64,000 bases of DNA from Octopus vulgaris (GCA_951406725.2 OX597822.1:2170001-2234000); one strand, 5' to 3'; shown: positions 1 to 64,000, counted from the first letter of the stretch. Made by a program: numbers and translations. Notes: generated by a model from the letters alone, not told the origin.

Positions 1-1297
1 AAAACTCTACTTTCGGATAAGATAGATGTAAACCTAAATGAAATCAACACTACACTGAAAACTCTACTTACCAATTCAACGCCAAAGAGACCTCAGACAC
101 CACTCAACACACAGAAGGAACACATTTCAACCCCAGCACAACGCATTAAAAACCAGATCATCACTACTTGGACTAAGAAACTACACAACAGAAAACTTCT
201 CTTCTGGAACATGCTCAAAAACCAAAACAAAGCTGATATTTACGACAAATGGTTAAACTCCTCCCCTATCATACTACCCCGAAAATTCCAAATCAAACAC
301 ATCCCAGACGAACCTGAAAAACAACGCTCCCTAAGAGAAAAACTAACATTGGAAAAAATGAAAACCGAAGTAGAACTTCTAAAACTCAGAGCACAAAACC
401 ACGAACAAAAATACACAAAAATAGACGATGAGATACTTCTAGAACTAACCTCACACACCAACGAACAGCCCCTCGAACTTGTTATTAAACTATGGAAAGA
501 TGAATGTGAAAAGGAAGAACGAACCTCCCTCAAACGCTGGGAAAACAACAAAGATTTCTTCCTCAACTATGAAACACAATTCATATTAAACCATAAATCC
601 AAAAACCCATTCATAAAAGTACCCACAACACAGACTTCCACTGTACCCCATAAACACCATTCCAAACCGCACCTCAAATACACATACTCTCCAAACCCCC
701 TCCTAACAGGACACAACCTCCCCCAACCATATAAAAAACCCTTTCCCCCCGAAACATCTCAAACAAGACCCACCACAAAACCTGGTTTTCCAATCACTCT
801 AACACCCCTCCCCCACCGATTAGAACCTTCAAGAACCTCCCATACACTAGAAATTATCCCCCCTCAAGGCTCCCCTCCCTCACACTAATAACAAACAAGG
901 CATCCTACCCACACCGATACATATAAGACCCACCCAACGAACCCCCTATAGTCCACCCATCCAACAACCACATTCCTACCACATCTCCTACAGATCTCCA
1001 AACCCTCACATCCCACACGAACCCAATCACCACAACTACATACCCTCCTACATCCCCCCATACAATCTACCAGACACACACCCACAAACCCATCGCATTT
1101 CTCACAAAACCTTACACCATCGCATCCCATACCAACACAAATACGACAACTACCTACCCCCCTCCAACCTCCCCACCCAAAAACACTCCTACACATACAA
1201 CCAGAACTTTAACAAAGAATACACCCCTTACCTCAACAACCATTTTTTAGACAGGGGGAAAAATACAAACACCACCGCTAACACAGACCCAAAATAA
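1..1297 (+). CDS. PLE ORF1, 5'-partial: charged/coiled-coil-like N-terminal part then Pro/His/Thr-rich tail, with apparent frameshifts
   Basis: Frame 1 is open from base 1 to TAA at 886-888 (KTLLSDKIDV...EKQRSLREKLTLEKMKTEVELLKLRAQ...). A second frame is open 851-1297 and reaches ...YLNNHFLDRG. The frame switches lie near C-homopolymers. Confidence 0.6.
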
Positions 1298-3559
1298 GAA
1301 AACAAAAATTATAAACCTCTCCAGCAAAACACTGACACCAACCCAAATCAACATCCTAGCAAGAGGTTTGAAATTCACACCCACCCCAAGAACACCCAAC
1401 CCCCGGAGGTCAAGGATGACGTTTCTGAATTCTGCAGAAAACTTCGCCTAACAGAAGCTTTGACAGATATCAACAATGGGGACGATTCATTGATCAGAAA
1501 TAAAAGCAACTTCCTACCACCAAAAGGGAGAAATAAAACACTGGACGATTTCTGTAAACACATCCAGAGTCTCCCCTTTACCCCAAGCAAAACCAAGGTA
1601 AAATCCAATTTCAGTAAGGAAGAATGGGAAAACCTACGTGACATACAACTGGATAAAAACCTCACCATCAAAGAAGCGGACAAAGGGAGTGCTGTGGTCC
1701 TTATGGACACGGAATTTTATAAACACCTAGTGTTCTCCATGCTTAACAATAACATTTTCTATGAGGTTATTAACAACTACAAACAGCAAAAAACAATCAG
1801 AAACCTCACCACACTCATACGCCAACACGGCCAGGGACTCACAGAAAAAGAAAGGGATTATATCACCATTTTCAAATGCAAGCCCAGCCTTTTTTATGGC
1901 CTTCCTAAAATCCATAAAAACAAATACATCACCGAAGCCTGCAAACTCTCCACTGACATCCACATCAACATCAAAGCACCGGAGGACCTAAAACTAAGGC
2001 CCATCGTGGCGGGTACCTCCTGTGAAACACACCGCCTGAGTAACTTCCTAGACATCCTTTTGAAACCTTTCCTTACCCACATCAAAAGTTTCATTAGGGA
2101 TGATCTGGACATGCTCAAACACCTCCCGAAAACAGTTAACGAGGGGGCACTCCTGGTATCCTTTGATGTCATCAACCTCTACACCAACATTCCACATGAG
2201 TATGGTATAGAGGCAATTGACTTCTGGCTAGAAAAACACCCAGAGACATTCCCTGACCGCATTAACAAGTCTTTTATTACAGAATCTCTTAAGTTCATTC
2301 TGACAAACAATTTTTTTCTGTTCGACGACACACACTACCGTCAAAAATGTGGCATTGCGATGGGTACCAAGGCTGCACCAGTCCTTGCGAACCTCATAAT
2401 GGGTTACTTCGAACTGTCACTCTATGAAATATCAAGCCAGAAATTTGGACATGTTTTCCACACCTACCTAATGGAAAACTGGAAAAGGTATTTAGATGAT
2501 TGTTTCATCATATGGAAAGAACCTTATGATAAACTCCTGGAATTCAAAACCATACTAAACAACATACATCCCAACATCCAATTCACTATGGAATTTAGCA
2601 AACATCATCTCCCATTCCTTGATCTCCTAATTATAAAAACACCTAAAAACCAAATCATAACAGACATCTACCACAAACCTACAGACTCACAACAATACCT
2701 CCTCTTTAGTTCATGCCACCCAAAACACACCAAGACAAATATCCCTTTCAATTTAGCTAAAAGGGTATGCACCATTGTCTCGGATCCAAAAACACGAGAA
2801 ATACGCCTTCAAGACCTCAAAAAAACACTATTACAACGTCAATATCCCTCCACCCTTATAGAGTATGGAATAAAACGCGCCAAAGAACTAGACAACACTA
2901 CACTGAAAACCACCCAACCTAACACCACACACAACCTCAAAATACTTCCATACATTTCCACCCACAACCCCAAAAATATCGAAGCATACACCACAATCAT
3001 ACAAAACCTCAGTCTACTGTCAACAGACCCAAAAATGAAAAACATTATAAATACACACAAAATCCTCAAATGCAAAAGGCAACACAAATCTTTAAAAAAA
3101 CTCTTGACAAATGCCAAACTTCACACACCACATCCACCCCCAACAGTAAAAAAATGTGCACGCTCAAACTGTGGTACCTGCCCCTTTCTACTTGAAGGCT
3201 CTGAATTTACCTTCAAACAAGGTACGAAGTTTAAAATCAAGACTAACTTCTCCTGTTCCTCCGAGAACCTTATCTACGTTCTCACATGCGCTGGTTGCCA
3301 ACATAATTATGTGGGACAAACGAGTCTCCCGTTACGTAAACGAGTAACGGTGCATAAAGAACAAATAAATCTCCCGGAATACCGACAAATTCCACTGAGT
3401 GACCACTTAGACTCATGTGCCAAAGACTTAAACCCCAAATTCTATATATTCCCCTTCTACCAATGTAAAGACGGGATCACCACACAGGAGAGAATTAACA
3501 AGGAGAATCTCTTTATTGAAAAATTCCAAACACAACTTAATATGCAAACTCCTCGTTGA
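1251..3559 (+). CDS. PLE reverse transcriptase plus C-terminal GIY-YIG endonuclease (one frameshift near 1402)
   Basis: KIINLSS...LARGLKFTPTP (1305-1388) is in a different frame from EVKDDVSEFCRKLRL, which runs into the 699-aa ORF 1460-3559. Motifs: IKEADKG, FYGLPKIHK, LRPIV, SFDVINLYTNIP, GIAMGT, RYLDD, LPFLD, YHKPT, Neptune-like Cys linker CARSNCGTC, and GIY-YIG NLIYVLTCAGC..YVGQT..RVTVH. Confidence 0.95.
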
Positions 3560-4196
3560 TCAAACTTCCTTTCTCTACCTCACTCTTCATGGATGGACTA
3601 ACACAAATATATAAAGATACCATGCATTCACCACTTCAAGCTAAAACTTATATTCTTTAAATATCATTTTCACTATTGTTGTTGTTACTACTATCATTTT
3701 TATTATAGATGATATGACAATTTGAAATGCAATTGTCTATGCAGTTTTATATTATTAGAAAATAATATAAATAAAGTGTTAAAATCTGAAAGTTAAGTTA
3801 ACAAGCAATTATATATAAAAAAGATAATGCAAATGAAGCTAAAATGATAGTTTTATAATTTGGGTTTTATTGAAGAACTCAAAAGAGTTTTCTCCCCTTA
3901 CTCACAACACAGGAACTGAAGAACCAGGACCACAATTACTACTACTTCCTGTCCTGCAACATGCTGTATTCAACAACACAACACATCACATGCTCTTAAT
4001 CCCTTTGGATCTTAACACCTCAAGGTAACTTTTTGGTAAACAACCATAAAACTCAAGATACACAACGAACTCACAATGTATCGGAGAACTTATTTTTTAA
4101 TTTTTGTACATTTTTATCATTATTCTTTTACAAAAAACATTGCAATTTTCTTTTTTTCCCCTTTCTAATTTTCAAAAAAACTTCTTAAAACATAAA

Positions 4197-4237
4197 TATT
4201 CTTGACAAGTCATACATTGACGAAAACCGGTTGAATA
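4197..4237 (+). ncRNA. Minimal type I hammerhead ribozyme motif, U3-A8 core variant
   Basis: tattc-TTGACAA-gtca(tacat)tgac-GAAA-accgg-TT-gaata. Stem I tattc/gaata, stem II gtca/tgac, palindromic AACCGGTT. One extra A relative to canonical GAAACCGGTH. Confidence 0.65.
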
Positions 4238-4374
4238 AATATATATATTTATATATTTTATCATTTTCTCATTTTATTAAAATTTTATTTCATTTGAGCA
4301 TTCTGCATTTTTAAAAAATTTTTCCTTACTATATATATATATATATATATATATTTTATTTATTATATAGAAGG

Positions 4375-4425
4375 AGCTTCTACAGGACTAGAACTGTTTC
4401 ATTCAAGAGAAATCATCAGGAAGCT
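4375..4425 (-). ncRNA. Type I hammerhead ribozyme (left arm copy)
   Basis: Exact reverse complement of 6931-6981. Confidence 0.85.
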
Positions 4426-5445
4426 AGTTAACAAGAATTCTTTTGGCATTTATACATTTAGGCAGGTTTAAAGGGGTGGTGGTGGGGGACTTTTTTGGGG
4501 TAGGCATAGCGCAAAAATATCATACTTAGGGGAGTGGTCAAGGAGTCAGTGGTAAATTAGATAAAATAATAAATAAAAGAATAAAAAAATAAATAGAAGA
4601 ATAGAGTTTTAGGTAAATAAGGAGACTCTCACTTATACATATACACATATGTATATATATACACACACACACATATACATACACACATATATATATACAT
4701 ACATATATATATATATATATACATGTATATATACACACACGCCCACACATACATATACACACAAATATATACATACACACACATACACATACACACATAC
4801 ACACACATATATATACATACACACATGCACACACATGTCCATATATACACATATATATATATATATATACATATGTGTACCTATACATACCTACACATAC
4901 ACACATATATACATACTCATACAAACCCATTCCCTTATTTTAATTTTATTATTATTTTCATTTATTACTTTTGTTATCTTTGACCGCGGTCACAAGCATC
5001 TTGGCTATCGTCCCCCTGGGGACGACAGCAAGTCCATTTATCTTTCTACTCGAACCCAAGCACTCACTCACGCACGCACACTCATTCGCACGCACACACA
5101 CTCATTCGTACACTCATACACATACACGCACGCACGCGTTATATTCATACATACATACATCTACATGCATTCACATATATACACATACGTACGCGTACCT
5201 ACAGATTCATGTCTACACGCTTACACATACATACCTCAATACACCCACAGAAGACTAGTCCATACATATACACCAATAAATATATATACACATATACATA
5301 TACACCTACATACACATACATACACATACACATATATATACGTATATATACATACATATACATACACCTATACATACATATATACACATACACACACCCA
5401 TACATATACATATACATACACACATACATACACATACATATATAT

Positions 5446-5490
<45 letters not shown>

Positions 5491-5966
5491 CACATATATA
5501 TATATATATACATACACACACATACACATATACATGCGTAAACATACACACACACACACACGCGCATCCATATATACACATAAGTACACACATGCGTAAA
5601 AGTATACATATATCTATACATATGCTTACACATACACACACACACACGCGCCTCCTTATGTTCATATACTTACATGCATACTCAAAAAATAAATAATAAA
5701 ATATATATACATGCAGTTATTCATATACATACATGCATACTCAAAAAATAAATAATAAATATTAAATATATATACACATATACATGCAGTTACCTATTAT
5801 ACAGACGGATACATACATATAAACTTACACATATATACCTATTTACACATATGTATATATACATACATACATACATACATACATAACTCTACGTACCTAC
5901 ATATACATAAACACACGAGCGTACACGTATATGTACATATACACACATACATACATATACATATAC

Positions 5967-6003
<37 letters not shown>

Positions 6004-6614
6004 CATATATATGTATGTGTATGTATGTGTATGTAGGTGTATATGTATATGTGTATATATATTTATTGGTGTATATGTATGGACTAGTCTTCTGTGGGTG
6101 TATTGAGGTATGTATGTGTAAGCGTGAAGAGATGAATCTGTAGGTACGCGTACGTATGTGTATATATGTGAATGTATGTAGATGTATGTATGTATGAATA
6201 TAACGCGTGCGTGCGTGTATGTGTATGAGTGTACGAATGAATGTGTGTGCGTGCGAATGAGTGTGCGTGCGTGAGTGAGTGCTTGGGTTCGAGTAGAAAG
6301 ATAAATGGACTTGCTGTCGTCCCCATGGGGACGATAGCCAAGATGCTTGTGACCGCGGTCAACGATAACAAAAGTAATAAATGAAAATAATAATAAAATT
6401 AAAATAAGGGAATGGGTTTGTATGAGTATGTATATATGTGTGTATGTGTAGGTATGTATAGGTACACATATGTATATATATATATGTGTATATATGGACA
6501 TGTGTGTGCATGTGTGTATGTATATATATGTGTGTGTATGTGTGTATGTGTATGTGTGTGTATGTATATATTTGTGTGTATATGTATGTGTGGGCGTGTG
6601 TGTATATATACATG

Positions 6615-6649
<35 letters not shown>

Positions 6650-6930
6650 GTGTATATATATATGTGTGTATGTATATGTGTGTGTGTGTGTATATATATA
6701 TATACATATGTGTATATGTATAAGTGAGAGTCTCCTTATTTACCTAAAACTCTATTCTTCTATTTATTTTTTTATTCTTTTATTTATTCTTTTATCTAAT
6801 TTACCACTGACTCCTTGACCACTCCCCTAAGTATGATATTTTTGCGCTATGCCTACCCCCAAAAAGTCCCCCACCACCACCCCTTTAAACCTGCCTAAAT
6901 GTATAAATGCCAAAACAATTCTTGTTAACT

Positions 6931-6981
6931 AGCTTCCTGATGATTTCTCTTGAATGAAACAGTTCTAGTCCTGTAGAAGCT
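6931..6981 (+). ncRNA. Type I hammerhead ribozyme (right arm copy)
   Basis: agcttc-CTGATGA-t-ttc(tctt)gaa-t-GAA-ACAG(ttctagtc)CTGT-A-gaagct. Stem I 6 bp, intact core, stem III 4 bp, GUA triplet with predicted cleavage after 6975. Confidence 0.88.
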
Positions 6982-7197
6982 CCTTCTATATAATAAATTA
7001 ATTTTACTCTGCTATGTATTGAGTACCATATTTACTGTGGTTAACCCCGAATCAACCCGGGACCTACATATATATATATATATATATACATGCATAAGTA
7101 CCATGAATTCCCATGCTACAAACTGGCAAACAACTCCGTGAATACTTTACCGGGCAACGCTGGGTAGTATATATATATATATATATATATAAATATA

Positions 7198-7343
7198 TAT
7201 TTCTTTACTACCCACAAGGGGCTAAATATAGAGGGGACAAACAAGGACAGACAAATGGATTAAGTCGATTACTCGACCCCAGTGCGAAACTGGTACTTTA
7301 TTTATCTACCCCGAAAGGATGAAATGCAAAGTCTACCTCGGCG
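7198..7343 (-). mobile_element. tRNA-derived SINE family A (Meta/MESC-like core), 3' part
   Basis: Reverse complement contains catttcatcctttcggggtagataaa...gtaccag...tttagccccttgtgggtagtaaagaaa, shared with many copies in the window. Confidence 0.8.
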
Positions 7344-7431
7344 TATAAATATATATATATATATATATACACATATATATATATACATGCATATATATAT
7401 ATGTATATATATATATATGTATATGTATATG

Positions 7432-7488
<57 letters not shown>

Positions 7489-7506
7489 GTATATATATAT
7501 GTATGC

Positions 7507-7554
<48 letters not shown>

Positions 7555-8116
7555 CATGTATATATATATATATATATATATAAATATATATATAAATAGA
7601 CACATATATATAATTGATCGATTGAACATGCAGACAGTGGACATGCGCAATGGACCATTTCCAACGAATATAAGCAAACAAATTATCTAATGCCAATAAT
7701 TCTTCATTCTTTTGTTTCATTTCTGTTACACTCCGTGATTAACACCCCATGCCGTTAATAGAAGTGTCTCGAATTTACAATGTGCATCTGTCACATGGTA
7801 CGAATAACACATACGGATTGCAACACACTTCACTTGTCCTTTTTGTTAGACTATTTTCTTAAACGGGATGCTTTGGATGACATTCGTCTAGATACACTCA
7901 ATACCTATATCTCTTCATTCTGTGTATGTGTATAACTATATTCTTAAAATACAAAAGAATACAAAGACGACATGAAAAATAACAGATGGTATGTTAGTTT
8001 ATATGTATACATAGAAGGAGGCCATTTAAACACACAGACAGACAGACACAAACACACACAAACGCACATACACACACACGTACATACACAATCATATATA
8101 TGTGATATAATATATT

Positions 8117-8148
<32 letters not shown>

Positions 8149-8180
8149 CATATATATATACATATATATATATATCTACA

Positions 8181-8225
<45 letters not shown>

Positions 8226-8226
8226 A

Positions 8227-8270
<44 letters not shown>

Positions 8271-8334
8271 TATATAAGATGAATTAAGAACAATAATAGT
8301 GAAGAACGAACTTATAGTCCGAATGGTCCGAAAT

Positions 8335-9321
<987 letters not shown>

Positions 9322-9322
9322 G

Positions 9323-9387
<65 letters not shown>

Positions 9388-9985
9388 GTATATATGCTGG
9401 CAATATTAGATTGCAAGGAGGGAAATTTCTGAGCTGGCAAAATGGTTAGTACGCCGGTCAAAATATTTAGCACCATTTCGTCCGTCTTGATGTAGTGAGT
9501 TCATATTCATGCGCGGTCGATTTGCCATTCATCATTTCTAGGGTCGAATTTAAGTAACTTGCCCTCCCCCACTCCCGAAATTGCTGGCCTTGTGTCAAAA
9601 TTAGAATCCAATATCAGAATGTAACGTATAAAGTGTGTTTCTTCTTTATGTAGCTGAGATAAGACATGTACGGAGAAACTTTCATATTTCTGCAAAGTAT
9701 TTACATGAAGAATTAATAATCTTAAATTATTGCCAATATTTTCATAAGTTTCTTCTAAAATATTGGCTAGTCCCCCCACCAACCACCCACATGGATTAAT
9801 AGATGACAATGGCAAATTTCATTTATATAATAACATTTTAATCCGACGGCTTTCTTTACAACTGGCTACATAATTCCCTTTCTAAATTCTCCCTTCTGTT
9901 TTATATATTAATTTACGTTCTTGTATATTTTACAATGAGTGCAACCAAGTATATTTCCATGTAAGTATTTACCAAACTTCTTTTG

Positions 9986-10180
<195 letters not shown>

Positions 10181-12060
10181 ATTTCTCTGTCATTTATGTC
10201 TCTCTATCTCTCTCTCTTTCACTCTAAATATATATATATACATATATATAAATACATATGTATGTATATATATACATACACATGCGCACACACACATATA
10301 TATTTATATATATATACATACATACACACACACAAACATACACGCACACACACACACACACACATATATACACACATTGTTCATATACTTTCCAATTCTT
10401 ACATCATTCTTTTACTACGCAGAAGAAATAACTCAACAGAAAAATATTTATACGTGATGAGATGTTCTCTTAAATGATTTTTTAAAACCCAGCACGCAAG
10501 CGTAGAACCGTTCTTCTTGCGAAAACAGTTTCCTTAAAATCCTGAAGATACTTAAAATATAATTAGGTTTGAAACTTGATGTAACATTTATACGTTTTTG
10601 CGATTTTTCTCATAGAGAACATGTAAACACCTTATACAATATGTGCATATATGCATTCACATAGAAATACATATACGAAAACGTGTATGCATAATAGATT
10701 GTACCGACTAGCATCTTACACTTATACGTCTTTGCTGGTCATGTGTGTTTATATTTCTGCTGAATAGGATGGTTTATTACGAAATTTGATATCCTAAGTT
10801 AAAATGGCTGACTCTACCAAAATATACAAAAGCTTTTAAATGAAACGAAATAAACAAGAAGAAAAACATAATGCAGTAAGAAAAACAAGCTGCGCAAAAC
10901 ACTGAATCAATATTTCTATTTTTAACAATATATTAATTTTAAATTTTATTGTGTTATATACTATTTTGTGTCGTGTATTTATATATAATTTTTATGGCGA
11001 TTAAATAAAGAGGAGATTCAGGTGAAGGTAGGCAAAAAAGAAAAGAAAAATGTCGGAAAGTTAAAAGTACATTGGCAGCCATTAAACACTACAAGAAACC
11101 TTATATTAGACTATATGCGTGCGTGTTCGTGTGTGTGTGTGTGTGTGTGTGTGTTTGTTTGTGTATGTGTTCGTGTGTGTGTGTGTGTGTGTGTTTGTGT
11201 GTGTAAGTAAAAGACAATAAAAATATATAAAGAAATACAAAGGAGACGAGAACACAACTGAGGCAAAAATAGCAACAATACATATATGTTACAATGACAA
11301 GAACATTACGAAAATGAAGGCTGTATACACAAATACATACACACGCACATACACACATATACACACATATATACACATATGTTTATGTATGTATGTACGT
11401 AAATTTATATGTATATATATATATATATGTATGTATATATATGATATATATATATATATTACATTTGAATTTCTATATATAGGATATACATGTACATATA
11501 TGTAATAATATATGCATGCAGATATACATAATTACATGCACACACAAACGTACCCACACATATAAACACACACACACATATATATATTTATCTTATATAT
11601 ACAAATGCAAACGTATGAATGTATGTAGGTACGTATGTATGTTTGTCTGCATGTGTCTGTGTATGTGTATCTGTGTGTGTGTGTGTGTGTAACAGATGTA
11701 ATGAACAAAGAACATTTTAGTATCTTGGCATAATTTCACAAACACATTTGAAAGTTCTGTTATCGGGTCTTTTGTTTGTTTAATATAAATTGCAAACTTC
11801 TCGATGACTTGTTTGTATAATTTTTGATTTCTTTAGAATTCAGAATAAAAACAATATGTTTTTATTGTACTTGTTGTTATTGCTGATGTTGACGTTGGAC
11901 TTTTTGTTGTCGTTGTCGTTGTTTTTGCTGCTTGCTGTTGCTTTTGATAAAGTTTTAGGCTGTTATACTGACTGTTATACTATTCATCTTGGCTTTGCTG
12001 TTATTTGCTTATCTCTAACTGATTTTAACGACGTTTTATATCAAACATATTTATATACTT

Positions 12061-12128
<68 letters not shown>

Positions 12129-12181
12129 ACACGCATACACACACACATACACATACACATACACACACATACACACACACA

Positions 12182-12258
<77 letters not shown>

Positions 12259-12969
12259 ACATACACACATACACACACACACATACACACACATACACAT
12301 ACACACACATACAAACATACACACACATACACACATAAACACACACACATACATATATATATTGATGCAAGAGATAAAACGATATATAATACCGAGTTTC
12401 CAAGGACTGCCATGGTTGGATGATAGAACGAGCGTCATGTATTCAGTAGAGGTTATCCAAAGAGTTTTTCTACCCAATGGTTAACTTATTTTTCATAGCC
12501 TCTTACCCTTCGAGTTCCTCCGAGAAACACAAATAATTCTCACATCTCTCGCAGTTTCAAAATTCATATGACCTCAACAACATACAGTTTTCACTGCTAA
12601 AACCAAAGCTTCCAAAATGAACAGAAATTTCAGAATTATTGCGTTTGTTCATTGGTAGCAAGCCAGTCATATTTACAAGACAGGTGTGTTCATACCCTAC
12701 GGGAATCTTTCAATTTTGTTTTTTCTATCCAAAATTATTCTCAACCAAATAATTATTTGCTATTATTGTATCACTGGATAATATCTAATTTATTGTAGCT
12801 TTAGTTTCGACCCAGTTATTTTTGAGTTGAAAATTGCCATAAATTCTAGTCGAATGTTTTTCTCGAAAAGTTTTCATTTCCTTGTGTCGTATTCCCAAAA
12901 TATGTCTTACGGTATACGACGACGACGACAACCACCACCACGACGACCACCACCACCACAACGGTGACG

Positions 12970-13035
<66 letters not shown>

Positions 13036-13294
13036 GCTACTACTACTAAAACCAAAATCATTACTGCGTTGGACAAAAGTGCTTTCACGGCATTTTTTCT
13101 GCCTTTGTGTTCAGAGCTCAAACTTCGTTGTTTGTCCCCTCTATGTTTAGCCCCTTGTGGGCAATAAAGAAATAAGAAATAAGAAATAAGATCTACTTTG
13201 TCTTTCATGTTTTAGGGTCCATAAATTAAGTAACAGCCAAATACTGGGACCGAAAATTTCCAGCGTTGTACCTTTAGTAGAAGGGATTATTACT

Positions 13295-13505
13295 GAGCTA
13301 ACAGAATCGTTAGCACGCCAGCAGAATCGTCATCGGTATTTTGTCAGTCTTCACGTTCTGAGTTCAGATTCCACCAAGGTCGACTTTGCTTTCATCCTAT
13401 CGCGGTCGATAAATTAAGTTCCAGTGAAACACTGGGTGTCGATGTTATCGACTAGTCCCCTCCCCCCAAATTTCGGGCCTTGTACTTTCAGTGGAAAGGA
13501 TTATT
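13295..13505 (+). mobile_element. SINE family A, with a rearranged copy at ~13080-13290
   Basis: gagctaacagaatcgttagcacgcc...gttctgagttcagattcc...gtcgactttgctttcatcc: tRNA-like A/B boxes plus core. Confidence 0.8.
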
Positions 13506-13579
13506 GTTGTTGTTCTTTATTTTTATTTTTACTAACGCAATCTTCCGCTAAGTATTTTCTTTCTTTCTCTCTTTCTTAC

Positions 13580-13987
13580 TCTTTACTTGTTTCAGTCATG
13601 TGACTGTGGTCATGCTGGAGCACCGCCTTTAGTCGAGTAAATCGACCCTAGGACTTATTCTGCCGAACCGGTAAGTTACGGACGTAACCCCACCAGCATC
13701 GGTTGACAAGCAATGTTGGTGGGGGGGGGGGGAAAGACACACAAACATATATACACATATATACATACATACATACATATATAAAATAAAATAATATATA
13801 TATATATATATATATACATATATACGACGGGCTTCTTTCTGTTTCCATCTATCAAATCCACTCACAAGGCTTTGGTCGGCCCGAGGCTATAGTAGAAGAC
13901 ACTTGCTCTAGGTGCCACGCTGTGGGGCTGAAACCGGAACCATGTGTTTCATAAGCAAGCTACTTACCACACAGCCACTCCTACGCC
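13580..13987 (-). mobile_element. tRNA-derived SINE family B (CORE-like), near full length
   Basis: Reverse complement matches the + copy at 41080-41461 (ggcgtaggagtggctgtgtggtaag...gactgaaacaagtaaa). Confidence 0.85.
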
Positions 13988-14639
13988 TAGTATACAATAA
14001 TAATTGTGTACCACCATACTTTTCTTGTCTGTCAGATTTATATTGTTTTATTAGTTTTGTTATAATTGTTTATCTTTTATCATTAGTAAGATTGTTATGA
14101 TTAATATGATTATTCCTATTGTTCCTCATATATTTTATTGTTACTTCTGCACAATTTCCTTTTATACCCGATAACTTCATTTGATTAACAATAAAATCAA
14201 TTTAAACTGAACGTGATAAGGAACAAAAATATTTCTTCCCTTTTGTTTAATCCCTTACTTTCGTGTTTATTAATTTCTTAAAGCTCTGAAAGTTAATAAG
14301 TATAATACTCAAATTGTTAAGCAATATGATTAGTTTAATAGCACCTGGGTTTCAATTTTAGAGATAACTTGACTGAATTATATCAAGGTGAAATTGGTGC
14401 AAAAATTGTTTCTATCACAACTTACATAAAGGTTATTCTAGTTCTGCTTTTTCGATGTACGATCGATGGAAGCCATAAACGAGGTTTAATTTGCTTAACG
14501 CGGAATCATTCTTGAAAGGAAATTACGAATCATATTTGCCGACATAGTTGTTGTCGTCAATAACAACGGCAACAATAACAACAACAACAAAAAACGACAA
14601 CAACAAAAACAACAACAAGAACAATAATAATAATGATGC

Positions 14640-14670
<31 letters not shown>

Positions 14671-14671
14671 T

Positions 14672-14822
14672 TCGGTGGAGTGGGCTAATCGATTACATCG
14701 ATCCCTCACTGATACTTAATTTATCGACCCCTCGGTGGAATTTGAACTCAGAACGTAGCGACAGACGAAATACTGCTAAGCATTTCGCTCGGCGTGCTAA
14801 CGTTTCTGCCAGCTCACCGCCT
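14672..14822 (-). mobile_element. SINE family A
   Basis: ggaatttgaactcagaacgtagcg...gctaacgtttctgccagctcaccgcc. Confidence 0.8.
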
Positions 14823-14832
14823 TCCTTGTGTC

Positions 14833-15252
<420 letters not shown>

Positions 15253-15548
15253 CCTTTCTACAAAGCTTGAAATTTGGTGAAAAGGAATGAGTTGATTACA
15301 TGAACCCCAGTACTCAGCTGGTACGTATTTCATCGACCCAGAAATTATGAAAGGCAAAGTTGTCCTTAGCGGAATTTGAGATCAAAACAGACGAAATGAC
15401 GCTAAGTATTAACCTTTCGGCAAAAGAAACCGATAGAATTAATTCCAGGCTTTAAAATACAAGTCCCGGAGTTGATTTGTTCGACTAAAATCCTTCAAGA
15501 CGATGTACCAGCATGGCCGTAGTCAAAAGACTGTAACAAGCGAAAGAA
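15253..15548. mobile_element. Degenerate SINE A (-, 15253-15410) abutting SINE B 3' part (+, 15412-15548)
   Basis: Motif similarity to better-preserved copies in the window. Confidence 0.65.
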
Positions 15549-15649
15549 AGTACAAAATAAAAGTATTAAATAGGCAAGTTGTTATTCAAAATCAAACATT
15601 AAAAAGAACCTGAAGAGGTCATCTTAAACGAAATTTCTTACTGCGATCT

Positions 15650-15840
15650 ACAGATCTACGCACAAAGGAGATTTTGCTGTGGATTTCATGAAATACAAGA
15701 GGTGTGACTCACTTCGAATTTTCGGAAAAGGCAGAAGATGTCACTGCAGAATATTATCGCCAACAATTCAAACGTGTCAATCAAGTTTTGCCCAAAAAAC
15801 ATCCAGTTCTGAGCAGAAGGAAACGCTTTGCATGGCCATC
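15650..15840 (+). pseudogene. Mariner-like transposase fragment
   Basis: THFEFSEKAEDVTAEYYRQQFKRVNQVLPKKHPVLSRRK resembles the mariner HFELL...TITAEYYCQQL...P....RK segment. Confidence 0.55.
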
Positions 15841-15942
15841 TTACGAATTCGAAAAAGTCTCGTGTAAATTTCAACAAATAACCAGATCATAATTCTTTAA
15901 ATCACTGCCTAATACCTCTAATCGCAATACAGGCATAAGTAC

Positions 15943-16172
15943 ATGCATACATACATACATACATACATACATGTATGCATACATACATGTATGCATACAT
16001 ACATACATACATACATACATACATACATACATACACACACACATACATACAAACACACACACATACATACATACATACATACATACATACATACATACAT
16101 ACATGCATGCATACATACATACATACATACATACATACACACACATACATACATAATACATACATACATACA

Positions 16173-16204
<32 letters not shown>

Positions 16205-16266
16205 CATACATACATACATACATACATACATACATACATACACACATACATACATACATACACACA

Positions 16267-16302
<36 letters not shown>

Positions 16303-16396
16303 TACATACATACATACATACATACATACATACATGCATGCATACATACATACATACATACATACATACACACACATACATACATACACACATACA

Positions 16397-16432
<36 letters not shown>

Positions 16433-16500
16433 TACATACATACATACATACATACATACATACATACATACATACACACATACATACATACACACATACA

Positions 16501-16536
<36 letters not shown>

Positions 16537-16570
16537 TACATACATACATACATACATACATACATACACA
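15943..16570. repeat. (TACA)n microsatellite
   Basis: Direct reading. Confidence 0.95.
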
Positions 16571-16604
16571 TAAATCTATTAACGTGTATAACTATGCAAA
16601 TGCT

Positions 16605-16639
<35 letters not shown>

Positions 16640-16759
16640 GCATATCTGTTCATCTATTCATCTTTCTGTCTACTTACATATCTGTGTATGTTTACATAGA
16701 CACATATGTATAGCTACAGACATGTAAATACCTACCTACCTACCTACATACATACATAT

Positions 16760-16815
<56 letters not shown>

Positions 16816-17111
16816 ACACACATATTAAGCGTGTATCTATTTATAAGGAAAACAATATGGTCGAAAGCTACGGTAGACCGAGTTGATGAAGTCTGTTGTC
16901 ATAATTAATGTCAAATGTCTATGTTCTTGACACCAAAATATCTGCATCACTACGCGAAAGAAATAGTCTACATACCACAAGCAAATATACTTGTGTGTTG
17001 ATCAACAGCGTGGAAAGACATCTCAGCAACATAATCTGAATAGCTATGTCTGTTATACGTTAACACATACAGATATCGAACGGAAAGAGAGAGAGACAGA
17101 GACAGAGAAAC

Positions 17112-17146
<35 letters not shown>

Positions 17147-17371
17147 GAGACAGAGAGAGAGACAGACAGATAGAGAGAGACAGATAGAGAGATGGCGGAG
17201 AAGGAGTGATAGAAAAAGACATACACCTATTCATACACAATACATTTTCACGTATGTAACACAAAACTGAATAGACATAGATATACAGATGTATCTATGT
17301 TTTGTATAAACACATACATACACACACATACATAAATATATATGTGTATATATATATATATACATACACGG

Positions 17372-17413
<42 letters not shown>

Positions 17414-17731
17414 TGAGAGAGAGAGAGAGCGATAGATACACGCATATATTTATATGTATAATTGCATATGCACGTATATATATATACATACACGGAAATA
17501 TATATATATGTGTGTATGTGTTTGTTCGTATACACATGCATCAATATACGTTGGATCGCGCAGTTATTCCTAGGACATAAGTAATTAGATGTTTGTTTAT
17601 GTATATATAAGTAATTATACATGAAATACTATATAAGGATGCATCAAGTATTTTCCATTCACATATCGGTCTTTCACTTATCTTAGCGTTGTTTCCTAAT
17701 GCTCTTTTCTCTCTCTTTTTCTCTCTCTCAC

Positions 17732-17812
<81 letters not shown>

Positions 17813-17864
17813 GCTATCTATCTATCTATCTATCTATCTACCTATCTATCTCTCTCTCTATATT

Positions 17865-17900
<36 letters not shown>

Positions 17901-17971
17901 CATAAATATATATATATATTTTATATATGTACATATACATACTTGCATATATATATATATATATATATATA

Positions 17972-18028
<57 letters not shown>

Positions 18029-18037
18029 TTACATATA

Positions 18038-19680
18038 CTAGCCGAATCAGCGCCTTCCGGGCGGTCGACTCAGCTAGTACATATCTAAACTCATGTTCAT
18101 AGTTTGAAAGTAAAAAATGAAACTTACTATAATTTTTGTTAAGAATTTCCTTATAGACAACGTTGTCAGTGTAGATTCTTTTCATACCCTCATACCCCGA
18201 GTCCAAAGCCAATATATGCACATTTTTCCCAGAATCAAAGCAAGTATATGATCATTGTTTCCAGAACCAAAGCCAATATATGGTCATTGGTCCCAGAACC
18301 AAACAAAGCTTCCATTATCTTGGTCCCCTTTCGGTTTTGTTGTCATAGTCTTGCTTTCCAAACTCTCTCTCACAAGAGCCATTCCAGCTTGGAAGCACTC
18401 CCCCCTATAAAGCCAAGGCGAGCCACTATGTAATGGCGGAAGAAAGATTTTAGACCCTACGCCATTCATGTCCCCATTTGCAGTAGCATTCAGAAGGCCC
18501 TGGATCTTTTCAGCTTTAAATTGTTTCTGATGAGTTCTCAAGAAGTGTAATCGATCTTTGCATATTTATCTTCTGCATATCGGTTGCATCAGGTATCTAT
18601 TTTTCATTATGTCACCCAACTCGTCAAATCTTACATGAAGCCGGTAAGAATAAAAGTCACATTCGGTGATGTTTTTGCTTCGGTCATTGTCTTTCCAGAC
18701 CACATTCCAGCCATCTTTCCCTTAGGGAAACAGAAATACATAATGAAGAGGGTCACAGCTTCTGTGCATTTGACTAATGTAGTCTAACTTCCCATTGCGC
18801 TCTCTGTACTCTACAACAACATCCGCAGGTTTAATGTTTGGATTATTGGTACCATCTCCCACCATGATCACAGCAGCTTCTGATGCGGTCGATGGATTAT
18901 AGGTTCTCTCAAGTGACCCAGCAGGAATAAGCTGTTTGTTATGAATTATAATATCACTGGTAGAACATTTTCTAGGTGCCGAGTATTCCTTAATTATATC
19001 AATAACATGTTTAAACTTTTGAATTATGAATTGTGCATTTGCAGTGCTCTCTGCAAATTTTGCAGGATGTTCTCGTTAAGGTCATTGTCAGCTCCTCTGA
19101 ATGACAACCTGTTTCTCATCTTATTTTCAGTGTCAACAAAATCTAGCTGTACGTAGACTGGTTTCCTATTAACTGCCGGTAGGAGACTTCCGATGCGGCG
19201 GTACAACTTTCCTTGAATCTTGAAAGTAGGCATAAAAGTGCTGCTACCCTGTGGTCCAACTGGTGGATTATCCAGTCCAAGTGACGCCATAGCCAGTAAA
19301 TTATTGTAGTCTCGAATTTTGTTCAGAAACATTTGACCGCATAGATTAACATCATACTACTTGGCTATTAATTCTGGGCGCTTTTTCTATCTGTGGAACA
19401 TTGCCATTGTTAATTTTTCCTTTGCCACATCAGAGGGTAGTTTTCTCAGCACCGCAAAGGTAAGCTTTGCAGTCAGGGTGGGTTCTGTTAAAAATGTTTC
19501 CACAGTAGTGCAACATTAGGCTTAGGTTTCGTTCTTTCTCATGAAAATCTACCACATCCAACTTCCATAGATCCATTTTACCAGTGGCAGTCCTTTGCTG
19601 ACGAATTCGCGATTGATATCGTACTTAGCTGTTTGTTTGTTGCTGCTGAATTTGTGGCAGCGACGTGTTCTCCCGAACCT
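18038..19680 (-). mobile_element. Helitron remnant (degenerate Rep N-terminal region plus 3' terminus)
   Basis: FLNKIRDYNNLLAMASLG..FMPTFKIQGKLYRRIGSLLP..YVQLDFVD; ISQMHRSCDPLHYVFLFP*GKDGW; IFLPPLHSGSP..FQAGMALVR. Minus-strand hairpin cgcc(cggaa)ggcg lies 9 nt before terminal CTAG/T at 18038-18041. Confidence 0.85.
18200..18305. repeat. ~32 bp minisatellite, about 3 copies, inside the Helitron
   Basis: ccagaa(t/c)caaagc(c/a)a(a/g)tatatg(g/a)tcattg repeated. Confidence 0.7.
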
Positions 19681-19689
19681 TGCTATTTT

Positions 19690-19786
19690 AGAAGACACTT
19701 GCCCGAGGTGCCACTCAGTTGGACTGAACCTTGAACCATGTGGTTGGTAAGCAAGCTTCTTACCACCATATGACCGCATCTGCGCC
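19690..19786 (-). mobile_element. SINE family B, 5' part
   Basis: agaagacacttgcccgaggtgcca...gcaagcttcttacca. Confidence 0.75.
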
Positions 19787-20062
19787 TATATATACGTACA
19801 CACATGTATACGTACATATATATCGTGAACTGTTACTTTCTCAGATACAGCACGGGATTTTGTCAGTGGTCAGGTCGCGGTCTCAAAACGACGAAAATAT
19901 TTTGGCAAATTAGATTTAAATGTTGAACTAAATTTAACGGTTTATGTGTGTTTTTAAATGGCTCATAAACACCTTCCCCGCTGCAATTGCTTTCTTTCCA
20001 GCACACGATCTCAGATCAGGTCACTTCTTTGCAAGTACATCTCCGTAATATATATAAATAAT

Positions 20063-20101
<39 letters not shown>

Positions 20102-20394
20102 TAAACTCCAAATTTCAGTTGGAGTTATGTAAGAAGCATATAGAGATCGGATATGTGGAAAGATTGCGTGAGGTCCGATGTGTCGTTTCTCTTAACCGCT
20201 GCTTCTATTTCAATGTTAGTTGTTAGTGCATTTATTAATTTGCATTCGAATTTTTTTCGCATGCATTCTTATGCGGCGGCGATTTCTATTTTATATTTTA
20301 TAGCAGCGATCTTTAATCGTTGCGTATTTTGTTGAATAATATATTCTCTTCTTGCTGGAGCAGCATTTTTTCAATTCTGCTACTTATACCATTG

Positions 20395-20702
20395 ATTTCT
20401 TGTTGCCAAAGCGCTTAGTAAGAGCAATAAAAGCAAACCAGCACCGGTTATCAAGCGTTGGTAAAGGACAAACCAAATCACACACACGCACACACATGCA
20501 CACACACACACATTCACACGCACACAAACACACATACCTCGAGCTTCGAGCTTCTTTCAGTTTTCGTCTACCACATCCCCTCATGAAGATTTGGTCGTCC
20601 CACAGGCACAATAGAAAACATTCGTCCAAGTTGCCACGCAGTGGCACTGAACCTATAATCATGGGGTTCCGAAACAAACTTCGTACCCACACACCTACGC
20701 CT
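20395..20702 (-). mobile_element. SINE family B, degenerate
   Basis: cttctttcagttttcgtctacca...ccacgcagtgg...cctacgcc. Confidence 0.65.
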
Positions 20703-20845
20703 CTATGTATGCATGCATGTATATGTACACATACGTACATATATGTCTGTGGAGTGAGTGGGCGGGTGTGTATACATACATACAACATACATTATATATA
20801 TATATATATGCGTATATGCATATGTGACTATACAGACATATATAG

Positions 20846-20892
<47 letters not shown>

Positions 20893-20899
<7 letters not shown>

Positions 20900-21552
20900 T
20901 GCCCCCTCGTTATCGAGTATGGCCATTGCACGAAGCTTAACTGTTGTTGGTGCTGTGATCGAATGTGACTTTTATTTGCTTTTTAAGGCTACAAACAGCG
21001 ATTCAGTTGAGACTCACAGCACCATCAACAATCATGAACAATGTTGCTTTCTTGCAATGCCTGTGTAAGAAGATATTTTTTAAAATGAGGAAAGGCTGTG
21101 CACTGAGTCAATCCCACTCACTAAGCAACGGCAGCCATAATCCGAAAAGAAGAACAAGTCAACATCATCGGTAACCACTGAACCGCAGGTTTTATATCGG
21201 AGTTATCCCAGTTACCTGAGTTACCTTCTCCTAGAAGGATGCCTTAACAAAGGCTAGGAGTCCTTCACTCCCAATGGTTTTACCGCGCGATCGGGTATTC
21301 AGTCCGATTATTTCTATGTCCCCGCGCATTATACAGCCTTAAGCCTTAAGAAAAAAAAAAACTACATATTTATTGGATGGCCGTTGACTCTCAAGAGCTA
21401 CTCCACCCTTTGACGGGTTTTGTTTTTCATCCCGCAGGGTGTCCAATAAACACCCTCCTCACCAAGCAAGCTTGGTGGGGTTGCCGGTTTAGTCGCCGAC
21501 GACCCGACGATGCAACAGGTTGTACTGAGTTACATGTTACCAGTAGCACTGG
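20893..21552 (-). mobile_element. Non-autonomous RTE-like element (5' UTR joined to 3' end)
   Basis: The minus strand begins with a GC-rich leader (gggtcgtcggcgactaaaccggcaacccc...ggtgaggaggg) resembling RTE 5' UTRs and ends with a KSHIRSQH-like zinc-knuckle remnant before (TA)n. Confidence 0.5.
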
Positions 21553-21650
21553 TATATATATATATATACAGACACACACATATATATATATATGTATATG
21601 GAAAAAGAAGTCAAGATAGAAAATGCTAAAGCAATTTTATAAAAAAACCT

Positions 21651-21690
21651 TTCAGTACCGGTTTCAGTCATTGAGACTTTTTCAACTGAA
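21651..21690 (-). ncRNA. Minimal type I hammerhead ribozyme, U3-A8 core variant
   Basis: Minus strand: ttcag-TTGAAAA-agtc(tcaat)gact-GAAAC-CG-GTA-ctgaa. Perfect stems I and II, palindromic ACCGGT, GUA triplet. Confidence 0.8.
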
Positions 21691-22372
21691 TGCATGGAAA
21701 AAAATTAAATTTGGAAAAATTAAAAGAAAAAGTTTTTTTTTTAAAGACTATTTGTATAGTGTTCAGATACAAGGGACATTTTCCTTGTTTCTGCCTGTCT
21801 CTGTTTATATTTCTATGTATGTCTGTGTAGTCACATAGGCATATATATATATACACACACGCATATACATATACACACTCATACACGCACATATATATCT
21901 ACAAACCTATGCATGTGCATAGACACACACATACACACGCACGCACACACATACACACCAGGCCAGAAAGACGCGCGCAGACATATAGCAAAGTACTCTT
22001 CATATGTTCACGTGTTTGTATAATATTTCCTTTCGTAAACAAAAGCATGCAAAGTGCATATCGGGGGAGTAAGACTAACGAAAGGAGGTGAGGTTTAAGT
22101 AGGCTGATAGATTACTTCACATCCTATGAACTACAGTCAGTCATAATCTGGATGCTTTCCAGTGAAAACTAATCGATAACAACTACTAGAAGCTGTCTTG
22201 AGAACTCTTGTGTCATTGACAAAATCTGCATTGTATATTTAAAATGGATTTATTTCCCTAATAGCATTATTAAACTAACTACCGATGGCAGCTTGTCTGT
22301 CATGTATTAGGATTCCAAAATGAGTTAGCTTTTAAAAGTACTTTGAAAGTCCTGACTTGAAATGAAAAGTAC

Positions 22373-22407
<35 letters not shown>

Positions 22408-22420
22408 GTGTGTATACATA

Positions 22421-22475
<55 letters not shown>

Positions 22476-22476
22476 A

Positions 22477-22527
<51 letters not shown>

Positions 22528-22587
22528 ACATATATATATATATAAATATATATATATGTGTACATATATATATATATATATGTATAC

Positions 22588-22643
<56 letters not shown>

Positions 22644-22760
22644 ATATATATGTATATATATATATATATATGTATATATACGTATATATATACATATATG
22701 TATATATATATGTGCATTTATATATATACATATAAATATATATATATATGTGTACATATA

Positions 22761-22812
<52 letters not shown>

Positions 22813-22974
22813 TAAGTTCGTATATACATATATATGTAAACACACACACATATGTATATGTACTGTATATATAGTTAGATCGATAGACTACTTTGAGATA
22901 ATCGTAAGGTTCAAAATATAGTTATAACTTTATAAACTCGCCATTAATAGATATATCACGTGTCTATCTTTTGT

Positions 22975-23410
22975 CTTATTTCACTCATTTGACTGCGGTC
23001 ATGCTGGAGCACCGAAGAAATCGGTGCCAGTATGTTATTTTGTTGCTAAGTCTGCTTCTTATTCTATCGGTGTCTTTTTGCCGAACTGCTTGTTTAAGGG
23101 GTGGGGTAGAGGTAAACACATGAACGTCTGTTGTCAAGCGGTACTGGGGGACGAACGCACACGCACACTCATTCATACGCACGCACACATACACACACGC
23201 ACGCATGCACACACACACACACACACACGCATGCACATACACGCACATATGTATGAGTGTGTGTGACGGGCTTCTTCTAGTTTCCATCTACGACATCCAA
23301 GCATAAGGCACTGGTCGGCCCGAGACTACGGTAGAAGACACTAGTCCAAGGTGTCACGCAGTGAGATTGAATTTAGAACCCTGCAGTTTAGAAGCAAGCT
23401 TCTTACCACA
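22975..23410 (-). mobile_element. SINE family B
   Basis: tttgactgcggtcatgctggagcacc...agaagacactagtccaaggtgtcacgcag. Confidence 0.75.
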
Positions 23411-24559
23411 TGTGTGTGTGTTAGAGTCTGTATGTGTTCATGTGTCTGTGTGTGCGCGGAATCAGCCGAGCGAGCCGAAACTGATCCGTCAGTATAAGGA
23501 ACTCTCCACGGTGTTTGGGCGATTATAGTCCCTCTCAACATATATGTATACAATCATGTGCCTTAACTACAGCATGGGGACATTTTACCGCTTATTTCTA
23601 GCAATATAGGTGTTCTAACATCCTTTGTCACATTTAATGATATTCAGTTTTCTATTTTGGTAACGCATTGCGCATGGCTGTTAATATTAATTTATATGCA
23701 TGTGATAAATTTTATACCTGCAGCTTATATTTATAATGGTCAAGCCACGTTTTAATATCACGCTTGTCAAGCAGAACTTTAATGCAAACGCGTTCTTTAA
23801 TTGCAATATGGTGTTTCATTCATTATATAAAGTAGAAGATTGGATCTTCACCACCTGCTAATGTTGTTAAAGTTTGTAATAATTTATGAATACCATTCAT
23901 AACGGAAACGTCAATTTAAAACTGTATCATTATTTTTGTTTATTTAGTTGTTTTTCATTCAATCGATATATAATTGGTATGCTCTTACCCAAATTTACTG
24001 TTTATTTGGTCCATAACCATGCTAATCCTTTTGCAACTACAGTGCATTCTGATCTGTGAGGCTGATCTTGCCTTCCTAAATTGCCACTGTTGAAGAGAAG
24101 CATGAACGACAAGGATCTCACAAGTTCCAACCGTTTCTAAATCAAACCTTTTCGCCAGCTTCAATATACTTTTAAAATATAGTTTTTAACTTTGTATTAT
24201 TGGATACTTTCAGGGATGTTTTATATCTATTCCTGACTTCGGGTAAAAAAAAATTTAAGTTTAATGGGATAACAGAGCATCAGAGTGAATTCGAACTGAA
24301 AACCTTTATTTTGTGTTTGGGGAGGGTCATATAGTCGTAACGCCTTATTATCTAACTCACTTAACAGTTCTATTTACGCTCATTTATTATTTATGTTTTT
24401 TCTTCTAAAATTTTCTTTGCTTTTGCAACCTTATCAATGGATGTTGACTTTCTTTATATGGTGGTTTAGTGGTAAACTGCTGAAAAATTATAGCGTTGTT
24501 AATGAAATCACTTCTCTGGTATTTAGATACTTACAGAAGGCTGAATTGAATATAATGAA

Positions 24560-24796
24560 AGTAAAAGTTACCCTCTCGACTCATGACGACTCATAAGGAG
24601 ACGGTTTCCCCGGTTTCCCTGGCGTATAAATTCCCCACGGGACGCAGGATTACTCATTTTTGCTTGCAGAGTGGACTGGAGCAACGTAAAGTGAAGTATT
24701 TTGCTCAAGAGCATAACCCGTTGCCCGTTCCAGATATTGAAACAAGAATCTTAAGCTCATGAGCCCAATAGCCTAACCACTAAGCCACGCGCCTCC
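24560..24796 (-). mobile_element. tRNA-derived SINE family C
   Basis: Reverse complement starts ggaggcgcgtggcttagtggttagg (A box)...cttgagcaaaatacttcactttacgttgctccagtccactc. Related copy at 43820-44052. Confidence 0.7.
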
Positions 24797-25479
24797 ACGA
24801 TTAAATATAATAACTATGACATAATGCATTTACCTGCCTACAATCAGAATGACAATAAATCTGTCTTTACCTCTCATTTGCATCTGAGCAAATGCAAGAA
24901 TCCGATACTTTAGATTATTCACTTCTCATGGAAATTTCAATAATTCCACTCTAATGTGAAATTACAATTAACGTTCAGGACAATAGTTCATTGAAAATAA
25001 AAAGCGCATTGTATAGAAGCAAAACGCAAAAGAAAAATGCGGGGTAAAGAAATCAGTAAGTACAGAAATAAAGAGTCGTGTACACTTTCTGAATTCTACA
25101 TCACTTGAGGCACTTGTAGCATTGTTCTCTAGAACTTTTTAGATACTGCCAAAGAACGCGAACCGGATGATTTCAAGCTTAAGATGCTGGAACAGTCAGG
25201 TACGTTTCCGAGCATCATTTGATACTGTTATAGGAGAATCCTGAAGACCCTCACGTGACTGAAGGTGGAGTAACCGATTACAATACATAAGAACCATGTG
25301 AACTGTCAGTGACAGTAGTTAACGGTGTGTTTTGCTGTTCGATTTAGTCTTTATTTGATCGCTGTCAGACGTGAGTCGCATTGTTAATTAATCGTTGAAG
25401 TTCTCCCGTAAGGGTGAACCTAATTGTTTAACCTCATTGTTGAATTGTTAGTTGCTATTTTTTGCTCTGATTTTATAAT

Positions 25480-26010
25480 TGTTTTCTTCCTCATTTATGA
25501 GTGAAGTAGAGAAAAAAAGGAAGGATGGAAAGTCACCAGTTCCAGCCGACAGCTATGCTTCAGTCACTAGAAGAACTGCAGACGTACTACAGGTTCGAGA
25601 GATGAAAATGGAGGAAACGAAGTTAAAGGAGTTCAACAGACTTATCGAGAAGGATGGAATCAGTTTGAGGTTGACACCGCCGGAAAATTTGACAACGAGC
25701 GTAACGAAGCGAACAATGGTATAAAGAACGCTGTCCACGGCAACGGAAAAATGTAGAAGTAGCTACGATGGAAGCAATAAAAGAGTTTTTGAAGGAGGTG
25801 AAAAGCCTCACAACATTTTACACGAGAAGAGGGAAATAAGGCACAATGGAGGTAAGGTTCGCTAGCGAACAAGAAGTGATAAACCACTCCACTGCGGAGC
25901 TAAGGACACCAGAGTGGGTACTTCTGCCAACTTACTGTGCAAACGAGTATCCAGAGTAGAGATTGGCAGAGTAACCCCGGAGATTGAGGAGGCGTGGCTG
26001 GTAGCAGGGA
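25480..26010 (+). pseudogene. Possible LINE ORF1 remnant
   Basis: Purine-rich, stop-interrupted coding-like stretch (SYASVT...GTMEVRFASEQE...EWVLLPTYC). Family not identifiable by eye. Confidence 0.3.
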
Positions 26011-26064
26011 GGAAAATAAAAAGGAAGAGACACAGCAGGAGTTTACAACAACATCAACAAGGGA

Positions 26065-26262
26065 AGCCAAGTTGAAAATTAAGTGGAACTGAAGGAATTG
26101 AAGAAAAAATAAATAACATATATCTTACAAACTATAGAATTTTCTCAATAAATCAAGAGAAAAAGATGTTTTATAAACACATTCTACCAGTACACGAAGT
26201 TTAAAATTTTTTAGTTACCTAAAAATTATGTTAAAAACTGCCGTTCAAACCGAAAAGATCCC
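26065..26262 (+). mobile_element. Right half of the MITE family seen complete at 57162-57596
   Basis: atcttacaaactatagaattttctcaataaa...aaaactgccgttcaaaccgaaaagatccc. Confidence 0.8.
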
Positions 26263-26768
26263 AGAGCTTTACAAGATTTCACATGTTTTGTTGCAGCACA
26301 GAAAATTGTCCATATTCGCCACTCAAACATGCGACTAAGTTATACTAAATCACCTGGCAGAAATCAAAAGTCAAAGACATCACAGTGTTGATGACAGCAA
26401 TATTAAATTACGTTTCCGTCAAACGATTACTTAAATGCTAAAATAAACCAGCCATTCCTGTTATATCACAACATGTAGGAGTGTATGTAAATTCCATTTG
26501 AAAGGGAACAAATGAATAAAACCGCAAGAAATATTAATAGTTATAACTGAGACAACCGGGCTTACTCGGGATTAAAAGGGCATAGTTTTTTTTTATTGTT
26601 TTACTTGTTTCAGTCATGTGATTGCGGCCGCGCTGGAATACCGCCTTTGGTAGAAAAATTCGACCACAGGATTTATTCTTTGTAAGCCTAGGACTTATTT
26701 TATCTGTGTCTTTTGCCAAACCGCTGTTATGGGAACGTAAACACAGCAACATCATATATGTATGTATG

Positions 26769-26825
<57 letters not shown>

Positions 26826-27279
26826 GTATATACATACACACACATATATGTATATATATATATATGTCTGTATGTGCGTGTGTGTGTGCGTGCGTATATC
26901 GGTGTCAGTAAATTCGATCCCGAAAAATATTGATCCCAGACGTTATTAATATACTTCTCATGTAAACATCGATGTATATAATCAGTATAAATAAAAAAAG
27001 AAAAAAGAATAATAATTTTATTAATAAAAATATAAAAATCACATGTATAAACAAGTAGAAAAATAAGGGTAACTTATTTAAATCATTAAAAATACACATA
27101 TGATATTTCCTTTTATCAAACATATTAAACAAACAATTAGGAAAATAGGTCTGAGAAACTTCTTTCCCTGAAAATGAAACCGAAAAATTGAATGCATGAA
27201 CAAATTGCCTTTAGGAATGTTAATTTATCGTTACTATCATAAGATTGTAAAAGATTTTTTATCCGCGTATCTGTTGACT

Positions 27280-27641
27280 GGTATTTTCCGTTCTGAGTTC
27301 AAATTCTGCCGAGGACGACTTAACCTTTCATCCTTTCGGGGTCGATTAAATAAGTACCAGTTGCGCACTGGGGTCGATATGGTCGACTTAATCCGTTTGT
27401 CTGCCCTTGTTTGTCCCTTCTGTGTTTAGCTCCTTGTGGGTAGTAAAGAAATAGGTATTTCGTCTGCCGCTACGTTCTGAGTTCAAATTCCGCCGAGGTC
27501 GACTTTACCTTTCATCCTTTCAAAGTCGATTAAATAAGTACCAGTTACGCACTGGACATCGATATAATCGACTTAATCCGTTTCTCTGTCCTTGTTTGTC
27601 CCTTCTGTGTTTAGCCCCATGTGGGTAGTAAAGAAATAGGT
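27280..27641 (+). mobile_element. Two tandem SINE family A bodies
   Basis: gttctgagttcaaattc..gtcgac..tcctttc...gtgggtagtaaagaaatagg occurs twice. Confidence 0.85.
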
Positions 27642-27649
27642 ATTTTCTC

Positions 27650-29150
27650 TTTTTCTATGGATTATTTCCTCATTGTGCATGAATTATTTTGGTCTCTGTA
27701 AGGAATTCTTCTTTTCGAAGAGCATCAAAACATTTCCAGGTATTTGTTTGGGTGCTTGCTTGTTATTGATGTGCACAATGCTGATGAAACCCCTCAGGAG
27801 CATTGTTTGTCCGAGGCAATTCGTGAATTACTCGACTGTAAACATTCCAAAAGTTAACTAGACACAAGGGCTCTTCTCGTCTGCCACGTCTTGCTTTCTT
27901 TGGTCCAGTGTCCGTCAGCTCGAAATAGCTTATAATATCTATTGGAATTGATTCGTCCTCACAAAGATTTTCATAAGTATCAATTACTTCTTCACGTGGT
28001 AAAAATGCTGCCAGTGCGCAGAACATTTTTATTTTAGTGTCAAAAGAAACATCAGTCGTATATCGAAATTTATAACTTAGTTGACATAATTTCCTATCAA
28101 CCGTCTGGTAAATATGAAATAAGCAACCTACGCAGGTGTTTCCAGTAAAGTTGTAATCGCAGTTATTACGAACTTCCCGTTCAAAGTCAATTAATACTTG
28201 ACGGGTTTTAATATTGGGCCGCAATTTTATATTTCAAGAAAAGTCGTGATATGTTGCTTGTGTTTTGTCCAGCAGTAGAATGAAAGCTTCCGGATAAGAT
28301 CTACCATTTATAATAACATGAATGGTGAAAAGCTGATACCATGAACTTACTCTTTTAATTGTTTCAGTAATTTGACTGCGGCCATGCTGGAGCACCACCT
28401 TTAGTCGAGCAGATCGACCCTAGGACTTATTCTTTGTAAGCCTAGTACTTATTCTATCAGTCTCTTTTGCTGAACCACTAAGTTATGGGGCCGTAAACAC
28501 ACCGACATCGGTTGTCAAGCGACGTTGGGGGAGGAAAAACAGAGACACACAAACACACACACACACACATATATATATACATATATACAACGGGCTTCTT
28601 TCAGTTTCCGTCTACCAAATCCACTCACAAGGATTTGGTCGGCCCGGGGCTATAGTAGAAGACACTTACCAAGGTGGTTCGTAAGCAAACTACTTACCAC
28701 ACTATAGCCACTCCTACGCCTATAACTTGGTGATGATTTGAATATGCCATCCATTCCTAAAAATAAGCTGTTTTCGAGTTGTTGAAGTCCTTCGTTACAG
28801 GCGAAGATTAAAATCCTCTTTTCATCATTTCTGACTTTGTTGCATTGCAGCAAATCATTGTCTTCCAAGTATTTAAAAGAATCAGACACTTGAAATCCAG
28901 TTCGATAAAGAGACAATAGAAGAGCACCAAAAGCTTTATTTCACCAGTTTGTAAGACTTCCAGAAACTGTTTCCAACCGTGATAATTCATATTTCGCATT
29001 CTCACTAATATTATTTGCAGTTTCTGAAACGAGCACTCGAGTACTTGTTTCAATTCCATCTTGCAACTTTTTGTTTTAATAGTGAAATGGCGAATCGTGC
29101 TTCCCCTGCATTCGGTGCTGGTTAGTGATCATGACTGTTGATTGTTGAAA
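27650..29150 (-). pseudogene. MULE (Mutator-like) transposase remnant, interrupted by a SINE
   Basis: RILIFA..MDGIFKSSP|SSWYQLFTIH, LIDFE, VGCLFH, FWNVY..LPRTNNAPEGFH. Confidence 0.85.
28349..28720 (-). mobile_element. SINE family B inserted in the MULE ORF
   Basis: SINE B motifs flanked by aactt at 28344-28348 and 28724-28728. Confidence 0.85.
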
Positions 29151-29166
29151 TAATTATAGTTTCAAT

Positions 29167-29464
29167 GCAGCGAGCTGGCAGAACCGTTAGCACGCCGGGC
29201 GAAATGCGTAGCCGTATTTCGTTTGCCGTTACGTTCTGAGTTCAAATTCCGCCGAGGTCGACTTTGCCTAAACATAGAGGGGACAAACAAGGACAGACAA
29301 ACAGATTAAGTCGACCTCAATGCATAGCTGGTTCTTAATTAATCGATCTCGAAAGGATGAAAGGCAAAGTCGACCTCGGCGGAATTTGAACTCAGAACGT
29401 AACGGCAGACAAAATACGGCTACGCATTTCGCCCAGCGTGCTAACGTTTCTGCTAGCTCGCTGC
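29167..29464. mobile_element. Inverted pair of SINE family A heads (+ 29167-29269, - 29268-29464)
   Basis: ~100 bp arms gcagcgagctggcagaa...gtcgactttgcct / aggcaaagtcgac...agctcgctgc. Confidence 0.9.
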
Positions 29465-29514
29465 CTTTATCTATCTATGTATCTATGTATCTATGTATGT
29501 ATGTATGTATCTAA

Positions 29515-29600
<86 letters not shown>

Positions 29601-29780
29601 CTCTCTCTCTATCTATCTATCTGTTTCTCTATCTATCTGTATGTCTAACTGTCTGTCTGTCTGTCTGTCTGCTGATATATACATATATATATATAAGTTC
29701 AGCAAAATTTAGATTAAGTTAAAGGCACCAGAATTTGGTATGGTATTATCCATATAAATCAAATGGGGTGATTATAATCA

Positions 29781-30163
29781 AAATAAGCAACAAGGATATC
29801 CACGGTAGTTTTGTACAATCGTTTCATACTTCTTCTGTTTATTAGACCCTGTAAGTATTACATCAGTTTTAAAATGTCGAGCAATCTTCAGTCACATATA
29901 GAATTTTTATTTAAATTGACAATGTATATTTTTATACGTATTTCATTTGCCAACATTACAAAGAGGGTAGATATATAGATAGAGAGGTTAATTTCATCCT
30001 TAAGAGTATAACAATGTACATTGTTCATTTAATAAACACATTCTATATGCAGCTGAAGATTGCTCGACATTTTAAAACTGATGTAATACTTACAGTGTTT
30101 AATAAAACAAAGTAGCATGAATCGATTGTACTACACTATCTTGGATATCCTTGTTGCTTATTT
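29781..30163. repeat. Inverted repeat (29781-29904 / 30040-30163) carrying degenerate long-stem-II HHRs
   Basis: Arms share CTGAAGATTGCTCGACATTTTAAAACTGATGTAATACTTACAG, GAA(A/T)CGATTGTA and ggatatccttgttgcttattt. Confidence 0.8.
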
Positions 30164-30182
30164 GGATATATATATATATAAA

Positions 30183-30411
30183 TTTCTTTATTGCCCACAA
30201 GGTGCTAAACACAGAGGGGACAAACAAAGACAGACAAAGGGATTAAGTGTACTACATCGCCCCCAGTGCGTTACTAGTACTTTATTTATCGACCCCGAAA
30301 GGATGAAAGGCAAAGTCGACCTCGGCGGAATTTGAACTCGGAACGTATCGACAGACGAAATACAGCTACGCATTTCGCCCGACGTGCTAACGTTTCTGCC
30401 AGCTCGCCGCC
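30183..30411 (-). mobile_element. SINE family A, full length
   Basis: From tail tttctttattgcccacaagg to head tctgccagctcgccgcc. Confidence 0.9.
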
Positions 30412-30418
30412 TTTATAT

Positions 30419-30593
<175 letters not shown>

Positions 30594-30919
30594 CATACAC
30601 ACACATATGTGTGTGTGTGTATGTATAATAGAGCTGAAACTTCAGCCTATTCTCAGTCATTTGCATCTGTTTATCTCAAACTAATAATCACTGAGAAAAG
30701 AGCAATAGGGGATGGAAATAACAATTGTGGTGTATTTAAATCTCACCGAATAAATATAATTTCTTGAAATAAACTTAACTACGTATAGCATGTAAGTCTT
30801 TTTCATTTCGTTTCTAAATCCAAAAGTTTAGATGATACAAGCAAACTCATATAGAATAAAATAATTCCGTATTATATTAGATTAAGCAATCTTTTGCATT
30901 TTACAAAACAGAAGCACAG

Positions 30920-31060
30920 TCGGGACTCTGAGATATATTTCACTATCCGTATCCGTATAAAATGCCAAATATCTCCTAAAGATTTCATGCAGTGGTGTTA
31001 GCCTCGAGCAACTACAGTTTACTTTCAGTAGGGCTATACATAGTTGTTTGCTTCGCATCA
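30920..31060 (-). pseudogene. Possible family-B DNA polymerase (Polinton-like) fragment
   Basis: CIALLKVNCSCSRLTPLHEIFRRYLAFYTDTDSEIY contains the YxDTDS motif C in a plausible context. Confidence 0.35.
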
Positions 31061-31396
31061 GTATAAAGATGTTTTCAGCGATAGTTCTTTCACCTATACA
31101 ACACATGTATATGAGGCCATGACATAGAATCATAGATTTAAGCAATTTCAATAGAATAAATATTCTACAAACAAACATTGAAATGTCAAAATAGAAAGAA
31201 TATCTCTGGCCTCCAGTTACATTTCGGTCGGCGAACTATATATTTGAAACATCTATCACGTTTCTGTTGTGTATGTGTGTATGTTTGTGTGTGTCTTTTT
31301 AAATCTCTATGTTTGTATGTATGTATGTATGTATGTATGTATGTATGTATCTATCTATCTATCTATCTGACTGTCTACCTCTGTGTGTGTGTGCAT

Positions 31397-31431
<35 letters not shown>

Positions 31432-31557
31432 CGTGTGAACATTTGTGTATTTGTACGTGGAGAAAAAAAGGTATATGTATAGGTATATTTGTGTGTTTAC
31501 CCGTAAGTTCTTGAGTGTGTTTACATGCATATATAAATATAGTATATTTATGTAGCA

Positions 31558-31673
<116 letters not shown>

Positions 31674-32157
31674 CGTGTATGTATATAAATAAATGTGTGT
31701 GTGTGTTTATGTATATGCACATACACACACATATATATATATGTATGTAGATAGATAAACAGATTGGTAGATAAATATATAGATAGACTGACAGATTGAG
31801 AGCGAGAGAGAGAGAGGGGGGAGAGAAAGAGCGATGTATATACATATAGAAATATTTGTGCGCATAGATGTTTATGTAAAATAAAAATCCCACGCACAAA
31901 TTTTTTTTTATTTATCAAATGCCTAGTAACTATAGAATAAATGCATTATCCAAAATCTCATAAAACGGGGCACAGCATTTAATCCGTTCAACCATAAACT
32001 GGCATTAATAGCTTACAAGAAAATAATAAAATTAAAAATACAACATATCACTGACAAGCCGCATGTATATAAGCCCCTAGAGAATCTACTAATAGCAAAC
32101 CTGACTTATATATTTTGCTGCACATGTATGAGCTGTCAGTTTTAGGTCTCCAGAAGG

Positions 32158-32370
32158 TAGGGAGCTGGCAGAATCGTTAGCACGTTGGGAAAATTGCTTA
32201 GCGGCATTTAGTCCACTTTTACGTTCTGAGTTCAAATTCCTCCGAGGTTGACTTTGCTTTTCATCCTTTCGGCGTCGAGAAAGTAAGTACCAGTTGAGCA
32301 TTGGGCTCGATGTAATCGACTCAGCCTCTCACTTCGACTTGCAGGCCTTGAGCTAAAATTTAAAATCAAT
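32158..32370 (+). mobile_element. SINE family A
   Basis: gagctggcagaatcgttagcac...gttctgagttcaaattcc...tcatcctttcgg. Confidence 0.8.
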
Positions 32371-32451
32371 TTTAGGTCTCCAAATACCTATACAATATTT
32401 CCCGCCGGCCTACAATGCACCTACTCAATACATTCGACCAATGGTTACAGA

Positions 32452-32980
32452 ACGAAGGGTTACCCAAAAGTAACTGGAATTGTTCTGTCGGACAAGATCG
32501 TTGTAGTTCAGGCCTCCACCGCTAGATGCCACTTGATGTGACCGTCGGGCATTAGTCTGCCGACTGACGTTGTCCAGTGGGTTCATACTGCCGTGTGGCG
32601 CGTCTTCGTTTTGCAGTACTTCTCCCCAGTTCGTAGATTCTTGCGTTGGCTGAAAGGAAAGAACAGTGTGTCTCCAAGAAAATCTGTTCCGGGGAAAACG
32701 GCAGCCGAAACAGTTATCCTTCTCGAAACGGCTGACAAGGCCTCTGCCATGAGCAAAACCCAACTTTACGAGTGATTTTCACACTTTAGGCATGGTCACT
32801 TGTGGCTTGAGGACCAGCCTGGTTCAGGGCGACCGATCGAAGGAAAACATCATGAAAATTGATGAACTGATCTAGGAGGACCGTCGTCGAATACTTTGAA
32901 GGCGATAAAAGTCTAAATATGTAAAACTAAATGAATAAAATAATATCGCAAACTGCCGGCTTCTTTTGGGTACCTCTTCA
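32452..32980 (+). mobile_element. Internally deleted mariner element
   Basis: TIRs acgaagggttacccaaaagtaactgg / ccggcttcttttgggtacctcttca followed by TA. N-terminal HTH remnant GKTAAETVILLETA..AMSKTQLYE*FSHFRHG..LEDQPGSGRP. Confidence 0.8.
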
Positions 32981-33107
32981 TACACATCACCTTACTGAAT
33001 GAAAAACGAGGAAGTATTAGAAAATAACTTATCTATAAGTGATGGACTACACAAATTATTGAATAAATGAAATGCTTATTGCAAAGAAGAGTATAAAACA
33101 TAAAAAA

Positions 33108-33330
33108 TCATTTCACACACCTGGTGGAAAAAATGTGACTGACGTGCAGCCATCTTGAGAGTCTTTCAGAAATTCTGTTAATGATCTCATTGGTCCACAG
33201 AATTGACAGGGATTCCTCGCAGCAGAGTCGGCATCTCCTGGAAATGATATTGTATGGTTTCGAAAGACTCTCAAGATGGCTGTCCGTATATAAATGCACT
33301 TTCGCACAATGCATTGGGATGGAATTTGGA
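33108..33330 (-). pseudogene. PLE GIY-YIG C-terminal remnant
   Basis: SKPYNIISRRCRLCCEESLSIL..IINRISE..WLH matches the PLE tail pattern PY...RCxLC.EK..I...LN..SE...C.H. Confidence 0.6.
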
Positions 33331-33900
33331 TAACTGTTAACTTAATTTACTTTAAGGTATGGATGAATTAAGTTTAACTTTAATCTACACATTTTCATAA
33401 ACACCAAGTGGCTACTTAACTCGCTTTGTGATCGAGTGTCACCAAGCCACACGTGTGCGTATGCTTAGATTTTTGTGGATGTTTGAATGAGCGACTGTAC
33501 ACGAACCATGCAGCTATTAATGCCAGTTTATCCATCCATATCTGTCACCGGTTATCTTTAATACTTTACTTGTTGTATTGCGTATTCGTTTCCTTTTTTG
33601 GATCTGGGATTTTATTTTTGATCTTCGATATAAATGCAGATATTTCCTTCATTTTGCTGATTATCTCTCTACAAAATGAGAGGATACATTGCGAAAATGT
33701 TATTTTCACGAGATGTATCTATTTATCACTCGATAAAACACATCTGCACCGCTGAATGTTCCGGAACCTGATGTTAAGTGTCCAACCCGTGAGGGATCGA
33801 TGCTAGATGTGTCGAAACAATTGTCGTGATTAATAAAAATTCTCGTATATTCCATCTTCCGTCAATCATTTACCATATATATAGGAGAGTATTGTAGATC

Positions 33901-34704
33901 ACTGGATTACTATCACTACTTGACTTCCAACTGAATATAACGGAAGAAGAGAAGATCCACACCGACTTCTACAGCAAAGCAGCCAGTAAAGATATGTTTG
34001 TCCAGTACAATTCAGCATTTCCACTCGGTGCCAAAATAGGATACGCCAGAAATGAACTTGCACGCATCCAGGACAAGTGCAGCAGGACAGAGGACAAGGT
34101 GACCCACACAACATGCTTCCTAGATATACTGAAAACCAACGGATAGCCTAGATCCATTGTAAATCGGTTTAAGTACCCAAGACGACCAACACGCCGAACG
34201 CATAGAAAACCCAGCAACACATGCTTCCTGAAAATACCCCATTTTAGCGAGAGGATAACTACAGCCATCCGAAGAGCCATAAGAAGAGAAGGGCTAGACA
34301 TACAACTAGCCCACTCTGGCCCCTCTCTGAGAAGACACCTCGCAAAGAAACGAACAAGGGACAACATTCAATGTACACTAACAAATTGTCCCATTCGTGA
34401 CATAGATTTATGCGAAAGGGTAAATGTTATGTATAGAATACAATGTAACAAATGCAACAAGTTCTATGTGGGTAGCAGCTCAAGACTCCTACACGTCCGC
34501 ATCAAAGAACATCTGAACACGAGAGCCTCCTCCTTCAGAAAACATCTAGACAGACGCCGGAACACCGACAAAAGCACAAGAGTCACAATTGAGGCCAATG
34601 ACAGATCTTTGGGAAAATTTAGAATTAAGGAAGCTATATTCATACACAGGCTAAGGGTCCAAATTAACAACAGACTGGAGGTTGGTAATCAATATATTAT
34701 TTAG
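33901..34704 (+). pseudogene. 5'-truncated PLE of a second lineage: RT thumb plus GIY-YIG, one internal stop at 34144
   Basis: SLLDFQLNI..TDFYSK..YNSAFP..NG*P..LKIPHF..CTLTNCP..LC..VMYRIQCNKCNKFYVGSSSRLLHVRIKEH..IKEAIFI..QINNR. Confidence 0.85.
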
Positions 34705-35023
34705 CTACATCTTGATGCGTGTAGGTTCATTTTTGATAACATACTCATGTAATGTTTTTTAACAAAAAAAGAAAAAAGAGAGGAAAAGGAGAAGGGAAAA
34801 AGTAAAAGGAAGCTGCACGTATAACACATAACTTAGAAGCAGCGCTATGGATGTGCCAGCACACACGTGATTGAGACATCGCCGACCTCACACACTTCTC
34901 ATGAGGAATTCCGGAAGGAGCTTCCTGAGACACACTGCTGAGACGCTTCTGAAAAAAAATACAAAAACAAACAGAAAAGCCGTTGGAAAACAGATTATAG
35001 CAGCGACTCCATCAATTCCTAGG

Positions 35024-35063
35024 GATATCTGAAGAAGGAATTTTTATTCGGAAATATCATATC
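35024..35063 (+). ncRNA. Minimal type I HHR-like motif in the 3' UTR of the PLE at 33901
   Basis: gatat-CTGAAGA-ag-gaat(tttt)attc-g-GAAA-ta-TC-atatc. Stem III is reduced to one pair. Confidence 0.55.
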
Positions 35064-35394
35064 AGACTATGCATGATTACATTACAACAGTTATTATAGC
35101 CCATTGTTGTTATTATAGTGCATTGTTCCGTCATTCTTTACAAACATGCATGTCTCTAGGTGCAGGTCCTAACTGGTGGAGGTGCTTGCCTCCCCTTCGC
35201 AAATATAAGGACACAGGAAATGTGTCAAAGCCGACAGGAAGCGTCGATGGCTAAATAGGGCTAAATAGCGGTGGTGTAATTCCCTTTACAGGACTGTCAC
35301 GTTAAGTTGACTGTATACAACCACTCTCTCTCTCTCTCTCTCTCTGTATATATATATATATATGTGATAGATAGATAGATAGATAGATAAATAA

Positions 35395-35448
<54 letters not shown>

Positions 35449-35477
35449 TGATAGATAGATATATAGATATAGATATA

Positions 35478-36023
<546 letters not shown>

Positions 36024-36401
36024 AATTGATAAATAACTTATATGCATACATACATACATATATGTACGTACCTACATCTACATGTATATACACATGCATA
36101 TATAAATATATATATATGAGTACAGGACACCACAAATAGACGTAGAACTCAACGAGAAACGAAAACGTAAAAACAAACATGGAAACGAACTTTTTTTAAC
36201 AACGAAAAAACAGGGTACACGACAAACAATACAAGGAAAATTCCCCTTCATCAGCTGTCCCTAGTTCGACTCCATGCGTATTAATTTATTGCATGACTGA
36301 GCGCCCTCGCGTCGTTTCGTTTCTTTTCTGTTCTCCAAGTAAGTTTTTATATATATATATATATTTGAGTATATGCATATATATATATATTTGTATATAT
36401 G

Positions 36402-36453
<52 letters not shown>

Positions 36454-36456
36454 TAC

Positions 36457-36505
<49 letters not shown>

Positions 36506-36516
36506 CATACATATAC

Positions 36517-36563
<47 letters not shown>

Positions 36564-37049
36564 TATATACGATTGTACACATACACATGCGCTCGTGCAT
36601 AAATATAGAAGCTTGGAGAAACATAGTTTTAGCGCGATTTGTCTCGAAAGCAAACAATAATATAAATGTAAATAATAGAAGGTAATGCATAGGATTGAAA
36701 TCGCTGAACAAGAAAACATGGAAAGCTACCTTTGACTTTAGGACTATGTATCTACTGTAAGCGAAAAATGTGGCACCATTTCACGTGAGTAACTTTACAA
36801 TTCTCCACCATCCATATTCCCCTCTTTAATCTTACAAGAGTGTAAGTATGTTTATATTCAGGACTGAAATATCGAAGCAACGACATATAATTCAAATAAA
36901 ATTGACAAAACTTAAACAACTCTTCTGATCTATGTTTTCTTCAGCCATTTTGCTTTCTTAGAACTTTATCAATTTCTGGCTGTAAAAAAAAAAAATGAGC
37001 AGCCGTCGGACGAATACTTACAGTTCGGCGCCTACTTGAAGGATAAAAG

Positions 37050-38000
37050 CCAGAAATCTTGAAACGGTTTAACTGTTTGTTGATTTTTCAAACGCTTTTG
37101 ACTCTATCCACTTTGGTGAAATAGAAACAAATATTACTGGTTTATGGTATCCTTGAGGAAACAACAGCAGCAAATATGATGCTTTATAACATCAAATCAA
37201 TGGTAAGTTCTCCAGATGGAAAAAGAAGTTTCTTTGATATCAGAGCTGGAGTACTCCAGGGGTCACATTGGCACCTTTTCTCCCTGTTATCACTCTGGGT
37301 TATGTCCTCAGAACATCAGTTAACAATCTAAGCATTCCCGGTTTCACACTCATGAGAGAATTGATCGAACGTCCAGGCCAAAGTTAGCCGATGTAGACTA
37401 TGCTGTTGAATTAACCTTGCTCTCTGGCACAATATCAAACTCCAACCTATTATTTTGTAGTCTAGAATTAGCTGTACGTGATGATATACTGCTTGCTAAT
37501 CCTAGTAGAACCAAATGCATTGTTCACAATCAACAAGGGCCCATCACCAACATCTGCAGATATCTCATCCATTATGTTGATGATTTGACATACATCGGTT
37601 CTGAGATTGTCTCAAATGAAAAGGATGTAAAAACTTGAACAGCCAAAGCATGATAAGTTCTAAACAACCTGGATGTTGTCTGGAGATGACCCTGCCCGGC
37701 AATTTTAATAGGAATTTTTCCGTACAACAATAAAATCAGTCCTTTTATATGGAGCAACAACCTGGAGGCTTACCAAAAATAAAAACACTGGAATCCAAGT
37801 TAGATGGAACATGCACCCGAATATTAAGAACAGTCTGAAACATATCTTGAAGAATTCCTCCAACGAAGAAACAGCTGTATGGAGATCTGCTTGTTTCCAT
37901 CATTATTAGGGAAAAGAACTTGCTCTTTTCTAGATATTTCTGGTGAGCTAACCAAGTGCAGGCAAGTAACCAACTGCTATGGATGCCAAAGTATGACCTA
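37050..38000 (+). pseudogene. RTE-clade LINE reverse transcriptase remnant
   Basis: DFSNAFDSIH..YGI..VSSPDG..FFDIRAGVLQG..LAPFL..DVDYAVE..LTYIGS..SVLLYGATTW..KLDGTCTRILR..QLYG, with stops and frameshifts. Confidence 0.85.
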
Positions 38001-38330
38001 CTCCAGCAGGTTGTCCGAACACAACTCATCAGAGCAAAAGCAAATGTTTTCTTCACCACCTCACCACCACCACCACCAACACCCAAAATTAATTTCTCTT
38101 CCAAAAAGAGAGTAGATTTATCTCTTTCTAAAAAGCTTTCATTAGAATGTATCGAGATACTGTGTTGTCACAAAACTGTTTAAACTTTAATAACTTAATC
38201 GATCTGCAACTACTACTTGGATTTAATTTCATTTTATACAAACTTTGTTTTTCTTCTTTTGGAATTCAGAAAGGTATGTACAAATAACTTCTTTTGCACA
38301 CACACACACACACATACACACACACACACA

Positions 38331-38369
<39 letters not shown>

Positions 38370-38519
38370 GGTAAAACTTCAGTATTATTTATAATTATAT
38401 AAAATTAAAGCTCAACTTCAACTAAAATGATCTTTTTTTTTATTTTGTAATTCGTATTTGTCATGAGCGTCTTTAGAAACTTTATCGCCCACTTATTTTT
38501 TTCCAAAAATTTCTCCAGG

Positions 38520-39190
38520 TTCCTGTTTTCGATATAGAAGATTAGGATTTTGCCTCCAAAATACATGTTTTCAAAATGTTAATAATTCTAATCCGCCCCA
38601 GCCCAAATCTTTAACTTTTAACAGTTTTCGAATTGTTTTTAATCCGCGTAGAAAAATAGAGATTACGAATCTTAAGAATTCTTTTGAAAATTTATCTTAA
38701 AGAAACACTCAAACTCCCTTCTCCACCCTCCACCCATCACCTCAGAAAGTTTTACTTTTAGTATTTTTGGAAGAGGGTAAGTTTTTCCAGAAATAATGTC
38801 ATTTAGCTGTTGTTTCTAGCATGTCGGGATTCTGGTGGTAGTCAGATATTTTTGACGAATGCTATTTCAGCAGAATTCCACGCATGCTTGAAACATCAGT
38901 CGAAAGTTAAACATTGAGTTTATATTGTTTTTGAATACGAGGAGGTGATGGATGGACGAGGGGTGGGTGAGGGTTAAGGGGCATTAAGTGTTTCTTAAAG
39001 AAAATTTTAAAGTTAAAAAAAATCCCAAATTCGTAATCTCTGTATTTTTATAAGTGGATTTTATAAAAAAAATTGAAAACAAAAGTGAAGAGTTAAGAAA
39101 TTGGCTTGGGGGATTGAGGTTGAGATTCAAATTTTGAAAACGTGATTTTGGGGCAAAATCGTATTTTCCTCTATCGAAAACAGAAATTCG
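38520..39190. mobile_element. Old foldback/MITE-like long imperfect palindrome centred near 38850
   Basis: ctgttttcgata/tatcgaaaacag, gttttcaaaat/attttgaaaac, agagattacgaat/attcgtaatctct, agaaacact/agtgtttct, catcacctc/gaggtgatg. Confidence 0.7.
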
Positions 39191-39735
39191 AAAACGTTTT
39201 CGAAAAAAATAGATGAATAAAAAACCCGAAAACAGGTAGTGTGCACAATCTTTACCTCCGCATACAATTATAAACATGACTAAGAAAGACGTGTTGTTGA
39301 TATTCATACACCTACGCCAGGTAATATTTATGGAAATGAAAACGCAGCGAACTAAAACGAACCGACACTATGCACGATCAGCTGTTATTGAATTAATCAT
39401 TTATACGGTTTAGAAATAAATAATGAAATATTAAACAATCAATCTGTGCTGCACTTTGTACGTTATCACTGGAGCACAAATGTCTTTCTGATTTTCAAGA
39501 AACTACCATCATGCTAGAGGAAAGATTCTTGAATAATTTTGGAGTTGTTAGAAGACATTGGATCGAACCACCCTTCAGGCCGCCCTAGCAACCTCGCATG
39601 ATTTCCAAAAGTATTGAATCACTCATCCTTTTCGAACAAATGAGTAGGTTCGAGAGAAGTTATTCGATAAATTAATGAGCTGCATTTCCCATAACAATAA
39701 CATTATTCCGACAAAGGATATCTATCTATCTATCA

Positions 39736-39810
<75 letters not shown>

Positions 39811-39969
39811 GGTAGAAATACATGTATGTATGGATGTATGTATGTGTGTACGCGTGTACGTATGTATGTATATATATGTGTATATATATATATGTGTGTG
39901 TATGTATATATATATGTATGTTTATATTTACATGAATATATAAAATATATATATGTATATATATGTATA

Positions 39970-40047
<78 letters not shown>

Positions 40048-40146
40048 CAACTAATAAGGGTGAGAAAATTGGATACTAATTTAATAGTACCATCAATTTA
40101 ACACCAAGTGGCTTAGTGCATAAAAACCCGGAATACAATAAATTTT

Positions 40147-40600
<454 letters not shown>

Positions 40601-41040
40601 TATGTATGTGTGTGTGTGTGTGTGTGAGTTAGCGAGTGTGCGTGAGCGTGTGTCTGAGTTAGTAACTTTTGAAGAATATATTATTTGCATTAACAATTAA
40701 ACAATTGTTTGAAAAGATGTAAAAAAAAGAATTCTTTGAAGTACTCTATCTTGTTTGTGCACAAAAGTTCAGTCGCCATTCACTATCAACTTCTTTCATT
40801 ATCTTATTTATTTGCCTTTATACATTTATATATACGATGTGACAAAGCCTGTACCTGAGCTCCTGTCTATTTGATCCGTAATCAACAAAGTATATTATAT
40901 TGTAATGAATACATACCAGAAACCCTCCAGACAGAGTTCAACACGAGCTTAATCTAAAGAAACGGTACGATCTTCTAGACATACAATTTAAGAGTATGTC
41001 TCTATATATACAATGTATATACATATATCCATCCGTCCAT

Positions 41041-41079
<39 letters not shown>

Positions 41080-41080
<1 letters not shown>

Positions 41081-41461
41081 GCGCAGGAGTGGCTGTGTGG
41101 TAAGTAGCTTGCTAAACAACCACATGGTTCCGGGTTCAGTCCACTGCGTGGCATCTTGGGCAAGTGTCTTCTGCTATAGCCCCGGGCCGACAATGCCTTG
41201 TGAGTGGATTTGGTAGACGGAAACTGAAAGAAGCCTGTCGTATATATATATATATATGTGTTTGTGTGTCTGTGTTTGTCCCCCTAGCATTGCTTGACAA
41301 CCGATGCTGGTGTGTTTACGTCCCCGTCACTTAGCGGTTCGGCAAGAGAGACTGTTAGAATAAGTACTGGGCTTACAAAGAATAAGTCCCGGGGTCGATT
41401 TGCTCGACTAAAGGTGGTGCTCCAGCATGGCCGCAGTCAAATGACTGAAACAAGTAAAAGA
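41080..41461 (+). mobile_element. SINE family B (CORE-like), full length
   Basis: tRNA-like head ggcgcaggagtggctgtgtggtaag..gggttcagtcc, CORE-like cttgggcaagtgtctt, internal (TA)/(TG), tail gactgaaacaagtaaaaga. Confidence 0.9.
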
Positions 41462-41570
41462 AAAAGAAAGAAGAAAGAAAGAAAAAAAATGTACATAGAC
41501 ATAGACATACATATATACATACATACATATATATACATACATACATACATATATAGACATACATACATAT

Positions 41571-41625
<55 letters not shown>

Positions 41626-41771
41626 CATACATATACATATATTTATATATATACATATATATACATCCATATATAGTCATACATACACATATATATATAC
41701 ACATATATATATATGCATATATATATATACATACATATATATATACATATACATATATTTATATATATACT

Positions 41772-41803
<32 letters not shown>

Positions 41804-43701
41804 AATGTAGTATATGGTTTTGTGTGTGTTTGTATACAATATATATTCACCCTCTATGAATTCTTTGTTTTTCTTTCTATCTGTCTGTCTGCCTCCTTCA
41901 CTCTCTCATTCTCTCTCTCCCTCTCAAACACACATGCATACACACATACACACGCACACACACGCGCGCGCACACACGGAAACCTACATATATATTTCCC
42001 ACCACGACCAGAAGTGTAATCTTTATGTGTGATGTCAAGAATAAGGAAGATTTTGCTTCCACTCTCTGATTCGCAACACTAAAATTTTATGCGCGAAATA
42101 ATGTTATGATGTTGGATTAATTGATTTATATCTCTTGGTAGGGTTAAACGAAGAATAAAGAATTGGTGATTAATGTAATACCGAAGCTAAAAACATGCAT
42201 ATAAATACATACAACATCTCATGCACCAATATACTACTTACACCTACAATAAGAAATTCACTGAAACATATTTATTTACCGACACCCACACGAGCATATA
42301 TTAGCATTAACTTATTGGAGCAGACAAATAATCATACTCCTACACAGAAATAGATTTATATATACAATCATTCGCACGAAGAAACGTGCAGATAAAACGA
42401 AAGAGACACACATGTATACGTACATAATAAATACATACACGCGGAGGAAACGTTTACATTCACACCAAAGACTCATAGTCACACAGATAATAGTACACAC
42501 TGACACACACAAAATGATGCACGTATGCACAACATCAACAGACACAAATAGTTAGATATTTGTTAATGCACCGAAGAGAAGACTTTAATGAATAGAAACA
42601 CGATTTCTTTTCTAATTTCCAGCTTCGCAAAAGAAAGCTGTAGTTGTTCATTTTGTAATGTTACGCATGTTCAACTCTGGTTGCTCAAGTCTATTAACGA
42701 AGTCGTTCTGGATATGACATTACTGACTTATTTTTTGCCTCAGGTATATTTCAGCTACCGCTATATTTAGTCATTGTATTTCTGTTTTTAAGACGGCAGG
42801 CTGTGATCTTGAGGAGATCTGGCTCTACTCAGGCGCGGTCTCAGGAATTTTTCGCAAGATGGGCACAAGTTCAGAAGGCAATACAATTCCTGGAGAAAAA
42901 GGCGTAATAACATTATTTAGAAGGGCGCAATTCTTTTCTTGAGGTGGACACGTGCCGTTCAGGACCCTGCTTGGGTCCGCCCCTCTTATTAATAACCAAG
43001 TCGAACAATTGTATTTAGGTCCTCCCATCTTCATTATTAGGTGGTGTGCTTTGTTACTTTAATCTCGACTTGCTACTGTATAGAGATGTATTTTCCAGTG
43101 CTTCAAAGTAATATTACGGATAATCTTACGCAGTGATTTCTATTTTTACCTTGTATATTGACAGATCTTTGACAGTGAATAGCGATGTCGGAATTTGATA
43201 CCTGTAGTTTTAAAAGGAAAATGAAAAACAAGAGTGTTGTCGCTGTAGATGTCTTTTTCACATACCAATAGCAAATTTGACAAAAAAAAAGAAAGAAAAA
43301 ATCAAATCACTTATCAAAAAAAAAAATCAAATACAATATCATATACAAACTGCCCTCTGTCCAATCTGTTTGAAATAACAGTCACATCTCTCTCAACTAC
43401 ACATTATCTTCTTAAATAAGAACTGGACATATTAGATAAAGTAGAATCTATTCACTTCAAAAACGAAGATTTTATTATCACTTGCTGGAGGAAAGGAGCA
43501 TTGCGCATTGGAGGCCTTCTTAGGTGATAGTGATTCTACTAATGATCCTCTTAAATTTTGCATGTTAACACCTGCAGTAAATATATGAGCAGGAAGAATT
43601 CGGGAACATTGGTGTTCTTGCAAAGACATCGTAATAATATGGCACCCGGACGGGTATTGTAACTAATGTAACACTTTTCATAATATGCCTGTTCTCTTCA
43701 G

Positions 43702-44326
43702 AGAAGGATGAAAGGTAAAGTCGACCTCGGCGGAATTTGAACTCAGAACGTAGCGGCAGACGAAATACCGCTAAGCATTTCGTCCGGCGTGCTAACGTTT
43801 CTGCCCGCTCACTGCCTTGAAATTAACATGAAAGTGGTTCAGTGCTCCACACACAAGCATACATTCAACGTAGTTCTCAGGGAGATTCAGCTTGACAAAA
43901 AGGTGACAAGGCTGGCCATTTGAAATGCAGATACCACTCATGTTTGTCAGCAGAGTAATGCGAAATAAAGTTTCTTGCTCAAGAATACGATGCACCGCCA
44001 TAGATCGAACTCACGACCGTAAGATCGTGAGCTGAATACCCATAACCACTAAGTCAAAGAATAATTATTATTCCTTTCAAGCACCTTCACCAAAGAATAA
44101 TAATTGTTCCTTTCTACTCTAGGCGTAAGGCCTGATATTTCGAGGTATGAGCTAAGTCGATTACATCGATCCTAGTACTCGACTGATACTTACTTTCTCG
44201 ATTCCATAAAGGATGAAAGGTAAAGCCGTCCTCGGCGGAAATTGAATTCATTCAATACGTGATGAAGGACGAAATGCCGCTAAGCGTTTCCCCCGGGGTG
44301 CTAACGATTCTGTCAGCTCGCCGCCC
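43702..44326 (-). mobile_element. Cluster: SINE A (43702-43816), SINE C (43820-44052), SINE A (44108-44326)
   Basis: Motif matches to other copies in the window. Confidence 0.8.
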
Positions 44327-44494
44327 TAAGAATTATTATCATTAGTTAGAAAGGACTATAAGAAGAATTGTAAAAAGTATTGGTTTAATTATCCAGGATC
44401 TATTTCTTCTGTATTTGTCGATGTTCTCTCCACTTTAAGGATTTCATATATTTGCAGGTTTTGTATGATTTTTGTTTTGTTATTATTATTAAAT

Positions 44495-44700
44495 AGGATC
44501 TTTACCTTTTGGCCGACAGATTTAAAAAATAATTTTTTGTAACTAAACACTTTCAAACTTCGTATACTGGTAGAATATGTTACATAAAACATCTTTTACT
44601 CTTAGCGTTGTTGAGAAAATTCTGTATTTTGGAAGTTATTTCTTGTTAAAGTTGTCGTATTTCGGTAATTTCAACCAATAAATGACGACATGTATTCAGC
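44495..44700 (-). mobile_element. Diverged relative of the 57162 MITE end
   Basis: aaacttcgtatactggtagaat..ataaaacatcttt..ttgagaaaattct..atttcaaccaat. Confidence 0.6.
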
Positions 44701-46569
44701 TGAATAAAATGGTGAAAGGCCTGAATATATGAATGCACATAATTTTCTATGGGATTAGAAAATTAATATTCTCCCTTTAGAATTTTGTCATTCGATACTA
44801 AATTTCCTTGAATCAGATTGCACGGTGGTTACTGATACACTTCATTCGTTATGAAGAAACTATATTTACGTTGATGAGTGCTAAATCAGATACAATAACA
44901 AATATTTTCCTTCAAATTATCCGATTATCTATATACGACCCGTAATTATAATTCATCTTAATTTTTATGCTGTCTTTTTTAATTTATTATTTATTCATTT
45001 CCGCTTGTTTCACCACGCGGCACTTTAGAAATTCATACAAACATCATTATGATGTTGGCAAGAGACACACAGGAGAAGTAGCTTTAAATTACATTAGCGT
45101 CTCACGTGATGTTTTGATCAATGTCTTTTATTGCTCAAAGATTCTTATGAGATTTTAGAAAAAGTAATTATACCGTAAATTTTATTATCGACCTGGACTG
45201 TTTATGCAAGATTTAAACTGTTTAATATGTGTGTGCGCGCGGGTGCACGTGTATGTAAGCATAAGCACCGTCTAGTGGGTGCATGTAATAAGATAAGTGC
45301 GTGTTCGTGTTGTGTGAGTGAGCGAGTATTTGCGTATTGTGCATATGAAAATATATATATATATGTATTTATGCATATATATATATGCATAAATACATAC
45401 ATATATATTAAGTGTACTTATATGTATATGTGTGTATTAATAATTATTTCATTTTTCTTCCTTATTTCACTTAACTAATTGTGTTATCTTCAGACGAATC
45501 GCTACATCAATATTCATAGCGTTTTCTGGTACCCTTATCAGTATTTCCACTCACTTCCACACGTACAGATACTTTGCCACACACAGACACACTCCTTATC
45601 ACATTTATCTGTAAATATCTGCATACACGTATGCATAGATTACATAAATACACTTACACTCTCATATATATATATAAATATGTATGTGTATATACATATA
45701 TAAATATGTATGTGTATACATTTACATATATATATATAAGTATAGACACACGTATAAAAATACGATGTCACACACATTTATGTACGTATACATCCATACT
45801 CTCGTGTGAAGATATTTGTGAAGATATTTTCGATGTGGGTGAAATATAGTGAACCAAAATGGAGAGAAAAGAAGCGATTGTCTGGTAGGAGTGGAATAAA
45901 AACAGAGAGAAAAAAAGCTGAAATAAGAAAAGACGAAGAGGTGAAAGAGGAGGGGGGAAGGTGGGAGAGTAACAACAAGATATATGATGAGAAAAGGAAC
46001 GACAGCCGATCGTCTGCTTAAGATGATGTAGTTTAATTATTAATACTTATTCGCAAATCTTTGATGATTCTTTGATATTATTGGGTGACTTGGTGTAGAG
46101 TCACCTGATACCTTATACACTCTTCTTTTGATCGAGATATTACCAAAATGTTATACATTTTATTCTTTACTTTTTTTGCTTTTTTCTGCAGCTGCGACTC
46201 TAGAATGTCTCTTAAAGGTCCTTAATTCTGTGTTGAGTTAATCTTGTTATCATTTCTTTGAATGAAAAAAAAATGTATACATCATAGTATTAAAAAGATA
46301 TACAAAAAGATATACAAAAGATATATAAAAAGTATACATCATAATAGTAAAAAGATATCGATGTGTTTTTTCTTGCTTTAGTTGTTGTTGTTGCTCTTGT
46401 TTAATTCTTCACTATCATCATCGACATCGTCGTCGTCGTCGTCATCATCATCATCATCATCATTGTTACCACCATATCCACCGCCACCATCACCAACAAC
46501 TTCAATGGCCAAAACCATCATTATCAGCAGCATCACCTAATACTACTACTACTGCTACTACTACTACTG

Positions 46570-46610
<41 letters not shown>

Positions 46611-47261
46611 GCTACTGCTACTGCTACTGCTACTTCTACGATGACGACAACGAGAACGGCGAGGACCACTTACCATTTTCCTCTCCGTCTTCCGTCTCAT
46701 TTGATGGCCTCTTTCTATGTTGGAAGAATGCAACCCAATAGTCGTAGATACTTCCGGTGACAGTCAAACAGATATTACAGATATGTGGAAGAATGTTTTC
46801 GGTGAAGTACATCAAATTTTCTTAAATATGTCTCAAGGAAAATTTGGTGATAATCAATCAAAAAGGAAAAAGAGAAAAGAGTTAATACATGTGTTCTAGA
46901 AGACTTAGAGGCGATACGCAGATCATACGGAAACACGGGGGTAGGGTGGAAGTATAACATGCAAATGCATGCCAATGCTCATTTCTTAATGAAGGCCTGT
47001 AACACGTGATTAAGTCTCGGGTTCAATTCTTGGAGCATTGTGTCCATGCACAAGCCACTTGTAGGACATTCATCAACAACGGGAGGATATAATGTAAATT
47101 GAACCGTCTGGGATTCGAGCTCTGGGAGTAGTGAGCTGGAACTATTATCGTAAAGCTATGTATCCAATGCTCCAGTGATTCTGTCAGTCGCTTTATAATA
47201 TTGCTAACTAAAATCAAAAAATTAATACGAACAATGATATTTTTTGTCTTTAATTATTTTG

Positions 47262-47695
47262 CTTTTTCAGTCATTAGCCTTCAGGCACAGCCGGGGCACC
47301 GACTTGAAGAGTTTTAGTGGAAAAAATCAGCCCAGGATTTAAAAAAAAATTAAGACTCGCACTTATTATATCGGTTACCTATGCCGAACTACTAGGTTAC
47401 AGGCACATAAACACACCAATACAGGTTGCCGTGCGGTGTGGAATGCAAACATAGACGCAGACACAGACAGACAGATGCATACATAACCATACACACAAAA
47501 TCTCCTTCCCCATACATACATACATACATGCATACATACATACATAAGGAGCTACTTTCCGTTTCCGTCTACCAAATCCACACACAGGGGTTTGGTTGAT
47601 TCGAAGCTATAGCAGAAAATACTTGCCCAAGATACCACGCAGTGGAACTGAACGCGGAACTATGTAGTCGAGAAGCCAATCACAGAACCACGCTC
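47262..47695 (-). mobile_element. SINE family B, degenerate
   Basis: tttccgtctaccaaatcca..acttgcccaagataccacgcagtgg. Confidence 0.7.
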
Positions 47696-48449
47696 CCGAT
47701 GTGCAAGAGACTACAACATGAAGGCAGTAAAAATGTTGGGTTTCTGACTAGCTGGATAGATCCGGTTTTCTAGCAGGGTTCTAGGCTAGCAATAACTTTG
47801 TATTTATCAGAGGAGAGAATCATATAAAAATAGAAGTAAATTTAGTCTGAAAACACGAACGAATACGACACAAACCAGAACAACGCGAAAACTGCTACAA
47901 GAGAGTGGAATGTAAATAAAATGGCTGGGATTGAAACAAGTATAAATGATATCTAAATCCAGCTTACAAAGCGAAATGAAATCTGTTTTTCTTCAAGTAA
48001 AACGACTTCCTTTAATAAATCTACGGATGGTTGTTTAAAAACCTGGGCAAAGCCAAGTAGTTAAAGCAGACATATACGTACATACATACATACATACGTA
48101 CAGGAATATATGCACAATCAGATTAATATATATATGGTTGTGTGTGTCTGTGTATACGATGTAGAATATGCAAACACTTATATTTGCATAGACGCACAAT
48201 TATACAGACACCAGAAAACAAGTACATATGTATATATGTATGTATATTTGTACGTACATACATGCATAGATACATACATACATACATACATACATACAGA
48301 CATATATCTACACATACAAATATATATGTATATATATATATATATATGTATATGCATATATATGTATATATATATATATATGTGTGTATACATATATATA
48401 TATTTACATATACAAATATACATATAGGTGTATATCTATATACACATAC

Positions 48450-48486
<37 letters not shown>

Positions 48487-48850
48487 TATGTGTGTGTATG
48501 TGTGTGTGTGTGTATAATCTTACACAGATACTTACAGATATACCAATCTCCGTCTATATATCTTCCTAGTTTGCCTACAATATTGTCTTTTCCCCCTCTT
48601 TCCACACAGATGCCGAAAGATACACAGATGCACATATATGCCTACACAGGCAGACGTATGCGTTAAACACATACGCACATACATGCATACATGCACACAC
48701 ATATACACACATCAATGAATGTAATATATATTATATTCATATATATACATATATATGTGTGAATGTAATATATTATATTCATATATATTCATATATAAGC
48801 ATGAACGTAATATATACTATATTCATATATATATATGTATACATACACAC

Positions 48851-48897
<47 letters not shown>

Positions 48898-49077
48898 TAT
48901 ACACACACACATACATACATATATATATACTCACACATACATATATATGTGTGTATATTATAATCTATACAGCACGCACGCTCACACACACACACATAAA
49001 TGTATATACATACATATATATATAAATATGTATATAAATATGTATATATATATATATATATATCAATTCATGTATAT

Positions 49078-49139
<62 letters not shown>

Positions 49140-49243
49140 ATCATTATATATAAATATAAATATATATATATGTATATATATATATATATCATATATATAA
49201 TAAATATAATATATATATATATGCATATATGCATACATCAATT

Positions 49244-49301
<58 letters not shown>

Positions 49302-49969
49302 TATATTTTGTTATGTCATATTATATTACGCTGCCTTGTAATGTATGCTGCTGTTTTATTATTATTGTAATTCTTTATATTCTTCTAAATCATGTAATTT
49401 CTCAAAAGCTTTCGTCCCTCTTTCCCTCGGCGTCTCTCTCTTCTCTTGTCTTCTTTTTACTTTCTTTCTTTCTTCCTTTTCTTTCTAAAGTGGAGGGGGG
49501 ATATTTTATTTTGTTTATATACTTTATTGTTTTTGTTTTGTTGCTTTAGATACCACAAGCATCTATTGTCTGGCTGTGTCTATTGATTCGCCATCGATGC
49601 TAACACTAACTGACGATGATTATCAGACAAATATATAGTTTCGATGTCTGACTTCGGTTGCAAAAATTTTGGCCTTTATTATCATCATCAGCGTCGTCAT
49701 CGTCGTCGTCGTCATCATCATAATCATCGTCATCACCATTGTTACTATTATCATTATTGTTTTTGCTGTTGTTTCTACTACTGCTACTACTACTACTATT
49801 ACTACTGTTATATTCTTTCTCTTCATTATCATCATGTTCATCATCATATTGCTTTATTTGTTGGTACTGCTTTTGATGATGATGATGATGCTAGTGATCA
49901 TGGTATTACTGGTGCTGATGGTGTCGGTTATGGAGGTGATGATAGTAACAATAATTGTGGCGGTTGTAG

Positions 49970-50009
<40 letters not shown>

Positions 50010-50262
50010 GATGATGAAGATGATGATGACGACAACGATGAATTGATGACGATGTTGATGATGATTATGATGATGATGGTGATGATGATGATGGTGATGA
50101 TGATGATGATATTTTTAATATCTTCATTTTCTCTTCTCAGTTCATCAGTGACTTGTCATTGATTTTGTGGGTAAGTGTTGTTTGTATTTTCTTCGTTACC
50201 AAACCAGCCACATTTCTACTTGATATGTACTTTTTTGTTGGTTTTTTCCCACAGATACTACA

Positions 50263-50325
<63 letters not shown>

Positions 50326-50853
50326 TTTATTATATTTATGCTGCCACTTCTTGCTCGGATCTAATTGCTTTTCTGTTAATAGTATCTTTTCTAATGTTGC
50401 TCTTAAATATTTCAAGACGTCACCGGTTTTATATGTTTCAATTGGTGAGGTTTATTTATATTTTGATATATTTCACCTCTTGCATTATATAGCTTCCAAA
50501 TGAACAAACAAGAGAAGGAAGAGGATAGAAATAGAAAGAGAAAGAGAGAGAAGTAGAGAGGCGGCCGTCTTAAAAGGGTTAGAGGGCCCAAAGAAAGTCA
50601 ATGCAACGGGCCCATTATTATTTATATATTGACGGCAAGCCCCAACATACATAGAATGTAAATGGGCTCTTAGACACGTGAAGTACCCCAGCAACCGTCC
50701 ACTATGCGTGGTAGAAGTCGCAGTCAGTCAAACCTCAGATTCTTGTTCCGAAAAGTGAAGACCCTTTGAAAAATGCAATCCGGGACTCGCTAACAATTGG
50801 AATACAGACGGGATTGTTACAGCCATTGCTACACGAATTGAGAATACGTGGTT

Positions 50854-51085
50854 TTGTAGTTCTCAACAAATTTTTGGCTTATGAAGTTTGGCTTCAATTC
50901 TTGTTCCACTCGAATGAACTCTCATATTCTTAAAAATATACTATAAGATTTTTATAATAAAATATTAAAAAGATACAAAAATTTAAGATCTGTTGTTTAT
51001 AGTAGAATTATAACAAATTTATTGCACATGAATTTTAACAACAAAATATTATATGAACCATATTTACTCCGGTTGAGAACCACTG
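50854..51085. mobile_element. hAT-like MITE
   Basis: Ends gtagttctcaac / ggttgagaaccactg resemble CAGTGGTTCTCAACC hAT TIRs. Confidence 0.55.
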
Positions 51086-51645
51086 TATTAAGGTGCCGGT
51101 TTAGACGATTCGCAGTATTTGAACTGACTCACTGATTTCTTATTTCGAATGTTGGCGAAGTGAACTTTACCGTTTATTCATTTGGTTTCGGTTAAATAAA
51201 ACACAAATCCATCCTGGATGATGAACCAAGGGAGGTGGGTTTAACGTCTGACCGTATACGTTGTGGCATTTACTCCGGCTCTTTGGGTTTTAAATGAAAT
51301 TCTATTTAAAAAGCATGTTACCTCGCGAACACGTTGTCATACCGTGGCGTGTACGGGAAATCCAAGAAAGAAACGTCATCTCTTTCATCATCATCATTTT
51401 TCTCCTCTTCAGTATCATCATCCTGCTCTTCATCATCATCAATAGAAACATCACTACCAGCGACATCATCAGATCGCCTTCCAGGTACGTGCACTAGGTT
51501 TCACATGAGGGCTCAAAATATCACGTATATATATATGTATATATATATATATATATACCGGAGTAAACACATAAATGTGAAACAAGGTGGAAAAAAGAGT
51601 ACTCAAATACCAGTGGTAGAGTAATATGCTTTATTTTAAGCAAAA

Positions 51646-51727
<82 letters not shown>

Positions 51728-51844
51728 ATACATACATACATATATATATATATACATATATACATATATATATAAATTTATATAAATATATATATATATA
51801 TATACATACATACATATAATTTTATAACAAATGATCTACACGCA

Positions 51845-52190
51845 CTCAAGATTGCCTAATAATCGACGTGGCAATGCCAGAAGGTCAAAATATTATCATG
51901 AAAGAAAGAGAAAAGATCGATAAATATGGAGACCTGAGAATTGAGATAGCCAAGATGTCGCAGCTGGGAGAGTCAAATAAAAATGGTTGTCCTCATTGTC
52001 ATTGCAGCATTGGGTTCACTAGCGCCCAATCTGAAGAAACGTCTGGAAACTTTTGAAATATCCTGCAAGTTAGATGTATTGGAAAAATCGGCATTACTTA
52101 GAACAGCACGCATATTTGGTAAAGTTCTGTGTTTGAGGCCCTTGCTGAGACTTGACAGGCAGTACTAACCCCCGGTAGACACAATATATT
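51845..52190 (+). pseudogene. Old R4/Dong-type RLE domain remnant
   Basis: IIDVAMP..NIIMKEREKIDKYGDLRIEIAKM..IVIAALG..LEKSALLRTARI. Confidence 0.75.
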
Positions 52191-52244
52191 TAATCAACAT
52201 CACGATATTGGATACTGTGCGACGTCTTAATAATTATAATATTG

Positions 52245-52380
<136 letters not shown>

Positions 52381-52434
52381 TACAATAACAATAATGGTGA
52401 TAATAATAATAATGACGATGATGATGAGGATAAC

Positions 52435-52542
<108 letters not shown>

Positions 52543-52552
52543 AAGAAGAAGA

Positions 52553-53152
52553 AGAAGGAATATATTCACAGACATGACAGAGTTGGAACCTACATACATT
52601 GGAAGCTATGCCAACATTATGGAATAACAACAGAAAAAAGATTGTATAGGCACACACCAGAGAAAGTCACAGAAAACGAGAAAGCAACCATACTCTGGGA
52701 TATGCCGATACACACAGATAGAGAAATTAAGGCCAACAGACCAGATATAGTTGTCAAAGATCATGAAGAAAAAAAATGCTTTCTAATTGATGTATCAATA
52801 CCGGCAGATGACAACGTGTCTCTAAAAGAAATGGAGAAACTTTCAAAATACAAAGACCTGGAAATAGAGGTAACTAGAATGTGGAATCTGAAAACAGAAA
52901 CAATTCGTATCATAATAGGTGCATTAGGCATGATAAAAAAATATTCAGACAAATACATAACAAAAACACCAGGACTTACAAACACATATAACATACAGAA
53001 AATTGCACTACTAAGCACCGCACACATCCTACGCAGAACACTTTCCATACAATAACCATCAGAGCATCACAACAAATCACAGCACATACCCAAGGCACAC
53101 AGAGCTGCGCTCGGTAGTGAAGTGAAAGCACGCTATAAAAATAAAACTACTG

Positions 53153-53153
<1 letters not shown>
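52553..53153 (+). mobile_element. R4/Dong-clade non-LTR retrotransposon 3' end, copy 1 (frame open to TAA at 53055)
   Basis: KEYIHRHDRVG..HWKLC..ILWD..NRPDIVV..LIDVSIP..EKLSKYKDL..IIIGALG..QKIALLSTAHILR, short 3' UTR, flanked by (AAT)n. Confidence 0.9.
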
Positions 53154-53231
<78 letters not shown>

Positions 53232-53247
53232 TTAATAATAATAATAA

Positions 53248-53278
<31 letters not shown>

Positions 53279-53359
53279 AATAGGAGTCGGGAAGACACTC
53301 GGCAAGAAATGGAAGAAAATTTGAAAGAAGAAAAAAAAGTAATAATAATAATAATAATG

Positions 53360-53847
53360 AAAGTGTTATCATGTATATTGTTTTGTCTTGGCATAAAAGA
53401 TGGGCTACAGCAAATATTCTGCTCAATACCACAGATTTTCTTGTCAGTTGTTTGACCTTAAGCAGTTGACCATGTCCCTGTGTGGCTGACGATATGTGCA
53501 TCTCTAACCATGAGCAGAAGTAGTGGTGGAACATCATATCCGTGCGTTGAAAGAAATTATTAGAGGTTTCGATAATTCACTTTTGGAAATATGGGTGGCT
53601 CGTTCAGCACCCTTAAACAACCCTTATTAGTGGGATGGGCTACTCGACCAGAAGAAGTTGTAACTGGGCCCCCATCTGCAAGGTCATGTGTTGTTTATCT
53701 TGATATGAGATCACAATGTCGCACACATATGGTTGTGATGCATGTGCCCGGTGTACCCTTATCAGACAGGTAGTCATGATGGGTAGAATGGGCTTCGTAT
53801 ATTTTACCCCATTGTCACTTTGATGGCATGCACTGCTCTCTCACTCA
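53360..53847 (+). mobile_element. ~490 bp non-coding element with (AAT)n tail
   Basis: Homologous in reverse orientation to 63308-63757. Both end ...ctctctcactca followed by (AAT)n. Confidence 0.75.
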
Positions 53848-54009
53848 ATAATAATGATGATGGTGGTGGTGATGACGATGATGATGATGATGATGATGAT
53901 AATTAATAATCATAATAATAATAATAATAATAATAACAACAACAACAACAACAACAACAACAATAATAATAATAATAATAATAACAACAACAACAACAAC
54001 AACAACAAC

Positions 54010-54053
<44 letters not shown>

Positions 54054-54277
54054 TTATAATAATATAAGATTAAATTAAATTCAAAGGTAGGAAACGCTAA
54101 GGAGATTGAAATAGAATGTCCGTTATAGCTCCTACAGAAAGTTTAAAAGACAGCAGAGCACATGTGGATACAGGCAGTAACCTGCTATCCACATAATTTC
54201 TACCAGGAATAAGACCTAACCTTAGCTAAGCCAACATAATTGCAATAATAATAATTATTATTATTATAATAATAGTC

Positions 54278-54877
54278 GTGACTAAGAAGGAATATATTCA
54301 CAGACACGACAGAGTTGGGACCTTCATACACTGGAAGCTATGCCAACATTATGGAATAACAACAGAAAGAAGATGGTATAGGCACACCCAAGAGAAAGTC
54401 ACAGAAAACAAGAATGCAACCATACTCTGGGATATGCCAATACACACAGATAGAGAAATTAAGGCCAACAGACCAGATATAGTTGTCAGGGATCACGAAG
54501 AAAAAAATGCTTTCTAATTGATGTATCAATACCAGCAGATGACAACGTATGTCTAAAAGAAATGGAGAAACTTTCAAAATACAAAGACCTGGAAATAGAG
54601 GTAACCAGAATGTGGAATCTAAAAACAGAAACAATTCCTATCATAGTAGGTGCATTAGGCATGATAAAAAAATATTCAGACAAATACATAACAAAAACAC
54701 CAGGACTTACAAACACATATAACATACAGAAAATTGCACTACTAGGCACTGCACACATCCTACGCAAAACACTTTCAATACAATAACCATCAGAGCATCA
54801 CAACAAATCACAGCACATACCCAAGGCACACAGAGCTGCGCTCGGTAGTGAAGTGAAAGCACGATATAAAAAAGCTA

Positions 54878-54881
<4 letters not shown>
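54278..54881 (+). mobile_element. R4/Dong-clade 3' end, copy 2 (frameshift in the A-run near 54505)
   Basis: Highly similar to copy 1 with the same 3' UTR, followed by (AAT)n. Confidence 0.9.
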
Positions 54882-54947
<66 letters not shown>

Positions 54948-55616
54948 TTGATGATGTTGATGAAGTGAATACGAAAATTTTTGCTATCCTTTCATTTTGC
55001 TTCTAAGAAAGACAAAATAAAAATAAAGCAGAAGAACTGACGTAATGCGTGCATTATATTTGGTGTTGAGATTTCATCACCTGAAATATAACGTCCCCAC
55101 CCCCCGTCTTTTGGAGAGTGGGTTGCGACGTGAAGTGTTTCAGAACACTGCTTGAACGGAAGTGAGGAAAAGATTGCGCTAATGAGAGGCTATCAAGATA
55201 CAATTTTATAATTCTAAGAATAGTTAGTGAGAATATTTTTCTCTTAACGCGCTTTACTAAAGTTATTTATTTTTCTGTTGATTTTCTGGTCTTTGTTCTA
55301 GTTTGTTTTTAAATACTTTTCTTTTGTTTTTTGTTTATTAGTCATAGGAAGATAGTATTTAAAGAGTGAGATGTTGGAACTGATATGTCAAAATATAAGT
55401 GTTTAGTACTTTAATTTTGCGTTGTGGAGAAGGTCGATGATTGAGAGGTGAATGAAAATAATTTGCAGAAAAATCGATAACACTAAACGAAAACATTACT
55501 TCCGTTTAATTAACGACGTTTTTCAAATTACTATTCTTCTCTGCTATGTCTGTATATCTATAACTTTGTATATCTGCTCTTCTGCTTAATTCTGCAATAA
55601 TACACATACAAACTCT

Positions 55617-55680
<64 letters not shown>

Positions 55681-55803
55681 CACACGCACACATACGCACA
55701 CACACAGAAACGCACATATACACATTATATATATACATAAGCATTAATATGTATGTATGTATGTATGTATCTATCTATCTATCTATCTACCTCTCTCTCT
55801 CTT

Positions 55804-55880
<77 letters not shown>

Positions 55881-56039
55881 GTGTGTGTGCGTGTATACAA
55901 CTTTCAGAGTTAGTTCATTGTTTCATTGGTTGCGTGCAACGAACACAGACCACGTGAACGTGTTTTTATGATTCTAATAAATCTTTCTTTCTTTGCTCGT
56001 TTTCCAGAAAATTCTGATGAGTTAACATTATTTTTCATT

Positions 56040-56253
56040 TTACTTTGAAGTTTTCAATGTTATTTATGGACACCATGTATACACATATATGTATGTATAT
56101 GTGCGTGTTATTTATGGACACCATGTATACACATATATGTATGTATATGTGCGTGTGTGCTTGCATGTGTGTATCTGTCATTTCCATCTCAATTTCTCTG
56201 TCTCCCTCTCTCTCTCTCTCTCTCTACATATATATGTATATACATATATACAT

Positions 56254-56327
<74 letters not shown>

Positions 56328-56698
56328 CATAGTAAGTCAGTGTGCTCTATGGATTTGTTATGCTATCCTATGACTATTCCTGCCTAGTTAATCTAACTCT
56401 ATCTTGATTTTAGTAATTGATCTATTTATTCGCTTCTCTAGTGCTCCACCCTCCTGATCATATTATTATTTTTATAAAGGCCTTTATGTAAGTAGCCCTC
56501 CTAATTAAGTACCCCTAAGAAACTATATTATCATGTATATATTAATTCTAGAAACTTTTAAAACTTACATTGAAGTTTTCAATTTATAAAGTTATTTATG
56601 GACACCGTGTATACACATATAAATGTGTGTGGGTGCGTGTGTGTGTATCAGTATTTCCATCTCAATTTCTCTCTCTCTCTCTCTCTCTCTCTCTACAT

Positions 56699-56758
<60 letters not shown>

Positions 56759-56830
56759 TATATAGTATAGTAAGTTAGTGTGCTACATGGAGTTAGCTAG
56801 TATACTATACTATGAATATTCCTGCCTATA
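56040..56830. repeat. Diverged direct duplication (56040-56390 / 56566-56830) with an internal 45 bp tandem repeat
   Basis: tgaagttttcaat..tttatggacacc..tttccatctcaatttctct..atagtaagt.agtgtgct..tattcctgccta occurs twice. Confidence 0.75.
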
Positions 56831-57161
56831 TATGGGGGGGGGCTGTGCGTATGTGTGTGTGTGATTGTGTATCTGTGTTTGTCCCCCACAACATTGCTTG
56901 ACAACCGATGCTATACCCACTTTGATTCTGTCATCTCCCCCATGTCCTTTCCTAACAGACACTGCTGTATTGTCTTAGATATACCAATACGTTACACTGA
57001 ACATGTTCACACAGCCGTGTCAGTCTTCATTTTAGGCGCAAAATATACTGTCTTTTACATATATATATATATATATGTATGTATATAAAATATATACATT
57101 GGCGAAGTAAACGCAAATATTGATGGAAGCTAAAACATCAATACTTGGATATCTATTAAAC

Positions 57162-57596
57162 GGGGTACTTTCGGTTTGAACGGCAGTTTTTTCTAGCGGT
57201 GTCATATGAAATTGTCACCCACAATGATAACCCTATTATCGATCTATTGCATTTCAATCTGTTTTAGGGTTACGGTTAGTTAGGGTTAGGGATGGGGGGA
57301 AGGGTATATTTTTCTTCACAAATGTAAATAAACCCAATCTGTTTCTTAAACGAGGGACATATTCATACGGCACAGCATGTTTTTTTTTACCTCAGTAGAC
57401 GTCAGTGATTGGTTGAAATTGCAGAAATTGAAGAAATAAAAACAACAAATATCTTACAAACTATAGAATTTTCTCAATAAAGCCAAGCGAAAAAGATATT
57501 TTATAAACACATTCTACCAGTATACGAAGTTTAAAATATATATATATAGCTACCTAGAAATTATGTTAAAAACTGCCCTTCAAACCGAAAAGATTC
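57162..57596. mobile_element. Complete MITE with TIRs and 7 bp TSD
   Basis: TIRs tttcggtttgaacggcagtttt / aaaactgcccttcaaaccgaaa. attaaac at 57155-57161 and 57597-57603. Internal TTAGGG units. Confidence 0.85.
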
Positions 57597-57826
57597 ATTA
57601 AACGTTCTAATAAAAAAAGAATACATTTACAAAGAGCTTTAATACTCGAAAATAACTTGAAAGAATAACCTTTTCCGTAGGTTGTTTAATTATAAATTTA
57701 CTATATGACGCCGAGAGTTGATTTTTCAAAGAAAAGCCTAGTTATCGGATTCTGAAAATTTCTAAATCTTTCGTTGTGTTTTTCTTCGTTGCTTGATATA
57801 TAATAGAACAAGGCCTATACACGAAT

Positions 57827-58170
57827 GCGGCGAGCTGGTAGAAGCGGTAGCACGCCGGGCGAAATGCGTAGCCGTATTTCGTCAGCTGTTACGTTCCGAG
57901 TTCAAATTCTGCTGAGGTCGACTTTACCTTTCATCCTTTCGGGGTCGATTTGTCTGTTCTGGTTTGTCCTCCCTGTGCTTAGCCCCTTGTGGGTAGTAAA
58001 GAAATAGGTATTTCGTCTGACTTTACGTCCTGAGTTCACAGTCCGCCGATGTCGACTTTGCATTTCTTCCTTTCGGGTTCGATAAATTAAGTACCACCCG
58101 CATACTAAGGTCGATCTAATCGACTGGTCCCTTCCTCAAAATTTCGGGCTTTGTGCCTAGAGCAGAAAAG
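57827..58170 (+). mobile_element. SINE family A with tandem second body
   Basis: gcggcgagctggtagaagcggtagcacgccgggcgaaatgcg... Confidence 0.85.
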
Positions 58171-58756
58171 GAATACGAGCTAATGTTTGCATAGGAGACA
58201 TTCTCAAACTATTTTTAACTAACTCAAACGCCTTTCTTTCACCAAAACTTTTTGAATGAAACCATGTTGCTCTTCAACATAATTATGTACGTCACTAAAA
58301 TAACTGTTCTCTTGGTAGTCGTCTTTAAATTGTTCCTTCCATTTAAGGTATTACAAAGCATTTCGATCACCAATATAGCCAGATGATACCCAGAAAAAAA
58401 CTTTGTCAATATTAGTGTAATTTGAAGCAATCTTTCGCCCACGCATTATCATGCAATTTGTATCCTGTTGTTAAGTAAAAATATTTCACCTGCTCATAGT
58501 GTGTTATCAACAATTTGTGATGAGTGGATATAGAGAATATTTCAGAAATCACTTCGTCATTTGAACAATATATAACATCAAAATGTGCTTTTTTTTTCTC
58601 CAATGCATAATAGACAAACAGATGAACACACAGACACAGACACACACGCGCGCACAAACACTCACAAACACACACGTTCATGTATATATATATATATATG
58701 CACATACATACACCATTATAATAAAAAATGATATATATGCTATATTATAATACATT

Positions 58757-58789
<33 letters not shown>

Positions 58790-58795
58790 TAGACA

Positions 58796-58842
<47 letters not shown>

Positions 58843-59629
58843 TTATATATACATACATATAATCTTGTAGCACATGATCTGCACTCACTCACATAGACAC
58901 ACATGCATGTACACAATCGTCGTGTTCATATAAAATCATGAATAAATATGTCTATGGCCATTAACTGCAAATATTGGCAAAGGAAATAGAATTTGTACAA
59001 CACACGTTTACCATATAATTGAACTCATGCAGGTATTTAGCACACTCAGAGCTAAAAAGCCTCAAATAAATTCCACATGCTCTGCTCAAACCCCAAGAAA
59101 CCCGGCTATTTCACTATTTCATATTTATATTGCTCAGTTTGGTAGTGAATGCATTTGTGTTTCTGTAAATAAATGGGATATATATGTGCATACACTTCAG
59201 CACATGCGCACGCATACAAACACACACACACACATACACACACACACTCACATATATTAGTTTTCAGGATAATTTACGTAACACCACGCTAAGAGTTTTC
59301 TGCGTGGCCCTTAACTTATATGCTTTTAACAGACATAGTACCCTATACGTATATGTTGTCTATATATATATATATTAGAAGAAATGAGGTACTCAGAAAT
59401 AAGGATGGTTTTATATTTACAGATATTTATTTGTATGTTACATGGTTTTATACATCATATATCATATAACAGCGCTTTCATCCATTCTAGTGGAATTGTC
59501 CAATTTAACTAAGTTCTTGTAGGAATTTTGACTCCTTTTATAGTGTTATTGAGTGTGTAGTGGTGGGGAGGGATATAAGATAGTTCAAGAATGATGAATG
59601 AGGAGAAAGTGAGAGAGAACATGTGCGTG

Positions 59630-59671
<42 letters not shown>

Positions 59672-59674
59672 TGT

Positions 59675-60095
59675 GTGTGCTGGTATCTGAAAGAAGTGTT
59701 AAAGAAAAACAAGAAAAGGAAGAAAAGGGAGAGAAAGAAGAAAATGAATTTTGTTGGTCTCTTTTGTAGCTGGTCAGGTTGGCACTAATAATCGACTGTT
59801 TACTCCAAGGGGGGCAAAATGCCACTTTTTAAAAATTGTCTGGATTTCTTTTTTATCATTGTCTTGTGAGAGTGTGTCTGGTGTATGTGTGTGTGGGGGG
59901 ATCTGTGTATCTGAAAGAAGTGTTAAATGGGAAAAAGTATTTATATTTTGGCAATTGATTTTTGGCTTTTAGAAATTGGCCACTTCAAGGGGGGTAAAAT
60001 GTCACTTTTCAAAAAATTGTCTGGATTTCTTTTTATTATTTTTTTGTGAGTGTGTGTGTGTGTGGGGGGGGGCTGTGAATCTGGAAGGGGTGTCG
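59675..60095. repeat. ~185 bp tandem repeat, about 2.3 copies
   Basis: tatctgaaagaagtgttaaa and caagggggg.aaaatg.cacttt..aaaaattgtctggatttcttttt repeated. Confidence 0.75.
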
Positions 60096-61269
60096 CTGGA
60101 AAAGGGAAGAGAGAAGAAAAAGGGAAAGAAGAAATAATTGTGCTGATATTTATACCACTGTTCAGTTCTTTCAATCCAATGTTTGATTCCTACTTCATAA
60201 CTAAGTTCTCCCCCAAATTGAATGGCTGAAAATATTTCTATAATAAGTTGTACTAGATGAAGGACCAAATTTGTAAATTGTATTGAACACGCACAGAAAG
60301 TACTACACATATGTACATATACGTAAATAAAAAACAATCTTTAATCCAGATTCTCCGTCTCATGTCAGCACAGGAATCAAACATTGGATTGAAAGAACTG
60401 ACACACTCATATACATATAATTATATACGCACATATTCATTTGTAGACGCATACCCCCACTCGCATACACATAGACACACAGGTATACCTGCAACCCCCT
60501 CTCGCGTACACATAGACACACAGGTATACCTGCATTTATACCAAGACCATTAGATCAATTCACTAATTGATAAAAATTATATACTTATATTAAGACCATT
60601 AGCCTCATATTACATTTGGAGGATGCATAAACACACCATATTATTCATACAGTTAAATCGACCTATCGAAAAATAAACTATATGTTGTTGTTTAAGACAA
60701 ATTTTATTAATTAATAGCTTGTCAACCCGTATTTGCATACACAAATTAAAAAAACAAGAAATTCATTAACTCCAAGAAATGTCTAAATCTAAATTACCAT
60801 AAAATAAAGAAAAACTAGCAACGTTCATAGATTTAGACTGGAATCAAAACACCTGTGTGTGTTATAACACACACACATACACAAACACACACACACTTAC
60901 ATGCATATACACACTTAATGATACATAAATATATAAATGTATCAATACAAATCAATATCAATACATTCACGTATGCATATAAACATACATTGATATAGAA
61001 TATTATATAAATACATACACATATACACACCGCCATCCATCCATATACATATATTGATATATACACACATACACACATACACACATAACATATATATATA
61101 TGAGGAATTCCAAACACGTTTCATGGTTTGCAACCTCAACAGTTCTTTTATAGGATTCAGTGGCTAAAGAATCATCGGGAGGAACCACACCCGGTTTAGG
61201 CCCCTAATCCTCTATCGTTTATGATGTAGCAGGGCTCCCCCTTTTGGAGGTATCTTCAGCTATGGTGTT

Positions 61270-62012
61270 GAGTGCGTTTCTGCTTTCCCTTTTTTTCTTT
61301 TGTTTGGTTTCTTCGATCCAGCGGCAACGAATGTCAGCGTGTGACCGACCATCCTGTCACATTCCTCTTTAAATACTCGTCCGTAGGCTCCAGACGTCAG
61401 CACCAGCTAACTGTCATGTGACGCTCTCTAAGCTTCAACTGGGCAATGGTGGGGAAGGGCGCGTATTCTTAGTTCATGCCCTCTCTAAACCTGCCTTCCA
61501 ACAACAGTGTCGTGTTAGTTTCAGTTCCAGCAGCCAGAGCCGACCAGCTGTTAGTACCAGCTGGTAGTACAAGGTAGTACAAGTTAGACCAGCTGGTAGT
61601 ACAAGACTGCGAACCGAGAGGAGGGCGCGCTATGAACGAGATCGCTACCTTGGCCTACCTGTCAATCAGCGATGCTGTTTAAGTGTCAGCCAGGCTAACC
61701 AAGAGACACTATTTCCTAGTCGGCATCTTATGGTTTTCAAGCCATTTTGGGTCTTCACGCTTCAGCCACTTATAGAAGCGGGCTTTTTCGATTGCCTCCT
61801 GTATCCGCCTTATTAGTTTTCTCAGCTCCGGGCTCGAAAATAAACCCCTTCTTTTAAATAACGTCGTCATTTTCCTTTCAATGAAATCCATAGACCCCAC
61901 TGCTAGTTGGTAATACTCGACAGTTCATCCCTCTTCTCCGCGCTCTTCGATTAATCTATCATACCTCTTCTCATTCCGTTGCTCTGCATTAGCGATGTTC
62001 TCTTCCCATGGC
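61270..62012 (-). mobile_element. HERO/NeSL-like RLE non-LTR retrotransposon 3' end with 3' UTR
   Basis: PWEENIANAEQRNEKRYDRLIEE..G*..LAVGSMDF..IQEAIEKARFYKWLKREDPKW matches the VPWEE..AHERK..KY..GW..VEVG.RGF..AE.AS.W.W.KR pattern. Confidence 0.75.
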
Positions 62013-62188
62013 ATATATTTATTTATTTATTCCTACGCCTCTGCAAATATATTATTAACTAAAATTCCTCAAATGTAATTGACATAAAGCGTAGACTAGT
62101 TAATAGACCCCCCCAGGTATATTATAGAAATATAAAACTATAAATCTATCCATTAAGACATACACACACACACACACTCACACACACA

Positions 62189-62262
<74 letters not shown>

Positions 62263-62719
62263 CATTATTAACATTTGACGGATATTTGTCCTCATTTTAT
62301 TTGTTGTTAACACAACGTATCGGCTGATATACCCTCCAGCCTTCATATATACATAAACAAATATGTATACACATACACTTATACACACACACACAAACAC
62401 ACACACACATATATATACATACTTATACATGCATGCATACACATATACATACCCATGTACATATACATACGTATATGCATATTTACATACACTTAAGTAT
62501 ACAGATACATACATATACATGCATGCATACACATATACAAACCCACGTACATATACATATATGCATATATACACACACTTAACTATATAGATACATACAT
62601 AGATAATCATAGACATATTTCGATACAAATACCAAGATGCATACCTCCATATATTTCATATAACGTATCAATTACTATTATATATTAATAAGGTTTATTA
62701 GTATAAAACATTTATAAAC

Positions 62720-63150
62720 TATCATTTATAAAATAAATATGTTTTTATAAAATTATGGGTACGATCCATATTCAAATTTGAGGTCGAATTGAACAATTTT
62801 AGACCAGACGTTAATATTTGATATAATTCATCCAGACCCTAGATTGTATCTATTAATTCCAGATGAGTATGATTTTGCAAAGCCGATTATAGACCATTTT
62901 TATCTCATAATCAATATCGTTTTTCTTTAGTCTCCGTATATATTTACTAAGTTTGGTAGATCCATCCCTTTTATTTATACCAAAATCTGAGCAAGGATAA
63001 TTATATCGTGACTTAAATTTGTTAGAAGTACATCCAATATAGAAAACCCAATCATATCTAGTTCTTGTCTAAGACCTCTATATTATATTCTTTTCAAGAC
63101 AAATCCCATTCAGTGGACAGTTAATCGTATTCCTACAATTAAATTTATTT
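62720..63150 (-). pseudogene. PLE GIY-YIG remnant (Penelope/Poseidon-like)
   Basis: NCRNTINCPLNGICL..FYIGCTSNKFKSRYN..STKLSKYIRRLKKNDIDYEIK..IIGFAKSY, with frameshifts. Confidence 0.7.
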
Positions 63151-63163
63151 ATTGTATTATTAC

Positions 63164-63240
<77 letters not shown>

Positions 63241-63307
63241 GTTGTTGTTGTTATTATTATTGTTGTTATTATTAATATTATTATTATTATTATTATCTTT
63301 ATTATTA

Positions 63308-63757
63308 TTGAGTGAGAGAGCAGTGTATGCTTTCAAAGTGACACTGGGGTAAAATATACGAAGCCCAGTATACCCATCATGACTACCCGTCTGATAAGGG
63401 TACACCAGGCACATGTATCACAACCATATGTGCGAGACATGGTGATCTCATATCATTAGAAACAGCGCATGACCTTGCACGTAGGGCCCAATTGGAATTT
63501 CTTTCTGGTCGAGTAGCCCATCCCGTTCAAAAGATCCGTGAATAAGGATTGTTTAAGGATGTTAAACGAACCACCCATGTTTCCGAAGGTGAATTATCCA
63601 AACCTCAAAGAATTCCTTTCGACACACAGCTATGAAGCTCCCCCTCTATTTCTGCTCGTGATCAGAGATGCACATATCGTCAGCCACTAAGGGACATGCT
63701 CAACTGGTTATGGTCAAACAACTGACAAGCAAATCTGTGGTATTGAACAGAATATTG
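63308..63757 (-). mobile_element. Second copy of the (AAT)n-tailed non-coding element
   Basis: Reverse-complement homolog of 53360-53847, adjacent to (TTA)n at 63155-63309. Confidence 0.75.
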
Positions 63758-64000
63758 AGCATAAATATACTACCAATAGTACCTATATCACTCTAGGTCA
63801 AAATATTTAATTATCGTAAGAAATTATACATAAATACATACATATACATATACAAACATACATATGTATATGTGTGTGTGTATGTGCGTGTATGTATGTA
63901 TGTATGTATGTATATCCAATGTTATTACCATTTCAAGTATGTCAGTGGCACGTTCGAATTCACTGTGTTGTCATTCTCGGTGTAGACAAATGACGTAAAT

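Follow-up and report, generated by a model that had tools for sequence, protein, structure and literature searches.

Results

A long palindrome lies between two TA runs

The window, by which we mean the whole 64-kb stretch of Octopus vulgaris DNA that was analysed, comes from an animal genome rich in AT and in microsatellites. Near its left end a Penelope-like element (PLE) is followed by a palindromic element that is bounded on both sides by TA runs. A sequence-only reading had put this element at 2.6 kb; the palindrome was confirmed, the length had to be corrected to 2.71 kb (4358-7067). The features of the locus, with their basis in brackets, are:

1-4329, plus strand: PLE of apparent Neptune/Nematis type, outside the palindrome, with a 770-bp 3' UTR (protein comparison, Pfam, motifs)
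4197-4237, plus strand: minimal hammerhead of the neighbouring PLE, a U3-A8 core variant with G10.1-C11.1 and a palindromic AACCGGUU stem III (sequence)
4330-4353, no strand: left target run, (TA)12, at which the neighbouring PLE ends on its 3' side (sequence)
4358-6004, minus strand: long copy, about 1.65 kb, with a tail-less 3' end at 4358, CA-rich on the plus strand including the spacer (arm alignment, strand composition, family boundary)
4375-4425, minus strand: type I hammerhead motif in the long copy, with the same sequence as 6931-6981 (arm alignment)
5338-6004, minus strand: unpaired 5' part of the long copy (the "spacer"), microsatellite and minisatellite, its assignment suggested by strand composition
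6001-6016, no strand: head-to-head junction, a 16-bp palindrome without mismatch, whose (AT)4 core is compatible with either copy (sequence)
6005-7067, plus strand: short copy, about 1.06 kb, with the tail (arm alignment)
6308-6341, plus strand: GC-rich hairpin in the body, with its mirror at about 5001-5034 (folding)
6733-7056, plus strand: 3' end lying in a large, diverged repeat family, pLTR-like (contig alignment)
6931-6981, plus strand: type I hammerhead motif of the short copy, predicted cut after 6975 (sequence, folding)
6999-7067, plus strand: optional 69-nt tail, with a small stem-loop with an A/C-rich loop at 7046-7061 (arm alignment, contigs, folding)
7068-7088, no strand: right target run, (AT)10 (sequence)

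Local alignment of 4300-5700 with 5700-7100 showed that 4358-5330 pairs with the reverse complement of 6998-6012, giving a left arm of 973 bp, in agreement with the near-identical arms of about 970 bp first proposed. The arms are about 99% alike and differ by 10 substitutions (3 transitions and 7 transversions, about 1.1% divergence) and by 4 indels of 4-10 nt, every one in dinucleotide repeats; over their non-repetitive outer 282 bp the identity is 98.6% (E 2e-141). The extra 7-8 nt of (AT)n at 6005-6012 are compatible with either arm. If the published octopus calibration applies (distance 0.09 for 25 million years, PMC13282606), the arms would, very roughly, have diverged for 1.5 million years. 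An extension before the (TA)n was likewise found on the right arm only, and measures 69 nt. On the left, four T (4354-4357, non-repeat) stand between the arm and (TA)12. With (TA)n flanking both sides, a target-site duplication is unreadable within such a repeat.

Alternating purine-pyrimidine runs make up 53% of the element, against 16% of the whole window. As the earlier reading had stated, the element is without coding capacity: 120 PLE proteins gave no tblastn match in 4358-7067, and the long ORFs inside it are microsatellite read-throughs. An ORF for RT plus GIY-YIG is absent, so that the element is not an autonomous PLE. A search of 1-20000 against Rfam returned 186 matches; those among the 150 listed were microsatellite-driven, miRNA-like and below the gathering score.

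The element reads as two copies with their 5' ends together

On the plus strand, CA dinucleotides dominate 4600-6000 and TG dinucleotides 6000-6720, the only flip being at about 6005. Because this switch coincides with the 16-bp palindrome, the 667-bp spacer is read as a continuation of the left arm. The composition thus suggests that the element consists of a long minus copy (6004 to 4358) and a short plus copy (6005 to 7067). The (AT)4 core of the junction is a possible microhomology; a palindrome easily arises by chance in alternating DNA. Within the spacer, a 59-bp unit is repeated 2.2 times at 5663-5785, and no second hammerhead was found there. The body folds at a z of -3.7 over 6270-6400, and 6255-6420 gave four weak, chance-level matches in Rfam. 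Neither the GC-rich hairpin nor the unique parts of the body have a further copy within the 64-kb window.

The 3' end belongs to an abundant repeat family

The region 6720-7066 was present in 20 of the 24 runs listed, under four organism labels and from nine studies, including some runs of only 30-50 million letters; no listed run is recorded as RNA. Contigs of 4 of these 20 runs (X1, X2, X4 and X5) were aligned on 6696-7120. The pieces, mostly less than 99% alike, numbered 13,935 (X1), 1,710 (X2), 2,901 (X4) and 425 (X5); they cover 23 of 29 bins and are clipped at the repeat-like 6696-6732 and 7057-7120, and their summed depth is not a copy number. No piece spans the aligned stretch or either outer junction. 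The expectation that the 3' end is multi-copy was thus borne out for the outer ~330 bp in all four runs (425-13,935 pieces per run).

Loose ends of the contigs reveal where the family stops; the counts come from 24 of 293 rows and are lower bounds. Behind 6998, at least 20 contigs of X1, at least 14 of X2 and at least 12 of X4 run into (AT)n, as do at least 2 contigs of X5 behind 7002. The exits into (AT)n at 6998 show that family copies can end without the tail, at the very base that terminates the left arm. Both outer ends of the palindrome are therefore 3' ends of one repeat family, one at the 6998 boundary and the other 69 nt beyond it.

That the left arm breaks off precisely at this boundary of the family speaks against both a fold-back of the DNA at a later time and a chimera made in assembly. 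If a single PLE end had inserted and a repair fold-back had later duplicated about 1 kb beside it, the microsatellite-rich DNA, the 16-bp palindrome at the junction and the presence of a second palindrome (~330-bp arms) at 35348-36022 would fit, but the duplicate ends at the tail-less 6998 and is followed by (TA)n, and repair has no reason to stop there; we consider this origin very unlikely. Hardly credible is a fold-back artefact of the assembly. It is true that no contig crosses the palindrome (the contigs cover 6696-7120 only) and that 7 of the 10 arm differences are transversions, but the variation of the family is likewise transversion-rich (10 of 17 changes in X1). Moreover, the arms are separated by 10 substitutions and 4 slips, 667 bp are unduplicated, and the arm runs up to a biological boundary, beyond which the DNA is different.

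A further class of loose ends, before 6931, is the reverse complement of 6935 onward (at least 24 contigs of X1 and 5 of X2). Judged from these joints, other family members also appear to carry head-to-head junctions, in the form of small palindromes that have the AGCT of stem I as their fold point. Members that fold back at this AGCT form palindromes of about 200 bp, and the AGCT is a candidate self-priming site. Loose ends at 6850-6852 and 6912-6916, found in all four runs, mark a related subfamily that has a different upstream sequence and the same hammerhead start.

Variability was scored per position with a 5% threshold, the power of which drops near contig ends. Positions varying at 5% or more amounted to 20 of 198 upstream of the ribozyme, 3 of 51 within it and 1 of 17 after it; in the tail there were none among 58 covered positions. 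Within the ribozyme, N7 (with A making up 70-84% of the summed depth) and two bases of loop II vary; all three belong to the 13 positions that are neither paired nor part of the core (chance 0.014). The pattern of variants suggests that the hammerhead is characteristic of the family and is kept under constraint. Conservation extends over the entire 3' end, so that part of the constraint signal is not ribozyme-specific.

Searches of the published papers listed no description of the family that contains 6733-7056, and none of a kilobase microsatellite body in any PLE family of animals.

The hammerhead motifs are conserved and predicted to be weak

Both hammerhead motifs face outward. Each has a stem I of 6 bp, a CUGAUGA/GAAA core, a stem III of 4 bp and GUA as the cleavage triplet, which in the short copy ends at 6975. 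Across the family the core is CUGANGA, stem II consists of a U·U plus 3 bp, and loop 3 has 8 nt holding CUAG. The canonical CUGANGA, GAAA, NUH and three stems are thus all present; the G10.1-C11.1 pair, described as highly conserved in hammerheads (PMC4209133), is not. Positions 10.1/11.1 are instead U·U (6944/6955), for which no variant at 5% or more is listed in the four runs, and the 3-bp stem II that is left is worth -0.1 kcal/mol. The motif had been called intact: this holds for the core and for stems I and III, but not for the closing pair of stem II, and 6720-7066 had no Rfam match at E<=10. A hammerhead pattern scan of metagenome contigs, bacterial and archaeal genomes and viral contigs gave 0 matches.

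It had also been proposed that the 4-bp stem III would let the ribozyme cleave as a monomer. The predictions point the other way: the stem III hairpin alone is worth only -1.4 kcal/mol, and a dimer is favoured (-25.2 kcal/mol against -14.6 for two monomers); the CUAG palindrome in loop 3 is invariant. There is also a precedent in the axolotl HHR_Amex2, which has a U·U and is reported to cleave 22% as a monomer in an hour and far better as a dimer (PMC7229834). In isolation the predicted active fold lies near the minimum (-7.3 against -7.6 kcal/mol), while in 100-350 nt of native context stems I and III have a predicted probability of about 0.01 or less.

Folding predictions for an RNA that covers the full palindrome have 963 of 994 right-arm bases engaged with the left arm; the antisense arm takes up all 51 bases of the ribozyme (-93 against -7 kcal/mol). 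As the antisense copy would be transcribed first and would pair with the whole ribozyme, a self-cleaved hairpin is implausible. Of the hairpin with a self-cleaved end that had been envisaged, the long hairpin thus stays plausible if the locus is transcribed, but the self-cleavage does not, the ribozyme being predicted to be blocked. Folding models therefore suggest an activity that would be weak, likely as a dimer and on tandem source transcripts, not in the hairpin of this locus. Between the arms there was no ADAR imprint: 2 of the 10 differences are A/G, in opposite directions, with no A-to-G excess.

Animal non-LTR retrozymes are described as tandem 150-450-bp units with same-strand type I hammerheads (PMC7229834; bioRxiv 10.64898/2026.07.22.740005). 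The palindrome resembles them in its type I hammerhead, its non-coding nature and its high-copy end, and the U·U recalls the axolotl HHR_Amex2 (PMC7229834). However, each strand carries one sense hammerhead, 2.5 kb from the antisense one, and among the contig joints listed for 6696-7120 there is no joint of a short tandem unit (contigs show presence, not absence). Lacking two same-strand hammerheads, the palindrome locus offers no circle to excise. The proposed retrozyme-like nature thus fails on the definition, tandem same-strand hammerheads being absent at the locus, and we regard an animal retrozyme spreading through circular RNA as a most improbable source of this element.

A Helitron or MITE reading of the palindrome was rejected: its outer ends are asymmetric, and its arms end at PLE-type positions.

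The neighbouring PLE is a separate element

The neighbour encodes, at 1298-3559, an RT (Pfam RVT_1), a CX4CX2C linker and a GIY-YIG domain with two inner Cys, and its protein is 41-67% identical to the 120 relatives listed. By the description given in PMC8557442, these sequence features would place it in the Neptune/Nematis type. It had been called autonomous; as assembled it is not intact, since its RT-EN ORF is frameshifted at about 1385-1400, where 49 of 120 homologues match both frames. The frameshift is either a mutation or a homopolymer error. Upstream of the RT ORF, 1-888 (plus strand) holds a 5'-open ORF of 295 aa with no Pfam match, which may be an optional ORF1 or the N-terminal part of the neighbouring PLE. 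The 3' UTR is not microsatellite-rich.

The supposed link between palindrome and neighbour did not survive: there is no DNA similarity, the ribozymes are of different types, and the neighbour is frameshifted. The two have only a target run in common, and the 3' end of the palindrome element has no match to the neighbour or elsewhere in the 64 kb.

Other features of the window

The U3-A8 core variant, which has been described for hammerheads (PMC4209133), occurs twice in the window, in minimal hammerheads with a palindromic CCGG stem III at 4197-4237 (plus strand) and 21651-21690 (minus strand). The second has no detected ORF nearby, and the AT-rich stretch and (TA)n behind it recall a solo PLE end. 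A decayed fragment of a PLE endonuclease region lies at 33910-34668 (plus strand; 25 of 120 proteins match, best E 8e-7), with a degenerate hammerhead-like motif 360 bp past it (35024-35061, plus strand). The palindrome at 35348-36022 has (GATA)n outer ends, unique 150-bp parts inside and a (TA)n centre; no hammerhead was seen in it, and it is possibly a MITE or a tail-to-tail pair. At 36120-36345 (minus strand), a short unit between TA runs contains half a hammerhead core (CUGAUGA plus stem II, with a broken GAAA) and is likely another PLE end.

Just beyond the right target run, 7090-7167 (plus strand) is a 78-bp unit between two TA runs that ends in a GC hairpin plus TAGTA, with a fold not above that of shuffles; we take it to resemble a Helitron 3' end. 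It is followed at 7183-7340 by a SINE-like repeat that is matched at nine other places in the window (74-92% identity), and 7190-7340 is presumably an octopus SINE.

Discussion

The palindrome is best explained as a PLE insertion

All together, the features of the palindrome make it very probable that it is an insertion made by a PLE. It has an inverted, 5'-truncated copy placed head to head with a second one, a tail at one end, a terminal hammerhead motif and a dispersed, multi-copy 3' end. The PLE origin, the inverted partial copy and the tail on one copy had all been put forward from the sequence, and the arm structure and the family end at 6998 now support each of them. Likely, two non-coding copies of a high-copy repeat end were laid down head to head in a TA run by one retrotransposition event. 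By analogy, from the (TA)n target and the literature, the mobilising PLE was probably of the Neptune type.

This layout is familiar. Craig et al. describe an inverted 5'-truncated copy beside the 5' end, a 30-40-bp tail that is often at one end, and a (TA)n target bias of Neptune and Naiad (PMC8557442); Arkhipova et al. describe the head-to-head arrangement, junction palindromes, microhomology joins, captured host DNA and non-coding DNA moved between pLTRs (PMC3846280); and hammerhead pairs on opposite strands are reported near truncated PLEs (PMC4209133). In vitro, Frangieh et al. found for an anole PLE (PAc) that both target strands are nicked and extended, that two reverse-transcription start sites are separated by the tail, and that ribozyme cleavage is dispensable (PMC11167929).

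From the in-vitro behaviour of the anole PLE and the published insertion layout, the following mechanism can be proposed. An RT-endonuclease supplied in trans would nick the (TA)n run, and one cDNA would be primed from each of two start sites separated by the tail. Both cDNAs would stop early in the microsatellite-rich RNA, after about 1.65 and 1.06 kb, and a short AT microhomology near 6008 would serve to join their truncated ends. As the end of the left copy coincides with the start site of the family, the RNA that was copied must have included the microsatellite body. The copy at this locus is a dead end and has neither a tandem unit nor a same-strand ribozyme pair.

Some observations sit less well with a PLE insertion: no coding partner was found within the window, the tail has 69 nt against the published 30-40 nt, no contig spans the locus or the link between family end and body, and the non-repeat bases 4354-4357 part the left end from the TA run.

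Where the microsatellite body came from

Within the PLE insertion, the body may have come from one of three sources. One, which we entertain tentatively as a real possibility, is that body and 3' end make up a non-autonomous PLE family of their own, free of ORFs and dependent on a borrowed Neptune-type enzyme. At least 1.65 kb are without a coding trace, the 3' UTR of the neighbour has just 770 bp and is not microsatellite-rich, homology reaches at least 6733, and non-autonomous PLEs of Chlamydomonas offer a precedent (PMC8557442). On the other hand, only the outer ~330 bp are multi-copy in the contigs aligned on 6696-7120, the unique body parts occur once in 64 kb, and there is neither an upstream tandem pLTR nor a full unit.

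The body could also be 3' UTR of an autonomous PLE family, swollen to this length by microsatellites, with both copies truncated before the ORF. PLE insertions are described as mostly 5'-truncated (PMC8557442, PMC8969392), the hammerhead lies 86 nt from the end, much like the 92 nt of the neighbour, and the summed depth, which is not a copy number, drops from the ribozyme toward the 5' side. Such a UTR would however be, at 1.65 kb, twice that of the neighbour, and tblastn revealed no C-terminal remnant of an endonuclease at the inner end; we consider this source possible but doubtful.

Unlikely, in our view, is a capture of host DNA, in which transcription would have read through from host sequence into a solo PLE 3' end and the resulting RNA would have been retrotransposed. 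In Adineta vaga, Pen1 contains captured spacers of 0.9-1.5 kb and a host gene was moved between pLTRs (PMC3846280), and the body does resemble the ordinary microsatellite-rich DNA of the window. But capture requires a source locus, and none is seen in the window; also, though weakly, the structured GC-rich hairpin looks more like a feature of an element.

A bolder, speculative proposal, which we think rather unlikely, would see here a parasite of Neptune-type PLEs that is ORF-free, very abundant and so far undescribed. Its body of at least 1.65 kb would be half microsatellite, and each jump would lay two inverted arms at (TA)n, spreading simple repeats and seeding kilobase perfect hairpins; the hammerhead, with its conserved U·U and long stem III, would add a new variant to those known in nature.

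Significance

The palindrome shows the anatomy of a PLE insertion with textbook clarity, and population contigs display both 3' end positions together with a constrained tail and a constrained ribozyme. The locus agrees with the two-start-site model derived from in-vitro work; this is an agreement and no test of the model. Should the body prove to be a mobile family, it would provide a mechanism for the spread of simple repeats and the formation of long hairpins in a microsatellite-rich animal genome. If such a microsatellite-spreading family is real, its kilobase hairpins would be natural substrates for RNA editing and small-RNA pathways.

Comparison with known systems

As in the insertions of EN+ PLEs (Penelope/Poseidon, Neptune, Nematis, Naiad) described in PMC8557442 and PMC3846280, the 5'-side copy is inverted and 5'-truncated and there is a palindrome at the junction; an optional tail at one end, a hammerhead near the 3' end and a (TA)n target, as in Neptune and Naiad, are further likenesses (PMC8557442). 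Unlike the EN+ PLE insertions published there, the element has no ORF and no tandem pLTR, its arms of about 1 kb are mostly microsatellite, and its tail has 69 nt in place of 30-40. The Poseidon of Anolis carolinensis, PAc, likewise has two 3' end positions separated by the tail, an AT-rich target and, as a resemblance only, an A/C-rich stem-loop near the outer end; its hammerhead and tail overlap an ORF start, whereas the tail of the palindrome has no open frame from its ATG (PMC11167929).

The hammerheads resemble the PLE-associated ones of Cervera and de la Pena 2014 (PMC4209133) in being type I, with a palindromic loop 3 and opposite-strand pairs, and they share the U·U at the base of stem II with HHR_Amex2 (Cervera and de la Pena 2020, PMC7229834). 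They differ from those of PMC4209133 in that G10.1-C11.1 is missing and in that the opposite-strand pairs there are 100-700 bp apart, here 2.5 kb. Stem III has 4 bp with an 8-nt loop, while 1-2 bp are given as typical of animal hammerheads (PMC4209133, PMC7229834). With animal non-LTR retrozymes the element shares its non-coding nature, the type I hammerhead and a PLE-related end; unlike them it has, at the palindrome, no 150-450-bp tandem and no same-strand hammerhead pair.

Movement of non-coding or foreign DNA by PLE cis-ends is described for the non-autonomous Chlamys PLEs (such as MRC1, PMC8557442) and for the Pen1 spacers and Pen3a-mobilised host DNA of A. vaga (PMC3846280). The palindrome is similar in this respect; host lineage and target differ from these cases, and the multi-copy evidence here covers the outer ~330 bp only. 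The layout is thus one already described for PLEs, and what is unusual in this locus is the kilobase microsatellite arms, the conserved 69-nt tail and the U·U, long-stem-III hammerhead.
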